A stretch of 50,405 nt of DNA, taken from UHGV virus genome UHGV-0169486. The stretch is one strand, 5' to 3'. The notes under the pieces are model-generated. The model had not been told where the DNA came from. It saw only the letters and a list, made by a program, of their open reading frames with translations, and did not search any database. This stretch comes from a virus. Shown one piece after another: positions 1-50,405 of this stretch. The position numbers and the translations under genes are program-made. How positions within the stretch are numbered: the first letter of the stretch is position 1; every line of letters starts with the position of its first letter.

Positions 1-95
1 TTGCTTGGCTTAATGCGTTTTCTTCGTTATAGAGCGTTTAAGGGCTTTTCACGAAATTAACCAAAACTGAGCGTAAAGTTTACGATCTGCTGGCT

Positions 96-284
96 GTGCA
101 TTGCCGGACGGGAGGTTATCAAATATCACTTATCATGCTTGCTGACAGGTTGGGAGTGAGTCGGCAAAGTGTTAAGCTAGCGATCCGATCTCTGGAACAG
201 GCCGGAGTAATAGCCATTTGCAGGAGTAAATTGCATGGACGCCAACAAGCTAACGTTTATGTCATCTTAAAAATCAAAAAATAG
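96..284 (+). CDS. small winged-helix DNA-binding protein (start uncertain, possibly truncated)
   Basis: ORF track; HTH-like segment LADRLGVSRQSVKLAIRSLEQAGVI; in-frame stop at 39-41, no in-frame ATG before GTG at 96. Confidence 0.3.
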   Translation: MHCRTGGYQISLIMLADRLGVSRQSVKLAIRSLEQAGVIAICRSKLHGRQQANVYVILKIKK

Positions 285-413
285 CCACCTGATAGCGCCT
301 CTGACGCAAGAAAGACACTGCACTCTTATAAGTGGGTTACGCGGTGGGATTTTGCGTTGTAGCGCGTTTTACGGGAAATAAATATACATTCTGTAAACAT
401 GAGGAATAACGTT

Positions 414-1532
414 ATGTCACAAAGAAAGATCAGCGATGAGGAATTAATCGCTGAACATAACAGCGGCCTGACGTATAAACAGATCGCTGAGAAGTACGGC
501 ATGGCAAAACGCAACGTCGAGCGCCTGGGCGCACGGCTGGCGAAACGCGGTTTAATATCCACGCGCCGCGCGCCGGGTTTTGGTGTCAATGGTGAATCAT
601 TGCTCGTTGATAAAGATGGCAATGTAATCATGCGCTGGATTAAAACGGCCCGTGACCGTGAGGAAATGGAAAGGCTAATGCAGGCAGCTTGTGACGCATT
701 TACGGAAGAAATGCCGCGCGAGGAAGCCGTGCCAGTGCCGGAAATTGATTTTCAGAAAAGCCTGGCCCTTTATCCGGTATTCGATCTGCATATCGGGGCG
801 CTTGCGCATAAAGCTGAATGCGGAGAAAGCTACGACACCGGGATCGCTGAACGCGTGTTAAATGACTTCTTTGACTACGCTGTAGGCGCTGCACCAACGT
901 CTGAAAAAGCTGTATTGCTTCTCGGCGGTGATGTGCTTCACACGGACGGGCTATTACCAGTGACGCCATCAAGTAATCACGTCTTAGATTGCGATTCACG
1001 CTACGCAAAACTTGTTTATGTGGCGATCCGGTCGGTCCGGCGTGCGGTGGGGAAAATGTTGTTAAACCATAAGGACGTCGAGATCCAGGTGTTATCCGGC
1101 AATCACGATCAGTCGGGGATGATTTGGCTACGTGCGGCGCTGGCGGCTTTTTACGAAGATGAACCGCGCGTAACGGTTGATGTGTCCCCTGCTATCGTCC
1201 ACCACACACAATACGGAAAAACATTCCTTGCTTACCACCACGGACACACCATCAAAAAACCAGAAACCTTACTTGCTGCCTGTGTTTCTGACTGGCGGGA
1301 GGATTTCGGTAAATCGTCGTCAGTTTACGCTCATTGCGGACACTGGCATCACCAGCGGCTGATTGAATCATCGTTAGGCGTTGTCGAGTATCACGGAACG
1401 TTAGCTGGCAAAGATGCTTACTCGACGAATGGCGGCTGGCGTTCACGGCGGCTGGCGGCGGTGATTATTTACAGCCCGGCTCATGGAGAAATTGGGCGCT
1501 TTGTTTATTACCCTGAATATTCCATTTTGTAA
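414..1532 (+). CDS. HTH domain fused to calcineurin-like metallophosphoesterase
   Basis: Motifs DLHIG, GGDVLHTDG, GNHD, HHGH, GHWHH in canonical order; N-terminal HTH LTYKQIAEKYGMAKRNVERL; ATG 414 has GAGGAA RBS (track start 399 lacks one). Confidence 0.75.
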   Translation: MSQRKISDEELIAEHNSGLTYKQIAEKYGMAKRNVERLGARLAKRGLISTRRAPGFGVNGESLLVDKDGNVIMRWIKTARDREEMERLMQAACDAFTEEMPREEAVPVPEIDFQKSLALYPVFDLHIGALAHKAECGESYDTGIAERVLNDFFDYAVGAAPTSEKAVLLLGGDVLHTDGLLPVTPSSNHVLDCDSRYAKLVYVAIRSVRRAVGKMLLNHKDVEIQVLSGNHDQSGMIWLRAALAAFYEDEPRVTVDVSPAIVHHTQYGKTFLAYHHGHTIKKPETLLAACVSDWREDFGKSSSVYAHCGHWHHQRLIESSLGVVEYHGTLAGKDAYSTNGGWRSRRLAAVIIYSPAHGEIGRFVYYPEYSIL

Positions 1533-1550
1533 ACATGAGGTAATGCCATA

Positions 1551-2972
1551 ATGATAACTGACCAAGTAAACTCATTGCGGCAGGAGCGCGAAGCGGCTGT
1601 TATAGGTGGCCTCCTGTTAGGCGGGCTTACTCCTAACGCGCAAGATGTTCTTGCTACACTCGATCCTGATGTATTCACTATTCCTCTGTACAGGCGCGCG
1701 TTCGAAATCATCAGGGCGCAAGCCAGAAACAGAAATCTTATCGACGCGTTATTGGTTGGTGATGAAATCGGTAACGAAAATTTCATACCGCTAATGCAAA
1801 CGGCGCGATCGTGTCCTTCTGCTGCCAACCTGAAAGGGTACGCGCAGCTACTACAGGAAGAACACCAGCGGCGGCAAATGCTGGAGCTAATGGAAGACGT
1901 TCGCTACAAGCTGGAAACGGGGACGCTTGAAGTTGTCAAAGAGACGATGAAAGATTTTGATTCCCGGTATTCAAAATTAAAGGTAACAAAAGATCAGATT
2001 ATCCCGGTGCTGTTGCGCGATGCTGTCCAGGAATACACGGAAGTGCTAAGTAAACGCATGGAGTGTGGCGTGAACTCTGACAACATCAAAACAGGGATTG
2101 ACCCACTCGACGAAATGTTAGGCGGCATTAACGCTACTGATCTGGTGCTTATCGCCGGACGCCCGGGGTCTGGTAAATCGGCGTTGGCGTTGGCAATTGC
2201 CCGCGCGGCGGCTGGACGCCAATACCCTGGCGGAGAAGGTCAGCGGGTCGGCGTTTTGCTGTTCACGCTTGAAATGTCGCTCGATCAGATGACTGAACGA
2301 GCTATCGCTGGCGCTGGGAATTTATCAACGGATTGCCTACGTAATCCGGTAAAACTGGATGACGAAGGATGGGCGCACGTTGCCCGGGGGATGAGCGCCC
2401 TTGCCGATCTCGATGTGTGGATTGTTGACGCATCGCAGTTAACGGTTGAGGAAATACGCGCCACCGTCGAACGGATGAAACAGGACCATCCTAATCTTGG
2501 AATGGTGATGATTGACTACATCGGGTTAATGAAACTGGCTAAGGCCGAACGTCATGATCTCGCCGTAGGGCAATTGTCGTGGTCATTGAAAATGATGGCG
2601 AAAGAGTTGCGCGTGCCAGTGGCGGCGCTGGCGCAATTATCCCGCCGCGTTGAAGAACGACCGAACAAGCGCCCGAACAATTCTGATCTGCGTGATTCCG
2701 GTAATCTTGAACAAGACGCAGACCGGATCATCATGGTCTACCGCGACGGCTACTACAACGAACAATCAGTTGCCCGCGAATACATGGAGATCATCGTTTC
2801 AAAAAACCGTTACGGGAAAACGGGGACTGTTTACCAGCGGTTTGACGATAACGGCAACATCATTCCATGCAACCAGGCTCGCGCGGCGTCCGCCTGCATC
2901 CAGTCAATGCAACAACGTCCGGCAGCAAGCCGATTCTCCACACGAAATAACCAGAATAACGCATCCTTTTAA
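1551..2972 (+). CDS. DnaB-family replicative helicase
   Basis: Walker A GRPGSGKS, DnaB-like N-terminal domain, RecA-like C-terminal domain; GAGG RBS. Confidence 0.85.
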   Translation: MITDQVNSLRQEREAAVIGGLLLGGLTPNAQDVLATLDPDVFTIPLYRRAFEIIRAQARNRNLIDALLVGDEIGNENFIPLMQTARSCPSAANLKGYAQLLQEEHQRRQMLELMEDVRYKLETGTLEVVKETMKDFDSRYSKLKVTKDQIIPVLLRDAVQEYTEVLSKRMECGVNSDNIKTGIDPLDEMLGGINATDLVLIAGRPGSGKSALALAIARAAAGRQYPGGEGQRVGVLLFTLEMSLDQMTERAIAGAGNLSTDCLRNPVKLDDEGWAHVARGMSALADLDVWIVDASQLTVEEIRATVERMKQDHPNLGMVMIDYIGLMKLAKAERHDLAVGQLSWSLKMMAKELRVPVAALAQLSRRVEERPNKRPNNSDLRDSGNLEQDADRIIMVYRDGYYNEQSVAREYMEIIVSKNRYGKTGTVYQRFDDNGNIIPCNQARAASACIQSMQQRPAASRFSTRNNQNNASF

Positions 2973-3051
2973 TTAACTTGAGCAAACGGCTTACCGGAAA
3001 GTTGATCTCTTTCTGGTGGCTGTTTTCGCGCTTAAAACGAGACGAAAAACA

Positions 3052-3609
3052 ATGAGCATTGAACTTGAAACAAAAGTTATCAATATCCTTGAACTGGACT
3101 GCATCGCAACAATGCACCAGCTACGCCAGAAAACCGGATTATCAGCGAAATATGACGAAGCCGGATGTTTGCCTGAGACAATTAAACACTTGATTGATAC
3201 TGGTATTGTCGAGCGTGTATATACATATTTCGGACCGCGCCGCAGATTATTGGGGTATCGAATTAAATATTTGTATGCACAACGTCGTGATCGTGTGGCG
3301 GCGTTATTTAGTGACTACAGCGTTAAGAAGCGTATGCGTGACATTAGCGCGGAAACTGGTATCCCGTGGAATTACCTGTCGCGCACGCTGCGTTTAATGG
3401 TACTTGATGAAACGCTTTGCATAGACACCAAAAAACACGGCCTTAACTTTTACTCACTGTTTAAACCTGGGCGCTTTGGTCACGCTAATGATCTCGCGTT
3501 TGATTTTGACAGCCGCCTGAATGAATACCGGAAAAATAACGGCCTGTTACCGGATAAACCAGTATTTGAGATCGAAAAACTTAACGGTGAAACGGGGTTA
3601 GAATTATGA
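3052..3609 (+). CDS. hypothetical protein
   Basis: ORF track (3016..3609); ATG 3052 preferred over upstream GTG; same operon as helicase. Confidence 0.5.
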   Translation: MSIELETKVINILELDCIATMHQLRQKTGLSAKYDEAGCLPETIKHLIDTGIVERVYTYFGPRRRLLGYRIKYLYAQRRDRVAALFSDYSVKKRMRDISAETGIPWNYLSRTLRLMVLDETLCIDTKKHGLNFYSLFKPGRFGHANDLAFDFDSRLNEYRKNNGLLPDKPVFEIEKLNGETGLEL

Positions 3610-3812
3610 GACGGGTAATCTTTTATTCAGTTGAAACGTTTGTCGACGATACGCGCGTTTATTATCCGTGGGAAGTATACGACGCAAAGGTGTATACACC
3701 GCCACTGATGCGGAAATATAAACACGTAAAATTTAACCGGGTTTTTGTGCCAATGCACGATGCATTGCGGGCGCTGCGTGGGGAATTGCGAAACACAATG
3801 CGGATTGTGTAA
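3606..3812 (+). CDS. hypothetical protein
   Basis: ORF track; ATGA start/stop overlap with upstream gene. Confidence 0.5.
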   Translation: MRRVIFYSVETFVDDTRVYYPWEVYDAKVYTPPLMRKYKHVKFNRVFVPMHDALRALRGELRNTMRIV

Positions 3813-3821
3813 GGGGGAATT

Positions 3822-4019
3822 ATGGACAAGGATTTAGAATTGACCGTGGAGGATTTAAGCACGATCGCGGAATACATGCGCGGCGATGATCCTGATAAGC
3901 CTGTCACGGTTGATATGAAAAGATTAAAGGAAAAATACATGACAAGCTCGCGGCTAATTTCTTTGCAGGCGATTATGTATGCGCGTGCTATATGGCGAAA
4001 TAGTAACGGTGTATCATGA
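3822..4019 (+). CDS. hypothetical protein
   Basis: ORF track; RBS AAGGGGG upstream of ATG. Confidence 0.5.
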   Translation: MDKDLELTVEDLSTIAEYMRGDDPDKPVTVDMKRLKEKYMTSSRLISLQAIMYARAIWRNSNGVS

Positions 4020-4447
4020 GGCAAATTAGATTTGAGATAGTCAACGACGCAGTGAAAGAAAATGCTATCAGGCAGATAAGAGAGATCCAGCCTGATAGCA
4101 AAAGCCCGCTGATAATCACCATTCAGGAGAAAACCCGCTCGCTAAGCCAAAATGCGTTGCTTTGGGCGCTGTTGACCGACATTAGCGATCAGGTTAATTG
4201 GTACGGTAAGAAGCTGTCGCCGGAAGACTGGAAAGCGGTATTCACTGCCGGACTTAAGAAATATGGCGTAGTCCCTAACCTGGATAAATCAGGCTTCGTT
4301 GTATTGGGAACGTCTACAAGTCGAATGAGTAAATCAGAATTCAGCGAACTAATCGAATTGATTTACTCGTTCGGCGCGGAACATGATGTTCAATGGTCGG
4401 GTGATACGAAATTAAACGAGGAATTTATAAAACGCTGGGGGCAATAA
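4016..4447 (+). CDS. ninB: NinB-like recombination protein
   Basis: Recalled similarity to lambda NinB (QERNRSLDQN / VFTAALK / GFVVIGQSTSRM equivalents); ATGA overlap with upstream gene. Confidence 0.8.
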   Translation: MRQIRFEIVNDAVKENAIRQIREIQPDSKSPLIITIQEKTRSLSQNALLWALLTDISDQVNWYGKKLSPEDWKAVFTAGLKKYGVVPNLDKSGFVVLGTSTSRMSKSEFSELIELIYSFGAEHDVQWSGDTKLNEEFIKRWGQ

Positions 4448-4623
4448 TGGCGCGTTATTACATGGCTAAACCTACCGGAATTTTGTATAAGGTTGATGGC
4501 GAATATGTTTATTACTTCCACAACCAGGCGCGGGAGTGGCGATTGTGTCACGCTCACTTTCAGCACGAAATAGAAAATCACCCTGAATATTTTATCAAAG
4601 TTGACAACGTAACTGTGGCGTAA
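4447..4623 (+). CDS. hypothetical small protein (58 aa, below track cutoff)
   Basis: Own translation MARYYMAKPTGILYKVDGEYVYYFHNQAREW...; start overlaps NinB stop (TAATG). Confidence 0.4.
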   Translation: MARYYMAKPTGILYKVDGEYVYYFHNQAREWRLCHAHFQHEIENHPEYFIKVDNVTVA

Positions 4624-4638
4624 TTGAGGATAAGCAAA

Positions 4639-5292
4639 ATGAATAAACTAAAAGCAATTGGCGTGATTAGCCATCGCACTAACCCTGAATGTTACCCATC
4701 GTTTGAGGTAACAACATGCCGCACAGAATATAATTTTGGATCATACTATTTATTGGGTGTCCGCGCTGACACTGGCGGCACTTATTCGGTTATGGCTGCA
4801 AGCTGGAAATTTGATAAATACGCTAATTTATCGAATAAGGATGATGACGGCATGAATAAAGAAAGTGAAATCATTGATGAATTAATCGAAGATGAACGCC
4901 ATGATTGCGAAACACAACAAGAAAAAACAGAATGGAAGCCAGGAGAAAAGCCGCCGTGCGGCGTGTGGCTTGATTGTTATTATCCTGATGGCTATTACAT
5001 TGGGATTGTAATGTTTAAGTTTATCGGTGATAAATACGGGGTATACACAGAAAAAGGCAGTATACAGAAAGAAAATGCTATTGAATGGGGTTTTTATAAT
5101 TATTATTTATACGTTGATCCGAAAGAAAAAGCACTGGCGCAAATTGCGTTTGCTCTGGCTACGAAGGTTATTGGTGAGGATGCGGCAGGAGAAATAAATT
5201 TCAATCGTGATAATGATTATTCGCGTGATTATCGCAATATGGCGCAAGCTATTATTGACGGATGTATCGGACACGTTGAATACACGGAATAA
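4639..5292 (+). CDS. hypothetical protein, AT-rich accessory gene
   Basis: ORF track (4624..5292); ATG 4639 with GAGGA RBS; AT-rich codon usage by eye; Cys-containing, no recognised domain. Confidence 0.55.
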   Translation: MNKLKAIGVISHRTNPECYPSFEVTTCRTEYNFGSYYLLGVRADTGGTYSVMAASWKFDKYANLSNKDDDGMNKESEIIDELIEDERHDCETQQEKTEWKPGEKPPCGVWLDCYYPDGYYIGIVMFKFIGDKYGVYTEKGSIQKENAIEWGFYNYYLYVDPKEKALAQIAFALATKVIGEDAAGEINFNRDNDYSRDYRNMAQAIIDGCIGHVEYTE

Positions 5293-5426
5293 TGGATAAA
5301 ACAGGGACAATCCTTCTTAGTCGCCCTGCCATCTGCCGGATGCTTGGTGGAATTAGCAGGGGAACATTTTATTTATGGCGTAAAAAATGGGAACGGAACG
5401 GAACTCCGTTCCCCTGTCTGGAATGA
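5292..5426 (+). CDS. AlpA-like small HTH protein (44 aa)
   Basis: Own translation MDKTGTILLSRPAICRMLGGISRGTFYLWRKKWERNGTPFPCLE; GISRGTFY..W....FP pattern typical of AlpA/excisionase-like HTH; TAATG coupling to upstream gene. Confidence 0.4.
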   Translation: MDKTGTILLSRPAICRMLGGISRGTFYLWRKKWERNGTPFPCLE

Positions 5427-5511
5427 TTAACGACATGAATAATCATTTGTAAAACAGCATGTTATGTTATCTTTGCTTTGGATTTTTGATATTTGGTCAC
5501 TATTTGGTACA

Positions 5512-5541
5512 CAAAAAGAAACGAGGAGTTAGCCTCGTTTC
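5512..5541 (-). terminator. rho-independent terminator at end of minus-strand late block
   Basis: Stem GAAACGAGG/CCTCGTTTC, 6-nt loop, T-run on minus strand; immediately downstream of 5585..5851 gene. Confidence 0.6.
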
Positions 5542-5584
5542 GCGGCGATGTCTTCAACATCACCATGCTGTTGCTGTCGCACCA

Positions 5585-5851
5585 TCAAGCCCATGCGCGG
5601 ACGCCTGGATCTAGAACGATGAATTTTTCCAGCGGCGACAAATCAACATCGTCGCCAGTAATGCGCATGTTGACGTAATAGCCCTTTTTCTCAATCAGTA
5701 CAGGTGTCTCACTTTCTGGATCATCGAATACAGGCACAAAACCAATTTCATCAACAAATACGGTTGACCAGTTGGCGTCCAGCCAGCCGCTCTTAATCAC
5801 AATATCGTTGTATTGCTGTTTATCAGTAAATTGCAAGCTAACATCTTTCAT
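5585..5851 (-). CDS. hypothetical protein downstream of tail fiber (possible fiber accessory/assembly protein)
   Basis: ORF track (5585..5869); ATG 5851 with AAGGTGG RBS. Confidence 0.5.
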   Translation of the reverse strand: MKDVSLQFTDKQQYNDIVIKSGWLDANWSTVFVDEIGFVPVFDDPESETPVLIEKKGYYVNMRITGDDVDLSPLEKFIVLDPGVRAWA

Positions 5852-5861
5852 ATTCACCACC

Positions 5862-7625
5862 TTAAACAATCTCGCTCAATTGCGCATCGGTCAATGCTTT
5901 GTGCCATACCCTGAAATTTCTAATGTGTCCAAAAAGATGTCGCACCCCCGACGTGGCTTGCCCGCCAAAACGGATTGACGTAGCACTGACTGCGAATACA
6001 TTGCCGCTTGGTTTGGTTGTATATTTACCGTTGCACACGGCATCGACCGAAAGATTCTGCTGCGCGCGAACACCAGCAATAAAGTGACGGCTTTCGGGCT
6101 GAATTAACGGTTGCACCATTCCTACGTTAGCCGCAATCTCACCCGTGCTAACAAATCCAAGCGATAAGTAATTATCATTACTCCTATTACCTCCAACATC
6201 AAAAATTCGAGGCGATTGGTTTGGCGGCGTACCCCAGTTTACGTGCACCTCGACCAGTGATGTGAACGGTAGGGATGATAGATTGTTTTCTGCGAAGATA
6301 TTGACCATATCGCTGGCGCGCGTTGTCGGTAATGTGCCGGAGATGATATATGAGGACGCCCCTATTCCTAGCTCAACTTGCGGTGTGGTTAGTTCGATAT
6401 AATCCCCGGCAGCATAACTACTCACTGGCGAGATCTGGAACTGTGCGTTAACCAATGCCGTGGTGGATTGCAGCATCACCACCGCGCGATTCCATCCGGT
6501 GACCTCGTCTCTCTCAACTTCTACCGTGATACGTTTCGCAGCGCCACCAGTTTTAGACACTGACAAGTCGCTAAGTTTAATGTATGCGTCGCCGGAGAAA
6601 GTCATACTACTCTGATCCGCACCCTCTGCAAAACGCACGCGCAGACGTACATCCTTGTCGGACCGGAATCGGCATGATGCCGTTACATATTTCTCGTCAC
6701 CAGACGTATCAAGACTGTTAGCCGCAGTTACGGAAGCCATATTAAACGCCGTATTTTTTCCTACACCATCGGCCACGATCACGCACTTACCGTACAGGAA
6801 GCCGAAGGCATCCGTGTTTGCAGTTGTCGTAACTGACGGCGAGCACCCCCAGCTTGATGGAGTGTTACCGTTTATAATGTAGTTAGTTCTGGTCCCTTCA
6901 ACCAGCAGCCCTTCTCGTTCAAAACGTGGTTCGTCAATGGCTGCTTCCTTAAACACACCGGATTTGTTTATATAAGTTGCTTTTGACGCGCGTTTAAATT
7001 TAACGATCTTGTCACCTGGTACTGTTGTTTCTTCTTCACCAATAACAATCTTTTTATAGGAAGGGGAAAACCCGGTAATCATGTCGAGAGAGTCGTTAAA
7101 CGGTATCCATACGTCCGGCAGCGGCTGCAAAACATACGCGTAAGGCTGCGCTGTCTGATTGGCGTATTCGCGGGCCTCGTCTCTGTATGTCTTAGCTGAA
7201 TCGGCGGCGCTTGTCGCTGTTGTTGCAGCGTTGGTTGCAGTGGTAGCTGATTGTGACGCTAATTTTGATGCTGAAATCACATCTTTGTTGTCGCTGAAAA
7301 ATTCGACGGCGTCAGCTATTTCTGATTCCTTGCCTTGATAGTAACGCAGTGTTTCGGCGACATCCTGAGCAAGACCATCTACAGAGATCGAGTCTGAAAG
7401 CAGGATGCTAAATTTAGTGCCAGCCGGAATAGCAGGACTTGCCGAGGGGGTTACTGATAAACTTGTTGCGCTTTTTACCTCTGTAATTGAAAAAATCTGC
7501 ACCGGATCGCTAATGGCAATAAGAGTGCAACCAACCCTGATCAGAGATAATGCGGCGTTGAATTCAGTCCCTGTCCCGGTAACTGTTTTTCCGCTAACGG
7601 CTATCGTGCCTGTTGTGTAAATCAT
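5862..7625 (-). CDS. side tail fiber / receptor-binding protein
   Basis: ORF track (5862..7679); ATG 7625 with AAGGAG RBS lies downstream of a TATAAT promoter; Thr/Gly-rich N-terminus, Ala/Thr/Ser-rich central segment, C-terminal lectin-like region. Confidence 0.8.
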   Translation of the reverse strand: MIYTTGTIAVSGKTVTGTGTEFNAALSLIRVGCTLIAISDPVQIFSITEVKSATSLSVTPSASPAIPAGTKFSILLSDSISVDGLAQDVAETLRYYQGKESEIADAVEFFSDNKDVISASKLASQSATTATNAATTATSAADSAKTYRDEAREYANQTAQPYAYVLQPLPDVWIPFNDSLDMITGFSPSYKKIVIGEEETTVPGDKIVKFKRASKATYINKSGVFKEAAIDEPRFEREGLLVEGTRTNYIINGNTPSSWGCSPSVTTTANTDAFGFLYGKCVIVADGVGKNTAFNMASVTAANSLDTSGDEKYVTASCRFRSDKDVRLRVRFAEGADQSSMTFSGDAYIKLSDLSVSKTGGAAKRITVEVERDEVTGWNRAVVMLQSTTALVNAQFQISPVSSYAAGDYIELTTPQVELGIGASSYIISGTLPTTRASDMVNIFAENNLSSLPFTSLVEVHVNWGTPPNQSPRIFDVGGNRSNDNYLSLGFVSTGEIAANVGMVQPLIQPESRHFIAGVRAQQNLSVDAVCNGKYTTKPSGNVFAVSATSIRFGGQATSGVRHLFGHIRNFRVWHKALTDAQLSEIV

Positions 7626-7655
7626 CGCAATGACTCCTTTGTTATTAGTTATAAT

Positions 7656-7684
7656 ATTATACCAACTGTATTTGCTCACACAAA
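7656..7684 (-). promoter_or_regulatory. sigma70-like promoter for side tail fiber gene
   Basis: Perfect -10 TATAAT with TTTGTG 17 nt upstream, read on minus strand. Confidence 0.4.
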
Positions 7685-7732
7685 ATATGCATATTATTAT
7701 TTCTATAAGATATTAAATGTTGGGGGAATATC

Positions 7733-8695
7733 ATGGGGCAAGGTTTATACATAGATCTTAATGATGGCCGTCCGGCGATGGAAATTACTTCAGGATTAAG
7801 AGCGCCGTCATATTGCGGATCGTTTGGGTCAATTCCCGCCGAAACCACAAGCTATACATTCACAATGCCAACCTGCTTCCCTGGTGGTAGTGACGGTTTT
7901 TTCTTTTCATTAAAGCCTGCAACTATAAAAGAAGTTTATCCAACTACTAATGTATGCTGGATCAGCAATGTTACTAAGTTAAACTCTACTCAATGGAAGG
8001 TAGATTTTGGTTATGCAAACGGGCCCGGATGGGAAGGTGATACCGTACTGGTTAGCGGTTTGTTTTTTGAAATAGGATACCCAAGCAATAGCGGAGCTGG
8101 TTTATATATAAGAGATTCAACTGATTTCACTACGATAACAACGAATTCTAATTTATTATGTTGCACTTACGCTGGGAACATTACGTTTACTGGGACTTAT
8201 AATTTGCCGTCTGGAACTGTGGTGGCGTTTGGTAGATGGGATGATCCTAATGTTGTTGTTGAAAGATCAGGGAACACCATAAAGTGTACAAGAGTCGCGC
8301 TAGGGAGTGATTACATCACCGTTGACGCAACTGTTAACATGGATTTAGTTGTATTTAGAAGGCAGACTCCTGCTGCTGGCAATGCTGGATTGGTAATGAG
8401 GAATGCATCCGGTCAGGTTGTGTTCTCAACGGCACAAAGGCCGTTTGTTTTTGGTGGTACATTTAACATGGCTAATGGTAATCAATATATAGGCAATGCA
8501 TTCGTTCCTATAGCAAGATACGGCGCGTTAACTGAGAAAAACATAAATATGTACTATTATTACTATTACGGCGCAATAAGATCAGGTGGATACATTAGAC
8601 CAAGCAGGGGGAGTCTGATAGTTGCAAGGACAAATGGGAGGCATGTAAACGCTATCGCTAACATTAATTACCCGCTGTTACCAGCAATGTATTGA
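7733..8695 (+). CDS. hypothetical beta-rich protein with three internal repeats; AT-rich opposite-strand accessory gene
   Basis: ORF track; GGGGGAA RBS; AT-rich with AGA/AGG codons; convergent with J; followed by bidirectional terminator. Confidence 0.6.
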   Translation: MGQGLYIDLNDGRPAMEITSGLRAPSYCGSFGSIPAETTSYTFTMPTCFPGGSDGFFFSLKPATIKEVYPTTNVCWISNVTKLNSTQWKVDFGYANGPGWEGDTVLVSGLFFEIGYPSNSGAGLYIRDSTDFTTITTNSNLLCCTYAGNITFTGTYNLPSGTVVAFGRWDDPNVVVERSGNTIKCTRVALGSDYITVDATVNMDLVVFRRQTPAAGNAGLVMRNASGQVVFSTAQRPFVFGGTFNMANGNQYIGNAFVPIARYGALTEKNINMYYYYYYGAIRSGGYIRPSRGSLIVARTNGRHVNAIANINYPLLPAMY

Positions 8696-8728
8696 AAAAT
8701 AAAGCCCCTATGTAGGGGCTTTTTATTA
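8695..8728. terminator. bidirectional rho-independent terminator between J and the 7733..8695 gene
   Basis: Hairpin AAAGCCCC..GGGGCTTT flanked by A-run and T-run. Confidence 0.7.
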
Positions 8729-11700
8729 CCAGTATCCAAGTATTATCACGCCACCATTCGGCAGATTAACTCTAACACCGTTATTATTAAGAATTACGCG
8801 CCCGTCGCTCCTCGTCATGCTAAATGTTCCGCCGCCTTGAACAATAACACTACCTCTCACGGTAACGTTGTTAAATTCAGCTCTACCATCTTTATTAATC
8901 ATCCACCCTGCGGATCCTGACGCGTAGTTAGATGATTGTATCTGCTGTGCGATCTTAGCACTTGTGATTGTTGCGTCTTTGATCCATGCGTCGCGTATAT
9001 AGCAAGAGCCATTTTGAACGTAGAAAGGCGTTTGATATGTACCGTTTGCGGCAGTCATTAACACAAAGCGATCAACAAGGAAAATACACTGTGACTGAAA
9101 GTTAGTCCCGTCTCCAGTCAATCCAAGCGACATACCTGTAGCGTATTTCATGCCGTTGTTATCGGTGGCGAGCTTGATTGAATATGACGCATCAACGTTG
9201 CCTTTGAAATCGGTTAACGCTTTCGATGTTGTCTCGATCGCTGTTGTGTTCCCGTTAACGGTCACTTTCAGCTGATCAATTTTGGTTGATAATGCCTCGT
9301 CCGCCGTTGTCATGGCCTGCGACCATTCAGTGATGCTTGAGTTTACATCGTCGAAAGATGCCGATATTTGGACAAATTTTTCAGCACTTGATGCCTCGTG
9401 AGTAGCGAGCGCCGTTGATATATCTGTTATTTTTGCTGAAATATTTTCATTAATATTGGCTTCAAGTGATGCTATAGCTTCCGCGCGGGCCTGGGTTTCG
9501 TCCGCTATTGCTGTGTCGACCCTTGCTATTTCTGCTTTTGTTTTTGTCTGGCCTTTCCTGTATTTTGCCTCAATAACAGTGCTCATTTTACTTTGCGCTA
9601 TTGAGTTGTTGATAAGTGCAATCGAGGCGTTTTGCAGACTTGCTTTCGCCTGATCTATTTCGTCGCTGTTTTTATCAACCTCATTTTCAACAAGACCAAG
9701 CTCCGCACTGATACCTGATATTGCCTGAGCGCGCGCACTTGATTCGTCAGCGATAGCTTGATCCAGGCGGCTAACACTGGCATTTGTGCTATTTTCAAGC
9801 GTTGTTAAATCAGCTTTAACCTCTGTTATTGCGTCGCTTCTTGCCTGCATTTCATCTGATATTGCTTTATCGAGACGAGAAACGCTCGCATCAGTTTTGT
9901 TTTCCAGGCTGCTGATACTGGCGTTAACGTTGCTTATAGCCTCCGTTCTCGCCTGCGTTTCGGTTGCCATTGCTTTGTCTACTCGGGCTATTTCTCCTTT
10001 GATGTTTGAGTCCATCGTATTTATTTCGGCTGTGATGGTTTCCAGTGATTCCGCTGTCGCTTTTTTCTCCTCTGCGATAACGTTGTCGATGCGGTCAATC
10101 TGTGCCTTCGTTTCGTTGCGACCTTTCTTATATTGAGCGGTAAGAGTAACCCGCGTGTTAGTTTGAGCAAGCGAGTTATTGATCAGAGCAAGCGAAGCGT
10201 TTTGTAAACTTGCTTTTGTCTGTGCCAGTTCGTTGTTAACGTTTTCGTTTGATACCTCTAATGAGTCTATTCTTACCTCATGTTTGCCTATTCCATCGGC
10301 GTTTTCTTCGACTTTTTTATAAAGGTCTTCGGTGTCTTTTTTAAGTGTATCTGTGTCAGCTTTAAGGTCGTCGGTGGCTGCCTTAAGGTCGTCAGTAGCG
10401 GATTTAAGGTCGTTGGTCGCACTTTCTATAATATCAGTGCGATCGCCAAGATCTTTAATATCGCTAATCATCTCTTTGAATTGCTCTGATTCCATTACAT
10501 CCTTTGTAACGTAATCAGTGATTTCGTCAAAATCCTCTGTTGGCTTACCTGATGCCTCGACGAAATCAGACACACCAAAAGCATTACGAGTGCGAACATA
10601 AACGTAATAAGTGTGGCCCGTGTTCATGCCGCCAAAAGTCCACTGATAACCGCGCCCGGTAAACTGTGCCGACGTGGTTATTTTTGCCGGATCTGTGATC
10701 TGGTTTTCCCCTGCATAGTAGAATTCGTATGACGTATCGGTAGTAAGTGTGGTTTTGCTTATCGGGTACACGGTCGCCTGAAATACGCCGGGAACCCAAT
10801 TAACGCCGATCGGTGCTGCTGGCGCACCGATAACAAGGTCAACGATACTTTCTGCACCCTTCATGCCAGTATCATTTCTTCCGCGAACGCCTAAAGAATA
10901 CACGCCAGCTTCAATACCATAAAAATCATAACTATATTTCGTGGTTTCATAGCTTTTAACCACCGCACCATCTGCATTGTATATGCGGATCTCGAAGGTC
11001 ATGCGATGCGTAGTTGTCTGTGTTTCCCATGTAGCGCGGCATTGAACAGTCTCTGACGCAATGTTTATTACTTTCAGGTTTTCTATGTTCGGAACGCGGA
11101 AATGATTAAGCGTGTCGTTGTTGATTTCAAATATTGCGCCTTCATCGACTACCGCTTGTTTGTTCGGGTCGTGCTGCGCGGCCTCGATGGTGTACACGCT
11201 GTTGTTTTCAGTTTCGGCTACGCTGGTGATCCTGCATAAAACGGGTTTTGCTGCTTCGGTTGATACAGCAAAAACAGTCCCGTTCCGAATCCATGCCGGG
11301 GCCGCTGCCAGTGTGATTTTGTTCCCGTTAACACCAGTGATCTGATGTTTTTTAAATTTTCCATCGCTATCAAGAAGACTTATAGTGTCGCCAGCCGCAA
11401 TATATTCTGAATCGACCTTATCTACCGTTATCACTTTACCATTGTTCGCCACGATGCGACCGCCTAAGCGAGCGCCAGCGCGGTTATTGTCGAGGATCTC
11501 GATTATATCCCCTGGCGTAAAGTGAATTGCGTCACGCGCCATTTTAAACGTGAATTTTGACGGCTCGCGTTTTGCTGTTTCTATCAGCCATTTGCCCGCG
11601 CGGTGCGCTTGCCCGCGTGACGTACAGCCGAACGCCTCCATCGTGGTTTCGTTGTAACCATCGCGGGCGATTAGCTCATCATCTGCTACATACTCTTTTG

Positions 11701-12943
11701 ATTGCTCCCAGCCGTTTTCCGGGTCAGTCCAGGACACAATCACGGCGTTGTAGCATTCCGCGCGGGAGATACTCGATCGAGTGAACGCCCCGTCAACGAC
11801 GTTTGCGTTTGTAATGGTGGCGATCGGGTCTTGTGGTGCATCAATCATCACGGTGAGGCGTTGCCCGTCCCATAACGCGATGCCTCGGAACATCCCGGCG
11901 ATATTGTCCAGTAAGTCGCGGGCGCTCATCTGCTCCGTAATGTAAGCATTAAGCGTCATGCGAGGCTCAAGGCCGCCATAACCATCATCGACCAGCTGAT
12001 CGCAGTATTGAGAAAGCGTATATAATGCGCCGTCGTCAACGTCAATATAGCCAGCATGACGGGCAAGGCCGAAACGCCTGTTTTTAACCAGATAGCGGAA
12101 TATCCAGGCGGGGTTATTACTGTATGCCTGTTTGAATCCGCCAAGCCATAAACCGGAATAAGTGCGAGTTTCCGGGTTATAGTTATCAGGAACATCAACA
12201 ATCAGCCCGCGCAGGTGATAAGTGCGGGTAGGCGTGTCAGCGTACTGATCATGATCAATCACCGCGCCAGCTACAGCGGTGTGAGGATAAGACAAATTAT
12301 CGTCGATTATTTCGCTGTAACTACTCCATCTCGTATCATTCTGCAATAGATCGCTTGTGCTATCGGCTGTTACACGGCGAACGCGAATATCGAAAGGTCT
12401 TTCATTTGGAGCGTTAATGACATGAGATTCGAGATATTCGCCGCTCTGCTTACCCGGGCCGATGGTTACGCTTTTAGCCAGCGACCATGCCGAAAATGAG
12501 GATGGTTTAACTTCAATCGCCATCATTACGGATGTGTTATGTTGATTGCTTTGCTCGTCAGACTGCACAAGCGAATCCACGCCGATATTCAGGCGAACGC
12601 GGTTTACGTTAGGATCGGAAACAGTCCTGATTATTGGCGTGTCGTGAGTTACCTTAGCGTTAACAATAGTGGTTGATTCAATGCCGTTAAAACCGTTAAT
12701 CGGAGATTGATCTAACGTGCCGTTACGCCACGCCACACTAACACCATGAACGCTTGTATTTCCGTTTGCGTCAGTAACAGGCGTGTCATTAAGCATCACG
12801 CTATTTAATGGCGCTTTTGTATTGACAGGGCCATAAATCGGCCCTTCTGAAATAATATCGAGTACACGATAAAACTGTTTGTGATAAAGGTTATCGTTTA
12901 TTAATGTTGGTGTTTTTGCTTTACCACCGCCGCCGCTACTCAT
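8726..12943 (-). CDS. J: tail tip / central tail fiber protein (lambda J-like)
   Basis: N-terminal 400 aa recalled as similar to lambda J (ISEGPI, YHLRG, CTSRGQAHRAG); long coiled-coil middle; 1405 aa. Confidence 0.9.
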   Translation of the reverse strand: MSSGGGGKAKTPTLINDNLYHKQFYRVLDIISEGPIYGPVNTKAPLNSVMLNDTPVTDANGNTSVHGVSVAWRNGTLDQSPINGFNGIESTTIVNAKVTHDTPIIRTVSDPNVNRVRLNIGVDSLVQSDEQSNQHNTSVMMAIEVKPSSFSAWSLAKSVTIGPGKQSGEYLESHVINAPNERPFDIRVRRVTADSTSDLLQNDTRWSSYSEIIDDNLSYPHTAVAGAVIDHDQYADTPTRTYHLRGLIVDVPDNYNPETRTYSGLWLGGFKQAYSNNPAWIFRYLVKNRRFGLARHAGYIDVDDGALYTLSQYCDQLVDDGYGGLEPRMTLNAYITEQMSARDLLDNIAGMFRGIALWDGQRLTVMIDAPQDPIATITNANVVDGAFTRSSISRAECYNAVIVSWTDPENGWEQSKEYVADDELIARDGYNETTMEAFGCTSRGQAHRAGKWLIETAKREPSKFTFKMARDAIHFTPGDIIEILDNNRAGARLGGRIVANNGKVITVDKVDSEYIAAGDTISLLDSDGKFKKHQITGVNGNKITLAAAPAWIRNGTVFAVSTEAAKPVLCRITSVAETENNSVYTIEAAQHDPNKQAVVDEGAIFEINNDTLNHFRVPNIENLKVINIASETVQCRATWETQTTTHRMTFEIRIYNADGAVVKSYETTKYSYDFYGIEAGVYSLGVRGRNDTGMKGAESIVDLVIGAPAAPIGVNWVPGVFQATVYPISKTTLTTDTSYEFYYAGENQITDPAKITTSAQFTGRGYQWTFGGMNTGHTYYVYVRTRNAFGVSDFVEASGKPTEDFDEITDYVTKDVMESEQFKEMISDIKDLGDRTDIIESATNDLKSATDDLKAATDDLKADTDTLKKDTEDLYKKVEENADGIGKHEVRIDSLEVSNENVNNELAQTKASLQNASLALINNSLAQTNTRVTLTAQYKKGRNETKAQIDRIDNVIAEEKKATAESLETITAEINTMDSNIKGEIARVDKAMATETQARTEAISNVNASISSLENKTDASVSRLDKAISDEMQARSDAITEVKADLTTLENSTNASVSRLDQAIADESSARAQAISGISAELGLVENEVDKNSDEIDQAKASLQNASIALINNSIAQSKMSTVIEAKYRKGQTKTKAEIARVDTAIADETQARAEAIASLEANINENISAKITDISTALATHEASSAEKFVQISASFDDVNSSITEWSQAMTTADEALSTKIDQLKVTVNGNTTAIETTSKALTDFKGNVDASYSIKLATDNNGMKYATGMSLGLTGDGTNFQSQCIFLVDRFVLMTAANGTYQTPFYVQNGSCYIRDAWIKDATITSAKIAQQIQSSNYASGSAGWMINKDGRAEFNNVTVRGSVIVQGGGTFSMTRSDGRVILNNNGVRVNLPNGGVIILGYW
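9520..10240 (-). repeat. internal duplicated coiled-coil module within J gene
   Basis: Two protein segments KASLQNAS[LI]ALINNS[LI]AQ...AKY[KR]KG...TKA[QE]I about 185 aa apart, with matching nucleotide segments near 9540-9660 and 10100-10240; boundaries approximate. Confidence 0.5.
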
Positions 12944-12957
12944 GGTTGATTCTCCTG

Positions 12958-13488
12958 TTAACTTACAACGTCTAAGGCGTCTTTATTGTTGGTTGTGTCT
13001 ATACCTAACGATCCGACGTTTGAACCAACTTTCATTTCACCCAATAAGATAGGAACTGGTCTTCCCTGGCCCACCCTGTTTTCTACACTGGTGTAAGAAT
13101 TGTTTGTGATGGTGTTATCCTGTGCGCTTTCAGACGATGTTTTCACTTTCATGTTGCGAGACATAAAAATAGAAAAAGCGACACTGACAACTGATATCCC
13201 AATCATAATCCAGCCGATCACGCCAATACCTGCAATACCACCTTCGACTATTGGCGCAATAATAACCGTAGTTCCATCTGGATATTTGCTATTGACCGCC
13301 GCTGGCGCGGTTTTTTCGTCGTAATCTTTCCCGGCAATTCGTAAGCGCAAAGGAGTGTTTAAAAATGCCTTTTTGAATTCCTGATTCTGCGCCGTCAATA
13401 AGCGAAGTCCTTGCGCTGGCGTTTCAACGTTTAAACACACTTTGCTGTAATATCTTCGAAGATTGCCCGTAAATCTAAATTTGAGCAT
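12958..13488 (-). CDS. I: tail assembly protein (lambda I-like)
   Basis: Position after K; hydrophobic Gly-rich middle and C-terminal GEMKVGS similar to lambda gpI GEMRVGS. Confidence 0.7.
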   Translation of the reverse strand: MLKFRFTGNLRRYYSKVCLNVETPAQGLRLLTAQNQEFKKAFLNTPLRLRIAGKDYDEKTAPAAVNSKYPDGTTVIIAPIVEGGIAGIGVIGWIMIGISVVSVAFSIFMSRNMKVKTSSESAQDNTITNNSYTSVENRVGQGRPVPILLGEMKVGSNVGSLGIDTTNNKDALDVVS

Positions 13489-14237
13489 TTATCAGATCTC
13501 CATATTGAATGCGTTTGTCGAACATAAGCAGGCCGCATTTGCTCGCGGCGGCTTAATAGTCCGGCATGGTCATGATGCAAAACCGTGTTATCACCCAGGT
13601 AAATCATTGCGTGGCATGGATCCGCACCTTTAAACGGCTGTCTGATGATTACGTCACCTGGCTGGATGCTTTGCGCATCAACCTGATAAAACCCGTTTTG
13701 CGGCAAGTTTTTTAAATACAGGTTTTCACCGCGCAGCCACCAGCCATCAAGGCGCTCGAAGTCCGGCAGGTCTACACCACAAAGGTGATAGGCGTCACGG
13801 AAAAGCGCGTAGCAGTCAGTTACCCCGTGCACAAACTTACGGCCTAGCAGGTGCGCCACCGGGCGAAATTTTCTTATCTTGCCGCCGGAATATAAAAACC
13901 ACGGCAGACCGGAAATAACCTGCTGTTGTCGATCCCGCGCAGACAATACCGAAATATCATCAACGTGGGAGTGGAAAACGGCGGTTATAACGCCCAATTC
14001 GTCCGCTTTGATGTAATCGTCCGGCGAAATCTTGAAGCTGTTGTGAGGCGTTTCAGACACGTTAGCGCACGGGTAAAAATACTCGTTATCTATTACAAGT
14101 CCGCAAACTTCCTCAAACGGATGCGCGGCGGCATAACGCGACATTTTGTCTTCCATCCCCATGATTAACCTACCTTGCTGGAACCAGGGAAACAGGAGAT
14201 CGGCAGTGCTGCCGGGCGCGGGAAACGCAAACGGCAA
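13431..14237 (-). CDS. K: tail assembly protein K (MPN/JAMM plus NlpC/P60 domains)
   Basis: JAMM motif HSHVDDISVLSARD and NlpC/P60 Cys in TDCYAL; position between L and I. Confidence 0.85.
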   Translation of the reverse strand: MPFAFPAPGSTADLLFPWFQQGRLIMGMEDKMSRYAAAHPFEEVCGLVIDNEYFYPCANVSETPHNSFKISPDDYIKADELGVITAVFHSHVDDISVLSARDRQQQVISGLPWFLYSGGKIRKFRPVAHLLGRKFVHGVTDCYALFRDAYHLCGVDLPDFERLDGWWLRGENLYLKNLPQNGFYQVDAQSIQPGDVIIRQPFKGADPCHAMIYLGDNTVLHHDHAGLLSRREQMRPAYVRQTHSIWRSDKCSNLDLRAIFEDITAKCV

Positions 14238-14869
14238 CCGCTAAGGCGGTGACTGCACTTGTCTAACGTTGGGTCACTTGTTGGTGAATCTTTATCCGTT
14301 GCGACCGGGCCGCCAGAATACATGCACCCGTCGCCTCTGTATTGCCACTGGCAAACGTCAGCAAGGATGGTGCGCCCAGGAATAACAGCCTTATCTGCAT
14401 CAATTGGCGTTGACAGTTCATATTGCACCTGATCCGCTGTTTCTTCGCTCATGGACTCCACGACGTAAAAAGACACAGCTTCAATAGATGGATCTGCGTC
14501 GGGGTTTCCGTTAGGGAAGTTAACAGCGTCAAGATATTTCACCTCCACCTGGCGGCGCGTAACCTTCATGCCTCTTAGGTCGTTGAAATCGTTATTCATC
14601 CCCGTAATTAGCCCGCCGATGTTGGCTACAACCATTTGAGGGCGCGAATAAACGCCTTCGTTTTTCATTTCGAAGCCAGTAGCCTCGATGGGGTAACTGT
14701 TGTAAGCCGCCCCCTTCCAGATAACCGGGCCGTAATAGCCGTTTGCGCCGGAATGGAAGCGGATAACCTCGCCACCCAGGGGCGTAAGGTCCAGTTCGAA
14801 CAAGTCAATTACCGCGCCGACTCCGGCATCGACGGAATCAATAATCATCTCTGTAGGTATATTGCGCAT
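14165..14869 (-). CDS. L: minor tail protein L
   Basis: Recalled similarity to lambda L (YLDAVNFPNGN, CQWQYRGDGC, DKCSHRLSGC). Confidence 0.85.
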   Translation of the reverse strand: MRNIPTEMIIDSVDAGVGAVIDLFELDLTPLGGEVIRFHSGANGYYGPVIWKGAAYNSYPIEATGFEMKNEGVYSRPQMVVANIGGLITGMNNDFNDLRGMKVTRRQVEVKYLDAVNFPNGNPDADPSIEAVSFYVVESMSEETADQVQYELSTPIDADKAVIPGRTILADVCQWQYRGDGCMYSGGPVATDKDSPTSDPTLDKCSHRLSGCRLRFPRPAALPISCFPGSSKVG

Positions 14870-14923
14870 TTTCTCACCTTGTCATTTTGTGATCTGCATC
14901 ACGCAAGATCATGCCAAAATGGA

Positions 14924-14952
14924 TTGATCCATATTTTTACAATATGTATATT
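14924..14952 (+). promoter_or_regulatory. sigma70-like promoter for plus-strand gene island A
   Basis: TTGATC - 17 nt - TATATT; overlaps conserved 14-mer TTTACAATATGTAT. Confidence 0.4.
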
Positions 14953-15216
14953 TTACTCAAACGAAGGGGAGTCAACAAAATGGCACAACTTTGAACAAGG
15001 TAGAACACTATGAGACCCGCAAAATACGCAGAGAAAGTTTTTGTTGAAGTGAAAGGCGACATGAAAAAATTTATGGATGTTCTTATCAAAGAGATGGGAA
15101 AACCGTTCCATATAGCCGAACGTCAGTATTACGCTTGCAAGGCTAATAGCTACAACAGATACGCATGACAATAAACACAAAGGTAACACCATGCAAAATA
15201 TCGTCTCGATGTATGG

Positions 15217-15543
15217 ATGGCAGGAAGTAAGGATTGGGAAGGTTACGGCTTGTATGATAGTCACGAAATGGCGATCGAGGAAGGTGAAAAACTTGTTCGA
15301 TTCTTCGGACGCGCCAGGGAATTTAAAATCATTCCAGTACAAATAGCGGATAAGGTGGAAGATATGAACCCGAAAGATATTAATGTTAACTTCAATGTTA
15401 ATTTTGCCAACTCTATGGATCAGGCTTGTCCTAGTGAAATACACGTAAAAGGTTTCCCGGCAGATGATCCGCAAGCAAAACGTGAATACGAAAAAGCGGC
15501 AAAAGATTTCTGTATCGACAACCTGGGAGCGTTCGGCAAATAA
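15217..15543 (+). CDS. hypothetical acidic protein (island A)
   Basis: ORF track; protein-like composition unlike the overlapping 224-aa antisense ORF; weak RBS. Confidence 0.4.
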   Translation: MAGSKDWEGYGLYDSHEMAIEEGEKLVRFFGRAREFKIIPVQIADKVEDMNPKDINVNFNVNFANSMDQACPSEIHVKGFPADDPQAKREYEKAAKDFCIDNLGAFGK

Positions 15544-15552
15544 GGTGGCAAT

Positions 15553-15801
15553 ATGACGCGGCGCAATCACGGTGACTATGTGTACACGTTGAAACAGGCC
15601 GCCCGCCTTATCGGTTATCATGAGCACGAATTTATTGATTTGCTGATTGAGCGCGGGGTTTTGTACCAGGTCTGTTTAACGCTGTACCCAAAAGCGAAAT
15701 ACCTACAGGAAAAGTTATTCATCATCATGACGGATGAAAACCAGGTAAACCATTCATTCGTCACTGATAAGGGATTGACATATTTGAAGGGGGCGTTATG
15801 A
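15553..15801 (+). CDS. hypothetical HTH-like small protein (island A)
   Basis: ORF track; AAGGTGG RBS; segment YTLKQAARLIGYHEHEFIDLLIERGVLY resembles a DNA-binding HTH. Confidence 0.5.
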   Translation: MTRRNHGDYVYTLKQAARLIGYHEHEFIDLLIERGVLYQVCLTLYPKAKYLQEKLFIIMTDENQVNHSFVTDKGLTYLKGAL

Positions 15802-15870
15802 GATGTGCGAACATTACGTTCTGGAGGTGATTATTATCATTATTGGATTGTTATGCATTCTGCTATCGAC

Positions 15871-15900
15871 ACTATAAACCCCGCTTCGCGCGGGGTCGTG
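15871..15900. terminator. hairpin terminator between island A and the convergent minus-strand gene
   Basis: CCCCGC-ttcgc-GCGGGG hairpin with flanking T-rich runs on both strands. Confidence 0.45.
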
Positions 15901-15901
15901 T

Positions 15902-16087
15902 TTATACCCTATCAACCAAAAATAAAACTCCCCTTCCCTCTCTCGACCTGCACCCAACATACCCGTCACCAACGTCATGAAGATACCAGATCTCGCCATT
16001 GTCATCCTTTACGGTAAGATCTTTGATTTCATAGTCGTCAAATAATGTAAAAGCGCCCGTGCGGTCAACTACACAAATAGCATACAT
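15902..16087 (-). CDS. hypothetical protein downstream of M
   Basis: ORF track (15902..16129); ATG 16087 with GGAGAAG RBS. Confidence 0.4.
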   Translation of the reverse strand: MYAICVVDRTGAFTLFDDYEIKDLTVKDDNGEIWYLHDVGDGYVGCRSREGRGVLFLVDRV

Positions 16088-16100
16088 ATTGACTTCTCCA

Positions 16101-16454
16101 TTAATTGATAACTTGTTCAAACGTTGCATTCAGAGTGCATACCGGGCCGTCTTTCGCCATGCTCCACTTTCGGCATACAAAAAGCCTTTTCACTCCGTCT
16201 GTAGATGGCGTCCAGTAAAACGCCTCGACCGCGCAACGTGCTCTTAAAAATGCGTCAACCTGGAGCGCCACGTTTCCGGCGTCACCGCATCCGGCGCTCG
16301 TACCTTTAAAGACCAGCGTATAGCTGTCAAGTAGTGGATTAATCCCTTTTGTCTGGCGCTGTTCATAGCCATCGCCCAGCTTGATAACGGACACGTTAGG
16401 CTCACTGTTTACGCTGTAGCTTCTCTGTGGTGTCCATCTGAACACTTCCGGCAT
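16101..16454 (-). CDS. M: minor tail protein M
   Basis: Recalled similarity to lambda M (FRW..., GDGY.QR, FEQV.N C-terminus); GGAGG RBS. Confidence 0.8.
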   Translation of the reverse strand: MPEVFRWTPQRSYSVNSEPNVSVIKLGDGYEQRQTKGINPLLDSYTLVFKGTSAGCGDAGNVALQVDAFLRARCAVEAFYWTPSTDGVKRLFVCRKWSMAKDGPVCTLNATFEQVIN

Positions 16455-16624
16455 ACCCCCTCCTGTAAGTTACATTTTGTATATATCTTTACGCACTTCT
16501 ACGCGAAAAATGAGATATTCGACACAAGAATTATAGCCAATTTACAATATGTATTCACACACGAAGCAACAAGCTGTATACAGGAAGCAAGAAGAAAAGC
16601 GGTACCAGCAAGTGAGGCCCAAAA

Positions 16625-16780
16625 ATGAGTAGCTATGTAGTAGTGATGCTAAACAACGCATTCGAGCAAGTGGAAGTAGCAATTGTTAAGGGTTTCGACG
16701 ACGCATTCAAATACGGTCAATTCATGATGAACGCGAAGAATGATGAATACCGGGATTTCTTCCTGAGGGCGCTTAACTAA
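16625..16780 (+). CDS. hypothetical small protein (51 aa, island B)
   Basis: Own translation MSSYVVVMLNNAFEQVEVAIVKGFDDAFKYGQFMMNAKNDEYRDFFLRALN; GTGAGG RBS. Confidence 0.3.
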   Translation: MSSYVVVMLNNAFEQVEVAIVKGFDDAFKYGQFMMNAKNDEYRDFFLRALN

Positions 16781-16790
16781 GGACGATGGG

Positions 16791-17051
16791 GTGAGTTATG
16801 AAACTGGTAACTATCGAAAAAACCTGAAAGCACAAAAGAATGCACAGGAACGGGTAATCAAGAAAGGCAAGAAGTTGCTTAACGCCTTCCTGAAAAAAGA
16901 AGCCCGCCCCAAAAAATTACGTGATGGTTATGGCTTTAAATTCGATATCAATCCTGACTGGCGGCTGTTCAGTGAAGATTTGAATATTTGGTTAATTATC
17001 GATCACCTGGAATACAACTGTCATTGCGGAGTGAAAGGCGCTCATAAGTGA
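16791..17051 (+). CDS. hypothetical basic protein (island B)
   Basis: ORF track; GTG start with AGGA RBS; Lys-rich. Confidence 0.4.
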   Translation: MSYETGNYRKNLKAQKNAQERVIKKGKKLLNAFLKKEARPKKLRDGYGFKFDINPDWRLFSEDLNIWLIIDHLEYNCHCGVKGAHK

Positions 17052-17160
17052 GGTGGAATATGGAGGAGGAGAAATATACCTAGCGGGAGATCTGGAACAT
17101 CTGGTTAGTGATGTTCGGCAGGGGTTACGTCGCACGTAACGGAAGATTATAGGAGGAAAA

Positions 17161-17346
17161 ATGATTATTGACGAAACAGAGTTATGTTACGGAGTTAGGT
17201 TAGATCTTGATGAGGATGGTCGGCTGTGGATAACCGAACTTATGGGGACTGAAACCATAGTAATTGAAAAATCGCAGGCAACACAACTTATCGCCGGGCT
17301 GCAAAAATTTGTAGATGGCACATTTGAGAACGATCGGGAGGATTAA
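17161..17346 (+). CDS. hypothetical acidic small protein (island B)
   Basis: ORF track; strong AGGAGG RBS. Confidence 0.5.
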   Translation: MIIDETELCYGVRLDLDEDGRLWITELMGTETIVIEKSQATQLIAGLQKFVDGTFENDRED

Positions 17347-17348
17347 CG

Positions 17349-17636
17349 ATGGATTTAACCGTTATTGGTCACGCACTGGCTGCGGCGACTATACAGGTTG
17401 TTATCGGCCTGCTTACTGGTGATTATCTCACTGGCGGCCTGATTGGATGTACATTCTTTTTTGCGCGGGAACACACACAGGCTGAATATCGTTACATAGC
17501 GGAATTTTGCGGAGGGAAACGAGAAAGAATGCCGTGGTATGGTGGTTTTTTACCAAAAGCATGGAATATGGCTAGCGTTTGCGACTTCGCCGCGCCCGCA
17601 TTCCTGTGCTGTTTAATTTATATCCTTACCATGTAA
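17349..17636 (+). CDS. hypothetical membrane protein (island B)
   Basis: ORF track; GGGAGGA RBS; hydrophobic N- and C-terminal segments; followed by terminator. Confidence 0.5.
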   Translation: MDLTVIGHALAAATIQVVIGLLTGDYLTGGLIGCTFFFAREHTQAEYRYIAEFCGGKRERMPWYGGFLPKAWNMASVCDFAAPAFLCCLIYILTM

Positions 17637-17640
17637 AATA

Positions 17641-17661
17641 AAGGCCGCTTATAGCGGCCTT
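17641..17661. terminator. bidirectional rho-independent terminator between tape measure gene and island B
   Basis: Hairpin AAGGCCGCT-tat-AGCGGCCTT with flanking T-rich runs on both strands. Confidence 0.65.
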
Positions 17662-17665
17662 AGTG

Positions 17666-20014
17666 TTATTTGCGGCGCGGTTGCAACATCCCGCCAGGTC
17701 TTTGCGATTCCCTTGTTATCATTTTCATTGCTACACGTTCCATTGTCTGTTCAAGTCTGCGGCTGTCTTCGTCACTAAATCCGTTTGTGGTTTGAATGTC
17801 GATGTAAACAGGCATACTGATACCGCCGCCGCCGCCGCCAATATCACGCCCCGGGATAACCCTGCCATTCTCGCCGGGGATCATGTATTGGTTGCCGTTA
17901 GACGTCTGGAATAGCTCCGGCCTGTTATGTTCCCCGACGCGGTACATATTGCCACCAATTACGCTACCACCATTAAAGCGCCCGCCGCCGAAAATGGATG
18001 TTGCCAGCGACGTGATCGCAGTAAGCGCCGCCGAACCAGCCGCCGCCCAGCTACCGCCAGTTGATGCAGCCGTTGCCGCCGCCGCCGGGGCCGCCGCCGC
18101 CGCGATGCTTCCCTGAGCGGCAACCGCGCTTGCCGTTGTACTTGCTTGAGTTGCCTTGCTTTGTGTTTCCATCATGATCTGATCTGCTATCCAGTCGGCT
18201 GCTATATCAGAAAGTCTGTTGCCAATATTCCCTAGTATATTGCTCCCTAAGTTAGCAAAAACATCGCTCAATGATTGAGTACCGTTAAGCAGGCCGACAA
18301 GCGCATTGCTCATACCACCTTTAAGGCCATTAACGCAATCACCGATCAGGCCGTTTGTCTGGCTTTGCGCCTGCCATTGCTCCCATTTCAGATCGCGGAT
18401 CTGTTGCTCATAGGCTAACAATGCCTGTTTCTGTTGCGCTTCGGTAGCGCCCAGGTCGATAAGCTTTTGCTTACGGACGGCCCATTCATCTTGTACCTGC
18501 TTAATAGGGTCAACCTCGCCTTTAAGCTGATTCATCGGGCTTACTATTTGCGCCCATTTATCACGCAATTCATCTACCTGAATTTGGGCTAATTCTTCAT
18601 CCCGTTCCTTAACTATCCCTTTTTGCGCGGCGCGGTACTCAAGGAGGGTGATTTTACCCTGGGCGAATGCAGCATCAATGGCCTTGCCGTTCTCTAACGC
18701 TTTGCGCATGGCGGCGGTGTCTTTATTGTACTGGTCAGAAACGCTTATACCCTTGTCACCAAGCGTATCCTCTTTGCTTTTCTTGCTGCCAGTCTTCTTA
18801 CCCTTTTTAGGCTTATCAACTGGCTTGTCGAATCCGGTGATCTTGCCGTCGTTGGCTTCTGCCTGTTTCTGCATAAACTCATCATAAGCGGCAGTCGCGT
18901 TTTTAATGTCGTTTGCAAAAGTCATGACTTTACCGACTGTAGGGCCGAATTTCTTCTCATTGTTGCTATTTAGTTCTTCCTTGCGCTTATCTACAACCTC
19001 CTTCATCCATTTGTAGGCGTCCATAAGTGCCTTGATTGGCGTCACCATTGCGATGATCTTCTCTGCCACCTCGCCAGCCTTCACAGCCACATCATCAAAC
19101 ATGTCGATGAATTCGCCACCAGCCGTTTTGAGTGTATCGAAGCAGGTTTTAGCGAATTTAGCGCCCTCACCTAACCCCTTAACGCCTTTTGTGATTAAGT
19201 CGATAGCTGAGACTACGCCATCTGATACGCCGAAAAGATCATCAAGCTGTTCAACAAGCCCCATGATTTCGACTTTAAGCTCATTGATAGCCATGCCGGA
19301 TGTGCGCGGCAACTGAGCAAACTGCTCGTTTGTTTCCTGCGTAGCCGCCTGGATTGCGTTAACCATCCTTTCTGCCGTGATCTTGCCGTCCAGCATTTCG
19401 GCGCGGAACTTGCCCATAGATAACCCCATCTGACGGGCCATTGTCTGTACGATGGTCGGGGTGTTTTCAAGTAGGCTGTTAAATTCTTCAGCACGCAGCA
19501 CGCCGCCGTCTATAGACTGGCGGAACTGGCGCATAGAGTTAGACATCTGTTCCGCTGATGCGCCGCCTAACGCCCCCATTTTCTGAATAGTGCCAACCAG
19601 GTTAAGTAATTGCCCTTCCGTAGCTGACGTGTTCTTCAGTGAGATGGCAAGACCTTGCCATAACTCGCCAGTATCCTTCAGGCTTTGCCCTGTTTCCCTG
19701 GATATTGCTTTCAGGCCGTCGAAAACCCGTCCGGCGGACTCCGCATCGCCCGTAAGCATTTTGATTTTTACGCGAAGCATTTTGGCCTGCTCTGCCATTT
19801 CCATAAACTGTCTAACGGCCTCGGCAGCAATTAGCAGATAGATAACCTTGGTCAGTGCTTTGATTGATGTTTTCAGTGTGTTTACCTGGCGATCTGCCTG
19901 TTTAGCACCGCGCTCTATACGGTCAAAGGCCTGGTCTGCCTGTCGTTGTGCTACAAGAAGTTGTCCTGTTTTTGCGTCAACTTCGTAATAAATTGTGCCT
20001 ACACTGGTAGCCAT
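17666..20014 (-). CDS. tail tape measure protein
   Basis: 782 aa, helical/coiled-coil composition, Ala/Gly-rich C-terminal region; located between chaperone and M; GAGG RBS. Confidence 0.9.
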   Translation of the reverse strand: MATSVGTIYYEVDAKTGQLLVAQRQADQAFDRIERGAKQADRQVNTLKTSIKALTKVIYLLIAAEAVRQFMEMAEQAKMLRVKIKMLTGDAESAGRVFDGLKAISRETGQSLKDTGELWQGLAISLKNTSATEGQLLNLVGTIQKMGALGGASAEQMSNSMRQFRQSIDGGVLRAEEFNSLLENTPTIVQTMARQMGLSMGKFRAEMLDGKITAERMVNAIQAATQETNEQFAQLPRTSGMAINELKVEIMGLVEQLDDLFGVSDGVVSAIDLITKGVKGLGEGAKFAKTCFDTLKTAGGEFIDMFDDVAVKAGEVAEKIIAMVTPIKALMDAYKWMKEVVDKRKEELNSNNEKKFGPTVGKVMTFANDIKNATAAYDEFMQKQAEANDGKITGFDKPVDKPKKGKKTGSKKSKEDTLGDKGISVSDQYNKDTAAMRKALENGKAIDAAFAQGKITLLEYRAAQKGIVKERDEELAQIQVDELRDKWAQIVSPMNQLKGEVDPIKQVQDEWAVRKQKLIDLGATEAQQKQALLAYEQQIRDLKWEQWQAQSQTNGLIGDCVNGLKGGMSNALVGLLNGTQSLSDVFANLGSNILGNIGNRLSDIAADWIADQIMMETQSKATQASTTASAVAAQGSIAAAAAPAAAATAASTGGSWAAAGSAALTAITSLATSIFGGGRFNGGSVIGGNMYRVGEHNRPELFQTSNGNQYMIPGENGRVIPGRDIGGGGGGISMPVYIDIQTTNGFSDEDSRRLEQTMERVAMKMITRESQRPGGMLQPRRK

Positions 20015-20164
20015 GATTTAACCTCATGCAAATGTGATCTATGCATCTATTTTATACAAAATGTCTTTACTTTAACGATACCGTTTTGTATAAATGATGT
20101 AGGGAAAGATAGAAGAGATGCAGGAAGGACGGATGTCCCGGAGGAAGTGAAAGAGGATAAGGAA

Positions 20165-20248
20165 ATGAGAAACGTAAACTACCGTCCCAACGAATATGAA
20201 CGCTATGCGGACCTTATCGAAGAAATGTTAAAAGCACTTAAAAAATAA
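20165..20248 (+). CDS. possible micro-ORF (27 aa)
   Basis: Own translation MRNVNYRPNEYERYADLIEEMLKALKK; GAGGATAAGGAA RBS. Confidence 0.25.
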   Translation: MRNVNYRPNEYERYADLIEEMLKALKK

Positions 20249-20315
20249 ACAATATGCGTGTATAACTAAGTTAAATGAAGCATTTAGCAAATCAGAATAA
20301 TTACGGGGGTTAATT

Positions 20316-20729
20316 ATGAAACGGTTAGCAAAAATGGTACTTGCTGTGATTGCTGCACTGGCATTTAACGCGAACGCTAACGAGGCCATAAACATTAACT
20401 GTGAAGAAGTGGCAAACCATGTAGCCGCATATCACGACATGATCAAAAAAGAACCAGCCGCACCCAAAATTCTTTTTAAGGTAATTGATAAAATTTTTGA
20501 AGGTAAACCAGTTTATGCTCGTTGGTTTAATTATGGCCTTGTAATCGAGGCTGCTGCAAGCGTAGGCTTTGAAAACAACAGCGAAATAAAAAACAGGATA
20601 GCTAACGAGTGTAAAGCAAATAAAATTGCTTTCGCTGAAAGAATTTTTAATAAAGGCGGCGCTGGCGCAAAAAATCACGCAATTGTCAATTTAGGTAACG
20701 GTTTTATTGATATTGTTAGAATCAAATAA
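20316..20729 (+). CDS. secreted/periplasmic hypothetical protein with signal peptide (opposite-strand accessory gene)
   Basis: N-terminal signal peptide MKRLAKMVLAVIAALAFNANA; GGGGG RBS; AT-rich; own terminator. Confidence 0.6.
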   Translation: MKRLAKMVLAVIAALAFNANANEAININCEEVANHVAAYHDMIKKEPAAPKILFKVIDKIFEGKPVYARWFNYGLVIEAAASVGFENNSEIKNRIANECKANKIAFAERIFNKGGAGAKNHAIVNLGNGFIDIVRIK

Positions 20730-20736
20730 GACAAAC

Positions 20737-20758
20737 GCCCGGATCTACCGGGCTTTTT
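20737..20758 (+). terminator. rho-independent terminator after secreted-protein gene
   Basis: GCCCGG-atcta-CCGGGC followed by TTTTT. Confidence 0.6.
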
Positions 20759-21422
20759 CTTGCTTGCGATTTTCCATTCTTTTTAGCGCCTTTTTAGCGG
20801 CCTCCATTTGCTCGTCATAAGCACGTTTATTTATGTGAACGTTTGGCTTACTTCTTTCGCTTCTTTCGTCTGGCGGCGTTTTAGCGCGTACAGTGGCCCT
20901 ATATCCGGTCATTGTCATATTCCATGCTTCCGATTCTGACAAGCCCAGGTGAGCAACGGCAGAATAGACGAATTCAAGGACGTTAAAAGTCGGCTTATAT
21001 TCCCCTTCCGGGATTTCTCCGGCATCTTCTTCCGGCCCATCACCGATTAAGCCGTGGTACACGCAATGCTGCGCCAGCGTGATAACGTCGTCAGTAGGCA
21101 TCAAGCCTGGTTTTAGTCGCAACTTGCCCGAAGGAGTAAACCTACACTCGCCCAATAACGGGCCTATTTCATCGTCTGAGCAACATTTCAGGATGTGCAT
21201 TGATGTCTGCACTATTTCACCATAACACCGCGCCAGAATGCGATTGCGTAAGTCTGGGTCTGCTGGCAAGCGTGATGGATATTTGCCGCCGTGGATTGTT
21301 GCAAAATATTCGACCAGTTCTCTGTCACTGCCTATTTTTGCCATCGCGGCGAAGCAGGGATTAAACACATACCGCCTACCGTCTACCACCGCCGCAAATT
21401 GCCCGGTCCGAACATGAATCAT
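20745..21422 (-). CDS. tail assembly chaperone (by position between major tail and tape measure genes)
   Basis: ORF track (20745..21431); ATG 21422 with AGGGTGA RBS; synteny. Confidence 0.55.
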   Translation of the reverse strand: MIHVRTGQFAAVVDGRRYVFNPCFAAMAKIGSDRELVEYFATIHGGKYPSRLPADPDLRNRILARCYGEIVQTSMHILKCCSDDEIGPLLGECRFTPSGKLRLKPGLMPTDDVITLAQHCVYHGLIGDGPEEDAGEIPEGEYKPTFNVLEFVYSAVAHLGLSESEAWNMTMTGYRATVRAKTPPDERSERSKPNVHINKRAYDEQMEAAKKALKRMENRKQEKAR

Positions 21423-21432
21423 AGTTATCACC

Positions 21433-21459
21433 CTAAAAGAAAGGGGCCAAATGGCCCCG
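21433..21459 (-). terminator. rho-independent terminator after major tail protein gene
   Basis: GGGGCC-aaat-GGCCCC hairpin followed by T-run on minus strand. Confidence 0.55.
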
Positions 21460-21476
21460 ATTGTTAATCTGAGTTG

Positions 21477-21953
21477 TTATTCCGATGGGATATCGCCTAC
21501 CGTTACCTGTCCAGCGCTTTCGCACTCAATAGACCAGGTAGAAACATCATCGTGCGGATCTTCTTCTTTAAAGGAAGTGCAAAGGAATGGGCCTTCGGTT
21601 ACGTCTACAGGAGAAACGATCTTTAGCCATACATAAGGTTGTGATCCAGTGGTTTTGTCTGGCGTAATTACGTGGCGTTTCAGCACTTTCTGATTATGGA
21701 TTCCCTCAGTACGGGATACACCGTCGCCGGAGAAAGAAACGGATTTGTAAGTAACCATTGATTCCTTCGTGTAATCGGCTGATTTATCGGCGGTGGCGTC
21801 TGCGGTTTCCCATTCGACGGAAAGCGTTTTTCCGCGCATCATGCCTAACTCTTTATAATCGCTAGCTACCGGCTTCGCATTTGGACAAGCGATAGCGAAG
21901 AATACAGCAACGTCACGGCCTAAAAACGCGCCTTTTTCGCAAGTCTGAGACAT
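21477..21953 (-). CDS. major tail (tube) protein
   Basis: Size and position upstream of chaperone/tape measure; followed by terminator. Confidence 0.6.
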   Translation of the reverse strand: MSQTCEKGAFLGRDVAVFFAIACPNAKPVASDYKELGMMRGKTLSVEWETADATADKSADYTKESMVTYKSVSFSGDGVSRTEGIHNQKVLKRHVITPDKTTGSQPYVWLKIVSPVDVTEGPFLCTSFKEEDPHDDVSTWSIECESAGQVTVGDIPSE

Positions 21954-21965
21954 GTTAATTACCTC

Positions 21966-22352
21966 TTATCTGGATATGATGGTTTGAAAAGCTACGGTAA
22001 AAATAAAGCGCCCTTCTCTCGTTTGCATTGCAGGAATAGCGCCAACTGGCTTCATGTGTGTAATTTTATCAGTTTTATATTCTGTTAACATGCTTTGACG
22101 GATGGCATCTGCCAGGTCTTCCACCTCACTGATATTTGCATCATTACGCGCCGAAATAACCAGGATGCGGAAATAATCACGGGTTATTGCTTCTTCACCA
22201 GCCGCGCCGCCGTTTTGCTGGATCACGATGTATCTGTCGTTATTCGAATTGCTTCGCTCATTCCAGAAACGGGCTTGTAAAATATAGCCTTCATCGTATC
22301 CGTGGGATTGAATCCAATCCCTTATTTCGTCATAAACTTCGCTGCGTTTCAT
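21966..22352 (-). CDS. tail completion / terminator protein (by synteny)
   Basis: ORF track; position in head-tail joining cluster. Confidence 0.5.
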   Translation of the reverse strand: MKRSEVYDEIRDWIQSHGYDEGYILQARFWNERSNSNNDRYIVIQQNGGAAGEEAITRDYFRILVISARNDANISEVEDLADAIRQSMLTEYKTDKITHMKPVGAIPAMQTREGRFIFTVAFQTIISR

Positions 22353-22789
22353 ACTTTGTAACCTTCTACAATCTCTTTATAAATATCATCGGCGTGGTTA
22401 GGATCTTCGAATGCCTTGCGCAAGAATCCCGGCTCCGCGTTTGGATCCCAATATTCACCCTTGCCAGTACCGCCGCCGAATTCAGATAGGTTATTGGTTT
22501 TGCCGAAATGTTCGCGAGGCTGGCCTTTTAATGTACCTGGCATATTGTGCACCCATTCAGCATAGCGGGCCGTATATCCCAGGCGTAATTGCATACCGTC
22601 AGCCGTGTTCCCTATATACTGAAACTGGCTGTTAATTAAAAAACCCGTATCAACCGGGGTCATGTTCGCAGCAAAGCCACCAGCCAGCATACCTACGCGC
22701 CATAAAACTTCGTGCGTCTTTTTATCTGTGATTTCCTTTAGCTCCTGCTTTAATCGTTCCCTTACGCGTTTAACGCCCTTAATCGGCAT
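22349..22789 (-). CDS. head-tail joining protein (HK97 gp10-like)
   Basis: ORF track; TPVDTGFL motif resembling gp10 family; overlaps neighbouring gene ends. Confidence 0.55.
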   Translation of the reverse strand: MPIKGVKRVRERLKQELKEITDKKTHEVLWRVGMLAGGFAANMTPVDTGFLINSQFQYIGNTADGMQLRLGYTARYAEWVHNMPGTLKGQPREHFGKTNNLSEFGGGTGKGEYWDPNAEPGFLRKAFEDPNHADDIYKEIVEGYKV

Positions 22790-22791
22790 AA

Positions 22792-23160
22792 TTAACCCCC
22801 TGTCACGATCTTATAATCCGGCGCGTCGTTGAACATGCTCATATCCCATTCAACGATCCCGGTTATAACGTTCGCCCCAGCCGCCAGCGGGTCGGAAATA
22901 TTAGTGGTGTCGCCAGTGGCAATCATCCAACCTTTTTCCGGGCGCTGCACTGGCTGCATATTATGAAGCAGTTCGGTAAATACGGTTATTGTATTGCTAA
23001 CCTCATTGCCGTTTGTGTCTGTTGCCGTGCCGTCGGTGCGCTCCCACGCGCAATTAATCAGGTATGGTGCACCGTATACGTCGGCGTTTGTCCAGTCGTC
23101 ATGCGTTACGGGGTAGATGGTGGCTAATGCCTTGTAACTGAATCGCGCAATCTTACTCAT
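22792..23160 (-). CDS. head-tail joining/structural protein
   Basis: ORF track; synteny. Confidence 0.5.
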   Translation of the reverse strand: MSKIARFSYKALATIYPVTHDDWTNADVYGAPYLINCAWERTDGTATDTNGNEVSNTITVFTELLHNMQPVQRPEKGWMIATGDTTNISDPLAAGANVITGIVEWDMSMFNDAPDYKIVTGG

Positions 23161-23338
23161 AGCCGTAACTCCAGCTAATGATTTTGGGATGTGTTTTCGC
23201 CACGCGCGGGCAAAGAATTACCCATTCACCAGCATCATTGAGGTAGGCCGCCACCTGGCGTCCGGTATCCGTTTTTACCCACACACGGGTAAACAGTTTC
23301 GGCAATACTGGATTTGGTAGTGTCAGGTCGTTCCACAT
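23153..23338 (-). CDS. hypothetical small structural-module protein
   Basis: ORF track; overlaps neighbours in operon. Confidence 0.4.
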   Translation of the reverse strand: MWNDLTLPNPVLPKLFTRVWVKTDTGRQVAAYLNDAGEWVILCPRVAKTHPKIISWSYGYE

Positions 23339-23340
23339 TG

Positions 23341-23727
23341 TTACATCCTCCTGATCTTACCAATCCACAGCCCGACGTGCGCGGTGGCTTCGGGATCCGC
23401 CGGGATTAGTTCGGCTGTGCAATTATGTTTATCAATTGAGCGAAGCAGAGAACAAGCTGCCTTCCATCTTTTATTAAAATCGACATAGCGGTAAGACTGG
23501 CTTGCGCCGTTCGGCCCTGTCTGTGAGGAAATGTATTTATCAGCCTGGGTTAGCCCTAACAGGCCAATGAGATAAAGCTGAATTAATGTTGCAGTGGAGG
23601 CCGGATAATTAGCATCAAGGCATTCGTTTACGCTATTAGCCTGCTCCACCAGCAAAGATAAGATAATGTCTGGCAGGTCAATACCCTGGCTTTCAAGATA
23701 TTCCCGCGCCTGTTCTGTAGTGACCAT
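23341..23727 (-). CDS. head-tail connector/adaptor protein
   Basis: ORF track (23341..23763); ATG 23727 with GGAG RBS; position after major capsid gene. Confidence 0.5.
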   Translation of the reverse strand: MVTTEQAREYLESQGIDLPDIILSLLVEQANSVNECLDANYPASTATLIQLYLIGLLGLTQADKYISSQTGPNGASQSYRYVDFNKRWKAACSLLRSIDKHNCTAELIPADPEATAHVGLWIGKIRRM

Positions 23728-23744
23728 TTTGTTTGCTCCACATA

Positions 23745-23774
23745 CAAAAAAAATCCCCGGCATTGCGCCGGGGA
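23745..23774 (-). terminator. rho-independent terminator after major capsid gene
   Basis: CCCCGGC-gcaat-GCCGGGG followed by TTTTTTTT on minus strand. Confidence 0.7.
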
Positions 23775-23789
23775 GTTACAGGAAACGTT

Positions 23790-24845
23790 TTAATTAAGAT
23801 TTTTACCGTAAACTACACCGGAACGGCCCAGCATGTCACAGGTGATCTGTAAACCTTCGGCTGACATGATGCGGAAATTGTAGTTATCAGTTGGCATAAA
23901 GCGCGGTAACGGGACTACACCAGTAGTCATGCCAACCAGCGGGGAAATGACGTCACGGCGGCGCTGATAAGCAATAATCTCATTGCCTTTCAGTGCGAAG
24001 GTCTGACGAATTTCACCAACCGGGGCGAACGGCATAACCGTTTGCAGTACGCTACCAACCACAGCACCGTTAACGATGTGCGGACGTGCCAGGTTAGCCA
24101 TGATTTCAGGAGATACCCACATAATATCGTATTTTGCAACGAAGTTATTGCGGGCCAGTACACCGAATTCACCAATGGTGAAGAAGTTGATCAGCGCCTC
24201 GAAATCTGCGGTAGTAAGGTTAGTGGTCAGGGTAAGCTGCTGAGTGTTTTTATGGTTTTTAATACCCATAGCTTTGTGACCATCTACCACGATATTGTCG
24301 TTACCGCTAAGATAGAATTTAACGCGGGCTTTGTTGAATTTTTTCAGTTTCAGGCGCTGGCTATCCAGAGCAAGGTCGATGCCTACAGTATTCAGACCCT
24401 GAGCAAGACGCCAGTTCACACCATAACCAGCGGCGAACATCGGGATCGGGTCGCCATCGCTGCCGTATTCGGTGTGATCAAAGCCGTGTGGCGCTTGACC
24501 ATCCATAGACATTACGACCTCATCGTTGATGTCGCCAGATACGTTGTACATTTTCAGCGTTTTACCGATTGGTAATACGGTCTGCACACCCATCAGGTCG
24601 TTTACGATCTCGATACCGATTTCTTCGGTGTTCAGTTCGATGATCTGGTTATCAATTTCTTTCCAGAATTCTTTTGCGAAGCCGCCAACGGCGTTACAGG
24701 CCAACATTTCAGCGGTCATGTTTGCCTTGTTTGCTGCAATCATAGCGTCATGCTGATCGTTGAAGATGTTGCGTTGCGCCCACAGTTCGTTCCAGTGCGC
24801 CCGCATCCTGCTGTTTGTGGCTAAATTTTGTTTTGTAAAGTACAT
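23790..24845 (-). CDS. major capsid protein
   Basis: 351 aa; position after scaffold and small head protein; strong terminator downstream. Confidence 0.7.
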   Translation of the reverse strand: MYFTKQNLATNSRMRAHWNELWAQRNIFNDQHDAMIAANKANMTAEMLACNAVGGFAKEFWKEIDNQIIELNTEEIGIEIVNDLMGVQTVLPIGKTLKMYNVSGDINDEVVMSMDGQAPHGFDHTEYGSDGDPIPMFAAGYGVNWRLAQGLNTVGIDLALDSQRLKLKKFNKARVKFYLSGNDNIVVDGHKAMGIKNHKNTQQLTLTTNLTTADFEALINFFTIGEFGVLARNNFVAKYDIMWVSPEIMANLARPHIVNGAVVGSVLQTVMPFAPVGEIRQTFALKGNEIIAYQRRRDVISPLVGMTTGVVPLPRFMPTDNYNFRIMSAEGLQITCDMLGRSGVVYGKNLN

Positions 24846-24862
24846 GTTATTCCCCTTTTAAA

Positions 24863-25243
24863 TTAAGCGACGCGAACGCGAATAAAGTCTTCTGCGTCCA
24901 GGGTTACATCTTCCTGGCAGTATGCAACGGTTACTTCACCCAGCTTGATGGCCTGGTCTTTGGTGTAGGCAGCCGCCGTCGCGCGATAAGCAAACTCGCG
25001 ACCTTCTTCCACGTAGTCAGCAACAACGGTTTCACCTTGCGCGATTGCATCGGCAATGGTTTTGCCTTCATGGAATGCAGGGTTAACGATATACAAGCGA
25101 GCAACCCCAGCATCACCATCCACCGCCTTCACAAACTTGCTATCTTCCAGTTTCACCAGTTCGCCGGGTTTTAATTCAGCACCAGCGAGGCGGGTTTCGG
25201 TAATGGATTTACCATCAATATTTACACGACGAAAACGAAACAT
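24863..25243 (-). CDS. small head protein (possible decoration/structural)
   Basis: ORF track; position between scaffold and capsid genes. Confidence 0.5.
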   Translation of the reverse strand: MFRFRRVNIDGKSITETRLAGAELKPGELVKLEDSKFVKAVDGDAGVARLYIVNPAFHEGKTIADAIAQGETVVADYVEEGREFAYRATAAAYTKDQAIKLGEVTVAYCQEDVTLDAEDFIRVRVA

Positions 25244-25259
25244 TGTGATCCCCTTTTAA

Positions 25260-26543
25260 TTAGAAATAGGTGTTAAAGTCCGGGACTTCGCCTTTTTTAC
25301 CTTCGTTTGCTGCGTTGGTAGCCATCGGCGCTGCTTTGCCCAGGGATTTAAACATTGCATCGAGCGCATCACCGCTTAATGCGTTAGCAACAATTTCGCC
25401 GTGTACTTTCGCAACTGCGGCGCGTTTTTCTGCTTCTTCTTTATTTGCGTTTGCTGCAATTTCTTCTTTAATTGCTTTCTGGTTGGTCTGTAATTCTTCC
25501 ACGCTTGCCTGCACTGGTTTTAATGCCTCTGCTACTGCATTAGCGATATTGGCGGATAAGCCTTCGTTAATTTCTTTTACCAGTTCGGCGCGTTCTTCTT
25601 TGGTCAAAGGCATGGGATCGTCCTCCGATTTATTGGCCTTAATTTTTTCATTCAGTGAGAAAAGATTAGAAAGGTGTTCAGCGAACTGAGTAAACCAAGA
25701 TTTACTTTCCTCGTTGGTTGTAAGCTCGCCATTATTGAGAATAATTTTATCAGCCTGTTTTTCATATGCGCAAACTTGAGCACTTTCGGTATTAGTGGCG
25801 ATCGTCACTTCTTTATCAGTGAAGTCCACCACATACACATAATCAGCGTCAGGGAATAATTCCCGCGCCGCGTCGGTTAATTGTTTCTCAAGCGTGCGGT
25901 AGCTGTTTTCTTTCATTGCCACCGCCATTAACGGTTTCGCCTGGTCAGTATTAACCATCAACCCTACACCCTGTTCAGGTGATGCGGCTGGCGGCTCATG
26001 CAGCAAAATAGCGTCATGGTCGATCGACATAATTCTTACTACATAGTCAGCGCCCTGGGCTTTCATCTCTTCAGTAGCTGGCATACGTTTACGATATACA
26101 GCGACGGACGACCAGATAGGATCTTTGCGTTCTCCTTTCTCCAGTGCTTCCAGTCGGGTTAATAATTCGCGCCCCTGTTCTGAATGGCTGGCTGTTTCAA
26201 TATCCACCCATTTTTCCACATAAACACGATTGCCGCGTAATTCAACGTTTCTGTTCCACGCTCCACAAAACCCGGTGTTCAATCCTTCCGGGCTAAATGC
26301 GGAAACAAACTCACCGTCTACGGTTGGATGGCCCAGCGGGGCAAGTGTACCCTCCAGCGACTGATAATTAGCGATAATTTCAGCTTCCGGGTAATATTCC
26401 CGATTCATTACGATGTTAAAGGGTAGTGTATATGACGGGACAACAATATGCTCGCGACCGTTATATGTTTCACGGCGGATTGTATTAGCGGTTAATTTGG
26501 TATTAACCTGAATCAATTCTTTACTCACGGTTACTACTCCCAA
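25260..26543 (-). CDS. head scaffolding-like protein with helical Ala/Glu/Lys-rich C-terminus
   Basis: ORF track; composition and position between head morphogenesis and capsid genes. Confidence 0.55.
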   Translation of the reverse strand: MGVVTVSKELIQVNTKLTANTIRRETYNGREHIVVPSYTLPFNIVMNREYYPEAEIIANYQSLEGTLAPLGHPTVDGEFVSAFSPEGLNTGFCGAWNRNVELRGNRVYVEKWVDIETASHSEQGRELLTRLEALEKGERKDPIWSSVAVYRKRMPATEEMKAQGADYVVRIMSIDHDAILLHEPPAASPEQGVGLMVNTDQAKPLMAVAMKENSYRTLEKQLTDAARELFPDADYVYVVDFTDKEVTIATNTESAQVCAYEKQADKIILNNGELTTNEESKSWFTQFAEHLSNLFSLNEKIKANKSEDDPMPLTKEERAELVKEINEGLSANIANAVAEALKPVQASVEELQTNQKAIKEEIAANANKEEAEKRAAVAKVHGEIVANALSGDALDAMFKSLGKAAPMATNAANEGKKGEVPDFNTYF

Positions 26544-27475
26544 TCATTACCATATTTGGCGTGCGCAACCTTATAGTTTTCTTGCGCCCGATCTAATATT
26601 CGTTCGTTTAATATATTACCGTCTTCGTCAACTAATACGGTAATCGTGGTGCATTTGCAGTTAATAGAATTAGGGGATCTACTCCACCATTCTCGCTGTT
26701 CTTCTATGGTGTATGTTTTCCCGTGCCGCTGCGCGTGTGACAGCCTGGTAGTCGGTGATAATGCCGAAATGTGCATTTGCATGGTGCGGAGGTTGAATTC
26801 CTCCGTAGCCGCTTCGGCCTCATCCATACGTGCTGTGCGTAACGCTGTGCATATTTCAGTTCGGGCAATGCGTTTGCACCTGTATAGAGGTAATTGCGTT
26901 TCCTGATTCAATGTGCGCGCTATTTCCAGTGGATTTAAACCACGGGCCATACCTTCGGTTAATCGCCGGGCCATATCCTTTTTGATCTGTGCCGTTAGCC
27001 CGCGCATTTCCTCAAATACACGGGTACGGACAAGGGCAAGGCGCGTGCGGTAAGTCGTACTGGATAGCACGGCGGATACATCAGGATAAGCGCTTGAGTA
27101 CGTGACCGACTGGTTAGCGATGTTGGCGTATTCCTGGGCCGTGCCGCGCTGATAGGCCACCTTCACGTAATTCTGCCAAAACCAAAAACTTTCCGGGTCG
27201 GTTAGCTCGAATATCTCATCAATCATGTCGCTGGCGTCCTCCAGCATGTCATGCAGTTCATCCATGTAAATCTGAAAGGTATATTTCTTATTAACAGCCA
27301 GGCTATATTGTATTCTGTCAAGTATGGAGAGATATGGATCGGCTATTTTATTCAGGCAGGATTTGAAGCGCTTAATAGCCCCCGATCGTAACTTCCCTGT
27401 CATAGTCGGGTCTTCGGTGTTAGATGGCATTATCGCGGCTGGAGGTATTCGCCTGATTATTTTCTTCACCTTCAT
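26534..27475 (-). CDS. head morphogenesis protein (Mu F / SPP1 gp7-like)
   Basis: Position after portal; ARTE-containing region typical of F-like minor head proteins. Confidence 0.65.
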   Translation of the reverse strand: MKVKKIIRRIPPAAIMPSNTEDPTMTGKLRSGAIKRFKSCLNKIADPYLSILDRIQYSLAVNKKYTFQIYMDELHDMLEDASDMIDEIFELTDPESFWFWQNYVKVAYQRGTAQEYANIANQSVTYSSAYPDVSAVLSSTTYRTRLALVRTRVFEEMRGLTAQIKKDMARRLTEGMARGLNPLEIARTLNQETQLPLYRCKRIARTEICTALRTARMDEAEAATEEFNLRTMQMHISALSPTTRLSHAQRHGKTYTIEEQREWWSRSPNSINCKCTTITVLVDEDGNILNERILDRAQENYKVAHAKYGNDWE

Positions 27476-28793
27476 TGTTGTTTTCCTCGTCGTCCAGTTC
27501 TACTTCCTGCGTTGGCCCTTCATACCCGGCAGCTTCGCGAATCTCGTCACCGTCGAATACTTGTTCACCTGTGGCGAGACATGCCTGATTGATTTGCGCC
27601 ATTTTGTATGCCGCGTCGAGTAGCTCGGCTTTCGTCATGGCGTTAAGGTCGTCCCACAGTACCGACACGTCGACTGGCATACTGATAAGGCGGAGATCTG
27701 CCATCTTGCGGAATAGTTCCTCAAGCTCGCCTCCTATTTCCTCCCGGCGGGTCATACAGCGGTTATTGAAGTAGCGGAGGTCTTCGGTTGATGCACGCTC
27801 ACCCTGCTGATTCCCAACCAGGATACGCGTTGGAATGTCGATGCCAGCGGCGGCGGTTTGCAGGTTGACGTCATAGGTAGCGGACGGATCGGCTACGGCA
27901 GTGACCAGCGGGCTAACGGTAGCTCCCTGCAATGCCATCATCACATCATTGCCCTTGTTTATATCCTCTGCCGCCTCATTGAATTTTTCGCGTAGCTCTG
28001 TAACGTCGCAACCGTATGTTGCAGCCAGGGAACGGAAATCAATTTCTTTATCGAACGAGATAGCCAGTTGACGCGCGGCGTTTTTCAGGAATGACTCACC
28101 GCTACCGCCTTCCACTTTCTCCAGCGAAACGAATGCGTTATAGGGCGGCTCAAGGAAAGCGATGGCATCATCAGAATAATCACCGAAGATAAATATGCGA
28201 TCGGGATGTATCTTTCTTGCTATGGTCTTACTGTTAATGCGCTCCTTGTATTCCCACCATGTCGGCAGGCCATAGTTTTCATTATCCGGGTTTTCTTCGA
28301 AGTCCTTCGGTGTAAGAGCACCAGCCCATACAGGGGTAAATTTGGCAATGCCTACACCTTTCGTCACTGGCCGATCCCACGGCTGGTTATCCCTGACGTG
28401 AATTAACAGGCCAGCATAACGACCAATGAGGCGGCGGCGATCGCATTCAGCTATGACGCGCCAGAAACGATTATCAAATCGTTTTTTGATTTCTCTTTCC
28501 CACGGCGTTTCCTTTTCTGCTTTCTCGTCTTCCGTACCTTCGATCAGCGTTGGCCTGGTGCGCCAGCACGTAGTGATGATCTTCTCAATAGCACCGTGAG
28601 CGATACCACCGCGACGATACAGTTTGTATAAATCGTCATAGGTGATTTCTTCTTTGAATCCGTATTCACTCCACGCAGCATCACGTTTTGCATCAATACC
28701 CATTGAGAATGGGTTAGCGGCTGCATAGCGGGCAAAGGCCGCCTGGCGTTGTGACAAGGCAGCATTAACCGCCAATTCTAAATTGGATGGCAT
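27420..28793 (-). CDS. portal protein
   Basis: ORF track (27420..28814); ATG 28793 with AGGAG RBS; size and position after large terminase; acidic C-terminus. Confidence 0.65.
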   Translation of the reverse strand: MPSNLELAVNAALSQRQAAFARYAAANPFSMGIDAKRDAAWSEYGFKEEITYDDLYKLYRRGGIAHGAIEKIITTCWRTRPTLIEGTEDEKAEKETPWEREIKKRFDNRFWRVIAECDRRRLIGRYAGLLIHVRDNQPWDRPVTKGVGIAKFTPVWAGALTPKDFEENPDNENYGLPTWWEYKERINSKTIARKIHPDRIFIFGDYSDDAIAFLEPPYNAFVSLEKVEGGSGESFLKNAARQLAISFDKEIDFRSLAATYGCDVTELREKFNEAAEDINKGNDVMMALQGATVSPLVTAVADPSATYDVNLQTAAAGIDIPTRILVGNQQGERASTEDLRYFNNRCMTRREEIGGELEELFRKMADLRLISMPVDVSVLWDDLNAMTKAELLDAAYKMAQINQACLATGEQVFDGDEIREAAGYEGPTQEVELDDEENNNEGEENNQANTSSRDNAI

Positions 28794-28871
28794 AATGTTT
28801 ACTCCTGAATACATGTTTACGCGTTGCTACGCGAAAAATGGAAAAACTTATGGGGGATTGTGAGATGGTTT

Positions 28872-30356
28872 TTAAAATCCGCGCAGGCGCTTAGGTAACA
28901 TGAGGCCCACAGCCTGTGGCTGGCTTAATTCAGTGATACCCCATACCATCGCGTCGAGGCGGTCGGGTGATTTTTTAGCGGTAGCTGGCACGTATTCCAT
29001 CATTTGATTTTCCAGCGTGTACAGGCTGCCAGTGTGGGCTACCCTTCCCTGTGCATACAGTGCCGATATTGGCTCGGCGCGGGCGAATTTACCTTTGCTT
29101 GCGTGCACCTTAACAATGCGGCCTTTGAATCCGGCATTACGCAACGTGGCCACTGCCATTTCGCCGCCCTGGTTGGTTTCGATAACTATCGCATCAGCCT
29201 CATGGATGTTATAAGCGTTCATTGAGGCTTGCGCCCAATCGTTAGGAGACATGCGGCCTGAGTAGTCACCGTCTACTGAATACTGTGCGTACTTGCCGCC
29301 ACCATAGGCGGAACATGCCACGATCCCGGTTTCGTCCGATTCATCAGATGATGTTGTAGCCGGGTCGATGGCTATTACCGTGCGAATCTTGTCCTGCGTT
29401 ATCTGCATCCGGTGCGCAGCGGTTATCATCGCTTCCGTCCACAATGCGCCTTCCTCGTCGAATTTACGCGGGCGCTGCATATATTGGGCTTCGAATGACC
29501 TGCGGTGCGCCTTTAGTCCGGCTTCGTGGCTGTCATTGTGCTTTTTAGGCCATAGCCAGCCGTCCGGCAGGTTGTGAGCAATAGGAATAGCGAATTCATT
29601 TTCCGGGTACAGATCCCAATAGTCGACGCTGTTATCAATCTTCACAGGCAGGTTGAGGTGATACCATTTCTCACCGCTTCCACCGCGTAACAGGTAGCCG
29701 GACAAATCATCGTAGTGGATGCGTTGCATGATAACGATCACTGGCGTTGTTTGTACTGCCAGACGTGAAGCCAGCGTGTCGTTGTAGTTGGTCTTTACCT
29801 TCTCACGCATCACATCAGAGTAAGCGTCAGCGGGCTTTAATGGGTCGTCGATAATCATCGCGCCGTTGAAGCCCGGCTCCATGTAACCAGCACGGAAGCC
29901 TGTTATCTGGCCCTGTGAAGATGCGGCATATATCCCGCCTCCCTGTTCCGTCCACCACATTGATTTACTGTTGGCATCATTGCGGATCTTCATAGGCCAT
30001 AACTTCTGGTATTCCTGCGAGCAAATCATGTTTCTGACTGTCGAGGAATTGAGTAACGCAAGATTGTCGGAATAGGAAACGTGAAGGAAACGTGTGCGGG
30101 GATTTATTGCGAGGGACCGCGCCATCATGTTAATGGTCGCAATCATGGTTTTACCGTACCCTGGGGGAATGTTAATGATGAGACGGGTAATCTCACCATT
30201 GATAACGCGTTGTAGCGCATCGCGTATGGCTATGTGATGGCCTGAGATTAACATCTTCGTGCCGTTGGCCTGCTTATAGAAATAACGGTTGAAGAACAAG
30301 CCATCGTTTTCACATTTGGATTGAATAACCCTTTCTTTGATGGACAACATAATCAC
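28872..30356 (-). CDS. terminase large subunit
   Basis: Walker A-like PPGYGKT; nuclease-type C-terminal region; ATGA overlap with small subunit gene. Confidence 0.85.
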   Translation of the reverse strand: MIMLSIKERVIQSKCENDGLFFNRYFYKQANGTKMLISGHHIAIRDALQRVINGEITRLIINIPPGYGKTMIATINMMARSLAINPRTRFLHVSYSDNLALLNSSTVRNMICSQEYQKLWPMKIRNDANSKSMWWTEQGGGIYAASSQGQITGFRAGYMEPGFNGAMIIDDPLKPADAYSDVMREKVKTNYNDTLASRLAVQTTPVIVIMQRIHYDDLSGYLLRGGSGEKWYHLNLPVKIDNSVDYWDLYPENEFAIPIAHNLPDGWLWPKKHNDSHEAGLKAHRRSFEAQYMQRPRKFDEEGALWTEAMITAAHRMQITQDKIRTVIAIDPATTSSDESDETGIVACSAYGGGKYAQYSVDGDYSGRMSPNDWAQASMNAYNIHEADAIVIETNQGGEMAVATLRNAGFKGRIVKVHASKGKFARAEPISALYAQGRVAHTGSLYTLENQMMEYVPATAKKSPDRLDAMVWGITELSQPQAVGLMLPKRLRGF

Positions 30357-30838
30357 ACCTCGTCTTCTACTTCCTGGACGATGCGGGCGATCTCTTCTTT
30401 CGTGACTTCAACCTGGACGGGTGCTTCTTCCTTGTTGCCGACGATCTCCTGTGTGACGCGTTCGCCATATTTACGCGGTTGCAGTTTTGCCAGTAACCAT
30501 TTACGCGTTTCAATCATTAGTTGGTGGCGGCGTAGTTGGTCTTTATCAACGTTCTTAGCATCATCAGCTATATCGAGGATCTCATCAGCTAATACCTCGA
30601 AGCCGATTTCCTTCGCGTGCATGTACATGTCCGAGAATTCCGGCACGTCTCTAAACCATTTCAGGATTGTGGAACGGGTAGGCATACCAGGCATTTTCGA
30701 AATTTTGTTAACACTCTGACCGTCCGCCACCAGCTCACAGATTTCTAATGCTTTTTCTTCGGTATAACCATGCGGACGGCCCACCTTTTTAGCGGCTGGC
30801 TTTTTGTCGTCAGCTTTTGCATTTTTAGTGCGGGCCAT
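30353..30838 (-). CDS. terminase small subunit
   Basis: Basic N-terminus with HTH; GAGAGGTGA RBS; immediately upstream of large subunit. Confidence 0.7.
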   Translation of the reverse strand: MARTKNAKADDKKPAAKKVGRPHGYTEEKALEICELVADGQSVNKISKMPGMPTRSTILKWFRDVPEFSDMYMHAKEIGFEVLADEILDIADDAKNVDKDQLRRHQLMIETRKWLLAKLQPRKYGERVTQEIVGNKEEAPVQVEVTKEEIARIVQEVEDEV

Positions 30839-30928
30839 AATTCACCTCTCAATATTTATTGATGATATATACGCAAGCAACAAAACTTGCACAGTATGTT
30901 AATACTTCCAACCAGTCGAATAGCTTTT

Positions 30929-31072
30929 TCATTGTTTAACCTTAAATCTCTGTTTTGCTTCTCTGTAAATAAGCGCGGTAATCATTACAATCACGTATAC
31001 GCATAACATTAATGCGGCAATAAGCAGACCAGCGCAAAGCAAGAACGTTAGCAGATTGAGGAATTCAGACAT
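30929..31072 (-). CDS. micro-ORF A, 47 aa single-TM peptide
   Basis: Own translation MSEFLNLLTFLLCAGLLIAALMLCVYVIVMITALIYREAKQRFKVKQ; start 3 codons after stop of preceding micro-ORF. Confidence 0.4.
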   Translation of the reverse strand: MSEFLNLLTFLLCAGLLIAALMLCVYVIVMITALIYREAKQRFKVKQ

Positions 31073-31081
31073 GATGCTTTC

Positions 31082-31150
31082 TCACGCAAAAAAAACGATA
31101 ACGGCTAACAGTGTGCATATAGCCATAATTAAGAAATCACCGTCAGACAT
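31082..31150 (-). CDS. micro-ORF B2, 22 aa hydrophobic peptide
   Basis: Own translation MSDGDFLIMAICTLLAVIVFFA; ATG overlaps stop region of B1. Confidence 0.3.
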   Translation of the reverse strand: MSDGDFLIMAICTLLAVIVFFA

Positions 31151-31217
31151 TGATAATAAACCCCACAATAACAGCCGCTGCAATACATACGAATAATACA
31201 GCCTCGATGGTTTCCAT
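31143..31217 (-). CDS. micro-ORF B1, 24 aa hydrophobic peptide
   Basis: Own translation METIEAVLFVCIAAAVIVGFIINV; AGGTGA RBS. Confidence 0.4.
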   Translation of the reverse strand: METIEAVLFVCIAAAVIVGFIINV

Positions 31218-31225
31218 ATATTCAC

Positions 31226-31294
31226 CTATTGAGTCAACGCGGTCATGGTAAGAACAATCGCAACGGTCAGGAAAAATAAATCAAGCCATTTCAT
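31226..31294 (-). CDS. micro-ORF C, 22 aa hydrophobic peptide
   Basis: Own translation MKWLDLFFLTVAIVLTMTALTQ; GGGAGA RBS; ATGA overlap with micro-ORF D. Confidence 0.4.
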   Translation of the reverse strand: MKWLDLFFLTVAIVLTMTALTQ

Positions 31295-31371
31295 TTTTTA
31301 GTCTCCCGGTATACGTCCACGGCAATAACTGCAACGGCAGCCACCAGCAATAGCATTTCGTAGGCGTTCAT
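31291..31371 (-). CDS. micro-ORF D, 26 aa hydrophobic peptide (MNAY family)
   Basis: Own translation MNAYEMLLLVAAVAVIAVDVYRETKK; ATGA overlap with micro-ORF E. Confidence 0.4.
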   Translation of the reverse strand: MNAYEMLLLVAAVAVIAVDVYRETKK

Positions 31372-31466
31372 TTGATACTACCTACAACCAGACCGATGAT
31401 GATGATTATGGCGACAATGCCTAACATCATGCCGCACATAATCGCCAGTAATTCGAATATATCCAT
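31368..31466 (-). CDS. micro-ORF E, 32 aa hydrophobic peptide
   Basis: Own translation MDIFELLAIMCGMMLGIVAIIIIIGLVVGSIK; AGGTGA RBS. Confidence 0.4.
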   Translation of the reverse strand: MDIFELLAIMCGMMLGIVAIIIIIGLVVGSIK

Positions 31467-31474
31467 GCCGTCAC

Positions 31475-31549
31475 CTATACAACATTCTTTAACCACAGAT
31501 ACATAATGACGGCGAGTGATGAGCACCAGATGAGATCGTAAATATTCAT
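31475..31549 (-). CDS. micro-ORF F, 24 aa hydrophobic peptide (MNIY, paralog of H)
   Basis: Own translation MNIYDLIWCSSLAVIMYLWLKNVV; AAGGTA RBS; shares TACGATCTCATCTGGT with H. Confidence 0.4.
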   Translation of the reverse strand: MNIYDLIWCSSLAVIMYLWLKNVV

Positions 31550-31559
31550 GTTGATACCT

Positions 31560-31634
31560 TTAGCTTTCGATGAATATCATGACCGCCAGCCATACAGCGA
31601 CGCATGCAGAAAGGATAACGACCGGGTCAATCAT
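31560..31634 (-). CDS. micro-ORF G, 24 aa hydrophobic peptide
   Basis: Own translation MIDPVVILSACVAVWLAVMIFIES; GGTGA RBS. Confidence 0.4.
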   Translation of the reverse strand: MIDPVVILSACVAVWLAVMIFIES

Positions 31635-31639
31635 ATTTT

Positions 31640-31714
31640 TCACCACAGCCTGTAAATGTTCACGCAAATACCTACGATGAGCACCAATAACCAGATGAGA
31701 TCGTAGGCGTTCAT
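31640..31714 (-). CDS. micro-ORF H, 24 aa hydrophobic peptide (MNAY family)
   Basis: Own translation MNAYDLIWLLVLIVGICVNIYRLW; ATGA overlap with micro-ORF I. Confidence 0.4.
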   Translation of the reverse strand: MNAYDLIWLLVLIVGICVNIYRLW

Positions 31715-31806
31715 AATTTACTCTTTACGGTTATCAGCACGGCAATGACAAAACACACCAGAAATACAGAAACACCGATTAGTCCGGCGATGATGTTCTC
31801 ATCCAT
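31711..31806 (-). CDS. micro-ORF I, 31 aa hydrophobic peptide
   Basis: Own translation MDENIIAGLIGVSVFLVCFVIAVLITVKSKL; weak RBS. Confidence 0.35.
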   Translation of the reverse strand: MDENIIAGLIGVSVFLVCFVIAVLITVKSKL

Positions 31807-31810
31807 AATA

Positions 31811-31879
31811 TTAATGCCCGTATATCAAGATCACAGCGGCAGCAATACCAACAAATACGCCTAACAGAAAAGTAAACAT
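31811..31879 (-). CDS. micro-ORF J, 22 aa hydrophobic peptide
   Basis: Own translation MFTFLLGVFVGIAAAVILIYGH; GAGGGTGA RBS; ATG 2 nt after stop of the HExxH protein gene. Confidence 0.4.
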   Translation of the reverse strand: MFTFLLGVFVGIAAAVILIYGH

Positions 31880-31881
31880 AA

Positions 31882-32424
31882 TCACCCTCGTTTAAAGCTC
31901 ATTACGCGCGGCACATATGCCTCTTTTGATTTCGGCTTACGTTTACCTTTCTTCGCTGGCTTTTCTTCTTCCTTCGGCTGTTCTGCCTGTTCCAGCGCCT
32001 GATCGACGACTTCTGCCGCCTGCATTGCTGCAACCTGTGCTTCGTTTGATTCTGCCAGGATAGGGGAAAACGCATCGAAGATACGGCCTACCATGTAAGC
32101 GTAAGTCTCATTCGCCGGATGGGTAGGATCCGTGGTAGCCACGACGCCTACATCACTTAAAACGTGGAATGTAGTGTGGGCGCATTCATGGACCAGCGTT
32201 CCCAACTCATTGTTGAATACTGCGATCACGTAGAAGTTACCACCATTCTCGCCAGTGCAAGTAAGCGTTAATCCTTCAGCCAACTCGAAATCAGGTTCAA
32301 TCGGAATTCCTGCCTTTTCGCAAAATTCATAGAACATCTCGCTGGTCGGGCAAAAGAAAACAGTGGTATGCTCAAAAAGCGGGATCTTGAAGTGAGGCAA
32401 CTTAATGCCTTTAGCCTTAGCCAT
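31882..32424 (-). CDS. HExxH-motif protein (putative zinc metallopeptidase-like) with Lys-rich C-terminal tail
   Basis: ORF track; HECAH motif; AGGAG RBS; between lysis cassette and micro-ORF array. Confidence 0.6.
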   Translation of the reverse strand: MAKAKGIKLPHFKIPLFEHTTVFFCPTSEMFYEFCEKAGIPIEPDFELAEGLTLTCTGENGGNFYVIAVFNNELGTLVHECAHTTFHVLSDVGVVATTDPTHPANETYAYMVGRIFDAFSPILAESNEAQVAAMQAAEVVDQALEQAEQPKEEEKPAKKGKRKPKSKEAYVPRVMSFKRG

Positions 32425-32702
32425 CAGAATAATCTCCTATTCTGAAAAATATAACCCCCGCAAAACTCGACACCGCAGGGAGTGAAAACAGCTATAAAAC
32501 ACTGAAAACGGCGCTTCATCAGTACCGTTTCCAGAATTTTATAAAATTGGTGGATGGCGCTTTCTTCTACCCAGGTAGCGCCGACCTGTTAATGGGATGG
32601 ATGATCCGGTATTACGTGTTTTTGACTATTCCGCAGTCGCTCGCGGGAAGGATTGACCCGGTTATGGCTGGCTGGCGAAAACGGCGACACGTCCACGCGC
32701 TG

Positions 32703-33173
32703 TTATTTTTTGCGTAAGCACTGCGTTTTGATGTAGTCCTGCAATCCGGTGATCTTCGCGTCTTTCTCTTTTAGTTGTTCTCTGAGGGATAGATAAGCCG
32801 ATTCAGCGTCGGCAGTGAGTCTACAGGTGGCTCCATCAATGCGGCTGGCGGTTCCGGTATTGTCGAGCAATCGCACTGGCTCGGCGTTGACGTGCAACCT
32901 GATAGCGCCGCTATCAATGCCAGCGCGAAGATCGGCAATGTCAGATCTGATAGCTTTAATTTCATCGTGATACCTCTTATCAAGTTTTGATAGCTCTGCG
33001 TTTCGCTCCTTCATCTGCTGAATAGTGTTACTTGCTGTTTTTAGTGCGCCTTGCGTCACCGTGACTTCTTCCTGTAACCTTGCCGCCTCACCCTGGTAAT
33101 AACATGTAACGGCAGTTAGTCCGGCAATAATGCAAACAACAACGGCAATAACTAACGCCTTTACCTTGTCCAT
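32703..33173 (-). CDS. Rz: i-spanin (Rz-like)
   Basis: N-terminal TM segment, coiled-coil body; downstream of endolysin; contains embedded Rz1-like ORF. Confidence 0.75.
32771..32965 (-). CDS. Rz1: o-spanin (Rz1-like lipoprotein) embedded in Rz in +1 frame
   Basis: Signal peptide with lipobox LSGC; Pro-rich mature part; fully embedded in Rz. Confidence 0.6.
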   Translation of the reverse strand: MKLKLSDLTLPIFALALIAALSGCTSTPSQCDCSTIPEPPAALMEPPVDSLPTLNRLIYPSENN

Positions 33174-33652
33174 GTTTCACCCCATTCGCAAACGGCATAT
33201 TCAATATCACGACGGTTAATTAACCCTTGCCACTGCTTACCACCAGCATAGATCCAGCGTTTAAGCTGTGCGCACGCTTCCGATTTCTTGCCGTCATTGA
33301 GTAGCTTCAATAATGTTGATGTTTTAAAGTTGGTAGCGCCTACGTTATAGGCGAATGAATAAAGCGCCGCGCGGGTAAAATCTGATATTTCGACTTTAAT
33401 ATAGGGGTCGATCGCTTTTGCGGTTTTGTGGAGATCTTTATTTAACAAAGCATCGCATTCTGATTGCGTGTAAGTCTTACCAAGCATGATGTCTTTTCCG
33501 GTATGACCATAACATACAGTCCATACACCGATAACATCACGATACGGATCGTACTCCACGCCTTCTAATGATTTAACCATCACAGCCGCAATAGAGATCG
33601 CCCCACCAGCCGCCGCAGCAATAATCTTGTTCTTCAGCGATTGGCTAATCAT
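33161..33652 (-). CDS. SAR endolysin (lysozyme, phage 21 R-like)
   Basis: N-terminal SAR-like hydrophobic segment [15 protein letters not shown] followed by lysozyme catalytic region [10 protein letters not shown]...[11 protein letters not shown]; recalled similarity to phage 21 lysozyme. Confidence 0.85.
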
Positions 33653-33853
33653 TTACTTATTCCCCATTCGCGCGTCGTGTTCCTCTTGCGCTCGCTTGTT
33701 CTCCTGTGATTTGAAGTAATAGTTAACGGCAAATGTACCTGCGGTTGATAAGATACCCACAAAGACAGCAACATCATTGATGGTTATCGCACCGAAAAAG
33801 GCCGTTACGGCCCCTACTGCATACGCGCACGTCTCCCGTATTTTGTCGAGCAT
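33653..33853 (-). CDS. holin (class II / pinholin-like)
   Basis: 66 aa, two TM segments, charged C-terminus; GGAGG RBS; immediately upstream of endolysin. Confidence 0.7.
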   Translation of the reverse strand: MLDKIRETCAYAVGAVTAFFGAITINDVAVFVGILSTAGTFAVNYYFKSQENKRAQEEHDARMGNK

Positions 33854-33869
33854 AGATTTACCTCCAACA

Positions 33870-33896
33870 AAGCAAAAACCCGGCGCTGGGCCGGGT
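33870..33896 (-). terminator. rho-independent terminator just upstream of holin RBS (tR'-like, candidate target of Q antitermination)
   Basis: CCCGGC-ccagc-GCCGGG followed by TTTTTGCTTTGTT on minus strand, then holin RBS. Confidence 0.55.
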
Positions 33897-33961
33897 AATT
33901 ACAATTTCGCATTGTTAGGAAGTATTTTAATCTATTTGTTTTTTATGCGCGATCATGGCTT

Positions 33962-34135
33962 CTATTTCTTCTTTATCAGGCCATTATCAAGCAATATTTG
34001 CATCTGTTCACGATCCATGTTTACGCCAGTCCAGAAAGGATGCTCACTCGACATAACAAAAACCTTTTCCTCTTTCAGCAAGTAAGCAATATCAAATAAG
34101 TTATGCACATATACACCGTCTTCGATCTCATTCAT
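33962..34135 (-). CDS. possible small protein (57 aa)
   Basis: Own translation MNEIEDGVYVHNLFDIAYLLKEEKVFVMSSEHPFWTGVNMDREQMQILLDNGLIKKK; AAGG RBS. Confidence 0.3.
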   Translation of the reverse strand: MNEIEDGVYVHNLFDIAYLLKEEKVFVMSSEHPFWTGVNMDREQMQILLDNGLIKKK

Positions 34136-34318
34136 AAATCACCAACCTTGCGCCAGTACCCATGATTAACCATCGTAATAATTTCTTTCGCTGTCATAGG
34201 TAAAAATGGCTCATGTCACCGATCAAGTCTACCCAGGCGCATCAAAACGCTTTCGCCTTCAAGGCGGTAATAAGCGCGTGATGCTAACGACTGATAAACG
34301 CCGTCATATTCATGGTCG

Positions 34319-34519
34319 CTATTTCCCATTTTTGCGCTCCTTAATAGCTCGCATGATCTGTATGCGCGTAGCGTCTACAAAAGCGTAAAAGACTGCTACA
34401 GGCCAGAAAGTAATCTCAAGACCACCACGATCGAGATCGTTAGATTTGATGAAACAAGACATCAGGATAGCGCCAGCGATATAAAGGAGAACCACCGCAA
34501 GGATAAGACATTCAATCAT
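34319..34519 (-). CDS. small membrane protein
   Basis: ORF track; hydrophobic N-terminal segments. Confidence 0.45.
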   Translation of the reverse strand: MIECLILAVVLLYIAGAILMSCFIKSNDLDRGGLEITFWPVAVFYAFVDATRIQIMRAIKERKNGK

Positions 34520-34652
34520 CTTCTTTCTCCCCGCCTAAATATTGATAAATTTCTTCAGCGTTTTCCCCTCGCTCAAAACAATAATGTTCAAACATGCGCC
34601 AATGTTCACTAAGAAACATAACAATAAAATTATTAACGTATTCGTCATTCAT
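34512..34652 (-). CDS. possible acidic small protein (46 aa)
   Basis: Own translation MNDEYVNNFIVMFLSEHWRMFEHYCFERGENAEEIYQYLGGEKEDD; AGAGGA RBS. Confidence 0.35.
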   Translation of the reverse strand: MNDEYVNNFIVMFLSEHWRMFEHYCFERGENAEEIYQYLGGEKEDD

Positions 34653-34654
34653 CG

Positions 34655-34909
34655 TTAATCGTCCTCTTCATCGTCTTCTTGTTCTGCCAGGAATTCATCG
34701 ACGGCGCGGGAAGTGACTGGCGGGATGTATTCGAAATCATCATCCGTATCAAGATCAAGCGTCCTGCTGTCGCCGTCGTCGTCAATCGTAATCATCCCTA
34801 AGTTACCGAAAGGGCCATAACCAATATGGCCCAGGTATTCACAACCAGGTGTAAATCCGATATATTTATTTTTACACCGGATTTTGTAAGGTTTATTTGA
34901 TGCGCTCAA
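34655..34909 (-). CDS. hypothetical acidic protein
   Basis: ORF track; TTG start with GGAG RBS. Confidence 0.45.
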   Translation of the reverse strand: MSASNKPYKIRCKNKYIGFTPGCEYLGHIGYGPFGNLGMITIDDDGDSRTLDLDTDDDFEYIPPVTSRAVDEFLAEQEDDEEDD

Positions 34910-35216
34910 TTTTAGAATCTCCGCTTTCTGTTTCGGTTATTTTGTATTCCGCGACCACTTCCGCGCCAACCAATTCGACATCAGCATCAGGGCAAGGATT
35001 AATCATCAGTGAAGCGAAAACGAACATTTTAATTTTATCAGGGTGTTCAAGATGCTCTGGATTAAAAGGCGGCTCCGATACGTGGAAGCATTTAACATGT
35101 TCTTCGTCTTCCGTTGCTACACGGAAACATGCGCCAGGCATCCCACCGAATTCGCCGTATTTCTCACCTTCTGGAATAGTGCCACGGAAAACTTTAACGC
35201 TGATAAATTTAGTCAT
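34893..35216 (-). CDS. hypothetical protein
   Basis: ORF track; strong GAAGGAGA RBS. Confidence 0.55.
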   Translation of the reverse strand: MTKFISVKVFRGTIPEGEKYGEFGGMPGACFRVATEDEEHVKCFHVSEPPFNPEHLEHPDKIKMFVFASLMINPCPDADVELVGAEVVAEYKITETESGDSKIERIK

Positions 35217-35219
35217 TGT

Positions 35220-35474
35220 TTATTCTCCTTCGTAAAAAACAGCTACCAGTTCAGGATTGTTTAATGGGTTAGGGCAAGAATAAAAACCACTTCGCAATAA
35301 TCCTCTAAGCGCCTTCATTTTTCTGTGCACCGGGATTGATTCGCTTAAATAGAAATCATCTTTCCTTTTGTCATAAGGTAGCTCGTAAAACCTACCGTAA
35401 TTGACGAATTGAACGACGCGACAAAACTCACCATCAGCCTTACTATTGCCGCGCCATATTTTGATTATCTCCAT
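35220..35474 (-). CDS. hypothetical protein
   Basis: ORF track; GGAG RBS. Confidence 0.5.
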   Translation of the reverse strand: MEIIKIWRGNSKADGEFCRVVQFVNYGRFYELPYDKRKDDFYLSESIPVHRKMKALRGLLRSGFYSCPNPLNNPELVAVFYEGE

Positions 35475-35632
35475 AATTAATACTCCACACCTGGTAAGCT
35501 ACGCGCCTTATGAACTGCGTCCTTTGCGTCAACCAATGCCGCGCCAAACTCGTAGATCTTGCCATTCTTAAAAAACGCGCTGCATCGTGAGTATGTACAC
35601 TGGTATCTATGTTTCCTACTCATAACCATCAC

Positions 35633-35887
35633 CTATTCCGGTTTACTGCCTTCGCGGTCACAAAATACAGCTACGCCGTGGAAGTCATGCACGATGCGAT
35701 AATAAACCTTGTCAGTGTGTGGAAAGCGTGTGACATAAGCAAAATAAACCTTATCATCATCACCAGTTATCGCCATTGCGCCATCACCGCCCGGTGCGCC
35801 GTGGAGTTGAACGCCGCAGTAAATTTTCCCGTCTTCGAATATATCGCGGTCACGCGTCTGCACTACCTCAAAATATAAATGTTTCAT
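35633..35887 (-). CDS. hypothetical protein
   Basis: ORF track (35633..35992); internal ATG 35887 with AAGGGG RBS preferred. Confidence 0.45.
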   Translation of the reverse strand: MKHLYFEVVQTRDRDIFEDGKIYCGVQLHGAPGGDGAMAITGDDDKVYFAYVTRFPHTDKVYYRIVHDFHGVAVFCDREGSKPE

Positions 35888-35897
35888 GTCTACCCCT

Positions 35898-36110
35898 TTA
35901 ATAACGTTCAAAGCTGGCAGCAAAACCCACGCCGGATATTTCACCGCCACTGTAGCTCGGCCTGAATATCCAGATCTCATCTTGATTGTCAATCAAGGCA
36001 AGGCAGTTATTCATTGTGTGATTTTCGTTGCCATAAACGATGTGAACGTCATAAATACGTCCAGTCGTGAAAACGCCGTCATTGCTTGAGTATGAGCATT
36101 TAACTTGCAT
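35898..36110 (-). CDS. hypothetical protein
   Basis: ORF track; AAAGGGG RBS. Confidence 0.5.
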   Translation of the reverse strand: MQVKCSYSSNDGVFTTGRIYDVHIVYGNENHTMNNCLALIDNQDEIWIFRPSYSGGEISGVGFAASFERY

Positions 36111-36361
36111 TAGAAAACCCCTTTATAATCGACCGTATATTTTGCTATCAGATTCCAGTCGCAATAGTTGAGCATGTCGCGCGGTTGCCAGCCTTTCATC
36201 CCGACCGCCCGCCGCGCGGCGTGACGGCGATAATCATCGTTATAATCAGCCATGCACCACGGCTGGAGGACAAACATATAATTTGCTTCATTAACCAGGA
36301 TAGCTACACGCTTTCCTGTCACCTTGTCTTTCGCCCTGAAATAATTCACTTTCATTTTCAT
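36110..36361 (-). CDS. hypothetical protein
   Basis: ORF track; operon packing. Confidence 0.5.
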   Translation of the reverse strand: MKMKVNYFRAKDKVTGKRVAILVNEANYMFVLQPWCMADYNDDYRRHAARRAVGMKGWQPRDMLNYCDWNLIAKYTVDYKGVF

Positions 36362-36573
36362 TTCAATACCTCGTCGATCAGCATTTCTTCTTCCAGGTTA
36401 GCCGGATGTTTACGGAATATCCCGGCAAAAACCAGATCATCAAGTAGGTCTTTACGCTTAAATAACCACTCTTTCATTATCACCCCGTCGTCGCTGCGAT
36501 ATACGACGCCACTTTTCAGAAAATAAAAAGTGCGGCTATTTGTCTGGAGGTATAAATCCTCGTAAACGTCCAT
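36358..36573 (-). CDS. hypothetical protein
   Basis: ORF track; GAGGG RBS. Confidence 0.5.
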   Translation of the reverse strand: MDVYEDLYLQTNSRTFYFLKSGVVYRSDDGVIMKEWLFKRKDLLDDLVFAGIFRKHPANLEEEMLIDEVLK

Positions 36574-36577
36574 GATA

Positions 36578-36805
36578 TTAACCCTCGACTACTTGCAAGC
36601 CGCGCCCCTTATCGCCTACGAAGTCGCCCAGGCTAAACGTATATGACCACGCCGGGTTAATGTAGTGATCATCAGCACCGTGAGCGATAAGGTCTTTACC
36701 CATAATGACGCAGGTCACATCATCAGAATGAACGACGTCTACCGTTTCCCCTACCACGCGTTTTAATGACGGGTATCCGTGATCGTGCAAGAATTTAACT
36801 TTCAT
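36578..36805 (-). CDS. hypothetical protein
   Basis: ORF track (36578..36838); ATG 36805 with AAGGG RBS. Confidence 0.45.
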   Translation of the reverse strand: MKVKFLHDHGYPSLKRVVGETVDVVHSDDVTCVIMGKDLIAHGADDHYINPAWSYTFSLGDFVGDKGRGLQVVEG

Positions 36806-37088
36806 ATTTTTTACCCTTATAAGTAACAGCATCAGCAATCAACAATACCGCCAGCATTTCACCGTCATGCAACGGATCTGGAATAGAAAAAAATATGTCG
36901 CTGTTTTTGTCAGGCACTACTACGCGCATATTGCCTTGTTTGTCTTCATGAACAAACCACGGCTTTTCGTGTGGCTCAAACATACCGAAAAGCAATTTAA
37001 GATCTATTTCTTCGCCCTTCGTGAATAACGATACGTCCGTTGTAGCGATAACTAACGCTTTCTGATCTGCCACTTTCTTCGTTCTCAT
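36795..37088 (-). CDS. hypothetical protein
   Basis: ORF track. Confidence 0.5.
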   Translation of the reverse strand: MRTKKVADQKALVIATTDVSLFTKGEEIDLKLLFGMFEPHEKPWFVHEDKQGNMRVVVPDKNSDIFFSIPDPLHDGEMLAVLLIADAVTYKGKKYES

Positions 37089-37318
37089 TCTTCTGCCTCC
37101 CAGCGGTCAATGCTGATTAGAAAATCACGGATAGCGTGGCGCTCGTCGCGCGTTGGCTTGCGCTTCCGGTAAATCTTAAAGTCAAACCATTCTTTTTCTT
37201 GTTCGAAATCCAGGTCGTAAGCAAGCGCCTCAATATATCCACATTCGTGATACTGGTACGCCACGCCAGCACGAACAAAAAAGCGGGTTTTATCCCGCTT
37301 GTGTTCATAGATACGCAT
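37085..37318 (-). CDS. hypothetical protein
   Basis: ORF track; overlaps neighbour by 4 nt. Confidence 0.5.
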   Translation of the reverse strand: MRIYEHKRDKTRFFVRAGVAYQYHECGYIEALAYDLDFEQEKEWFDFKIYRKRKPTRDERHAIRDFLISIDRWEAEE

Positions 37319-37328
37319 ATTTACCCCG

Positions 37329-37559
37329 CTATGCAGTTGTGTAGCTGTCTACCAGCTTTTCATCCTTCATTCTGGCAAGCTGGGCGATGTTCATCGTGTA
37401 GCCGCCATCAGAGAAAAGCCACTCCGCAGCCTTGCGACGAAAAGCGATATCATCATGGTTACGCGTCCATGTGGCGATCACCGCGCGCTTTCCGTCAGTG
37501 GCAAACATACTTAACTCATTATCAACTACGTCGATAGCCTGCCAAATTTTTAGCTCCAT
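37329..37559 (-). CDS. hypothetical protein
   Basis: ORF track. Confidence 0.5.
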   Translation of the reverse strand: MELKIWQAIDVVDNELSMFATDGKRAVIATWTRNHDDIAFRRKAAEWLFSDGGYTMNIAQLARMKDEKLVDSYTTA

Positions 37560-37915
37560 GATTTATCTCCGTAGATCTTGAATAGTTCCCGTGCTTCCTG
37601 GTCTTCAAATAGATTCATATGCAGGTTATGTAGTCGGCGCATTGTGCGGAAGCGCGGTCTGAATTCCTGGTTTCTTTTAATGAACTTACCACCAATTGAA
37701 TAAATATGACCGTATGAATACCATCTATTACCCACCCAAATTTGATATTCTTCACCTTCATAATTAATTTTGATTGTAAGCTCGTCAACCTCCATTATTA
37801 ATCCTTTGTCGAGGATATCGTTTAACATCGAATCCCACTCTTTAAGGAAAGGTTGTTGATAAAAACCGAAAAGTGTATTTGCTGCATGGCAAAGGTAATC
37901 AATGATTATTTGCAT
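37550..37915 (-). CDS. hypothetical protein
   Basis: ORF track; GGTGA RBS. Confidence 0.5.
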   Translation of the reverse strand: MQIIIDYLCHAANTLFGFYQQPFLKEWDSMLNDILDKGLIMEVDELTIKINYEGEEYQIWVGNRWYSYGHIYSIGGKFIKRNQEFRPRFRTMRRLHNLHMNLFEDQEARELFKIYGDKSWS

Positions 37916-37919
37916 GTTG

Positions 37920-38120
37920 TCACCACATCATATAATAAACGTTATCGTCAGCTAATTCGTCAGCGTCTTTTTGACAGTCGATTGTCGCATCGTCTTCGTG
38001 CCATTCTTTCGCGAATAAACGCGCCCATTTACGACGCTCACGCTTATTGCGTCGCAAATCATCAAAAACCATTAAAGCCTTATCGTAAGCTCTTACCATG
38101 CGTTTCATTCTACTTTTCAT
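37920..38120 (-). CDS. hypothetical basic small protein
   Basis: ORF track; strong AAGGAAGGTGA RBS. Confidence 0.5.
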   Translation of the reverse strand: MKSRMKRMVRAYDKALMVFDDLRRNKRERRKWARLFAKEWHEDDATIDCQKDADELADDNVYYMMW

Positions 38121-38325
38121 CTTTCACCTTCCTTAATTCCTTAATTTCAATATTGCGCAACCGGACGTCGCACGGCGTTTCAGATTTACCAGTAAGCGCC
38201 AGCGTCAGGTTTTCAGGTGTCGTGTAAAGGATTATCTCTTTACCTGTGCTAAATTTAATTTCTATGCGGATCTCGTTTTCGTCACCGCACAATACACGGC
38301 TAATTGATAGGCCAGCTTTTTTCAT
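38110..38325 (-). CDS. hypothetical protein
   Basis: ORF track. Confidence 0.5.
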   Translation of the reverse strand: MKKAGLSISRVLCGDENEIRIEIKFSTGKEIILYTTPENLTLALTGKSETPCDVRLRNIEIKELRKVKDEK

Positions 38326-38630
38326 TGCTCACCCCACCTTAACATCCAATTCACATCACACTTAATTGCGAATACCTTAACAGGATCAGGGCCGAATAAT
38401 GGATGCGTGATAGTTTTTACTTCGTACCCGAAATAAGGCAGGTTTATAATCCGGTGCGCTTCGTGGCTGGCTGGATACCCCAGCTTAATGATCAGGCGTT
38501 CATATTTCCGCCCTTCCAGGCGTTTACGCCAATAGTCATTGTAAAGCCTGTATTCTTCCACCTTCTTTCCCGCCCGGATGGCGTAAAAGTATTCTCCTTT
38601 CAGGTTTAAATGTAGATCTTTACTTGCCAT
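38322..38630 (-). CDS. hypothetical protein (possibly ASCH/PUA-like)
   Basis: ORF track (38322..38666); ATG 38630 with AGGAG RBS; domain guess is weak. Confidence 0.45.
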   Translation of the reverse strand: MASKDLHLNLKGEYFYAIRAGKKVEEYRLYNDYWRKRLEGRKYERLIIKLGYPASHEAHRIINLPYFGYEVKTITHPLFGPDPVKVFAIKCDVNWMLRWGEQ

Positions 38631-38892
38631 CGCTATGCTCCTGTAAAAAGTCGTTATAGCCTTCAATGTATCCGGTCAATCCGGTGTTACTAACTGACCA
38701 TTCAGCCGTCCGTCGCTTGATGGCTTCATCCATTATAATTTCACCTTTGCGATGGCATCCGGCATCAATATAGCGGTTAACAACCGAAGATAGCCGCCCG
38801 CGTAGCTGTTGTGTCCCGGCGTAATATCGTGCTGTATCCGCAAGCGCGTTAACCAACTGGCGGTAAATATGTTCTTTTAATTTAGGCTTCAT
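38620..38892 (-). CDS. hypothetical protein
   Basis: ORF track (38620..38943); ATG 38892 with GAGGGTGA RBS. Confidence 0.5.
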   Translation of the reverse strand: MKPKLKEHIYRQLVNALADTARYYAGTQQLRGRLSSVVNRYIDAGCHRKGEIIMDEAIKRRTAEWSVSNTGLTGYIEGYNDFLQEHSDGK

Positions 38893-39232
38893 TATCATCA
38901 CCCTCGAAATACTGCTCAATCGCACGTTTGACGTTAATTTCACGCTGATAATTGTTATTGCTGTAGATTGCTGCTGCCGATACGTGATCGATAATTTGCT
39001 GTAATAAATCAGGATGAATTTTTATTTTTTCGTCAAGGACAATGCGCTCTGGTTCTGGCGCTTCGGCGTTATCTTCAATAATTTCTATCTCACCACTACC
39101 ACCGCATCGCGGACAAACAAACTTATCGCCTTGATACAGAAAGAGGCCACAACCTTTTTCAGTCTTAACGACCATGCCGTCTTCGTAGCAGTTTTCGCAA
39201 TATAACCACCCGATATTAATTATTTTCATCAT
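38882..39232 (-). CDS. zinc-ribbon protein (CxxC...CxxC)
   Basis: ORF track (38882..39289); ATG 39232; CENC and CPRC pairs. Confidence 0.5.
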   Translation of the reverse strand: MMKIINIGWLYCENCYEDGMVVKTEKGCGLFLYQGDKFVCPRCGGSGEIEIIEDNAEAPEPERIVLDEKIKIHPDLLQQIIDHVSAAAIYSNNNYQREINVKRAIEQYFEGDDNEA

Positions 39233-39416
39233 CGCCCCGCTTATAGATATGCACTGGCTTAACAGGAATGGCAGGCAATTCGCCTTCATTTAACGCGCTT
39301 GCCATACCTAATATTAAACGCGCTTCCGCACCAGTAACTTTCTTACACCATGCGCCGCCTGTTTTGTCTTCAAATAAGATAACAGCGAACTGATCGTTTA
39401 TTTCCAGCTTATCCAT
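39216..39416 (-). CDS. hypothetical protein
   Basis: ORF track; directly downstream of Q. Confidence 0.5.
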   Translation of the reverse strand: MDKLEINDQFAVILFEDKTGGAWCKKVTGAEARLILGMASALNEGELPAIPVKPVHIYKRGDDENN

Positions 39417-40138
39417 TATTCACCCCGTGTCACTCGCTTGATTTCGCTTTCCGCGCGGGCTTCTTCTTTGAATAGCTCCGCTATGGCGTCCTCATAGAAA
39501 ACCCTGTATTTCTTCCACCATGTTGATCGGCTTACCGGGAAAACAAGCTGGTTAACAGCCTGCCGGACAAGATCTACAGGGAAACGCGAGTAGCCTCGCC
39601 CGCCGCAGTGCTGGCACGTTTTGAATACTGGCATTTCCGCCGCTTCGCTGGCTGTTTTATCCGGTATCTCGCCACTCCCCTTGCATTGTTTACAATGATT
39701 GCGAACCTTTCCATGCCCCTTGCATTTTTTGCAAAGATGTTTTTCTCCGTAGTCGTCAAACGTAAATTTATATCCGCCGCACTCCATACAAGTTTTTTCC
39801 GTCGCGGCGCTTTGGCAATAATCCCGAAACGCGAAAACGGCAACAAGAATAATAAGATCATTGCGTTGTTCTTCATTTAATTCCATCACATATTCGTAAT
39901 CTTTCGCCATAGCTCTTAAACGCTCTGTAAGCAATACTACAGCCCTGTGTTTTTCGGCTTGCGATAGCTCCATCTTCCCTAAAAAAGCACTATAGCCAAG
40001 CTCTACGCGCGATTGCGCCATACCCGCAGCGGTTAGCGCATCAGTCGTATTAAGCGCATCCGGGGATGTGCCCCGGCTTTCGTCTGATAATCGCGGTGAT
40101 TTGGGAAAGTGGAATTTCAGAATGGATTCTAAATTCAT
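39416..40138 (-). CDS. Q: late-gene antiterminator Q-like protein with Cys-rich insertion
   Basis: N-terminus MNLESILKFHFPKSPRLSDESRG...AAGMAQS recalled as similar to lambda Q; multiple CxxC pairs; GGGGGGA RBS. Confidence 0.75.
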   Translation of the reverse strand: MNLESILKFHFPKSPRLSDESRGTSPDALNTTDALTAAGMAQSRVELGYSAFLGKMELSQAEKHRAVVLLTERLRAMAKDYEYVMELNEEQRNDLIILVAVFAFRDYCQSAATEKTCMECGGYKFTFDDYGEKHLCKKCKGHGKVRNHCKQCKGSGEIPDKTASEAAEMPVFKTCQHCGGRGYSRFPVDLVRQAVNQLVFPVSRSTWWKKYRVFYEDAIAELFKEEARAESEIKRVTRGE

Positions 40139-40320
40139 TATTTCCCCCCGTAACGAGCAATAAGTTGTTTACGATCAGAAATAGACTGGACTAACTTTTT
40201 CTCAAGCTCTTTCAATGCAAGCAATTCGCGCATATGAAAAGCCTGGATTTGTCGGACTGTAGCTAAATCATGCTCATCGCGCTGAATATCTATTTGCAGA
40301 TCTTTAACTTCGTTTTTCAT
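40138..40320 (-). CDS. hypothetical coiled-coil small protein
   Basis: ORF track; TAATG coupling with Q start. Confidence 0.45.
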   Translation of the reverse strand: MKNEVKDLQIDIQRDEHDLATVRQIQAFHMRELLALKELEKKLVQSISDRKQLIARYGGK

Positions 40321-40724
40321 TGCTCACCCCACATATTAGTCGCGTATTCGTCAATATCCGGTAGTAGGTCGCCGCGTTCGCGGATCTTAATAAACAAGCG
40401 TCCGCCTTTTACCTTCCGGCAGCGGACAATTTTTATTGAGTCAATTTGTCCATCATCTTTCCAAAATCCGGCATAAGTAAGGCTGTCAAATAGGCATTTA
40501 GGGATATTATCAAGATCCCTGGTCCGGTTATCAGGCGGCGCGGCATAAATGGCGATTGCCAGTCGGCAAGACAGGTTAATGTCTAGATTTAATAATTCGA
40601 TGATGTCTTTTACTTGTTCCCGGTATTCCTTCCCCACTTCGCTGATATAGTGAAAACCCCGTGAATGTCGGTAATAGCGGTTATTCGATGGCGGGTAAGG
40701 CAGGCTAAAGGTATATTCATTCAT
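40317..40724 (-). CDS. rusA: RusA-family Holliday junction resolvase
   Basis: N-terminus SLPYPPSNNRYYRHSRG and DLDN motif recalled as matching RusA; ATGA overlap with NinG stop. Confidence 0.85.
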   Translation of the reverse strand: MNEYTFSLPYPPSNNRYYRHSRGFHYISEVGKEYREQVKDIIELLNLDINLSCRLAIAIYAAPPDNRTRDLDNIPKCLFDSLTYAGFWKDDGQIDSIKIVRCRKVKGGRLFIKIRERGDLLPDIDEYATNMWGEQ

Positions 40725-41326
40725 GCTGCCTTTCTCCTTAAGGCGTCCAATTTCGCCTGATAGATGTTTATTAGCTCCTTACATTCTGCGATCGTCCATT
40801 TGTGTGTATCGTTGTTGTTCTCCAGCGCAACCACCATTGCGAGGCCAATTTTTCGAATCAGCGCAGGGCGATACCCTCCGGTGTTTCCGTCTAATGTCTG
40901 GTTGCAGTGCCTGCATTGTTTATGGCAATTATCCTCGTTAAAGCGAAGGTGTCCGGCGGCGGCTACCGTCCTGTAATGGCCCGCATCCCACCCGCATTGC
41001 TCACCGTAGTAAGTCCCGCAAGATATACACGGCAATCGCGCGTCACGCTCGCGTATATAAGCGTTAAAAACGTTTTGCGCCTGTTTAATCCAGTAGCTAC
41101 GCGGATTTAACTGCTTCCGCTTCCGGTTTCGTTCTTCCCGCTGGCTATCACGGCGTTTCTTCCGTTCCATAGCCTTCATAGCCTTCTCACGGTCGCGGCA
41201 TAGCTGATCAAACTTCAGTTCTTCCAGACATTCATCGCTGCACCACGTCTGGTTGTGATATTTAGGCTCAAAAAAAACGCCGCAGCATTTGCAACGGCGT
41301 CTTATGGTTTTTTTAGGGTTCTGCAT
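40721..41326 (-). CDS. ninG: NinG/Rap-like recombination protein
   Basis: Recalled similarity to lambda NinG (RRCK..C, PRSYWIKQAQ, CISCGT, WDAGHYRT, FNE.N.HKQC); ATG 41326 with GGGGTGG RBS (track start 41416 is in an overlapping region). Confidence 0.8.
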   Translation of the reverse strand: MQNPKKTIRRRCKCCGVFFEPKYHNQTWCSDECLEELKFDQLCRDREKAMKAMERKKRRDSQREERNRKRKQLNPRSYWIKQAQNVFNAYIRERDARLPCISCGTYYGEQCGWDAGHYRTVAAAGHLRFNEDNCHKQCRHCNQTLDGNTGGYRPALIRKIGLAMVVALENNNDTHKWTIAECKELINIYQAKLDALRRKAA

Positions 41327-41340
41327 AAAAACCACCCCGA

Positions 41341-41517
41341 TTATTTTTGATTCTCTGTTTCGTTCCGCCTTTCGGCGTGTCCGGCCCTTAGCCAATGTTC
41401 TAAGCATTCGTTGCACTCGTTACAGCCTCCTTTCTTCGTGCTGCATACATTGCACATTGCACGCATGACGCTTTCTCTTTCATAGTCGTCATGCCATTGG
41501 TAATCATCAAAAGACAT
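41341..41517 (-). CDS. small Cys-rich (zinc ribbon-like) protein, 58 aa
   Basis: Own translation MSFDDYQWHDDYERESVMRAMCNVCSTKKGGCNECNECLEHW...; strong AAAAGGAGAGAG RBS. Confidence 0.4.
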   Translation of the reverse strand: MSFDDYQWHDDYERESVMRAMCNVCSTKKGGCNECNECLEHWLRAGHAERRNETENQK

Positions 41518-41543
41518 AATGCTCTCTCCTTTTCAGGTTATTT

Positions 41544-41579
41544 CTACGCATTTCAGCGATGCCGGATTTTTAAAGAGTA
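41544..41579 (-). promoter_or_regulatory. third boxA/boxB-like element (CTCTTTAAAAATCCGG plus short hairpin)
   Basis: 16-mer identical to the nutR-like boxA at 48877-48892, in sense orientation on minus strand; preceded by TTGTTC-16-TATACT promoter-like sequence. Confidence 0.4.
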
Positions 41580-41676
41580 TTTTGTTTGCTTGAAGTATAC
41601 AAAACGGATGCGCCAGAACAAGGCGAAAAGCGCCATTATGTGATGCATATCACGCTATGACGCCATTTTGTAAACT

Positions 41677-42441
41677 TTAGTCCGGTAAAACGCGGTTAAG
41701 CGTAGTCCGCGTGATGGCCCTGTCGTTAGCCAGGAATACAGCTCGTGCGAAGCCGCGCGGCGTTAGTGAGCGGATCATCTTAGTGCGCTTCGACTTTCCG
41801 CCTAACTTCGCGTGCTGCTTACTGTCTTCCCATTCATCCGGCATTGGTACAGGCCGGAATAGCGGCTGCTTAAATCCATTACCACACCAAATACATGTTT
41901 TCTTCGTGTAGGCATCGCGGTCGGCAATGTATTCCGGGAAAGCAGGATGTTTGTCATCTTCAGGCAGGTAGCCACCGTAAACGCAAGGATTGAAGATAAA
42001 ATCCGGTTTACGCCATAACGTTGACAGTGCGCCAACTGGATTTTCCACCATCCACGGCACGTTATACATATTCGCCAGTTTTTCTACAATTTTTGCGTTA
42101 TACGCCGCCTTTACCTGGAAGCCAGGATCTTTTTTCCGTTTATCAGCGAACCAACGAGCGCCTGATACGGCAAGATCATCACACGGAGGAAAGCCCAAGA
42201 TAATGTCAGGATCTGGATAAACAGACAATTCAGGGGAGAACATTACCAGGAAATGGCTGTCAATCCATACGTTAACATATTCAATATTTGGATGAATTAT
42301 TTTTACCCCGTCATAATCCCCGTGATTAGCGCCGTCATAGTTGAAGCAATAGCATTTATAACCAGCTTCCGCCCAATCTTTAACGGCGTACCCGCTTCCG
42401 TCGTACAGCGACCAGATAACCCAATTTCTAAGCCCGCTCAT
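41677..42441 (-). CDS. DNA methyltransferase, C5-cytosine-like motifs
   Basis: Motif I-like SLYDGSG, motif IV-like GFPPCDDLAVSGAR, motif VI ENV (WMVENPVG). Confidence 0.6.
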   Translation of the reverse strand: MSGLRNWVIWSLYDGSGYAVKDWAEAGYKCYCFNYDGANHGDYDGVKIIHPNIEYVNVWIDSHFLVMFSPELSVYPDPDIILGFPPCDDLAVSGARWFADKRKKDPGFQVKAAYNAKIVEKLANMYNVPWMVENPVGALSTLWRKPDFIFNPCVYGGYLPEDDKHPAFPEYIADRDAYTKKTCIWCGNGFKQPLFRPVPMPDEWEDSKQHAKLGGKSKRTKMIRSLTPRGFARAVFLANDRAITRTTLNRVLPD

Positions 42442-42785
42442 TTTCCACCCTCAAACGTGAAATAGCGGCGCATGATGATAGTGATCACCGTTACCGCTGC
42501 CATTTTTGAGATGAATTGAATAGCTGATATTTCCGGCATAAATGCCATAAACGATAGCGTGGGAAAAATTAACGCATCGCCAATGGCGGACGCTATATTT
42601 GCAGGCCAGCGTTTGGAATCGAAATCACCAGGTAGAACCCGGTAAACGCCGCCAGAAATAAGCGCACCGGAAACAACCGCGACGAATTCGAATTCCCGAT
42701 CCATTCCTCTAAAAACAGGTTTCGGCGTCTGCCATAGGTCTTTTATTTCTTTCGGCGTATGACTGCCGCCGTAATCATTTTTCAT
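42438..42785 (-). CDS. hypothetical protein (hydrophobic C-terminal half)
   Basis: ORF track; 4-nt overlap with downstream gene. Confidence 0.5.
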   Translation of the reverse strand: MKNDYGGSHTPKEIKDLWQTPKPVFRGMDREFEFVAVVSGALISGGVYRVLPGDFDSKRWPANIASAIGDALIFPTLSFMAFMPEISAIQFISKMAAVTVITIIMRRYFTFEGGK

Positions 42786-42794
42786 TGCGCCCCC

Positions 42795-43028
42795 TTAGAA
42801 ATAATCCTGCTCCGTCCCCCAGCGGTTATTCAGATACCCCACCAACCACACAAAACGCTCAATGCTGATTAGCGGGGCGACCTTGCGATAATGCTTGTCG
42901 AGTATCAGCCGCGTGGCTTTATCGCTATATCCGTTTCTTTCCACCTCTGTCTTGCAGGCAGAAAGCGCCGCCCGCGCGGCAGTTTTAACGGCATTAAATT
43001 GCGGCTCTGACAGGTTGAATAAAGCCAT
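42795..43028 (-). CDS. hypothetical protein
   Basis: ORF track. Confidence 0.5.
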   Translation of the reverse strand: MALFNLSEPQFNAVKTAARAALSACKTEVERNGYSDKATRLILDKHYRKVAPLISIERFVWLVGYLNNRWGTEQDYF

Positions 43029-43030
43029 AA

Positions 43031-43267
43031 CTAAAACGGATCATCCCAATCTGGCGCGGCAGTCCAGCAAAACCCGACAAATGCGCTAACCGCCAATAAA
43101 GCGCGGGCGACAAAAAGAATATTCCCAATGTCGTTAAATTCAGGCATCGACCACGTAATAAAAATCGCCCCCAGCATAATAACGACGATAACAGCCGCTG
43201 CCGCCAGGAAAACAAAAAGCGTAGCTAAAAGCCACGCTCCCAACCAGTTTAAAAAGCTCTTAAACAT
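43031..43267 (-). CDS. small membrane protein (two predicted TM segments)
   Basis: ORF track; hydrophobic segments. Confidence 0.5.
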   Translation of the reverse strand: MFKSFLNWLGAWLLATLFVFLAAAAVIVVIMLGAIFITWSMPEFNDIGNILFVARALLAVSAFVGFCWTAAPDWDDPF

Positions 43268-43269
43268 TT

Positions 43270-43473
43270 TTAAACGTCCTCAATCACTCCGTCTTTCACG
43301 CGTTCTTTAATATCCCATACGTGGGGCTTGCATACTTCATGGTAATAGTGATCCGGCCTGCTGCCGAAATACCATTCGCCATCCATATAAAAATAAACGC
43401 CAGAAAAATCACCTGGCGCTGCCTTTGTTGCTGCTTCTGGAATTTTCCATTCCCTGTAATGTTTAAACTTCAT
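43270..43473 (-). CDS. hypothetical protein
   Basis: ORF track. Confidence 0.5.
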   Translation of the reverse strand: MKFKHYREWKIPEAATKAAPGDFSGVYFYMDGEWYFGSRPDHYYHEVCKPHVWDIKERVKDGVIEDV

Positions 43474-43515
43474 GCATTAATACCGCCTGTTTAAGCGCGC
43501 TCAATCTATAAGGCA

Positions 43516-43653
43516 TTAAACGAAAATGCTGTACACCATCAATAATGTTAACTCTGTAAATATCACCGACCGCGTTATAGTAATAACAGCCAGCATAACC
43601 GACCCAGCTAATTTAGCGTTATCCGGTAGCCTATAGTCTCCAACGCATTTCAT
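43516..43653 (-). CDS. possible hydrophobic micro-protein (45 aa)
   Basis: Own translation MKCVGDYRLPDNAKLAGSVMLAVITITRSVIFTELTLLMVYSIFV; GAGGTGA RBS. Confidence 0.35.
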   Translation of the reverse strand: MKCVGDYRLPDNAKLAGSVMLAVITITRSVIFTELTLLMVYSIFV

Positions 43654-43681
43654 AAAATCACCTCATATGGTATTCAATAAA

Positions 43682-43750
43682 TCATCTAACAAATAAACAG
43701 AAAGCAACAAATCTCCAGCAAATGCACATGAATAACAATGCGTCGTCCAT
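43682..43750 (-). CDS. possible hydrophobic micro-ORF (22 aa)
   Basis: Own translation MDDALLFMCICWRFVAFCLFVR; GGAGG RBS; starts next to stop of upstream gene. Confidence 0.3.
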   Translation of the reverse strand: MDDALLFMCICWRFVAFCLFVR

Positions 43751-43752
43751 AA

Positions 43753-43971
43753 TCAAGCCTCCATTAATCCGTAGTCGAATTTACCTAAATATCTTTCAAG
43801 GCTAGCAACTTCAACACCATCAACGCACCGCTTCCACACGGATATCTGGTATTCGTTTTCTCTCAAGTGCATATTAAAAAGCACTTCATCGGCTGGATAG
43901 CTTTTCCCGGCGACGTAGGCATCGTGACCTACACCACCTTCTACACAGTAGAGCATCAATTCGCGCTCCAT
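43753..43971 (-). CDS. hypothetical protein
   Basis: ORF track (43753..44031); internal ATG 43971 with GGAGAAA RBS preferred. Confidence 0.45.
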   Translation of the reverse strand: MERELMLYCVEGGVGHDAYVAGKSYPADEVLFNMHLRENEYQISVWKRCVDGVEVASLERYLGKFDYGLMEA

Positions 43972-44069
43972 CTTGTTTTCTCCGCGCCGTAAACCTTTCG
44001 ATTTCTTCTTACAAAACGGATATGCGATCACAGCACAAAATGTATATTTATGTGATCGCGATCACCCTG

Positions 44070-44690
44070 TTAATGTAGTACACGTTTTTCCTGTTTCGGC
44101 ATTGGCTGTGCACGTTTTCTGGCATCATTCAGCGTCGCCAGAACACACTGGACGCCAAAATCATTAGCCCGCATATTATCGCCGACCATATCACCATAAA
44201 TAACAGGCATGAATTTTTTCACTTCTTCCGCGTCGCGCCCTTCTTCTACCGCTTTCTTAAGCACTTCAGCTTCAAGGCTATCTCGCATCAGTTCACGGAT
44301 TGTATGCAATGAAGCACTACCCATCACCCCGTCGCCCAGCGGGACCATTATCGCACTACCATACGCAAGCGGGTCCAGTTCTTCCGGCACTGGTACACGT
44401 CCGAATTCCTCCTCCATGCGTCTTACGAAAGTGAGGCAGAACACATAACGCGCTACCGATGTTTTTTCTTCCATATTTAGAGACACGTAATCGCGGATTG
44501 ACGCATCCATCACAATGTCAACAACCTGTAGCGCCAGGTTTAAATCACCGTCATACGCGCCAGCGTTCATATCTTTTAATACTTCGTGATAATCCTTAGT
44601 TACCACTTCGTGAAAGCTCGCGTCTTCTGTGTAGCGAGTAATTAACATGCCTTCGCTGCCGAGTGAATAAGCCGTTTTGATATTGTTCAT
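44070..44690 (-). CDS. hypothetical protein (about 206 aa)
   Basis: ORF track (44070..44720); ATG 44690 with AAGGG RBS. Confidence 0.55.
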   Translation of the reverse strand: MNNIKTAYSLGSEGMLITRYTEDASFHEVVTKDYHEVLKDMNAGAYDGDLNLALQVVDIVMDASIRDYVSLNMEEKTSVARYVFCLTFVRRMEEEFGRVPVPEELDPLAYGSAIMVPLGDGVMGSASLHTIRELMRDSLEAEVLKKAVEEGRDAEEVKKFMPVIYGDMVGDNMRANDFGVQCVLATLNDARKRAQPMPKQEKRVLH

Positions 44691-44701
44691 AATATTTACC
44701 C

Positions 44702-45034
44702 TTATAGTGGATGATGCCATTTCATTTCAGTTTCTGAATTAAACGGGTTTTCTTCGCTTGAAAGGAATAAATCACGCTCCCGTTTCAGTTCTTCCGGGCT
44801 TATTTCTATTTCATCAATCTGACCGAACGATCCCGGCATCATTCGTTTTAAGTCAGATAGCGGTCGCATAAGGCCGCAGCCGCGTAACAGCATATCAACC
44901 GCGAATTTTCGCCGCCCGCCAGCGTCATTGAAGCGGCGCGACCAGGGCGCTACCACGATCCGGCGTTCGAATTCGATAAATAGTGATAGCTTGTTTGTGT
45001 TAGCGTCATACGCTTTGTGGAATTTAATTTTCAT
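44702..45034 (-). CDS. hypothetical protein
   Basis: ORF track; GAGGTG RBS. Confidence 0.5.
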   Translation of the reverse strand: MKIKFHKAYDANTNKLSLFIEFERRIVVAPWSRRFNDAGGRRKFAVDMLLRGCGLMRPLSDLKRMMPGSFGQIDEIEISPEELKRERDLFLSSEENPFNSETEMKWHHPL

Positions 45035-45215
45035 TTAACACCTCGACATATTGCTCAAGATGCCATTGCCCCACCTCGTCGTAATCTTCATCAAATATTG
45101 TTACTTGACCACCCGGGCCGAAATGAAAGGCAGTAGCAATAAATTCATGTCCCCACCATGACATTAATCTTTCACCGCCTTTCAGGTGTTTAACCTTCAC
45201 TAATTTTATAGCCAT
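45024..45215 (-). CDS. hypothetical protein (start uncertain)
   Basis: ORF track; internal ATG with GGTGAAAG RBS also possible. Confidence 0.4.
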   Translation of the reverse strand: MAIKLVKVKHLKGGERLMSWWGHEFIATAFHFGPGGQVTIFDEDYDEVGQWHLEQYVEVLNEN

Positions 45216-45478
45216 ACGCCGAACATCCCATCCAGTCCGGCGAACAATTTACGCCAGTGGTTTTCAACATAAGCCCGGAACGGCTTAACGCGAACATTGC
45301 GGGCCTTCAGTTCAATCTTGTCGAAGAAACGCGGCTCTATAATTGTTCCGTCCAGATATTTAACCAGGATTGGGCGCTCAAGATCGTTATATGTCTTGTT
45401 CAGCACAACCAGACCAGGGTCACTACGATATTCAGGCAAAACAACAAGATCGCCCTCTTTTACATTCCAAGTAACCAT
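45206..45478 (-). CDS. hypothetical protein
   Basis: ORF track (45206..45481); AAGGGG RBS. Confidence 0.5.
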   Translation of the reverse strand: MVTWNVKEGDLVVLPEYRSDPGLVVLNKTYNDLERPILVKYLDGTIIEPRFFDKIELKARNVRVKPFRAYVENHWRKLFAGLDGMFGVWL

Positions 45479-45597
45479 CACATCAACCCCTTACCAATAA
45501 AAGCCAATACCGCAGCAAGTGCTCCGCAAAATGCAATCGTAAACAGGAAACAAATAACGCAAAACGCGACCGTCACAATATCCTTACCGACTTTCAT
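45478..45597 (-). CDS. hydrophobic micro-protein (39 aa)
   Basis: Own translation MKVGKDIVTVAFCVICFLFTIAFCGALAAVLAFIGKGLM; coupled to neighbours. Confidence 0.4.
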   Translation of the reverse strand: MKVGKDIVTVAFCVICFLFTIAFCGALAAVLAFIGKGLM

Positions 45598-45599
45598 GA

Positions 45600-45719
45600 T
45601 TAACCCCACATATTAGTAATCAGTTTTATGATCGCTATCGTGATATAAAGCGAAGCGGCAAGATAAGCAACCGCTATTGCAACCCCTGCGGATAACGCTG
45701 CTATTTTGATTATGTTCAT
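45600..45719 (-). CDS. hydrophobic micro-protein (39 aa)
   Basis: Own translation MNIIKIAALSAGVAIAVAYLAASLYITIAIIKLITNMWG; GGAGG RBS; ATGA overlap with upstream stop. Confidence 0.4.
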   Translation of the reverse strand: MNIIKIAALSAGVAIAVAYLAASLYITIAIIKLITNMWG

Positions 45720-45967
45720 TTTTCAGCCTCCGCAATAAATTTATCCAGCCATTTATTATTCGCCAGGCGTTCGGCATCTTCGCCAAATGATTTACGATCG
45801 CTTAATTCCTGTCGAGTAGGGAAAGGCCATTTATCACTCCAGCCCGCAGACGTTTCGAATTCATAGTTGCCGCCGCCGAAATCAACAAATACATCACTAT
45901 CATCAAGGCTTTCCGCAGTTCTCTGAAAACCTCTACAGTTATTTTCGCTTAATGTTGTAGCTGTCAT
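45716..45967 (-). CDS. hypothetical protein
   Basis: ORF track (45716..46195); ATG 45967 with GAGGAG RBS; upstream part of track ORF overlaps another gene. Confidence 0.5.
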   Translation of the reverse strand: MTATTLSENNCRGFQRTAESLDDSDVFVDFGGGNYEFETSAGWSDKWPFPTRQELSDRKSFGEDAERLANNKWLDKFIAEAEK

Positions 45968-45980
45968 GATTAACTCCTCA

Positions 45981-46259
45981 TTAATCGTTAATAACCTGGC
46001 CCATACGCCCGCGATATTTGCGCATACGTGGATCGACATATTCAGGCCAATGCATATCATCAGTTTTCTGTAGTGGGTAAAAACTTGCCTGCCAGTTGTC
46101 GAACCATATTTGCTTTGCGTACAGGTCACTAAATCTTTTTGCCATCCGATCCGCTGCCGTGCCGCATAAAAAAAGCTCATGATCGATTTGATCACGGGCT
46201 TCTTTTAATACTTGCTCTTTTGTTCGTGGTGGCGGTGGCGCTTTTAAATAATCACCCAT
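45981..46259 (-). CDS. hypothetical protein
   Basis: ORF track. Confidence 0.5.
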   Translation of the reverse strand: MGDYLKAPPPPRTKEQVLKEARDQIDHELFLCGTAADRMAKRFSDLYAKQIWFDNWQASFYPLQKTDDMHWPEYVDPRMRKYRGRMGQVIND

Positions 46260-46274
46260 CGCTAACCTATTTAA

Positions 46275-46694
46275 TCAGAACGGGATATCGTCATCGAAGT
46301 CCATCGGCGGCGGATTATTCCCGTTATTATTCTGCTGCTGCGGCGGCGCTTTCTGCTGCTGGCCTTGCTGCTGGCCTTGTTGGTTAACGTTCATGAATTC
46401 AAATTCGTTAACCGCCACTTCTACCGCCGTCCCCTTAGTGCCGTCGTTCCGGTCATATTGCCGAACATCCAGGCGACCACTTACAACTATCTTTCCACCC
46501 TTGCGGATATGTGACGCTAATTTTTCCGCTCGCTCACCGAATACCAGGCAAGTGATCCACATCGTCCGCTTATTATCGCCGTAGCCATTCGTTACAGCTA
46601 ACGGAAAACTACCAATCGCCTTCCCGTTTTGCGTATAGCGTACTTCCATGTCGTTTCCGATATTCCCGCCAAGCGTGATTGAATTTAAACTCAT
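46275..46694 (-). CDS. ssb: single-stranded DNA-binding protein
   Basis: OB-fold-like N-terminus, Gln/Gly-rich linker, acidic C-terminal tail DFDDDIPF; TAATG coupling with erf. Confidence 0.85.
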   Translation of the reverse strand: MSLNSITLGGNIGNDMEVRYTQNGKAIGSFPLAVTNGYGDNKRTMWITCLVFGERAEKLASHIRKGGKIVVSGRLDVRQYDRNDGTKGTAVEVAVNEFEFMNVNQQGQQQGQQQKAPPQQQNNNGNNPPPMDFDDDIPF

Positions 46695-47335
46695 TAGCTC
46701 ATCTCCACATTAAGCTCTGCGATCCGGATGTCATAAACATCTTTTGCTTTAACTCGATGTTCCGATCCTTCCGGCAGTAATTTCCAGCATTTACCGAATA
46801 TTTCACGCAACTTGTTAGCGTCCGGCGCTTTCGCTGCTGCATCACAGAAACGCGCTAACACTTCATCAGGATTTGGCGGCGCTTTCTGCTGCTGCTGTTG
46901 TTGTTTTGGCTGGTTTTTCTGCTGTCTAGGCTGCTGGCCTGTCTGCTTACTGTAAGCATCAGTATCCGCGTCTTTTGCATCGTCTATGCAGAATAAACCG
47001 TTCAAAGCATATTTCCGCGCGTAACTTGATGTTGCTCCTGTTAGCTGGCTTGCATCCATTCCCTTCTTATTATCTTCCTCCCTTGCGTAAGCAGTTACCG
47101 CTATCGCGTCCTCACCGTCACTTAGTGTCGCCGTAGCTTTCACGTAATAGCGTTCGCCAATTAAGACGATTTCATCACTTACCGTCAGAGTGATATTTTG
47201 AAGCAGTGGTTTAACAGCCTCTAAAATATCTTCTGCCGAACGATAATTATAACCGCCAAAATTATTGCGCTGACTTTTCGGCGCATTCAGCGTCTGCTGA
47301 ATAGTCCACAGCTTTTTATGTAATTCTGTTTTCAC
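46694..47335 (-). CDS. erf: ERF-family single-strand annealing recombinase
   Basis: Recalled similarity to P22 Erf (LNAPK, YRS.EDILE.VKPLL, DEIVLIG.RYYVKATAT, GATSSYARKY, DDAKDADT); GTG start with GAGGGAGA RBS. Confidence 0.85.
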   Translation of the reverse strand: MKTELHKKLWTIQQTLNAPKSQRNNFGGYNYRSAEDILEAVKPLLQNITLTVSDEIVLIGERYYVKATATLSDGEDAIAVTAYAREEDNKKGMDASQLTGATSSYARKYALNGLFCIDDAKDADTDAYSKQTGQQPRQQKNQPKQQQQQQKAPPNPDEVLARFCDAAAKAPDANKLREIFGKCWKLLPEGSEHRVKAKDVYDIRIAELNVEMS

Positions 47336-47454
47336 CCTTTAATCTCCCTCGCTGTTAACACTACATATAAAGCTTTATTCGCGGTGCTCCACATTTCGGC
47401 ATCGTGAAGCATTTCCGCTACAGCCAGTTTGAATTGAAGCGCCTGAACAACCAT
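47332..47454 (-). CDS. possible small protein (40 aa) coupled to erf
   Basis: Own translation MVVQALQFKLAVAEMLHDAEMWSTANKALYVVLTAREIKG; AAGGTGA RBS; stop overlaps erf start. Confidence 0.35.
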   Translation of the reverse strand: MVVQALQFKLAVAEMLHDAEMWSTANKALYVVLTAREIKG

Positions 47455-47484
47455 AATGTCACCTTTGAAAGTTTACATTTTGTA

Positions 47485-47775
47485 TTATCTGTAGCGTACT
47501 TTATCCAGGGGTTTTTCCCCTAGACTACGCGGTTGTGTTGCGTGGTAGTAATTGCCGCTTTCGTTTTCCGCATACCATTTTGCCGCACCTTTGCGATGCT
47601 CTTTAATGCCATTCGGTTTGCATCTTTCTACGTTTGCAAAACGAATAGCTTTATCAACATTGTCAGTTTTATTGATTGCAGGTGATGATTTTCTTTCGTT
47701 TTCTCTTTTTATTCTTCTGCGTTCCCTGGCATTTATTTTGCTATCACATTTGCCATACATAATTGTTACGGTCAT
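47485..47775 (-). CDS. N-like transcription antitermination protein (arginine-rich motif)
   Basis: First gene downstream of PL-like promoter and boxA/boxB; ARM-like NARERRRIKRENERK; AAGGAG RBS. Confidence 0.55.
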   Translation of the reverse strand: MTVTIMYGKCDSKINARERRRIKRENERKSSPAINKTDNVDKAIRFANVERCKPNGIKEHRKGAAKWYAENESGNYYHATQPRSLGEKPLDKVRYR

Positions 47776-47831
47776 AATCTGATCTCCTTATATCCCATGA
47801 TGATACTTAATAAAAATCATCTTCATTAATT

Positions 47832-47869
47832 GCCGCACTTCCAGCGGCTGACCAGATTGTTAAAGAGCA
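47832..47869 (-). promoter_or_regulatory. nutL-like site (boxA TGCTCTTTAACAA plus boxB-like hairpin)
   Basis: boxA matches recalled rrn/lambda boxA consensus; hairpin GCCGC-TGGAAGT-GCGGC; between PL-like promoter and N-like gene. Confidence 0.6.
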
Positions 47870-47911
47870 AGTAACCTTCTTTCCCCTGCCTTGCTACCTC
47901 CTTTGCCTCGA

Positions 47912-47940
47912 AATATACGCCCCGTGATACACCGAGTCAA
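47912..47940 (-). promoter_or_regulatory. PL-like sigma70 promoter
   Basis: TTGACT - 17 nt - TATATT on minus strand; TATCACG operator-like half-site within spacer. Confidence 0.65.
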
Positions 47941-48029
47941 TCCATTTTGTATACTTTTTTAAATATTTTATATGTCATTGATATTTAAATAATAAAACAC
48001 GTTTTATGTTTACGTTTTGGTGTTTTCAG

Positions 48030-48058
48030 GGCAAAGAAAAGCCGCCATTCGGCGGCTA
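48030..48058 (-). terminator. rho-independent terminator downstream of repressor gene
   Basis: GCCGCC-attc-GGCGGC hairpin with T-run on minus strand. Confidence 0.55.
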
Positions 48059-48063
48059 ATTTT

Positions 48064-48675
48064 TTATGGCAGGTTTACGATCTTCGCGTCCACCACCACG
48101 CCTATGATTTTCGATTCAGGATTCATGGGGATTGGTGGATACAGCGGGTTAAGCGAACGTAAAAGCCTTTGACCTCCATCAATAATCAACTGTTTAAACG
48201 TCGGTATTTGCCCTTCCTCAAGCTGTGCTATAACCAGCTTTCCATCGATAGCTGGCGCGTGTGGGTCAACAAGTATCATCGTCCCGGCAGGGATGCTCAA
48301 CCCCTGCGGCGCGTTCATTGATTCACCTTTAGCAACCAGCCAGTAACTATCATCTGAACAAATAACGCTAGTCGTAACGTGTGGTAATGTTGATCGCCTT
48401 GTATCTTCCATATTGTTTACTGTGTCCTTCCAGTCAACAACCGGGTAACTGCCTAAATCACGCTGCGGCGCTCCCGGTAACGTGTTAGAAACAGAATCAT
48501 CAATGACCATTCCATCATGGGTAACAGTGAACTGCCGACGACCAAGTGCCCGCATAATCCGCGCAATATCTTCAAGATTTGGCTCGCGGCGACCGTTAAG
48601 CCAGTGTGACAGGCCGCCTTTAGTTATCCCCATGAGATCCGCGAGTGAATCCTGGCTCATGCCTTGCGCTCGCAT
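48064..48675 (-). CDS. CI-like repressor (HTH plus LexA/S24 peptidase domain); 5' end possibly frameshifted
   Basis: HTH SQDSLADLMGITKGGLSHWLNG; S24 region with GESM and Lys; annotated ATG lacks RBS and truncates helix 1. Confidence 0.7.
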   Translation of the reverse strand: MRAQGMSQDSLADLMGITKGGLSHWLNGRREPNLEDIARIMRALGRRQFTVTHDGMVIDDSVSNTLPGAPQRDLGSYPVVDWKDTVNNMEDTRRSTLPHVTTSVICSDDSYWLVAKGESMNAPQGLSIPAGTMILVDPHAPAIDGKLVIAQLEEGQIPTFKQLIIDGGQRLLRSLNPLYPPIPMNPESKIIGVVVDAKIVNLP

Positions 48676-48874
48676 GAGCTGCTTTGCTAAGTCATACCAT
48701 TTGTTTTCATGTCGCTACCCTATAACCTCAAAAGTTTGATACAAGTCACAAAATGTATTTTTCAAAGCCTTGATTTAAAAACTCCATTCTGTAAACTTGC
48801 AGACAAGGTAAGGCCATAGTTGCAAAGACGCAAAAAAAAAGATAACGGAATAGCACAAAAAGGCGCATACCTCA

Positions 48875-48908
48875 TGCTCTTTAAAAATCCGGTGTCGCTG
48901 CGAAGCGA
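48875..48908 (+). promoter_or_regulatory. nutR-like site (boxA TGCTCTTTAAAAA plus hairpin TCGCT-GCGA-AGCGA)
   Basis: boxA-like sequence and tetraloop hairpin in PR leader, upstream of first rightward gene. Confidence 0.5.
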
Positions 48909-49017
48909 AAAACAAATATCACGCAACGGCGGGATCTGTTGAGCGGTCAGTCACTGCTATCTAATGCTAATGGGATGCCCGCCCGCGCGTTCACTCTAAC
49001 CATAGGAGAAAAACAAG

Positions 49018-49272
49018 ATGAGTATGCACATGATGAATGAAGCATGGAACGTAAAACTTAACAGCCCGATCCAAAAACTTGTCTTAATTGCGTTTGCAGA
49101 AAAGGCAGACAACAAAGGCCGCGCACATGCTTCACGCGAAGAGATCGCAAAAGTGTGCGAACTGCCACTGCATACTACTGTTGACGCATTAAATTCATTG
49201 ATCCGCAAAGGATTCATTAAACGCGCTGACGAATACGGCGACATTTATGACATTGCATTGCCGGAGGAATGA
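49018..49272 (+). CDS. winged-helix DNA-binding protein, first gene of rightward operon
   Basis: ORF track; AGGAG RBS; winged-helix-like segment. Confidence 0.6.
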   Translation: MSMHMMNEAWNVKLNSPIQKLVLIAFAEKADNKGRAHASREEIAKVCELPLHTTVDALNSLIRKGFIKRADEYGDIYDIALPEE

Positions 49273-49275
49273 TCT

Positions 49276-50328
49276 ATGAAATGGTTTAAGCATGATAGCG
49301 ATGCAAACCGCGATGAAAAACTTCAAAACGTTTTATTAGATTATGGCCTGGAAGGGTACGGGCTTTATTGGTATTGCCTAGAACTAATAACTTATGACGT
49401 AGATCAGCACAATCTAACTTTTGACCTACGACATGACGCAAGAATAATTGCGCGAAACGTCGGATCTACTGAAAAACGTATAGAAGAAATGATGAAATAC
49501 TTCATCGAAATTGGTTTGTTTGAATGTTCTCAAGGCCACATAACTTGTTTAAAGTTATTGAAAAGGCTGGACCAATCAATGACTTCTAAAAGCGCTTACA
49601 GGGCCGCCATAAACACAGCGAAGGAGCAATTAACATTAGAAAAGTTAATCAATCCAACACAAAAAGGTCATGACCGGGTCATGACCAGGTCAGGAAAGGG
49701 TCATGAATTAGAATTAGAAGTAGAAAAAGAAAGAGAAAAAGATATATACACTTCGTGTATTGTCGAAAATGAACAAAAAATGGTCAATCAGGATGGCGTA
49801 AACGAAGCGGCATTGCGTTGCCTGGCCTTCTACAACGACAAGGCAGGATGCAAATGTCGTGATGCTAAGCCATTCGTAGAACTACTGACAGAAACAAAAA
49901 CACGTAAAGCGTATACGGAGGATGAGATCACATTAGTGATTGAGTGGGCTTTAACGCAATGGCGTAGCCGTGGTGGAACACCTAAGCCTATCAACATTTG
50001 CCGGGTAACTAAGTTTGATGGGTATTTGGCTGATGCTGAACAATGGCGCAAGCTATCAGCTACTGTAAACGCCGCCGACGTAGTGGAAGCATTTAACAGC
50101 ACGTTTGATGGCCTGTTACCACCTGCTGAACTTGATCGGGATCTGGAACGTAAAATTTATGCGTTCTCTGACTACCTGAAAGATAAAAGCGTCAAAGGCT
50201 TTATCAGCTACTTCGAAGCGTTCAAAAATACGGCCTCAGATTTTTACTTCGGCAATGGCTTCACTGCGACACTAGATTTCTTACTAAAACCAAAAACGCT
50301 ACGCGACACCCGCGCTGGCGCTCTTTGA
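49276..50328 (+). CDS. replication initiator / replisome organizer
   Basis: N-terminal WFKHD...GLEGYGLYWYCLEL motif typical of phage replisome-organizer N-domain; iterons plus AT-rich tract inside gene. Confidence 0.75.
   Translation: MKWFKHDSDANRDEKLQNVLLDYGLEGYGLYWYCLELITYDVDQHNLTFDLRHDARIIARNVGSTEKRIEEMMKYFIEIGLFECSQGHITCLKLLKRLDQSMTSKSAYRAAINTAKEQLTLEKLINPTQKGHDRVMTRSGKGHELELEVEKEREKDIYTSCIVENEQKMVNQDGVNEAALRCLAFYNDKAGCKCRDAKPFVELLTETKTRKAYTEDEITLVIEWALTQWRSRGGTPKPINICRVTKFDGYLADAEQWRKLSATVNAADVVEAFNSTFDGLLPPAELDRDLERKIYAFSDYLKDKSVKGFISYFEAFKNTASDFYFGNGFTATLDFLLKPKTLRDTRAGAL
49666..49755 (+). other. putative origin of replication (iterons plus AT-rich region)
   Basis: Four GGTCATGA-type repeats at exact 11-bp spacing (49666, 49677, 49688, 49699) followed by AT-rich tract, inside initiator gene. 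Confidence 0.6.
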
Positions 50329-50405
50329 CTACCAAGCTTCACAAAAACCCAAAATAACCCACTTAAACGCTCCCCTAACGCGATAAAACATATCAAGTGC
50401 TATAC

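What the first reader, a model, noticed from the sequence alone, without database searches (positions are those of the whole stretch)
31882..32424. HExxH-motif protein with lysine-rich tail, coupled to the micro-ORF array
This 180-aa protein carries an HECAH motif (HExxH, typical of zinc metallopeptidases) and a highly basic C-terminal tail. It lies between Rz/Rz1 and the micro-peptide array, and its stop codon is 2 nt from the start of the first micro-ORF. A metallopeptidase-like protein co-transcribed with many small membrane peptides could be a functional unit (processing or regulating the peptides, or a lysis accessory), but no function is assignable from sequence alone.
Basis: partly seen in the sequence, partly recalled or inferred. 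Interest (0 to 1): 0.6.

Follow-up and report, generated by a model that had tools for sequence, protein, structure and literature searches.

The report
Small phage zinc-protease-like accessory gene
This is a real late gene of a temperate E. coli phage that encodes a very small zinc-protease-like domain with a lysine-rich tail; it belongs to a widespread phage family of unknown target, and its link to the neighbouring micro-peptide genes is positional, not functional.

Summary
Window 31882-32424 (minus strand) is a 180-aa ORF with HECAH at residues 79-83 and a basic tail, lying between Rz/Rz1 and a run of 12 micro-ORFs. Its stop codon is 2 nt from the first micro-ORF's ATG.

The motif alone is not beyond chance: one HExxH in the window's ORFs against 0.55 expected. 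The family is what makes it real. H79, E80, H83 and E106 are invariant in 70 diverse homologues, and 148 of 151 short representatives keep HExxH; the three exceptions are fragments or frameshifts. A confident AlphaFold model (pLDDT 94.5) shows the zincin core: a beta-alpha-beta-beta unit, the HExxH helix, then a helix carrying the glutamate.

The family is PHROG 1365 (unknown function) and matches no Pfam family. Its closest known relative is the ArdC-type MPTase-PolyVal domain (hhalign 84%, E 7e-6). It is not SprT-like.

The proposed functional unit with the micro-peptides is not supported. Relatives carry 0 to 13 micro-ORFs, and most homologues, including those in P22-like phages, have none.

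Best reading: a cytoplasmic, late-expressed accessory metallopeptidase sitting in hypervariable phage slots, probably a conflict effector. Its substrate is unknown. It is a new member of a known kind, of modest interest.

The parts
31882..32424 (-). Complete gene: 180-aa stand-alone zincin-like metallopeptidase with an acidic linker and a basic tail (PHROG 1365 family)
   Evidence: ORF. PHROG 1365 at E 2.2e-30 over residues 1-131. There are 122 near-identical to 59%-identical homologues, mostly in E. coli prophages. The gene is annotated 'hypothetical protein' in phages MagusPhagus, mEp554 and mEp021.
32053..32424 (-). Catalytic core domain, residues 1-124: strands 11-13, 21-25, 51-57 and 63-69, backing helix 28-38, active-site helix 74-91, and the start of the glutamate helix at 104
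32176..32190 (-). HECAH (H79 E80 C81 A82 H83): two predicted metal-ligand histidines and the catalytic base
   Evidence: Read from the sequence. H79, E80 and H83 are invariant in 70 sequences. HExxH is present in 148 of 151 short representatives.
32095..32112 (-). N105-E106-T-Y-A-Y110: predicted third metal ligand E106 at the start of the next helix, plus the nearly invariant Y110
   Evidence: E106 is invariant and Y110 is conserved in at least 90% of sequences. The glutamate lies mostly 19-23 residues after the second histidine across the family. Helix 104-134 is seen in the model.
31966..32052 (-). Acidic helical linker, residues 125-153, variable in length among relatives (proteins of 180, 185 and 194 aa)
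   Evidence: pI 4.05. The helix continues to about residue 148 in the full-length model. Insertions and deletions are visible in the alignments.
31885..31965 (-). Lysine-rich disordered tail, residues 154-180 (EKPAKKGKRKPKSKEAYVPRVMSFKRG)
   Evidence: 11 K/R, pI 10.8. pLDDT is below 50 for residues 152-180. Differences from relatives are mostly synonymous, 7 against 2-4. The motif E-x-[YL]-VPR-x3-[FY]KRG is kept in the 52%-identical P0121.
31877..31893 (-). Gene junction: the last codons AAACGAGGGTGA supply a Shine-Dalgarno-like GAGGGTGA, then TT, then the ATG of micro-ORF 1 (translational coupling)
   Evidence: Sequence. The same junction sits in front of different downstream micro-ORFs in relatives.
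32425..32560 (-). Conserved leader upstream of the gene. It has a 21-pair hairpin (about 32492-32544), a second hairpin followed by a U-run (about 32455-32481, terminator-like), and the GGAG ribosome-binding site in the loop of a third hairpin (32425-32444).
   Evidence: RNA fold -41.6 kcal/mol, z -3.5. The first hairpin is kept in 7 relatives, with 3 pairs changed on both sides. It is annotated as a terminator in mEp021.
30849..31879 (-). Context only: array of 12 micro-ORFs (22-47 aa hydrophobic peptides) between this gene and the small terminase. It is not part of a conserved unit with the protease.
   Evidence: Copy number is 0-13 in relatives.
32703..33853 (-). Context only: lysis cassette of holin 33653-33853, endolysin 33161-33652, Rz 32703-33173 and embedded Rz1 32771-32983
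   Evidence: Pfam PF16080, PF00959, PF03245 and PF06085.
28872..30838 (-). Context only: small terminase 30353-30838 and large terminase 28872-30356
   Evidence: Pfam PF20901 and PF17289.

Best explanation
The gene encodes a stand-alone minimal zincin, that is, a gluzincin-type zinc metallopeptidase.

Predicted chemistry: H79 and H83 on the active-site helix and E106 at the start of the next helix bind the metal, and E80 activates the water. The strand 51-57, which begins with the invariant G51, probably forms the edge that binds an extended substrate.

Expression and location: the gene is transcribed as part of the late operon (holin, endolysin, Rz/Rz1, this gene, micro-ORFs, terminase). The protein stays in the cytoplasm, since it has no signal peptide or membrane segment.

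Role: it is an accessory gene that occupies hypervariable slots in many unrelated phages. Its most likely role is as an effector protease that cuts a host or rival-element protein (host takeover or counter-defence). It is not a lysis or morphogenesis enzyme.

The tail: in this phage lineage the core has gained an acidic helix and a lysine-rich disordered tail. I infer that the tail either tethers the enzyme to a polyanion such as DNA or RNA, or folds back to keep the acidic active site closed.

The micro-ORFs: the link to them is only adjacency plus translational coupling.

Shown versus inferred:
- Shown: the gene, the family, the invariant motif, the fold topology, the contexts and the variability of the micro-ORFs.
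- Inferred: metal binding, proteolytic activity, the substrate class and the role of the tail.
For: Family and motif:
- PHROG 1365, E 2.2e-30.
- 238 representatives at 50% identity with E <= 1e-3, median length 123 aa.
- G51, H79, E80, H83 and E106 are invariant in 70 sequences that are 20-59% identical to the query.
- HExxH is present in 148 of 151 short representatives; the exceptions are fragments or frameshifts.

Fold and remote homology:
- The model (pLDDT 94.5) has the order strand, helix, strand, strand, HExxH helix, glutamate helix. This is the zincin core as defined in PMC5512222 and the gluzincin definition quoted in PMC7213743 (HExxH plus ExxA on the next helix; here E106-T-Y-A).
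- hhalign against an ArdC metalloprotease-domain profile: 84% probability, E 7e-6 over 52 columns that cover the backing helix, the strands and HExxH.

Location and expression:
- No hydrophobic segment; the maximum 19-residue hydropathy is 0.88.
- No sigma-70-like promoter on the coding strand between Rz and the gene. A promoter-like site plus a terminator lie upstream of the holin.

Accessory-slot contexts:
- After Rz and before the small terminase in mEpimmI, P22-like, lambdoid and Kosakonia prophages.
- After ejection gene 16 in HK620 and P22.
- Between the large terminase and the portal, and directly upstream of the portal.
- Inside runs of small unknown genes in lytic and jumbo phages.
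- Neighbours are varied accessory genes: a methyltransferase, a GNAT, DUF2560, PhageMetallopep and an ART/RES-like protein.
Against: - No curated peptidase family is matched. Pfam gives nothing for this protein, and only sub-threshold SprT-like hits in 19 of 70 homologues.
- The PDB profile search found nothing significant.
- I could not obtain model coordinates, so the metal-site geometry was not measured.
- The effector role rests only on genomic context. There is no experimental datum, no PADLOC family match, and no paper on this family was found.
- Late expression is an odd time for a counter-defence factor unless the protein is packaged. The mEp021 virion proteome as described (16 proteins in the main structural cluster plus two genes upstream of the lysis region) does not include it.
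- Basic tails occur in only 9 of 151 representatives, so any tail-based mechanism is specific to this lineage.
Confidence: 0.55

Rival explanations
1. One reading: the protease and the downstream micro-peptides form one functional unit, with the enzyme processing, maturing or regulating the membrane peptides.
For: The genes are adjacent on the same strand with a 2-nt spacer. The ribosome-binding site for micro-ORF 1 lies inside the protease's last codons. No strong terminator separates them. The arrangement recurs in the close mEpimmI relatives.
Against: - The micro-ORF number varies (12, 12-13, 10, 7, 5, 2) while the protease gene stays constant.
- A 52%-identical relative with the same tail motif abuts the small terminase with no micro-ORF.
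- P22-like, lambdoid, Kosakonia and lytic-phage homologues have no such array.
- The peptides are 22-47 aa single hydrophobic helices with no evident pro-segment, whereas the enzyme is soluble and cytoplasmic.
Confidence: 0.06
2. A DNA-tethered, ArdC-like anti-restriction or anti-defence protease. The lysine-rich tail binds phage DNA, the protein may be co-packaged and ejected with the genome, and it cleaves host nucleases or sensors at the DNA.
For: - The closest known relative by profile comparison is the ArdC metalloprotease domain. In ArdC a gluzincin domain is joined to a DNA-binding domain and overcomes host restriction (PMC7213743).
- The gene often sits beside terminase, portal or ejection-protein genes.
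- PMC5512222 predicts that zincin domains of phage polyvalent proteins, which are encoded among late virion genes, are delivered into the host with the DNA; it also notes solo forms of another polyvalent-protein domain (DdrB-like ParB) in late-gene contexts.
- The tail has 11 K/R in 27 residues and is predicted to be disordered.
Against: - The protein is not among the virion proteins described for mEp021.
- Most family members lack a basic tail.
- In lytic and jumbo phages the gene lies among small early-like genes, not virion genes.
- DNA binding is purely inferred.
Confidence: 0.15
3. A packaging or morphogenesis helper. The protease would clear DNA-bound proteins ahead of the terminase, or process a head, portal or scaffold protein.
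For: The gene lies within two genes of the small terminase, large terminase or portal in 8 of about 10 independent contexts. These include positions between the large terminase and the portal and directly upstream of the portal.
Against: - The junction between lysis and terminase genes is also a classic slot for accessory genes.
- From my own knowledge, P22 does not proteolytically process its head proteins.
- The gene is present, absent or duplicated among closely related P22-like phages.
- It also occurs far from structural genes.
- The gene is left unannotated in the P22 reference record.
Confidence: 0.08
4. A lysis accessory that modulates the holin, endolysin or spanin, or the timing of lysis.
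For: The gene lies immediately downstream of Rz/Rz1 here and in P22-like and lambdoid phages.
Against: - The protein has no signal peptide or membrane segment, so it cannot reach the periplasm.
- Homologues sit away from lysis genes in HK620 and P22, and in loci L010, L013, L014 and phage Motura.
- A conserved terminator-like leader separates it from Rz.
Confidence: 0.05
5. A prophage-expressed exclusion or abortive-infection protease, analogous to the Lit protease of the e14 element, that protects the lysogen from other phages.
For: The gene occupies slots where lysogenic-conversion or exclusion genes are found, for example next to sieA in P22 and hkcB in HK620. It is carried by 27 of 5426 complete E. 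coli genomes as part of prophages.
Against: - No promoter-like site lies upstream on its strand.
- It points in the late-operon direction.
- There is no match to defence-system models.
- It is also present in strictly lytic-looking phages.
Confidence: 0.07
6. A chance motif or an inactive remnant, so that the HExxH has no catalytic meaning.
For: One HExxH in the window is about what composition predicts, 0.55 expected. No curated peptidase model is matched.
Against: H79, E80, H83 and E106 are invariant across sequences only 20-40% identical to the query. 148 of 151 short representatives keep the motif. The residues fall on the two helices expected for a zincin.
Confidence: 0.03

Closest known systems
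MPTase-PolyVal (Pfam PF18818): the C-terminal metalloprotease domain of the anti-restriction protein ArdC and of phage and plasmid polyvalent proteins (PMC5512222, PMC7213743)
   Same: - Zincin core with HExxH and a glutamate about 23-24 residues later on the next helix (ArdC H201/E202/H205/E229; here H79/E80/H83/E106).
- Shared T-L-x-H-E-x-x-H context.
- hhalign 84% probability, E 7e-6 over 52 columns.
- Carried by mobile elements.
- One homologue (P0118) is already named 'PolyVal Metallopeptidase superfamily domain' in nr.
   Different: - It does not reach the Pfam model in any of 70 members, even at E <= 1.
- It is stand-alone and about 120 aa, not part of a multidomain protein and not fused to an ArdC-N DNA-binding domain.
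- The profile alignment stops at HExxH.
- It is expressed from a phage late operon.
Gluzincin peptidases in general (clan MA(E): thermolysin, M3 oligopeptidases, M32)
Minigluzincins (proabylysin, projannalysin): about 100-residue soluble archaeal zincins whose C-terminal tail blocks the active-site cleft (recalled from my own knowledge, not tested here)
   Same: A minimal, stand-alone gluzincin-like core of similar size. They offer a precedent for a C-terminal segment acting as an intramolecular inhibitor.
   Different: No sequence or structural match was seen here. The hosts are different (archaea, not phages), and the tail here is long and lysine-rich.
SprT-like, Spartan and Wss1 DNA-dependent metalloproteases (Pfam PF10263)
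   Same: A small zincin core combined with a basic DNA-binding region. 19 of 70 homologues give weak SprT-like hits, best E 0.009, and a few viral structural neighbours are named SprT-like.
   Different: - The third ligand in SprT and Spartan is a histidine (PMC7213743); here H87 is not conserved and E106 is.
- hhalign against E. coli SprT gives 5.5% probability.
- No hit reaches the Pfam threshold.
ImmA/IrrE (M78) and CapP regulatory metalloproteases
   Different: Only single weak hits: Pfam M78 in 1 of 70 at E 0.099, and PADLOC capP in 1 of 70 at E 0.005. The gene is not next to a repressor or a CBASS operon.

Membership tests
Zincin-like (gluzincin) metallopeptidase fold | An HExxH motif on an alpha-helix | tested here: met
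   HECAH at residues 79-83 lies inside predicted helix 74-91. It is invariant in 70 homologues and present in 148 of 151 short representatives.
Zincin-like (gluzincin) metallopeptidase fold | A third metal ligand, a glutamate on the following helix (ExxA-type motif), about 20-25 residues after the second histidine | tested here: met
   E106-T-Y-A lies at the start of helix 104-134, 23 residues after H83. E106 is invariant. The spacing is mostly 19-23 residues across the family.
Zincin-like (gluzincin) metallopeptidase fold | A three-stranded (or larger) beta-sheet with a backing helix, N-terminal to the active-site helix | tested here: met
Zincin-like (gluzincin) metallopeptidase fold | Metal bound in a tetrahedral site, and peptide-bond hydrolysis | not testable with these tools
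   Model coordinates are not returned, so ligand distances could not be measured. Activity needs biochemistry.
MPTase-PolyVal (PF18818, ArdC C-terminal domain) | A match to the Pfam model above its gathering score | tested here: not met
   No PF18818 hit for the query, for 13 close homologues or for 70 distant ones, even at E <= 1-10. All ArdC relatives carry PF18818.
MPTase-PolyVal (PF18818, ArdC C-terminal domain) | Profile-profile homology to ArdC-type domains | tested here: inconclusive
   hhalign of alignment A3 against A5 gives 84.3% probability, E 7.3e-6, over 52 columns that end at HExxH. Against the single ArdC sequence the probability is 45%.
MPTase-PolyVal (PF18818, ArdC C-terminal domain) | Embedded in a multidomain polyvalent protein, or fused to ArdC-N | tested here: not met
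   Family members are 67-189 aa stand-alone proteins. The two giant hits match only repeated short segments of the N-terminus.
SprT-like (PF10263) | A Pfam match above threshold and a histidine as third ligand | tested here: not met
   The best hit is E 0.009 and sub-threshold, in 19 of 70 members. H87 is not conserved family-wide. hhalign against E. coli SprT gives 5.5%.
PhageMetallopep (PF18894) | Homology to the family, which is encoded next to a homologue in locus L011 | tested here: not met
   hhalign probability is 1.3%. There is no Pfam hit.
PHROG 1365 (phage protein family, function unknown) | A significant full-length match to the profile | tested here: met
   E 2.2e-30, residues 1-131 against profile positions 3-124 of 127.
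Known anti-phage defence system components (PADLOC) | A match to any defence-system model | tested here: not met
   Only isolated hits, each in 1 of 70 members, with best E 0.005.
Phage lysis cassette component | Envelope targeting (signal peptide or membrane segment) and conserved linkage to holin, endolysin or spanin genes | tested here: not met
   No hydrophobic segment. Homologues are found away from lysis genes.

The most novel reading that the evidence does not exclude
The protein is a stand-alone phage counterpart of ArdC. It would be a minimal protease held on the phage genome by its lysine-rich tail, possibly packaged and ejected with the DNA, that destroys host restriction or defence proteins at the DNA. 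If so, the whole PHROG 1365 family, including unannotated genes in the model phages P22 and HK620, would be a widespread and unrecognised class of proteolytic anti-defence factors.
Probability: 0.15. Interest if true: 0.6.

Novelty: new member of a known kind. Interest (0 to 1): 0.3.

Why it matters
Zincin-like proteases carried by mobile elements are a recognised theme, but almost none has a known substrate.

This family is small (about 120 residues) and strictly conserved at the catalytic residues. It is common in temperate enterobacterial phages. That includes genetically tractable model phages: P22 has an intact copy that its reference annotation omits, HK620 has hkcC, and ST64T has gp49.

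That makes the question of what a phage protease of this kind cuts directly testable with simple deletions and active-site mutants.

For this window the practical result is an annotation: a putative metallopeptidase, not a hypothetical protein. The attractive idea that it works together with the micro-peptide array should be dropped.

Tried and rejected
- Pfam, NCBIfam and PADLOC scans of the protein gave nothing usable. The NCBIfam 'mod_HExxH' hit (E 0.3) covers only the motif.
- PDB sequence searches with the protein and with the 70-sequence profile gave only noise: RNase A, and BMP-1 at E > 0.1.
- The first structure model, built from 13 close homologues, was mediocre (pLDDT 69.7), and Foldseek against the PDB found nothing with E <= 1e-3. 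I discarded it in favour of the model from the deep alignment.
- The AlphaFold-database fold library was unavailable.
- Literature searches for 'MPTase-PolyVal', 'hkcC', 'phrog_1365', SprT-like anti-defence and phage metalloprotease counter-defence found nothing on this family. The phage accessory-gene screen preprint does not mention it.
- Rfam found no RNA family in the region apart from a sub-threshold S15-leader hit.
- Rejected family assignments:
  - SprT-like membership.
  - Kinship with the neighbouring PhageMetallopep family.
  - Tail conservation in P0118 as evidence of selection: it reflects a recent recombination joint, with the core 65-67% identical in nucleotides and the tail 83-95%.
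Full report
**1. What is there.** Window 31882-32424 on the minus strand is an ATG-initiated ORF of 180 codons. It has a GGAG ribosome-binding site 9 nt upstream.
- HECAH is residues 79-83, at nt 32176-32190.
- The protein has three parts: an acidic core (residues 1-124, pI 4.9), an acidic stretch (125-153, pI 4.05), and a tail with 11 K/R in 27 residues (154-180, pI 10.8).
- No 19-residue window is hydrophobic enough for a signal peptide or membrane helix; the maximum hydropathy is 0.88.
- On the same strand, upstream, lie the holin, endolysin, Rz and embedded Rz1. Downstream lie the small and large terminase subunits.
- Between this gene and the small terminase are 12 ATG ORFs of 22-47 codons. 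Each encodes one hydrophobic helix, and many overlap by ATGA.
- The protease stop (31884-31882) is 2 nt from the first micro-ORF's ATG. Its last codons (AAACGAGGGTGA) provide that ORF's ribosome-binding site.

**2. Where the window comes from.** The gene is 85-90% identical in DNA to 'hypothetical protein' genes of the temperate coliphages MagusPhagus, mEp554, mEp010, mEp044 and mEp013, which have the same gene order. These belong to the mEpimmI group described in PMC11893012. The gene is found in prophages of 27 of 5426 complete E. coli genomes.

**3. Is the motif more than chance?** Not by itself. There is one HExxH among the 182 ORFs of at least 60 aa in the window, where composition predicts 0.55. 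The evidence comes from relatives.
- The protein matches PHROG 1365, function unknown, at E 2.2e-30. It matches no Pfam or NCBIfam family.
- A profile search of 1.84 billion representatives found 238 relatives at E <= 1e-3. Almost all are stand-alone proteins of about 120 residues.
- In an alignment of 70 relatives that are 20-59% identical to the query, only five columns are invariant: G51, H79, E80, H83 and E106. F70, T76, G93 and Y110 are conserved in at least 90%.
- Of 151 short representatives, 148 have HExxH. The three exceptions are a truncated fragment and two frameshifted sequences.
- The glutamate lies mostly 19-23 residues after the second histidine, within an N-E-x-x-x-Y motif.

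This meets the sequence definition of a gluzincin, which is HExxH on the active-site helix plus ExxA on the next 'glutamate helix' (as quoted in PMC7213743).

**4. Fold.** With only 13 close homologues the model was mediocre, at pLDDT 69.7 with the tail (152-180) disordered, and Foldseek found nothing. With the 70-sequence alignment the core model is confident, at pLDDT 94.5 and pTM 0.88.
- Its order of elements is strand 21-25, helix 28-38, strands 51-57 and 63-69, helix 74-91 carrying HExxH, and helix 104-134 starting with E106.
- That is the zincin core as described in PMC5512222: a three-stranded sheet, an N-terminal helix, then two helices carrying HExxH and the glutamate.
- Against predicted viral structures there were 24 matches at E <= 1e-3. 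Nearly all are uncharacterised phage proteins from very different phages (Pseudomonas, Erwinia, Ralstonia, Acinetobacter, Eggerthella, crAss-like); a few more distant neighbours further down the list carry names such as SprT-like family protein, Metalloprotease and SprT.
- I could not retrieve coordinates, so the metal-site geometry itself remains untested.

**5. Closest known family.** One homologue (P0118) carries the nr name 'PolyVal Metallopeptidase superfamily domain'. I tested this lead as follows.
- No member reaches Pfam PF18818.
- A profile built from 23 ArdC-type domains, all PF18818, aligns to the family profile with 84% probability and E 7e-6. The alignment spans 52 columns covering the backing helix, the strands and T-L-x-H-E-x-x-H.
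- E. coli SprT gives 5.5%, and the third SprT-type histidine is not conserved.
- The neighbouring PhageMetallopep family gives 1.3%.

The family is therefore best described as an unclassified, stand-alone remote relative of the MPTase-PolyVal/ArdC protease domain within the zincins. It is not a member of that Pfam family.

**6. Genomic context and the micro-peptide hypothesis.** Within the mEpimmI group the protease gene is constant. The number of micro-ORFs between it and the small terminase is not: 12 here, 12-13 in MagusPhagus, 10 in mEp554, 7 in L016, 5 in mEp021 and 2 in L017. A 52%-identical relative that keeps the tail motif (EEYVPRIARYKRG) is followed directly by the small terminase, with no micro-ORFs. 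Further away, the homologue lies in these positions:
- After Rz and before the small terminase in ST64T, phage L, ST104 and PS119, in another P22-like element, in a Kosakonia prophage and in a lambdoid prophage, next to a PhageMetallopep gene.
- After ejection gene 16 in HK620 (hkcC) and P22.
- Between the large terminase and the portal.
- Directly upstream of the portal, after a GNAT gene.
- Inside long runs of small unknown genes in a lytic phage and in the 221-kb phage Motura.

None of these has a micro-ORF array, and several are far from lysis genes. The micro-peptides are thus a lineage-specific, expandable insertion between the protease and the terminase. They are not its partners, and a role in lysis is unlikely. 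What these positions share is that they are slots where phages keep variable accessory genes. The neighbours include a methyltransferase, a GNAT, DUF2560 and an ART/RES-like protein.

**7. Expression.** A promoter-like site (34010-33983) and a strong terminator (33896-33878) precede the holin, which resembles a lambda-type late promoter and terminator. No promoter-like site lies on the coding strand between Rz and the protease gene.
- The 278-nt leader is strongly conserved. It folds into a 21-pair hairpin, a second hairpin followed by a U-run, and a third hairpin that presents the ribosome-binding site in its loop.
- The first hairpin is kept in seven relatives, with three pairs changed on both sides. 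mEp021's annotators call it a terminator.
- The gene is therefore most simply a late-operon gene that depends on antitermination.

**8. The tail.** Basic C-terminal extensions occur in only 9 of 151 representatives, so the tail is an add-on.
- Its near-identity in P0118 reflects a recombination joint inside the gene: the core is 65-67% identical in nucleotides and the tail 83-95%.
- Within the group, differences in the tail are mostly synonymous, 7 against 2-4. The motif also survives in the divergent P0121, so it is probably constrained at the protein level.
- The final K-R-G codons also serve as the downstream ribosome-binding site.
- Its function is inferred only. It may tether the enzyme to a polyanion such as DNA or RNA, by analogy with ArdC and Spartan, where a zincin is coupled to a DNA-binding module (PMC7213743). 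Alternatively it may act as an intramolecular inhibitor of the acidic active site, as I recall for the archaeal minigluzincins.

**9. Mechanism and verdict.** Most likely this is an active, cytoplasmic, late-expressed minimal zinc endopeptidase that acts on a host or rival-element protein.
- I put about 0.8 on 'genuine zincin peptidase domain' and about 0.4-0.5 on 'conflict effector'. Together these give 0.55 for the combined statement as worded.
- The ArdC-like, DNA-tethered and possibly injected variant is the most interesting reading that the data allow (about 0.15). Against it, the mEp021 virion proteome as described does not include this protein.
- The other rivals are each unlikely, at or below 0.08. 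They are a micro-peptide processing unit, a lysis accessory, a packaging helper, a prophage exclusion protease and a chance motif.

No publication on the family was found. It is a new member of a known kind, zincin-like proteases of mobile elements. It is of modest interest, mainly because homologues in P22, HK620 and ST64T make the substrate question easy to attack.

Noticed in passing
window 30849-31879 (minus strand): There are twelve ATG ORFs of 22-47 codons, each encoding a single hydrophobic helix (mean hydropathy 0.8-2.2). Many are coupled by ATGA overlaps. The same peptide types recur in relatives (for example MIDPLIILSACVAVWLAIMIFIES and MKELFDWLEVLTYCASFVACVYIINKY), but copy number ranges from 0 to 13. 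The 27-aa ORF just before the small terminase is present in all six mEpimmI-type loci compared, but is absent from the more divergent L019, which has no micro-ORFs.
   Followed up: partly
window 32425-32560 (minus strand): The leader upstream of the protease gene is conserved. A 21-pair hairpin is kept in 7 relatives with 3 pairs changed on both sides. A second hairpin plus U-run is replaced by a different hairpin in two relatives. The ribosome-binding site sits in the loop of a third hairpin. This could be a terminator or attenuator within the late operon.
   Followed up: partly
L004 3001-3366 (phage P22 BK000583, about 13861-14226); L005 3001-3366 (HK620 hkcC): The P22 reference annotation has no gene here, only the 'sieA promoter' and 'mnt terminator'. 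Yet the locus holds an intact 121-aa ORF that is identical or nearly identical in protein sequence to HK620 hkcC. It is a member of this HExxH family, with HECAH and ANETYCY.
   Followed up: partly
P22-like phages ST160, SE1, ST-32, ST-35, UAB_Phi20 and others (rows with 2 places): Some P22-like phages carry two paralogues of the family. One lies after Rz and one after gene 16/sieA.
   Followed up: no
window 31902-32075 (minus strand, alternative frame): A 57-codon ORF in another frame overlaps the linker and tail and is itself extremely basic. Database variant P0114 is a frameshift fusion to this frame, and P0116 also ends in a divergent, highly basic tail that may be a similar fusion. These are probably sequencing errors or mutations, but both frames stay open.
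   Followed up: no
L016 5001-5534 compared with window 31882-32424: There is a mosaic joint inside the gene. The core of P0118 is only 65-67% identical in nucleotides to the other phages, but its last 26 codons are 83-95% identical, and its linker matches that of mEp554. This points to recombination within the coding sequence.
   Followed up: partly
window 33878-34010 (minus strand): A promoter-like site (TGAACA, 16 nt, GATAAT) is followed by a strong GC-rich terminator immediately upstream of the holin. The arrangement is like a lambda late promoter and terminator read through by an antiterminator. A Q-like antiterminator gene lies about 3 kb upstream in relatives.
   Followed up: no
window 32547-32717 (plus strand) and 32589-32696, 32424-32519 (minus strand): The conserved Rz-to-protease spacer contains small ORFs on both strands: 56 aa on the plus strand, and 35 aa and 31 aa on the minus strand. 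The two minus-strand ORFs are annotated in MagusPhagus. Whether any of them is coding, or whether the conservation is RNA- or DNA-level, was not resolved.
   Followed up: no
L010 8478-9557; L011 6376-7014: Neighbours of distant homologues include a 359-aa protein after the portal with weak ART-PolyVal and RES hits. That is typical of phage-packaged toxin or effector modules. Another neighbour is a 212-aa PhageMetallopep (PF18894) protein directly downstream of the homologue.
   Followed up: no
window 30810-30891 (minus strand): A sub-threshold Rfam hit to the ribosomal S15 leader (22.9 bits against a gathering score of 39.5, E 0.029) overlaps the last micro-ORF and the small-terminase start. 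It is probably chance.
   Followed up: no

Follow-up and report, generated by a model that had tools for sequence, protein, structure and literature searches.

A candidate late promoter, pause element and terminator packed directly before the holin gene of an mEp021-group phage, 5.5 kb from its Q antiterminator gene

Where does a Q antiterminator act when its gene is not followed by a late promoter? In the Q-dependent regulatory cassette of lambdoid phages, the Q gene is followed directly by the PR' transcription unit (PMC9388147). The DNA analysed here, called the window below, is a stretch of 50,405 nt from virus genome UHGV-0169486, and it departs from that arrangement in that the Q stop codon and the -10 of the candidate late promoter are separated by 5,486 nt and about 23 genes. 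An earlier note on this DNA offered two possibilities, either a late promoter and Q-utilisation (qut) site just upstream of the terminator that precedes the holin gene, or a block of small genes that is itself under Q control, and it regarded both layouts as unusual. The span singled out there, 33870-34318, covers the module described below except for the last bases of the T-tract and the ribosome-binding site.

All of the relevant genes lie on the minus strand and are transcribed from high to low coordinates. In the order of transcription, they are:

40721-41416, minus: NinG
40317-40724, minus: RusA
between RusA and Q, minus: an ORF of 60 aa
39416-40138, minus: Q antiterminator gene, 240 aa (Pfam Antiterm PF03589, the lambda-Q family)
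33962-39416, minus: small-gene block of about 23 ORFs, taken from the ORF map, function not assigned by PHROG
between the small-gene block and holin, minus: spacer of 108 nt, which holds the hairpin and T-tract
33653-33853, minus: holin (Pfam Phage_holin_2_3, 5e-15), ATG at 33853, first gene of the predicted late operon
33161-33652, minus: endolysin (Pfam Phage_lysozyme, 2e-44)
32703-33173, minus: Rz spanin (Pfam Phage_lysis, 1e-24)
32771-32983, minus: embedded ORF, putative Rz1 as judged by its position and lipoprotein-like sequence

The distance from Q to the lysis genes, previously put at about 5 kb with about 22 ORFs between, was confirmed and is more closely 5.5 kb with about 23. The stop codon of Q overlaps the start codon of the next gene by one base, leaving no intergenic gap after Q. 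Within the block, neighbouring small ORFs of the ORF map overlap or lie at most 10 nt apart, the sole exception being the interval 34136-34215. Because 18 of the 20 small ORFs that were tested match PHROG families, each of them a family of unknown function, we take these ORFs to be real phage genes. From their packing and the absence of signals, the small genes most likely make up the far end of the early-right operon and share a transcript with Q. Across relatives the Q-to-holin block ranges from 1.9 to 6.7 kb and is variable in gene content. Between the Q stop and the module there are 3,027-6,725 nt (median 5,486; n = 46, counting the window and loci L060 and L061), and about 1.9 kb in mEp021.

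Midway through the block, another good terminator-like hairpin, AAGCGGGATAAAACCCGCTT, followed by TTTTTT (37281-37300, minus; z -3.3) falls within the start of a 77-aa gene. If this hairpin is active, the distal small genes would need N-type antitermination for expression. Separately, gene 41 of mEp021 (L002:4307-4555), which lies in the Q-holin block, carries the annotation of a virion structural protein, detected by mass spectrometry, which is unexpected for a gene that is predicted here to be early.

The region is 84-87% identical to mEp021, mEp010, mEp013, mEp044, mEp515, mEp554 and MagusPhagus. These seven phage genomes match over 36-78% of a 6.6-kb query and share its gene order, and we assign the window on sequence to the temperate mEp021/mEp-immI coliphage group. 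The accessible part of one study (PMC11893012) describes the mEp-immI phages as Nus-dependent non-lambdoid coliphages and attributes to the mEp021 group an N-like protein, Gp17, together with three nut sites, the third of which (nutR2) lies upstream of ninG and Q in mEp021. The same part gives terminators t1, t2 and t5 as experimentally demonstrated; judged by its order along the genome, t5 is probably the hairpin before the holin gene. A lambda-Q-like protein is mentioned in that part of the study, the terms 'late promoter' and 'qut' do not occur there, and 'promoter' appears solely as the vector Ptac; the supplements contain nothing on terminators or late genes. The accessible portions of the published mEp-group text describe neither a late promoter nor a pause element or Q site. 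GenBank records of the group already annotate both the Q-like gene and the pre-holin terminator (TERM_5 in mEp021; T9, T10 and T8 in mEp010, mEp013 and mEp044, respectively), and what is new here is the PR'-like anatomy of the spacer.

A boxA-like sequence with a short hairpin, ACTCTTTAAAAATCCGGCATCGCTGAAATGCG, is found in the window at ~41548-41580 (minus), upstream of the NinF-like and NinG genes. This boxA-like region is nearly identical to the mEp021 region reported to hold nutR2.

The gene at 39416-40138 had been called Q-like from its sequence, and two comparisons confirm that assignment. Its match to PF03589 passes the curated threshold (E 5e-29; 100.7 bits, cutoff 26.7), and a phmmer search of the product against lambda Q from PDB 7UBM gave an E value of 7.6e-37. 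We counted a Q protein as full-length if both the N-terminal segment (the RNA-exit nozzle) and the C-terminal body were aligned. Residues 1-114 and 148-238 of the window Q align to residues 1-114 and 117-207 of lambda Q, so that the homology is full-length. In the alignment, G39 and the C-terminal VTR of lambda Q are retained, and the zinc-ribbon arm cysteines C149, C152, C175 and C178 are invariant in lambda and throughout the subfamily. By profile and by full-length alignment, we identify the window Q as a homologue of the lambda-family Q antiterminators.

Residues 115-147 of Q (39698-39796, minus) form a 33-aa insert that bears two additional CxxC motifs and sits at the arm's base, where the zinc-ribbon arm of lambda Q begins. 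In lambda, the Q arm contacts DNA positions 11-13 and sigma region 4. Because the insert sits in the arm that makes these contacts, the geometry of the Q site in this subfamily may differ from that of lambda. The length of the insert varies in the subfamily from 33 to about 95 aa, with four CxxC motifs in all and a weak match to the DnaJ zinc finger.

The PR' region of lambda (J02459) reads TTGACT-17-TAAATT-TGACTC-AACGAT-GGG. Its AACGAT is a sigma70-dependent pause element at +1 to +6, and polymerase pauses at +16 (PMC4005639). The spacer before the holin gene in the window reads TCGCGC-17-TAAAAT-ACTTCCT-AACAAT-GCG, and a terminator stem begins 14 nt past AACAAT. The elements of the spacer are:

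33947-33952, minus: candidate -35 TCGCGC, 17 nt before the -10, 2/6 match to consensus
33930-33942, minus: 13-nt spacer AAAACAAATAGAT between -35 and -10, nearly invariant
33924-33929, minus: candidate late-promoter -10 TAAAAT, 5/6 match, aligning with lambda TAAATT
33911-33916, minus: -10-like repeat AACAAT, candidate sigma70-dependent pause element, 7 nt after the -10
33874-33896, minus: intrinsic terminator (tR'-like) with a 7-bp GC-rich stem, a 5-nt loop and a T-run
33865-33861, minus: holin ribosome-binding site GGAGG, 8 nt after the T-run

TAAAAT lies 27 nt before the terminator stem; measured to where the T-run ends, the distance is about 50 nt, the figure given earlier. A simple consensus promoter scan did not list the TAAAAT site. 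The strength of the promoter is uncertain because its -35 is poor, matching at 2/6 positions in the window and at 3/6 in most relatives, where it reads TTGTRG. The transcript start is predicted at or near 33916, with a pause expected near 33901-33900 and a terminated leader RNA of 43-46 nt; on this numbering the terminator would occupy +21 to +43, its stem +21 to +39. By its position and size the 13-nt spacer is a candidate for the Q-binding element, which in lambda is a 13-bp asymmetric site (PMC9388147).

To describe the arrangement as a whole, we defined a composite pattern of TANNNT, 6-7 nt, AAYRAT and a terminator within 70 nt. The pattern turns up once when both strands of the 50-kb window are counted, compared with 0.05 occurrences expected from shuffles, a count that is supportive and not independent since AAYRAT was generalised only after the sequences were seen. 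Each related locus has a single occurrence, invariably downstream of Q and on the strand of Q. A second hexamer pair in the window, TAAAAT-N7-AATAAT-GGC (25749-25731, minus), was dismissed as a chance match, lying inside a 427-aa gene of the structural region and without a terminator. It is similar to the module found in the lineage with 50% Q identity (see below).

The terminator stem ACCCGGC/GCCGGGT (33896-33890 / 33884-33878) encloses the loop CCAGC and is followed by a T-run to 33874. GGAGG begins 8 nt past the T-run, in agreement with a terminator about 10 nt before the holin ribosome-binding site as noted earlier. We scanned 11 kb for terminator-like sites, and this hairpin (-13.6 kcal/mol, z -2.4) was listed at the top. 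The same scan found 15 sites where 11.6 were expected, so the hairpin by itself is statistically unremarkable. The whole predicted leader has a folding energy of -20.3 kcal/mol (z -3.8), which none of 200 shuffles equalled. It is the conservation of the hairpin, not its mere presence, that is remarkable: in 42 distinct relatives the stem, the T-run and the spacing are invariant or nearly so, and the loop is variable.

Within the predicted leader (33866-33916, minus), an A-rich GCGAAA can pair with the U-tract and would thereby lengthen the terminator hairpin. A mini-hairpin in the leader, ACAAT/ATTGT, was rejected, since a T-to-C change at 33904 breaks the pairing in half of the relatives. An Rfam search of the whole window returned no family at threshold.

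For close relatives we used a set of 43 IMG/VR loci in which Q is 83-100% identical; Q is full-length and conserved in all of them. Each of the 43 loci contains both hexamers and the terminator in one copy each and at fixed spacing. Across the 42 distinct sequences, no column varies in either the -10 (0/6) or the repeat (0/6), the stem core is invariant, and variation is confined to the linker, the hairpin loop and the spacers. Variable columns number 4 of 38 within the model-defined elements and 29 of 53 in the remainder of the spacer (Fisher p 1.7e-5). By comparison, 52 of 66 third codon positions in holin are variable among these sequences. In a wider set, conservation sets in sharply at 33941, some 25 nt ahead of the predicted start, and extends into holin, and among the phage genomes the conserved block begins only at about 34149. 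The gene just upstream of the module is highly variable. Because the conserved block runs on into the highly conserved holin gene, part of this conservation could reflect a recombination boundary and not regulatory constraint. Of 5,426 complete E. coli genomes, 31 contain the module, each in a single copy. Between the type of Q (240 or 242 aa) and the variant found upstream of the module we saw no co-variation, each type occurring with both variants.

More distant lineages carry the same arrangement. In locus L060, where Q is 75% identical, the module is kept with a 6-nt linker and the gene upstream of it is a different one. In loci L055-57, which belong to the same phage type and have a Q of 50% identity, about 12 small genes follow Q and the module lies 3 kb from Q. 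There the sequence before holin reads TATAAT-TCCCTC-AATAAT, followed after 17 nt by a 10-bp hairpin and a T-run. The architecture in L055-57 is thus that of the window, and the sequence is different.

We then surveyed 72 loci that carry the same Q subfamily and come from many Enterobacterales. In a Citrobacter prophage the arrangement TTTACA-17-TAATCT-N6-AATGAT-20 nt-terminator stands directly after Q, in a Serratia prophage the corresponding sequence is TTTACT-16-TAATTT-N6-AACGATGGG-25 nt-terminator, again directly after Q, and the module after Q in a Xenorhabdus prophage is similar to these two. A strict module was present in 46 of the 72 loci, with the -10 starting 27-64 nt past the Q stop and mostly with AACGATGGG; most of the non-strict loci have variant repeats at the same position after Q. 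The terminator stem begins 17-38 nt after the repeat in 40 of the 46 strict loci, and a short leader is therefore normal in this Q subfamily. The classical lambdoid prophages among these loci (Citrobacter, Kluyvera, Serratia, Xenorhabdus, Enterobacter, Proteus and others; L058, L064-L146) have the same Q subfamily with the arm insert and share with the window the compact module; their terminator stem lies 17-38 nt after the repeat. They differ in the position of the module, 27-64 nt from the Q stop, in its good -35 (frequently TTTACT) and in the several hundred nt that usually separate it from the lysis genes. Separation of Q and module by 2-6.7 kb is the exception in the subfamily, and adjacency is the norm. 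The layout is thus unusual, as the earlier note had it, in the separation of Q from its site (27-64 nt being the norm), but not in the short leader, which 40 of 46 loci possess.

The two kinds of module also differ in their promoter elements. In classical modules the -35 matches at 4 or more of 6 positions in 49 of 59 cases and is paired with a moderate or weaker -10, whereas displaced modules combine a weak -35, matching at 1-3/6, with a -10 close to consensus (TAAAAT or TATAAT). Such a trade-off between -35 and -10 fits both module types being working promoters.

Taken with the gene order, these comparisons make it likely, in our judgement, that the 108-nt spacer is a compact lambda-type Q-utilisation module and that the small genes lie outside Q control. 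Promoter, pause element and terminator are most likely packed into about 80 nt right before holin. Of the two possibilities raised earlier, a late promoter and qut site just upstream of the terminator, using TAAAAT and giving a very short leader, is the one that gains comparative support: TAAAAT and AACAAT stand at lambda-like spacing and are both invariant in relatives, and the same architecture occurs in the 50% Q lineage and after Q in dozens of prophages with this Q subfamily.

With the anatomy, its conservation and its recurrence observed directly, we infer where transcription starts and pauses, how Q binds and when the small genes are expressed, as follows. A sigma70 promoter with a good -10, TAAAAT, and a weak -35 would initiate at about 33916. 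Sigma70 would re-engage AACAAT at +1 to +6 and cause polymerase to pause near +16, where Q, encoded 5.5 kb upstream, would bind the 13-nt spacer and load onto the paused complex. The Q-modified polymerase would then pass the terminator at +21 to +43 and proceed into the holin, endolysin, spanin and structural genes, and without Q an RNA of 43-46 nt would be made and released. The small genes would form the tail of the early-right operon, transcribed together with Q, an operon that is Gp17/nut-dependent in mEp021. The pre-holin terminator would also end this operon, closing the small-gene block upstream as well as the leader. Late expression need not depend on Q alone, because N-modified polymerase might also read through the pre-holin terminator.

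The weak candidate -35 also suits an explanation in which the hairpin is an early-right terminator only, the late genes are reached by readthrough of Gp17-modified polymerase, and the hexamers are neither promoter nor pause element. The accessible part of PMC11893012 describes an N-like antiterminator and, upstream of ninG and Q, a third nut site; it also gives t5, probably this terminator, as experimentally demonstrated, and the matching boxA-like sequence is present in the window. However, a full-length Q, kept at 83-100% identity in all relatives, would then have no target, and the explanation is at odds with two invariant hexamers and an architecture that recurs both in the 50% lineage and, directly behind Q, in classical prophages. 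We consider it unlikely. Because the -35 of the module is very weak, one can also suppose that the module has no effective promoter and acts as an internal Q-loading site for complexes of the early operon. In that case sigma70 would rebind arriving elongation complexes at TAAAAT/AACAAT, Q would load there, and early and late genes would form one continuous transcription unit whose switch lies at the terminator. A milder version holds that the separation of Q from its site has been selected, which would provide a delayed-early slot for fast-turnover accessory genes and a longer delay before lysis. Whether in the stronger or the milder version, this idea seems to us quite improbable.

Other explanations place the late promoter elsewhere. 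Near the terminator the consensus scan listed a single site, TGAACA-16-GATAAT (34010-33983, minus; 9/12), inside a 57-aa gene; used as the late promoter, it would yield a leader of about 100 nt ending at the same terminator. This site is not conserved: mEp013, mEp010 and mEp044 have GATAAC, losing the critical last T, the -35 varies too, and the whole 57-aa gene is absent in L060, in which the module is kept. Nor does a -10-like repeat follow it at pause distance. We rejected this site, and a late promoter at this position is very unlikely. Q control of the small-gene block, the second possibility raised earlier, would proceed from a PR'-like site just after Q, and a candidate exists in GTGACA-16-TAAGCT-N7-AACGAT (39434-39393). 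Its AACGAT matches the lambda pause hexamer exactly and stands where the classical arrangement has it, about 20 nt past the Q stop, and the strict core pattern (39411-39393) is met only about once per 7 kb per strand. The core nevertheless lies inside the codons MDKLEIND of the next gene, where synonymous changes (GACAAGTTAGAA) destroy the -10 in relatives. It is also missing from the alternative allele of that gene and from the lineages with 45%, 50% and 75% Q identity, and no terminator follows it. With no gap after Q and a look-alike that is coding, unconserved and without a terminator, we rejected this site too; control of the small genes by Q is unsupported, and we give it hardly any credence. 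The look-alike itself could be chance or the decayed remnant of an ancestral Q-adjacent PR'.

Set beside lambda, the window has a homologous Q and the same succession of a -10, 6-7 nt, a -10-like repeat at the transcript start and an intrinsic terminator, which is followed by holin, endolysin and spanin and then by structural genes. A conserved 13-nt element occupies the promoter spacer, where the Q-binding element of lambda lies. Of the features that define the Q-dependent cassette (PMC9388147), the -10-like repeat at the predicted start and the terminator before the late genes are present by sequence. The differences are in dimensions and detail. Q and module are 5.5 kb apart (1.9-6.7 kb in relatives) compared with 77 nt in lambda, and the predicted leader is about 45 nt compared with 194 nt. 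Unlike lambda, the window has about 20 nt between terminator and holin start, a weak -35, and a Q whose arm contains an additional zinc-knuckle insert. The linker measures 7 nt, in contrast to 6 nt in lambda and most relatives, and GCG follows the repeat where lambda has GGG. Shiga-toxin phages such as 933W resemble the window in that accessory genes, several kb of them, separate Q from the lysis genes. In those phages the accessory genes lie downstream of PR' and tR' and are Q-controlled, whereas the small genes of the window lie upstream of the module and would not be.

If the spacer is indeed the Q-utilisation module, a lambda-type Q acts naturally on a site 2-7 kb from its own gene; lambda Q is reported to act preferentially in cis. 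The most variable gene cargo of the group would then sit in the early operon and not under Q. The proposed scheme provides a specific and testable map of the late switch in a coliphage group whose reported frequency in human faeces equals that of lambdoid phages and in which only N-like early antitermination has been studied so far. In addition, the promoter-pause-terminator unit of roughly 45 nt would be a compact natural cassette, usable in reporter or synthetic designs.

Lastly, the 57-aa gene that adjoins the module (33962-34135, minus) is variable in every alignment column across the 42 relatives. It is missing in one lineage, L060, where the other gene present at this place (L060:17014-17226) has its stop codon within the -10. 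The edge of the variable region falls inside the promoter, at about -25.

Follow-up and report, generated by a model that had tools for sequence, protein, structure and literature searches.

The question raised by the junction between a cytosine methyltransferase gene and a ninF-like gene in the virus genome considered here (UHGV-0169486; 'the window' is the whole stretch analysed, 50,405 nucleotides) is what an antitermination signal is doing so deep in an early operon, and whether transcription enters the operon at that point as well as passing through it. The initial annotation had suggested that the junction carries a third repressor- and N-responsive early promoter feeding the Q operon. 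The answer developed here is that the signal is the counterpart of the nutR2 site of phage mEp021 and that the junction probably has, in addition, a weak promoter of its own which feeds nutR2 besides the transcripts arriving from PR; repressor control through the sequence proposed for it is another matter.

Over 40300-43000, seven mEpimmI phages (mEp021, mEp010, mEp013, mEp044, mEp515, mEp554 and MagusPhagus) match the window at 85-93% identity, as do prophages carried by 35 of 5,426 complete E. coli genomes; the 173-nt intergenic segment, searched by itself, is present only in those seven phages. The window is a mEp021-like coliphage of the mEpimmI group whose early genes occupy the minus strand. 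Gene order on that strand was derived from the mEp021 record and Pfam scans (Table 1). It runs from the gene for the N-like Gp17 homolog, whose arginine-rich motif is RERRRIKRENERK, through recombination and methyltransferase genes to the nutR2 region and then the ninF-like ORF, the first gene past nutR2; ninG, rusA and the Q-type antiterminator gene (39416-41326, minus strand) are all downstream of nutR2. The leftward operon is on the plus strand from ~48770; its genes include one for an HTH protein (49018) and one for replication (49276). The t1 homolog at 48040-48057 could terminate in both directions because T runs are present on both of its sides. A plus-strand 50-aa ORF (41491-41643) was rejected as a gene, its frame being broken by indels in relatives, and an Rfam search gave no match at gathering score.

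Table 1. Features of the window relevant to the nutR2 junction, with positions counted from the first letter of the window
Feature	Position	Strand	Remarks
Q-type antiterminator gene	40138-39416	-	Pfam Antiterm PF03589, 5e-29
rusA	40724-40317	-	Pfam RusA 7e-16
ninG	41326-40721	-	Pfam NinG 2e-64
Intrinsic-terminator-like hairpin + U8	41270-41303	-	Terminator scan; within first 60 nt of ninG coding sequence
ninF-like Cys-rich ORF, 58 aa	41341-41517	-	ORF list; mEp021 homolog annotated putative NinF
nutR2	41547-41579	-	boxA TACTCTTTAAAAATCCGG 41579-41562, 3-nt linker, boxB CGC-U-GAAA-U-GCG 41558-41547
Candidate sigma-70 promoter TTGTTC-16-TATACT	41594-41621	-	Predicted start near A41587
Inverted copy TACAAAACGG (TACAAAATGG in most relatives)	41598-41607	+	Overlaps spacer and -10 of candidate promoter
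t4 hairpin, 15-bp stem then UUUU	41626-41663	-	Homolog of TERM_4 of mEp021, same place
Upstream TACAAAATGG copy at nutR2 junction	41663-41672	-	Conserved in relatives
Gp17 homolog, N-like antiterminator gene	47485-47775	-	96 aa; 94% identical to mEp021 Gp17
nutR1 boxB GCCGC-UGGAAGU-GCGGC	47848-47832	-	Hairpin predicted by folding
nutR1 boxA TGCTCTTTAACAATCTGG	47869-47852	-	16-mer 2 mismatches from nutR2 copy
PR TTGACT-17-TATATT	47940-47912	-	Strongest promoter-like site in window, rank 1 by matrix
t1 homolog (mEp021), GC-rich hairpin	48040-48057		Between repressor gene and PR; T runs both sides
Repressor gene	48675-48064	-	HTH_3 and Peptidase_S24 domains
Putative PL module and nutL	48735-48908	+	Degenerate palindrome 48735-48750; TTGATT-16-TAAACT 48770-48797
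nutL boxA	48875-48892	+	16-mer exact vs nutR2
nutL boxB UCGCU-GCGA-AGCGA	48895-48908	+	Folds as predicted
Clear sites of the recurring motif	386, 1522, 16472, 20055/20081, 41598/41663, 44011/44035, 47475, 47942, 48748/48784		Both orientations

The third boxA/boxB-like element of the initial annotation is real, and is the published nutR2. Its 16-mer boxA core, CTCTTTAAAAATCCGG (41577-41562, minus strand), is repeated exactly on the plus strand (48877-48892), in the orientation of the leftward operon, and with 2 mismatches on the minus strand (47852-47867); when up to 3 mismatches are allowed the window has 3 matches as against 0.6 expected, and 3 of 100 shuffles reach as many. The recurrence had been noticed with the labels interchanged, the copy assigned to the PR leader being that of nutL and the one assigned to nutL being that of nutR1. 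A short CGCTG-containing hairpin was also described after each boxA, and is present 3′ of all three. BoxA has the consensus YGCTCTTTA, or TGCTCTTTAACAA in rrn operons, and in lambda it is CGCTCTTA. The boxA of nutR1 (TGCTCTTTAACAAT), of the rrn type TGCTCTTTAACAA, is identical to the E. coli rRNA operon consensus and nearer to it than is lambda's own boxA; the boxA of nutR2, TGCTCTTTAAAAA in relatives and TACTCTTTAAAAA in the window, matches the consensus. A G to A change at 41578 (minus strand), by which TACTCTTT replaces the TGCTCTTT of relatives, occurs in the window only, out of the 35 distinct copies that the first family alignment contains.

In 34 distinct relatives the nutR2 boxA TGCTCTTTAAAAATCCGG is invariant except for its first two bases, and its boxB, CGC-U-GAAA-U-GCG, is invariant; the boxB closing pair covaries (GU 26, AU 4, CG 3). 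Mere chance resemblance, with the element lacking function, hardly deserves credence. A 50-kb sequence should by our reckoning contain about 0.6 exact 16-mer repeats, and the boxB hairpin, part of the minimum-energy fold at -3.2 kcal/mol, is alone no stabler than shuffled sequence (z = 0.65), but the invariance just described, the presence of exactly three boxA copies in both the window and mEp021, each in a leader region, and the experimental work on mEp021 cited in PMC11893012 all speak against it. What characterizes a nut site is found here: a boxA, a boxB with a purine-rich loop 3 nt after it, and, in the genome of the same phage, a gene for a cognate protein with an arginine-rich motif. 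PR is 6.3 kb upstream on the same strand and a terminator-like hairpin is downstream, positions from which transcription across the element would be expected.

In mEp021 itself (L001) the boxA copies are at 917-933 (minus), 2157-2173 and 10104-10120. From nutR1 to nutR2 is therefore 7,947 bp, and the gene immediately ahead of nutR2 is that for the cytosine methyltransferase. Its nut system is reportedly the subject of a study by Valencia-Toxqui et al. (2023, Arch Virol 168:92), whose abstract is said to give '>7.9 kbp' for nutR2, a figure that 7,947 bp fits. According to PMC11893012, the N-like Gp17 of mEp021 has three nut sites as its targets: nutL and nutR1, which are upstream of the repressor gene and of gp17 respectively, and nutR2, which is downstream of the cytosine methyltransferase gene. 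The three are reported to be conserved in 48 genomes; N- and Nus-dependent read-through in vivo is there attributed, through cited work, to mEp021 nutR2. The 41579-41547 element is almost certainly the ortholog of that site, to judge by sequence and position, and the third nut site is therefore already known. For mEp021-type phages it is already published, and its presence confirms that the window belongs to the group.

Less straightforward is whether transcription also starts at the junction. The TTGTTC (41621-41616), the 16-nt spacer, the TATACT (41599-41594) and the CTCTTTAAAAATCCGG that follows, all pointed out in the initial annotation, are present on the minus strand, and the predicted start, A41587, is 10 nt before the 16-mer core of boxA. 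As a sigma-70 promoter the candidate agrees with consensus at 8 of 12 positions, 3 of 6 in its -35, which puts it below threshold and leaves it unlisted in the consensus scan, itself yielding no excess of promoter-like sites over shuffles. By a rough position-weight matrix it ranks 58 among 100,740 positions. PR ranks 1, and 29 is the rank of TTGATT-16-TAAACT, the top plus-strand promoter candidate upstream of nutL, which we infer to be PL. No candidate on its strand of the intergenic region scores higher than TTGTTC-16-TATACT, and an equally good site has a ~9% chance of occurring in a 163-nt intergenic strand.

None of 34 distinct relatives departs from TTGT in the -35 or from TATACT, and in the variable stretch 3′ of the t4 hairpin TTGT is the sole invariant part. 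It is followed by 8-9 variable positions of fixed length and then by the invariant block GTATCC(A/G)TTTTGTATACTTCAA; spacer length is constant in 33 of the 34, the exception being a single 1-nt deletion. An invariant TTGT, a variable spacer of fixed length and an invariant block form, as read from the alignment, the pattern expected of a -35, a spacer and a -10.

The unit is also not alone, with ~75 nt of it aligning both with PL and with a unit at 44066-44006, and the three promoter-nut units aligning with one another. The order shared by the nutR2, PL and 44k units is a palindrome, 17 nt (18-19 nt at PL), TTGnnn, a 16-nt spacer whose end reads TCC(A/G)TT(T/C)TG, and TA(T/A)ACT. Judged by these alignments, the 75-nt nutR2 module is paralogous to PL and to the 44066-44006 module. 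The latter (44006-44066, minus strand) is a third promoter-like cassette, situated between two early genes, spaced by 17 nt and 16 nt as in the nutR2 unit and with no nut site after it; its hexamers are the degenerate CTGTGA and TAAGAA in the window and TTGTGA-16-TAAACT in relatives. In one relative (L074) the gene upstream of nutR2 differs and the module is kept, homology starting ~20 nt before the first TACAAAATGG copy; it follows that cassette and nin genes travel together.

A functional local promoter upstream of nutR2 thus seems the probable reading of the conservation and paralogy, to be held with some reserve. Counting against it are the weak hexamers, the chance of such a site arising fortuitously, the putative nature of PL itself, the window's own A for the otherwise conserved G in boxA, and the -10 block, which, though conserved, could be a protein-binding site because the TACAAAATGG motif also sits at non-promoter places, for instance before the start codons at 386 and 1522. 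The obvious competitor, which we consider the weaker and rather improbable, is that nutR2 has no promoter and is only a booster or re-loading site in a long PR transcript, where polymerase modified at nutR1 that had passed t2, t3 and t4 would be modified anew, or unmodified read-through captured. That the -35-like and -10-like blocks would then have some other use, such as binding a protein, is similarly rather doubtful. PR, nutR1 and nutR2 do lie on one strand with no opposing genes between them, the -10 block does coincide with a motif found elsewhere at non-promoter positions, and the published description is of one Gp17 system for three nut sites with no promoter mentioned. In the 2023 abstract nutR2 is said to be reached by polymerase coming from nutR1. 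The competitor, however, leaves unexplained why an isolated invariant TTGT should stand 16 nt upstream of TATACT in a variable stretch, and why the whole module should be paralogous to the only plausible leftward promoter. Moreover, few unmodified transcripts would reach a nut site that directly follows a terminator hairpin. Of the original proposal of a third promoter feeding the Q operon, the promoter survives as a probable one, on its invariant -35 TTGT and -10, the fixed length of the spacer between them and the kinship to PL; its repressor-operator component does not.

That component depended on the 9-mer ATATCACGC, near nut sites, and on TATCACG, taken together as half-sites of an immunity-repressor operator that would put a third early promoter under repressor control. 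Exact copies of ATATCACGC are at 17841, 41647 and 48916, 3 as against 0.59 expected, with 2 of 100 shuffles reaching 3; one copy is near nutL, and the 7-mer is inside the PR spacer. With one mismatch allowed, though, the 22 matches are not above chance (14.9 +/- 4). The copy at the junction (41647-41655, plus strand) is an arm of the 15-bp-stem t4 hairpin, which is also a CRP-like palindrome, ~25 nt upstream of the -35 and outside the core promoter; that at 48916 is downstream of the nutL boxB and no dyad partner was found for it; the third, at 17841, is inside a 782-aa ORF. Where the PR spacer has TATCACG the family consensus is TGTTTTACGG, and most relatives differ from the window though all share one immunity. 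The operator reading of ATATCACGC is on these grounds rejected, and we regard it as very improbable. Dyad sites overlapping a core promoter and conserved within the immunity group, as for lambda-type CI operators, were not found among the ATATCACGC copies. Nor does the palindrome qualify as an immunity operator, being absent from PR.

The t4 stem, to which the 41647 copy belongs, reads GGCGUCAU(U/A)G(C/U)GUGAU, then a 4-nt loop, AUCACAUAAUGGCGC and UUUU, with a fold energy of -20 to -23 kcal/mol in relatives. The window variant is weaker, having alone among 35 distinct copies a T to A change at 41656 (minus strand) in the stem, which shifts the predicted fold. Across the alignment 94.9% of t4 cells are paired, with no double compensatory change and with one pair that is C-A in 21 of the 34 sequences. 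Pairing in RNA of the early sense is favoured by two G-U pairs. Divergence is too low for covariation to prove the stem, no pair having changed on both sides. The U tract is variable (3-5 nt) and t4 is unlisted in the terminator scan; in the mEp021 literature it is a predicted terminator only (PMC11893012). A GGCG-CTTTT-CGCC mini-hairpin was also considered as a terminator and set aside, its 3′ arm varying without compensation.

The top of t4 (41654-41639) reads CGTGA-TATGCA-TCACA, which agrees with the CRP core TGTGA-N6-TCACA at 9 of 10 positions; the core is perfect (10/10) in 13 of 34 relatives and the N6, or loop, is variable. From the palindrome to the -35 there are 17 nt, and the centre of the site is at about -59.5 from the predicted start (-61.5 at lac P1). 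Binding of CRP to the palindrome is, on this resemblance, a possibility that we hold to be somewhat on the doubtful side. In the window GTGAT-N4-ATCAC is over-represented at up to one mismatch, with 9 matches as against 1.5 expected and none of 100 shuffles reaching that number. Its exact copies (14889-14902, 41640-41653 and 44052-44065) are all in regulatory spacers, and a degenerate copy is at 48735-48750. Each exact copy is upstream of a promoter-like element. At 14924-14952 (plus strand) this is a strong PR-like promoter, CCAAAATGGATTGATC-17-TATATT, with the CRP-like palindrome upstream, which faces small plus-strand ORFs (15010-15168, 15217-15543 and 15553-15801) within the minus-strand tail gene block; 14888-15801 looks like a moron cluster, and an overlapping 224-aa minus-strand ORF looks spurious.

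If a repressor does act at the junction, TACAAAATGG is regarded as a better operator candidate than ATATCACGC. At up to one mismatch it gives 15 matches as against 4.6 +/- 2 expected, which none of 100 shuffles reach. Three of 18 core matches are simply an A-rich ribosome-site spacer followed by ATG, and 13 clear sites are left. Their form is (A)GT(A/T)TACAAAA(T/C)G(G/T)A; they are mostly intergenic and touch the core of the PR, PL, nutR2 and 44k units. The motif abuts the PR -35, overlaps the PL -10, brackets the nutR2 junction as an inverted pair, occurs twice in the 44k unit and forms another inverted pair at 20055-20090. Reverse-complemented, the family consensus at the nutR2 -10, ATCCATTTTGTATAC, gives exactly the 15-mer GTATACAAAATGGAT abutting the PR -35. 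Its occurrence in both orientations and directly ahead of start codons, at 386 and 1522, is inconsistent with its being a mere -10 element. A long-range RNA stem between the two junction copies was similarly rejected: 98.7% are paired, with no compensatory change and with uncompensated changes in three relatives. A DNA-level site is likelier than an RNA stem because compensatory changes are lacking and because elsewhere single copies of the motif are found. Upstream of the 782-aa minus-strand gene the spacer contains a near-perfect inverted pair, TTTATACAAAATGT-N16-CCGTTTTGTATAAA (20048-20096), with promoter-like -10 boxes facing both ways. That the motif is the repressor operator is nevertheless a tentative suggestion, and rather unlikely. 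The same low standing is given to the fuller idea of one cassette repeated at PL, at 44066-44006 and at nutR2, in which a CRP-type palindrome is followed after 17 nt by a weak -35, and a 15-nt candidate operator overlaps the 16-nt spacer and the -10. Were it true, Q would gain, besides the PR route, a second entry, dependent on Gp17 and sensitive both to catabolite status and to the repressor, and this second entry point would explain why the mEp021-type group needs a third nut site.

Consequences of loading at nutR2 depend on what lies ahead. Thirty nt into ninG is GACGCCGUUGCAAAUGCUGCGGCG followed by U8, a hairpin of -17.2 kcal/mol (z = -3.45) that is unannotated in mEp021. Among 24 distinct relatives its variation is limited to A/G in the loop and to A/C and G/A in the weak A-U stem base; the GC-rich stem core and the U8 are invariant. 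Neighbouring synonymous sites vary, and invariance in that setting points to selection on RNA or DNA, not on protein. We lean slightly toward a terminator that is overridden through nutR2. Both this terminator and the local promoter are predictions, with no description in the accessible literature.

On the favoured reading, of nutR2 with its own weak promoter, polymerase moving in the early sense would encounter the end of the cytosine methyltransferase gene, t4 with its CRP-consensus palindrome, the weak sigma-70 promoter, boxA, boxB and ninF. RNA across boxA and boxB would recruit Gp17 and host Nus factors onto RNA polymerase, and the modified polymerase would ignore terminators, the ninG-internal hairpin and its U8 in particular, and continue into ninG, rusA and Q. 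There would be two feeds: PR transcripts modified at nutR1, 6.3 kb upstream, and reading through t4, and transcripts started at the local promoter. Unmodified transcripts would be stopped by the ninG-internal hairpin after ninF, so that expression of ninG, rusA and Q would depend on Gp17 loading at nutR2. The analysis shows the sequence elements with their conservation and paralogy, and the literature supplies the action of Gp17 at nutR2; promoter activity, the terminator function of the ninG-internal hairpin and any input from CRP or repressor are what we infer. The initial annotation contrasted the layout with that of lambda, where Q is reached from PR. That contrast falls away: Q is on the same strand as PR and downstream of it, and therefore reachable from PR as in lambda. 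What the layout adds to the PR route, without replacing it, is a nut site and probably a promoter as well. The mEp021-type group is common in the gut and the third nut site is its published peculiarity; an internal promoter with a conserved ninG terminator would account for a nut site at a depth of 6-8 kb in an operon. If CRP does bind the palindrome, expression of Q, the late-gene activator, would be linked to host physiology.

The nearest comparison is with mEp021, which has the same three nut sites, a cognate Gp17 that is 94% identical, and a nutR2 with the same boxA core, the same boxB sequence and the same place between the cytosine methyltransferase gene and ninF. The window differs in having TACTCTTT for TGCTCTTT in boxA, in the T-to-A change that weakens t4, and in the distance between nutR1 and nutR2, 6.3 kb as against 7.9 kb; a local promoter upstream of nutR2 is not mentioned in the accessible literature. 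With nutL and nutR of lambda and P22 there is in common a boxA and, after it, a short hairpin whose purine-rich loop is GNRA-like, and with their N the reading of RNA by a small arginine-rich-motif protein and dependence on Nus factors (PMC11893012). Differences are that the boxB stem here is 3-4 bp with U-U closure, that the N-like gene is in the same operon as Q, and that the repressor gene is between PL and PR. There are also three sites here instead of two, with a boxA nearer to the rRNA operon consensus TGCTCTTTAACAA.

A different type of parallel is provided by lac P1, a class I CRP-dependent promoter, in which a CRP site centred at -61.5 has a 17-nt gap between its core and the -35, and the promoter an 18-nt spacer. 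In promoters of this class the CRP site may also be centred near -71.5, -82.5 and so on. Shared with the nutR2 unit are the TGTGA-N6-TCACA core, the 17 nt and a weak -35. The spacer here is 16 nt, not 18 nt, and the site is centred at about -59.5 rather than -61.5; further, the CRP site here is putative, and its palindrome doubles as the top of a terminator-type hairpin.

Follow-up and report, generated by a model that had tools for sequence, protein, structure and literature searches.

A predicted compact DNA cytosine-C5 methyltransferase of phage family PHROG 757 in the nin-type operon of an mEp021-like coliphage

Introduction

The closest experimentally described relative of the gene considered here is the Dcm of phage K42, a phage that is 95.4% identical to KarlJaspers/Bas06 (bioRxiv 10.1101/2023.08.16.553469). 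All isolated K42 mutants that escape the retron Ec86 disrupt the 711-bp dcm gene, and expression of K42 Dcm leads to high levels of 5mC in msDNA, as detected by LC-MS, while a C82A/E128A/K175A/K176A mutant leaves msDNA without 5mC (bioRxiv 10.1101/2023.08.16.553469). The enzyme triggers retron Ec86/Eco1, and such a Dcm is encoded by 34 out of 35 Ec86-sensitive phages (bioRxiv 10.1101/2023.08.16.553469). Independent groups have accepted this trigger role (PMC12916289).

A second described system is gp52 of Pantoea phage AAS23. This protein had no conserved-domain match but was related by HHpred, with 99.7% probability, to the solved Dcm structure 3ME5 (PMC8004638). AAS23 virion DNA behaves in digests as Dcm-methylated and EcoRII-resistant DNA (PMC8004638). 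Part of this methylation may come from the Dcm of the AAS23 host. Related genes are also annotated in the phages MagusPhagus and mEp021, and a DNA cytosine methyltransferase is one of the genes that the mEpimmI paper gives for this group (PMC11893012).

Here we compare with these systems a methyltransferase gene in a 50,405-nt stretch of viral DNA (UHGV virus genome UHGV-0169486), referred to throughout as the window. The gene had been picked out in a sequence-only reading of the window, and we follow up the claims of that reading on its class, motifs, activity, and role.

Results

The methyltransferase gene is a genuine, intact gene under strong purifying selection. The sequence-only reading had described an open reading frame of 254 aa at 41677..42441, and we confirmed it as a complete CDS (254 aa plus stop, with an ATG start) for a compact, Dcm-like DNA cytosine-C5 methyltransferase, adding that it lies on the minus strand. 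The start codon overlaps the stop codon of the upstream open reading frame (ATGA), and a Shine-Dalgarno-like GAGGG is located ~7 nt 5' of it. In pairwise comparisons, dN/dS of the gene was 0.057 versus MagusPhagus and 0.089 versus mEp021, and we consider the reading frame genuine because of these values and because homologs were found with E values down to 1e-169. A scan for promoters and terminators around the gene gave only background-level signals.

The window represents a temperate coliphage of the mEp021/MagusPhagus type, with 84%–92% nucleotide identity over the methyltransferase region, and the gene lies within a leftward nin-type early operon. On the minus strand, small genes of unknown function are followed by a fusion of a Dam remnant with a membrane-protein fragment, the methyltransferase, a NinF-like gene, NinG (PF05766 match, E 3e-64), RusA, and antiterminator Q. 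No vsr-like gene was found among the neighbors of the methyltransferase gene. The fusion is a chimeric, translationally coupled upstream open reading frame of 115 aa (42438..42785, minus strand), in which the N-terminus of Dam (~35 aa) runs into a C-terminal membrane-protein segment of ~80 aa. It matched only positions 1–29 of 169 in the Pfam Dam profile, and positions 94–172 of 175 in phrog_4899. Alignment to MagusPhagus identified this open reading frame as the scar of a 1,182-bp deletion, which is flanked by ATTYGTCGCGG and has its junction near 42687. MagusPhagus and mEp021 retain intact Dam, DUF6378, and membrane-protein genes directly upstream of the methyltransferase gene, whereas the window lacks the 1,182 bp there.

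We also found the locus as a prophage in 35 out of 5,426 complete Escherichia coli genomes. The prophage copies are named either "DNA cytosine methyltransferase" or "hypothetical protein" by PGAP, and this inconsistent naming in RefSeq arises because Pfam and NCBIfam are without this family.

The window gene belongs to a large and already annotated family of phage C5-methyltransferases, and is not a new kind of enzyme. Its protein matched phrog_757 ("DNA methyltransferase") with an E value of 6.4e-88, with aa 5–247 aligned to profile positions 13–226 of 247. We found 2,387 homologs of the protein (best E 1e-169), and tblastn recovered homologs in 1,519 phage records, most of them under the names putative cytosine methyltransferase or Dcm. 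Host genera of these phages included Escherichia, Klebsiella, Salmonella, Shigella, Campylobacter, and Vibrio, among others. An exhaustive HMM search extended the family to 2,153 representative clusters at E ≤ 1e-3, with 221 at E ≤ 1e-30. Two annotated genes are orthologs in matching genomic positions and share the PPC-D sequence of the window protein, namely CDS0097 of MagusPhagus ("DNA methyltransferase," 96% identical) and mEp021_33 ("putative DNA cytosine methyltransferase," ~84%–89% identical).

Compactness is a trait of this family, since close homologs in PHROG 757 have a median length of 231 aa and representatives one of 237 aa. The window protein had been called short, which is correct compared with canonical C5-methyltransferases (~330–470 aa) but not within PHROG 757, where its 254 aa place it on the long side. 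This slight excess in length is due to a clade-specific, low-confidence C-terminal tail (aa 240–254).

Sequence searches with the window protein gave little indication of its class. Pfam and NCBIfam scans returned no match even at E ≤ 1, and phmmer returned no match in the PDB. Relatives did reach PF00145 with weak or sub-threshold scores, 14 out of 38 matching at E ≤ 1 (best 1.3e-6) and four out of 95 diverse members at E ≤ 0.01. When profiles were searched against the PDB with hmmsearch, a profile of close homologs retrieved DNMT3B and M.HaeIII at E values of 0.5–0.7, which are not significant, and a more diverse profile retrieved DNMT2 amid unrelated dehydrogenases and a kinase at E ~0.4, also not significant. 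Because these matches are non-significant and unrelated Rossmann enzymes score alike, sequence profiles alone cannot prove membership in the C5-methyltransferase class.

The predicted structure and the profile-to-sequence alignments gave a clearer indication. An AlphaFold2 model built from the family alignment had a pLDDT of 87.7 and a pTM of 0.87, and a Foldseek search of the PDB with this model gave 75 matches at E ≤ 1e-3. The top 50 matches were all catalytic domains of DNMT3A, DNMT3B, or DNMT3C, with E values of 3e-7 to 3e-5 and a probability of 1.00, at TM scores of only 0.4–0.5. In BFVD, phage "DNA-cytosine methylases" of the same family came first (TM 0.80), followed by canonical viral C5-methyltransferases. 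Using hhalign, we aligned a diverse family profile with DNMT3A at E 1.3e-4 over 81 columns covering motifs I to IV. Greedy alignment extended this to 218 columns (E 3.8e-5), lining up motifs I, IV, VI, and VIII and pairing family SLFDG with DNMT3A SLFDG, PPCTDLA with SPCNDLS, ENP with ENV, and YTKKTCIW with HRARYFW, the last pair appearing only in this greedy mode and with low per-column confidence. The alignment with a single M.HhaI sequence was not significant (E 0.21) and kept motifs I, IV, and VI in the same order; the alignment of the family profile with E. coli K-12 Dcm was likewise not significant (E 0.04–0.41, Prob ≤ 1.3%) and had the same motif order. The DNMT3A and M.HhaI catalytic-domain sequences used matched PDB chains 5yx2_A and 10mh_A exactly.

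Together, the DNMT3A/B/C fold matches, the collinear motifs I, IV, VI, and (putatively) VIII, and 61% identity to the KarlJaspers Dcm support the original call of a C5-cytosine DNA methyltransferase. The model supports a predicted C5-methyltransferase with a class I Rossmann-like methyltransferase fold that matches solved C5-methyltransferases.

Most of the motifs reported from the sequence were found where they had been described. The motif I-like SLYDGSG, a putative AdoMet-binding loop, is present at aa 11–17 (42391..42411, minus strand), and the family consensus at this site is SLFDGSG or SLFDxTG. It pairs with SLFDGIATG of DNMT3A and the DLFAGxGG loops of M.HhaI and Dcm, and it is divergent, with position 15 variable in distant family members. 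Motif IV, GFPPCDDLAVSGAR, is also present, at aa 83–96 (42154..42195, minus strand), with the predicted nucleophile Cys87 at 42181-42183 and the variable Asp88 at 42178-42180. Within this motif, P86-C87 pairs with the PC of DNMT3A/B, M.HhaI, M.HaeIII, and Dcm. In contrast, the ENV motif VI named in the sequence-only reading does not occur in literal form. The protein instead has VENPVG, or E133-N134-P135, in the M-V-E-N-P-V region at aa 131–136 (42031..42048, minus strand), where Glu133 is the counterpart of the glutamate in ENV and the canonical Val gives way to Pro, as it does in 123 out of 125 representatives. These three residues pair with the ENV of DNMT3A, M.HhaI, and E. coli Dcm.

Two further conserved regions lie toward the C-terminus. 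The motif VIII-like D-A-Y-T-K-K-T-C-I-W-C-G-N-G-F at aa 176–190 (41872..41916, minus strand) appears to have K180/K181 where DNMT3A has R-A-R-Y-F-W-G-N, and no fewer than 113 out of 125 representatives (91%–96%) retain each of its residues D176, Y178, K180, T182, and W185. The block L-G-G-K-S-x-R-T-K-x-I-R-S-L-T-P-R-G-F-A-R-A-V-F-L-A-N at aa 213–239 (41725..41805, minus strand), the putative motif IX/X equivalent, is invariant or nearly so among close homologs and well conserved in diverse representatives. By sequence comparison, this LGGKS...IRSLTPRGFARAVF block could be motif IX or motif X. An alternative hhalign alignment set LGGKS opposite LLGRS of DNMT3A motif X at a non-significant E of 0.21, and global mode gave only meaningless end-overlap alignments for this C-terminal assignment.

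Across the 125 representatives, the catalytic positions were conserved for Cys87 in 117, Glu133 in 122, Asn134 in 116, Pro135 in 123, and K180 in 114. The family-invariant residues P85-P86-C87, G94, E133-N134-P135, D176, Y178, K180, T182, W185, R224-S225, P228, and G230 are all found in the window protein. Its sole departure from the core consensus is T88D, which is common to its own clade.

The residue that follows the catalytic Cys is predominantly Thr in PHROG 757, and the family signature is FPPC-T-DLAVSGA. Among 120 close homologs, this residue was Thr in 112 and Asp in six, with no PPC found in the remaining two. The 125 diverse representatives had Thr (107), Asp (6), Arg (4), Glu (3), Gln (1), or Met (1). 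Overall, Thr accounts for ~86%–93% of the family and Asp for ~5%, and Gln is almost never found. Asp88 is typical of the mEp021 clade, which includes the window, MagusPhagus, mEp021, and a few others. The window encodes it by GAT, and MagusPhagus and mEp021 by GAC, and Asp is kept at dS of up to 0.87. Outside the family, the HMMER alignment showed PC-N-DLS at the equivalent site of DNMT3B, with the same PCN in the DNMT3A sequence. The position holds Q in M.HhaI and Dcm, N in DNMT3A/B, and T in K42 Dcm. Since active human DNMT3B has PCN, PCQ is not universal among bona fide C5-methyltransferases. The sequence-only reading had treated PPCD as an anomaly relative to a "canonical" PCQ, a view that does not hold for a family with PC-T as its norm and PC-D as a recurrent minority, nor in view of the PCN of active human DNMT3B.

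Comparison with KarlJaspers links the window protein to the enzyme described in K42. The KarlJaspers gene bas06_0055 (MZ501090, an accession taken from the BASEL supplement) has exactly the 711 bp of K42 dcm, and over 232 aa its product shares 61% identity with the window protein (E 1e-100). Residues C82, E128, K175, and K176 of KarlJaspers Dcm, the positions mutated in K42 Dcm, correspond to C87, E133, K180, and K181 of the window protein at a constant offset of +5, with all four conserved. The two proteins thus belong to the same family and length class (236 versus 254 aa) and agree at the positions of the catalytic Cys, the Glu of motif VI, and both Lys. They differ in that K42/KarlJaspers Dcm has PPC-T, whereas the window protein has PPC-D plus the 15-aa clade-specific C-terminal tail. 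Their genomic settings also differ, K42/KarlJaspers being a lytic T1-like phage (Drexlerviridae) and the window a temperate mEp021-like phage with a nin-type operon. We note that another 236-aa protein with C82/E128/K175/K176, P0085, was considered as the K42/KarlJaspers enzyme and rejected, as it is a Salmonella-phage member. Identity between AAS23 gp52 and the window protein is 55%. Activity had been listed as unknown, which is no longer accurate at the level of the family, because K42 Dcm makes 5mC by LC-MS.

By analogy to K42 Dcm and the EcoRII-resistant DNA of AAS23, the target of PHROG 757 enzymes from enterobacterial phages is probably the inner C of CCWGG. In the K42 study, CCWGG was assumed from host Dcm and supported only by the loss of defence when CCTGG in msDNA was mutated (bioRxiv 10.1101/2023.08.16.553469). 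Our literature search found no methylome map of any PHROG 757 member. The putative target-recognition region (aa ~140–222) is very short and highly conserved, which makes a common target probable for the members from enterobacterial phages. Within the window, CCWGG was neither avoided nor enriched (108 observed versus ~125 expected), and counts of GATC and other sites showed no informative avoidance.

Discussion

We consider it highly likely that the gene encodes a predicted-active, SAM-dependent DNA C5-methyltransferase of PHROG 757 whose expression would be early and antitermination-dependent, from the nin-type operon of an mEp021/MagusPhagus-like phage. Such an enzyme would flip the target cytosine out of the helix, after which Cys87 would attack C6 and Glu133 would protonate N3. 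Lys180 and Lys181, in place of the motif VIII arginines, may hold the base and phosphate. The methyl group of SAM would then be moved to C5, and beta-elimination would free the enzyme. The likely role is self-methylation of replicating phage DNA against CCWGG-type restriction, especially in dcm-negative hosts, and a known cost of such activity is that it can set off abortive infection by retron Ec86/Eco1.

Given what is known of the family, the importance of the result is modest: it corrects the view that PC-D, ENP, and small size are unusual, all three being traits of a very common phage methyltransferase family. At ~230 aa, such a methyltransferase has almost no recognition domain. What has been documented for an ortholog is that it triggers retron defence, and by analogy to K42, Ec86/Eco1 (for example in E. 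coli BL21) is predicted to sense phages that carry the window gene. Other papers cite a peer-reviewed retron paper with the title "DNA methylation activates retron Ec86 filaments...".

The anti-restriction role proposed in the sequence-only reading is plausible, and the most credible alternative keeps the same biochemistry and changes only its purpose. Methylation could act in gene regulation of the phage or its host, in the control of lysogeny, or in packaging, a possibility to which we assign a small but real chance. Several observations fit such a purpose, including that the phage is temperate, that its usual E. coli hosts already methylate CCWGG via host Dcm, and that the gene is placed among recombination and regulatory nin genes. 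In the BASEL study, too, these methyltransferase genes had no simple relationship to how Drexlerviridae resist restriction (PMC8594841). However, the family occurs in many strictly lytic phages (Drexlerviridae, Vequintavirinae-like), for which protection is the simplest common denominator, and the literature examined describes no regulatory phenotype. Protection of phage DNA stays our preferred reading of the purpose, and the choice between the two does not affect the chemistry.

It is very unlikely that Asp88 marks a disabled or re-tuned enzyme, with the protein of the mEp021 clade surviving as an inactive remnant or DNA-binding pseudo-enzyme. The residue is rare, being found in only ~5% of family members, and the deletion that destroyed the neighboring Dam gene indicates that methylation genes are not inviolable in the window genome. 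Yet dN/dS is 0.06–0.09 over the whole gene, the remaining catalytic residues are all intact, and the position is naturally variable (Q, N, or T) in active C5-methyltransferases. Because Asp88 is kept across synonymous GAT/GAC changes at dS of up to 0.87, it appears to be a selected, functional variant. In sum, the sequence comparisons argue for PC-D as a minor, clade-specific variant of the usual Thr that is tolerated and selected rather than inactivating.

We likewise regard as very unlikely a substrate other than the duplex phage genome, either RNA (as in DNMT2-like tRNA m5C methylation) or only ssDNA and hairpins. The best PDB methyltransferase match of the diverse profile was DNMT2, but at a non-significant E of 0.39, and the domain for target recognition is minimal. 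Direct demonstration of a substrate for an ortholog is confined to the retron msDNA stem-loop, but the target there sits in a base-paired DNA stem (bioRxiv 10.1101/2023.08.16.553469). In addition, AAS23 virion DNA shows Dcm-type resistance to digestion (PMC8004638). The structural neighbors of the window protein are DNMT3-type DNA enzymes, in keeping with the preferred reading of a DNA methyltransferase.

Cx-SAM is made in E. coli through CmoA. Phage C5-methyltransferase homologs with altered cofactor use are known from CmoX (PMC12783734), but we rejected a CmoX-type carboxymethyltransferase, and regard transfer of any non-methyl group (e.g., carboxymethyl from carboxy-SAM) or the start of a hypermodification pathway as very unlikely, because K42 Dcm of the same family (the Dcm of its reference phage KarlJaspers being 61% identical to the window protein) yields 5mC by LC-MS and because partner genes are missing: CmoX is larger, needs Arg at position 350, and adjoins phage CmoA and ligase genes (PMC12783734), whereas the window gene has as neighbors the Dam remnant, NinF-like, NinG, RusA, and Q, with no phage CmoA or ligase gene nearby.

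Among solved enzymes, the DNMT3A/3B/3C catalytic domain gave the best matches in structure as well as in profile alignment (E 4e-5 to 1e-4), and PHROG 757 resembles DNMT3 more closely than bacterial C5-methyltransferases. The two have in common SLFDG in motif I, PC-[N/T/D]-DL-[S/A] in motif IV, an xxW-G-N that follows the putative motif VIII, and a target-recognition region of very small size. They differ in overall similarity, with only 10%–15% identity and TM scores of 0.4–0.5, and in ENV versus ENP and R-x-R versus K-K-T. DNMT3 enzymes also have clear motifs IX and X, are oligomeric, and carry regulatory domains. We think it unlikely that PHROG 757 is a viral group whose specific sister is the catalytic domain of eukaryotic DNMT3, rather than a shrunken bacterial Dcm. 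If it were, so small a recognition region might lead to a short or relaxed target that differs from the one of host Dcm, and replacement of Thr by Asp in the mEp021 clade might tune specificity or catalysis.

Canonical bacterial C5-methyltransferases (E. coli Dcm, M.HhaI, and M.HaeIII; PF00145) share with the window protein the order of motifs I, IV, and VI, the catalytic Cys and Glu, and presumably the chemistry. They are 327–472 aa long, with a large target-recognition domain (TRD), PCQ, and ENV, whereas the window protein has 254 aa, no large TRD, PCD (PCT or PCD in the family), and ENP. The window enzyme possibly shares the CCWGG target of E. coli Dcm. Judged by these sequence comparisons, "Dcm-like" is a functional nickname for the phage enzyme and not a statement of orthology to E. 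coli Dcm.

Genomic context of the methyltransferase gene

Gene content around the methyltransferase gene (41677..42441, minus strand) differed from that of MagusPhagus, a phage with an ortholog in the same genomic position. Comparison of the two sequences showed that the window lacks 1,182 bp present in MagusPhagus, with one copy of an 11-bp microhomology (ATTCGTCGCGG / ATTTGTCGCGG) on either side of the missing segment. A DUF6378 gene was lost in this deletion, along with most of a Dam N6-adenine methyltransferase and the N-terminal half of a protein with six transmembrane segments. The complete set of these three genes was retained in the phage relatives listed, as well as in the full-length E. 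coli prophage copies.

Upstream of the methyltransferase gene lies a chimeric 115-aa ORF (42438..42785, minus strand), with its junction near 42687. Residues 7–34 resemble only the first 29 profile positions of Pfam Dam (PF05869), and residues 34–111 resemble the final 80 profile positions of phrog_4899, a membrane protein.

Downstream, the annotation of mEp021 places a terminator between the genes for its cytosine methyltransferase and NinF. A simple scan of the corresponding 157-bp intergenic gap in the window (41520..41676, minus strand) found no convincing terminator. This gap is AT-rich, and its sole hairpin is a weak GGCG(CTTTT)CGCC. Further along the same strand, the Q-like antiterminator (39416..40138, minus strand; PF03589, E 5e-29) also had a weak match to a DnaJ-type CXXCXGXG zinc finger (E 7e-6), under the Pfam threshold.

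Relationship to other methyltransferases

PGAP naming of the E. coli RefSeq orthologs varied between "DNA cytosine methyltransferase" and "hypothetical protein," which is consistent with the family having no Pfam or NCBIfam model. Among BFVD matches, two proteins from uncultured Caudovirales, A0A6J5SE15 (1,397 aa) and A0A6J5NPY6 (1,126 aa), carry structural relatives of the small methyltransferase domain joined to very large helicase-like proteins. Given these fusions and the 11 proteins longer than 300 aa among the matches listed in the representative search, the domain sometimes occurs within bigger enzymes.

Neither M.HhaI nor E. coli Dcm is as close to the compact phage family as the catalytic domain of eukaryotic DNMT3. 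In hhalign comparisons, the profile of a diverse family alignment matched DNMT3A (over window residues 8–96 and 130–190) with E 4e-5 to 1e-4, whereas matches to M.HhaI or Dcm reached only 0.2–0.4. DNMT3 also accounted for all of the top 50 Foldseek matches. This closeness may reflect ancestry, or merely small size and DNMT3 over-representation in the PDB. Both motif I SLFDG and motif IV PC-x-DL are common to DNMT3 and the compact phage family.

Follow-up and report, generated by a model that had tools for sequence, protein, structure and literature searches.

Two intact micro-genes, a truncated third and a frameshifted soluble-protein gene in the early operon of an mEp021-group phage

Comparative sequence analysis of four short open reading frames (ORFs A to D) in the early operon of an mEp021-group phage identifies A and B as genuine conserved genes, each for a small hydrophobic peptide with a single predicted membrane helix. 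D, as encoded here, emerges from the same comparison as a damaged copy of a third conserved micro-gene family, and C as a frameshifted, pseudogene-like allele of the gene for a soluble protein of 63 aa, not a gene for a hydrophobic peptide. We hold with high confidence the identity of the phage and its operon, the standing of A, B and D as conserved genes, the frameshift in C and the placement of the ORFs as internal cistrons. For A, B and D we further propose an action through helix packing in the membrane, a suggestion of lower standing that is weighed below against several alternatives.

The phage, its early operon and the related loci

The window, by which we mean the whole 50,405-nucleotide stretch of DNA that was analysed, represents a temperate phage or a prophage of E. 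coli and falls within the mEp021 (mEpimmI) group (cf. PMC11893012). Among 5,426 complete E. coli genomes, 35 carry prophages of this group. The four ORFs lie on the minus strand within the long early operon, which is ordered from an N-like antiterminator through erf, ssb and abc2 to a Dam-like gene. All four were recovered at the positions and with the lengths given in the initial annotation, which had described them as additional hydrophobic micro-ORFs with good ribosome-binding sites (RBSs).

Conservation was assessed across about 50 related phages and prophages covering A and B (47 loci for B) and across 46 relatives for C and D. A, B and D have direct orthologues among the PHANOTATE-called micro-ORFs, labelled 'hypothetical protein', of mEp010, mEp013, mEp044, mEp515, mEp554 and MagusPhagus; examples are mEp044_27, _28 and _34, and MagusPhagus CDS0113, 0112 and 0106. 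Compared with these orthologues, D in the window is truncated and A is longer by 2 aa. The records come without analysis of the micro-ORFs, and the text of the mEpimmI paper (PMC11893012) does not mention or discuss them.

Coding signature of A, B and D

Chance hydrophobic ORFs with Shine-Dalgarno-like motifs are also present in the window. Because such ORFs arise by chance, the pattern in the sequence is by itself weak evidence for a gene, and it is conservation that decides. For A, B and D, substitutions are in excess at the third codon position, indels come in multiples of three nucleotides, and every related locus that spans them has an ORF at the same place. At the first, second and third codon positions, the variable columns number 14/10/31 for A, 18/16/29 for B and 7/2/12 for D. 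The all-pairs pN/pS is 0.33, 0.39 and 0.19, respectively, compared with 0.17–0.47 in the neighbouring accepted genes, and a shifted-frame control gave pooled ratios of 0.9–7, except in the +1 frame of D (0.44). The dN/dS values are 0.08–0.15 for A against phage relatives, 0.36–0.43 for B and 0.08–0.11 for D.

The micro-ORFs start 0–3 nt from the preceding stop codon within the operon. Good RBSs, claimed earlier for all four ORFs, are indeed seen at A and D (GGAGG, located in A 7 nt 5' of the ATG) and at C (GAGGTGA), while that of B is weaker (GGGG, with GAGG in relatives). We found no significant RNA structure at A, B or D (folding z = −0.47, +0.44 and +1.49, respectively), no Rfam match there at E ≤ 1, and no promoter-like site near them or on the opposite strand at these positions.

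Micro-genes A and B

Micro-gene A (45600–45719, minus strand) encodes a 39-aa peptide (MNIIKIAALSAGVAIAVAYLAASLYITIAIIKLITNMWG), and its assignment draws on the conserved ORF, the start/stop coupling and the substitution pattern. The peptide is Ala-rich, with one predicted membrane helix that bears a conserved polar stripe, Y19/S23/T27. An ORF occupies this position in all related loci covering it and falls into three allelic types, every one of them hydrophobic; it is intact at every locus with the exception of one metagenomic contig. In the window, the usual TGA stop has changed to TGG, adding two residues (WG). The ATG of A overlaps the stop codon of the upstream 83-aa gene (phrog_28542; 45716–45967, minus strand) in the sequence ATGA, and its TAA lies 2 nt ahead of the ATG of B. 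The tandem, coupled arrangement of A and B that had been noted earlier is thus confirmed and is flanked by start/stop overlaps.

Micro-gene B (45478–45597, minus strand) likewise encodes 39 aa (MKVGKDIVTVAFCVICFLFTIAFCGALAAVLAFIGKGLM); its assignment draws on the conserved ORF, the coupling and an AlphaFold model that consists of one helix spanning residues 4–38 (pLDDT 87). The peptide is Cys/Phe-rich, with invariant small residues at G25, A28 and A29, and all 47 loci have the gene intact, at a length of 38–40 aa. A phmmer search with B against 1.84 billion representatives returned two B orthologues and nothing else. Among nine prophage loci inspected, the B orthologue is annotated only in UMNK88 (a 40-aa allele), and one orthologue record, KEN71007.1, is named 'putative membrane protein'. 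The alleles of A and B co-vary, which is explicable by physical linkage alone.

The TGA of B shares bases with the start codon of the 90-aa gene that follows it downstream (phrog_28396; 45209–45478, minus strand) in the sequence TGATG, and the two are translationally coupled. NCBI records name the 90-aa product 'toxin-antitoxin system toxin subunit', a name backed by no family model in Pfam, NCBIfam or PADLOC. Its AlphaFold model has a pLDDT of 48, and a scan of a genome collection with this gene gave zero matches. Divergent copies of the 90-aa gene (65–74% identity) still have A and B upstream and so provide no deeper evolutionary contrast. An apparent fusion of B with the 90-aa gene (P0003) was discounted as a frameshift product on a single contig.

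Micro-gene D and the frameshifted gene C

Micro-gene D (43682–43750, minus strand) encodes 22 aa in the window (MDDALLFMCICWRFVAFCLFVR). Its earlier reading as a peptide gene is correct as to the family, which is a real one, but not as to the copy, as the full form of 29–30 aa, with the C-terminus ...FIRWFIEYHMR, is present in 46 of 46 relatives. Members of the family share a conserved layout of an acidic N-terminus, one helix and the basic tail RWFIEYHMR, and both W12/G13 and the tail are invariant among them. The window carries a strain-specific TGG to TGA change (W23stop) together with G13R in the middle of the helix. The remnant of the C-terminal tail (43658–43681, minus strand), consisting of FIEYHMR and the native TGA stop, is now untranslated and overlaps the RBS of gene C (AGGTGA).

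ORF C as first read (43516–43653, minus strand) comprises 45 aa, of which 17 are native N-terminal residues and 28 form an out-of-frame tail. The true extent of the gene is 43463–43653 on the same strand, where it is a frameshifted homologue of mEp021 gp27 (phrog_37004), a soluble protein of 63–64 aa. Between 43603 and 43602 a single A has been lost, which breaks the frame after codon 17. The original frame is open through its native TAA, a stop that overlaps the start codon (ATG) of the adjoining gene (DUF7274, 43270–43473), and this fully open old frame indicates a recent deletion. With the base restored, the protein matches phrog_37004 with E = 1.3e-12, over residues 4–59 of 64 profile positions. 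Gene C in the window and mEp021 gp27 are alike in position, start codon and RBS; the window copy differs in its unrelated 28-aa tail. Across 3.7 kb, this deletion is the sole indel within a gene whose length is not a multiple of three. Programmed frameshifting at the deletion was considered and rejected, as GCU GGG UCG is not slippery and all relatives carry the extra base.

Could the 45-aa ORF nevertheless be a genuine hydrophobic peptide gene, perhaps one newly functional in this strain? Its start codon and RBS are intact, so the product would be made, and the allele is unchanged in at least five runs. However, the frame is limited to this strain. All 46 relatives encode the intact 63–64-aa soluble protein, and none of them has the 45-aa frame, which carries stop codons in relatives, so that the conservation found for A, B and D does not extend to C. 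Together with the still-open old frame and an out-of-frame tail that is not predicted to span the membrane (insertion energy +1.6; GRAVY of about 0 for the intact ancestral protein), this makes a functional 45-aa gene highly improbable, and we retain the frameshift reading of C.

The lesions in C and D are real features of the strain. Thirteen contigs have the exact product, and the window has matches of 99.98–100% identity, lesions included, at five loci drawn from five runs or assemblies; the identical sequence across several runs and assemblies rules out sequencing error. The two lesions also fit prophage decay or plain dispensability, in which case the co-loss is uninformative on a partnership between the two genes.

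Membrane character and proposed action

The hydrophobicity once ascribed to all four ORFs holds for A, B and D and fails for C. The three peptides have GRAVY values of 1.5–1.9 and negative summed insertion energies, and each is predicted to contain one membrane-spanning segment. These energies are Hessa-type sums computed with the Hessa 2005 central-position values, not with a dedicated predictor. They amount to −1.3 to −1.8 for A, which is marginally favourable (+0.26 for the MagusPhagus allele), and to −4.3 for B; the 30-aa form of D has −4.3, compared with −1.65 for the window form. The helices of all three have short charged ends.

Searches of Pfam, PHROGs, NCBIfam, PADLOC and PDB sequences gave no meaningful match to A, B or D outside the phage group, and a protein database search with a concatenated A, B and D query returned nothing. 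When B and the 30-aa form of D were run by tblastn on 50,697 phage records, the seven mEpimmI phages alone were retrieved.

We propose that, in lytic growth or upon induction, A, B and D would be translated by ribosomes moving along the antiterminated early transcript, and that the peptides would insert into the host inner membrane in a single pass; for D, the charge distribution suggests an N-out/C-in orientation. Once inserted, they may act via specific helix–helix packing with host or phage membrane proteins, or with each other. This proposal is prompted by the invariant small and polar residues, namely the polar stripe of A, the Gly/Ala positions of B, and W12/G13 and the tail of D. Small single-helix proteins commonly bind larger membrane proteins (reviewed in PMC12648545 and PMC11188072). 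We regard the mode of action as tentative, at a little less than an even chance, and the explanation as a whole, which combines the gene identities with helix packing by A, B and D, as moderately probable and the best available.

In size, single helix and short charged flanks, the three peptides resemble bacterial small membrane proteins of less than 50 aa such as AcrZ, MgtS, CydX and KdpF (PMC12648545). The genes of these proteins are also routinely unannotated, and the proteins bind larger membrane proteins, as we infer for A, B and D. In contrast to them, A, B and D are phage-encoded, located in an early lytic operon and confined to one phage group, and they show no sequence similarity to the characterised members.

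Alternative explanations

A, B and/or D could instead be pore-forming or depolarising peptides that damage the membrane, in the manner of type I toxins or host-killing 'kil' functions, and could serve an early shutdown of host energy metabolism or an abortive, addiction-type killing. Their size, single hydrophobic helix and short charged flanks do recall type I toxins (PMC12648545) such as Hok/Gef, Ldr, TisB, IbsC and DinQ, some of which are prophage-borne. The Ala/Gly/Ser-rich helix of A, with its conserved polar face, is compatible with self-association, and B is coupled to the gene that NCBI records call a toxin subunit. However, that name has no family-model support, and the features that accompany type I toxins are missing at A, B and D: we found no antisense promoter, antitoxin-like RNA, structured leader or Rfam match, and none of the Pfam models of Hok, Ldr, TisB or Ibs type was matched. 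The ORFs are also internal cistrons of an operon rather than separate, tightly repressed units with their own promoters, and a separate cassette for lysis is already present in the phage. We therefore consider a toxin function unlikely. The lysis-type ORFs, placed at about 32.7–33.9 kb by position and size, are 10–12 kb away from A, B and D in the early operon. A holin, antiholin or spanin identity was accordingly rejected, A, B and D being outside this cassette and, at 22–39 aa, below holin size.

The same operon position bears on the idea that A, B and D are expressed from the prophage and protect the lysogen at its inner membrane, by superinfection exclusion or by blocking either a receptor or the entry of DNA. 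In temperate phages, small membrane proteins frequently serve exclusion, an exclusion lipoprotein is known from the phage group (PMC11893012), and the gain, loss and allele replacement of the micro-ORFs (the alleles of A and D, and an extra ORF 'E' in loci L008 and L051) recall the way in which accessory or defence genes turn over. However, A, B and D lie deep in an antitermination-dependent early lytic operon with no promoter-like site of their own, so that a repressed lysogen would not be expected to express them, and the PADLOC search was negative; we judge this role quite improbable. If the ORFs were mere translated spacers, serving ribosome coupling or Rho protection irrespective of peptide sequence, the tight start/stop overlaps at every junction would be accounted for. 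Yet purifying selection on the amino acids is on a par with that on neighbouring genes, hydrophobicity is kept across divergent alleles and specific residues are invariant, which makes the spacer reading very improbable. Least credible is a regulatory role of the segments as non-coding RNA or DNA, with the ORFs incidental. The mEp021 GenBank record predicts an intrinsic terminator ('TERM_2') inside the A orthologue, and the hairpin does fold in mEp021. The hairpin is not present in A of the window, however, and the folding z-scores and the Rfam search give no sign of such an element; substitutions are codon-periodic, no compensatory base-pair changes were seen, and the probability of this reading is close to negligible.

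Discussion

A, B and D, which we continue to read as peptide genes whose products may pack against other membrane helices, represent three orphan, conserved, group-specific families that are mostly left out by the NCBI pipeline, probably because RefSeq sets a limit of 40 aa for ab initio calls (PMC11188072). The class of small single-helix proteins is already known, though under-annotated, and nothing here overturns current understanding. ORF C adds a caution, as it demonstrates that a frameshifted gene can mimic a hydrophobic micro-ORF with a good RBS. The group includes cultivable model phages, mEp021 and its relatives, which give experimental access to these families.

D probably works with C. 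The sequence features that point to this are the position of the D stop inside the RBS of C, an in-frame D–C fusion of 96 aa found in two different mosaics (loci L061 and L062), and the joint loss, as D and C are both damaged in this strain only. The fusion was seen in four contigs only, and because the own start site of C is retained in it, it may be a tolerated accident. A broader and more speculative possibility, which we think rather unlikely, is that mEp021-group phages keep an expandable repertoire of at least 15 one-helix micro-proteins per genome, made up of A, B, D, the optional 'E' and a 4–12-copy array beside the terminase gene. Within it, D would serve the soluble C as a detachable anchor in the membrane, the two forming a split 'anchor plus effector' module open to fusion, splitting or joint loss. 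If true, this would represent a general, so far undescribed phage route to target early proteins to the host inner membrane, or to remodel it.

The array itself, described in the initial annotation as the main array of hydrophobic micro-ORFs, lies at 30849–31885, and its members recur in relatives. The earlier count of at least 15 small membrane peptides had included C, which is now excluded, and D, which is damaged here. The tally of 15 survives because the array has 12 members, not 11, to which A, B and D are added. The unusual richness of the phage in such ORFs is upheld by this 12-member array and by an annotation-free micro-ORF scan, which gave 12 candidates in the window compared with 1 in phage lambda, the single comparator.

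Genomic setting of the four short ORFs

Seven sequenced coliphages (mEp021, mEp010, mEp013, mEp044, mEp515, mEp554 and MagusPhagus) match the window at 80–83% nucleotide identity, and matching prophages were found in 35 of 5,426 complete E. coli genomes. These relatives belong to the mEpimmI phages, a temperate, Nus-dependent, non-lambdoid group with an N-like antiterminator, Gp17 (PMC11893012). A long early operon on the minus strand of the window runs from the N-like gene (47485–47775) through erf, ssb and abc2 to a Dam-like gene, and holds four short ORFs: A (45600–45719), B (45478–45597), D (43682–43750) and C (43516–43653). The initial annotation had read all four as hydrophobic peptide genes with good ribosome-binding sites; their positions, lengths and Shine-Dalgarno (SD) motifs were found as described. 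A and B are indeed tandem and coupled, with the TAA of A 2 nt ahead of the ATG of B. The ATG of A overlaps the stop of an 83-aa gene upstream (ATGA), the TGA of B overlaps the ATG of a 90-aa gene downstream (TGATG), and the ATG of D follows the stop of a 72-aa gene after 3 nt. Such a pattern alone proves little, because chance also produces hydrophobic ORFs with SD-like motifs in the window, both on non-coding strands and inside long genes; conservation therefore has to decide.

The 100-nt gap between a 216-aa gene and the 72-aa gene contains, at ~44024–44065 (minus strand), a conserved 14-bp palindrome, GTGATCGCGATCAC, and, ~20 nt further on, a repeated half-site, TGTGATCGC. mEp010 and mEp021 share both elements, and the gap may be an operator or internal promoter region. 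At one related locus, L051, the gap contains a 60-aa ORF that includes a hydrophobic segment.

Conservation and coding signature of A, B and D

The window was compared with seven phage, nine prophage, 31 IMG/VR and five more divergent loci. B is intact in 47 of 47 loci (38–40 aa) and D in all 46 relatives (29–30 aa), while A is found at every locus as one of three allelic types, each hydrophobic. Against the phage relatives, the variable alignment columns at the three codon positions number 14/10/31 for A, 18/16/29 for B and 7/2/12 for D, and Nei-Gojobori dN/dS is 0.08–0.15, 0.36–0.43 and 0.08–0.11, respectively; in the two alternative frames the pooled ratio is 0.9–7, except for the +1 frame of D (0.44). 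Across the full set of distinct sequences, pN/pS comes to 0.33 for A, 0.39 for B and 0.19 for D, compared with 0.17–0.47 for accepted neighbouring genes. Length differences are multiples of three. The three regions showed no significant RNA structure (z = -0.47, +0.44 and +1.49), matched nothing in Rfam and lacked any promoter-like site of their own, and the hairpin that the mEp021 record marks as a terminator within A is absent from A of the window. Because they are conserved in related phages at every covering locus, with codon-patterned substitutions, in-frame indels and no RNA-element signal, A, B and D are, on comparative grounds, real protein-coding genes.

In one IMG/VR contig, A is frameshifted by the loss of one A from an A5 run, which may reflect either a sequencing error or a genuine loss. 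In the window (45600–45605, minus strand), the usual TGA stop of A is TGG, so that A gains Trp-Gly up to the next TAA; the same change shifts the SD motif of B from GAGG to GGGG.

Inactivation of C and D in the window strain

At the position of ORF C, all 46 of 46 relatives encode a 63–64-aa protein with a GRAVY near zero (gp27 in mEp021). Through codon 17 the window agrees with this gene, after which one A is missing (GCTGGG-TCGGT, versus GGGATCGGT in the closest prophages, 93–94% identical here). The original frame is still fully open as far as its native stop codon, where it overlaps the ATG of the next gene, and with the base restored C matches phrog_37004, the family of soluble proteins that includes gp27 (E=1.3e-12). 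The hydrophobic part of ORF C is the out-of-frame tail, whose insertion energy of +1.6 (Hessa-type scale) does not predict membrane insertion. ORF C is a frameshifted gene, and its assignment as a hydrophobic peptide gene falls away.

Codon 23 of D is TGA in the window and TGG (Trp23) in every relative, with loss of the conserved tail WFIEYHMR, and mid-helix residue 13 is Arg, compared with Gly13 in all 46 relatives except two. The window D is a damaged allele. Sequencing error is an unlikely cause of these lesions, since they recur in near-identical loci and the C deletion is the only intragenic indel that is not a multiple of three across 3.7 kb aligned with the closest prophages. Five runs or assemblies yielded a total of five loci at 99.98–100% identity to the window; all five loci share the C frameshift and the D stop, and all three that reach A share its two-residue extension. 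The exact 45-aa C product is present on 13 contigs and is recorded as DAR54177.1, from a metagenome-derived Caudoviricetes genome. The window is a circulating strain with both D and C inactivated; since contigs reach ~150 kb, it is probably a prophage. The initial annotation therefore stands for A and B, which are intact, conserved micro-protein genes, and for D as the damaged copy of another such gene, whereas it misread C, a frameshifted gene.

Several points, each weak alone, hint that D partners with C. The ribosome-binding site of C contains the D stop; the two were lost together in the window strain; and an in-frame D–C fusion of 96 aa, arising by a TGA to TGG change in D, occurs on four contigs in total and in two different phage mosaics (L061 and L062, 1501–1791), which differ upstream (78- and 115-aa genes versus one 206-aa gene).

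The Dam-like gene (42438–42785, minus strand) encodes 115 aa in the window versus 179 aa in relatives. Its alignable part is confined to residues 1–70 (~58% identity to the phage relatives), and its C-terminal part is hydrophobic and unrelated to theirs. The gene may represent a further case of truncation or fusion in this strain.

Peptide properties and proposed mode of action

A, B and D each comprise one hydrophobic helix with short charged ends. Insertion energies, summed on the Hessa-type scale, come to -4.3 for B and likewise -4.3 for the 30-aa D, and lie between -1.3 and -1.8 for A. The AlphaFold model of B is a single helix spanning residues 4–38 (pLDDT 87). The invariant residues of A (Y19, S23 and T27) are spaced i, i+4, i+8 and fall on one helical face; those of B are G25, A28 and A29. 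The acidic N-terminus and basic tail of D suggest an N-out/C-in topology by the positive-inside rule.

Given their position and coupling, the three peptides would be translated from the antiterminated early transcript. Purifying selection on their residues argues that the peptides themselves matter, beyond the mere act of translation. Characterised small membrane proteins (PMC12648545) offer an analogy, by which A, B and D most likely act through specific packing of their helices against membrane proteins of the host or phage. The main rival is that they are membrane-damaging, toxin-like peptides; the hallmarks of type I toxin systems were looked for and not found. We regard A, B and D as new members of the known class of small membrane proteins, with helix packing as their putative mode of action.

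Distribution and annotation

Matches by tblastn with B and the 30-aa D against 50,697 phage records were limited to the seven relatives, an exhaustive phmmer search with B against 1.84 billion representatives returned two orthologues only, and A, B and D had no match in Pfam, PHROGs, NCBIfam, PADLOC or PDB. Across these searches, nothing resembling them appeared outside the mEpimmI group. PHANOTATE-based records carry the orthologues as hypothetical proteins, and the NCBI pipeline mostly leaves them out. Among nine prophage loci inspected, the one annotated B orthologue is the 40-aa allele of UMNK88, which fits the 40-aa limit of RefSeq ab initio calls (PMC11188072).

The 90-aa gene coupled to B (45209–45478, minus strand) bears the NCBI name 'toxin-antitoxin system toxin subunit', without Pfam, NCBIfam or PADLOC support. 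The occurrences found are in E. coli only, and its AlphaFold model, with a pLDDT of 48, is too poor to use.

The main array and further micro-ORFs

The main array (30849–31885, minus strand), flanked by the small terminase gene and a 180-aa gene, comprises 12 tandem hydrophobic micro-ORFs of 22–47 aa. Most have acidic N-termini and some appear paralogue-like (MNAYDLIW, MNIYDLIW, MNAYEML). Members recur in relatives, one scan finding four copies in mEp021, five in mEp013 and ten in MagusPhagus. With A, B and D, the array brings the total to 15, so the proposed count of at least 15 small membrane peptides holds without C, and the ORF at 34535–34648 is a further candidate for it. That this number is unusually high is plausible: an identical annotation-free scan gave 12 matches in the window and one in phage lambda, the single comparator. 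The lambda match (MTIYITELITGLLVIAGLFIWGRGKS, 40567–40647, plus strand) lies between ren and ninB; it is a hydrophobic 26-aa ORF that has an SD-like motif and no annotation in NC_001416.

Further hydrophobic candidates with good ribosome-binding sites lie in the leftward block, at 34535–34648 (37 aa) and 34319–34519 (66 aa), both on the minus strand. A strongly hydrophobic 24-aa ORF with an SD-like motif, MCEHYVLEVIIIIIGLLCILLSTL, lies between two small plus-strand ORFs (15803–15877, plus strand). Just upstream of D, the prophage of E. coli KKa019 (L008) and L051–L053 carry an extra hydrophobic 32-aa micro-ORF, 'E' (MWLIDLILACWLIVLVGFVGYFAWEEGKHNGR), which overlaps the D start by 11 nt and co-occurs with a divergent D allele starting MDAE; 'E' is intact in L008 and L051, interrupted at codon 2 by a stop in L052 and frameshifted in L053.
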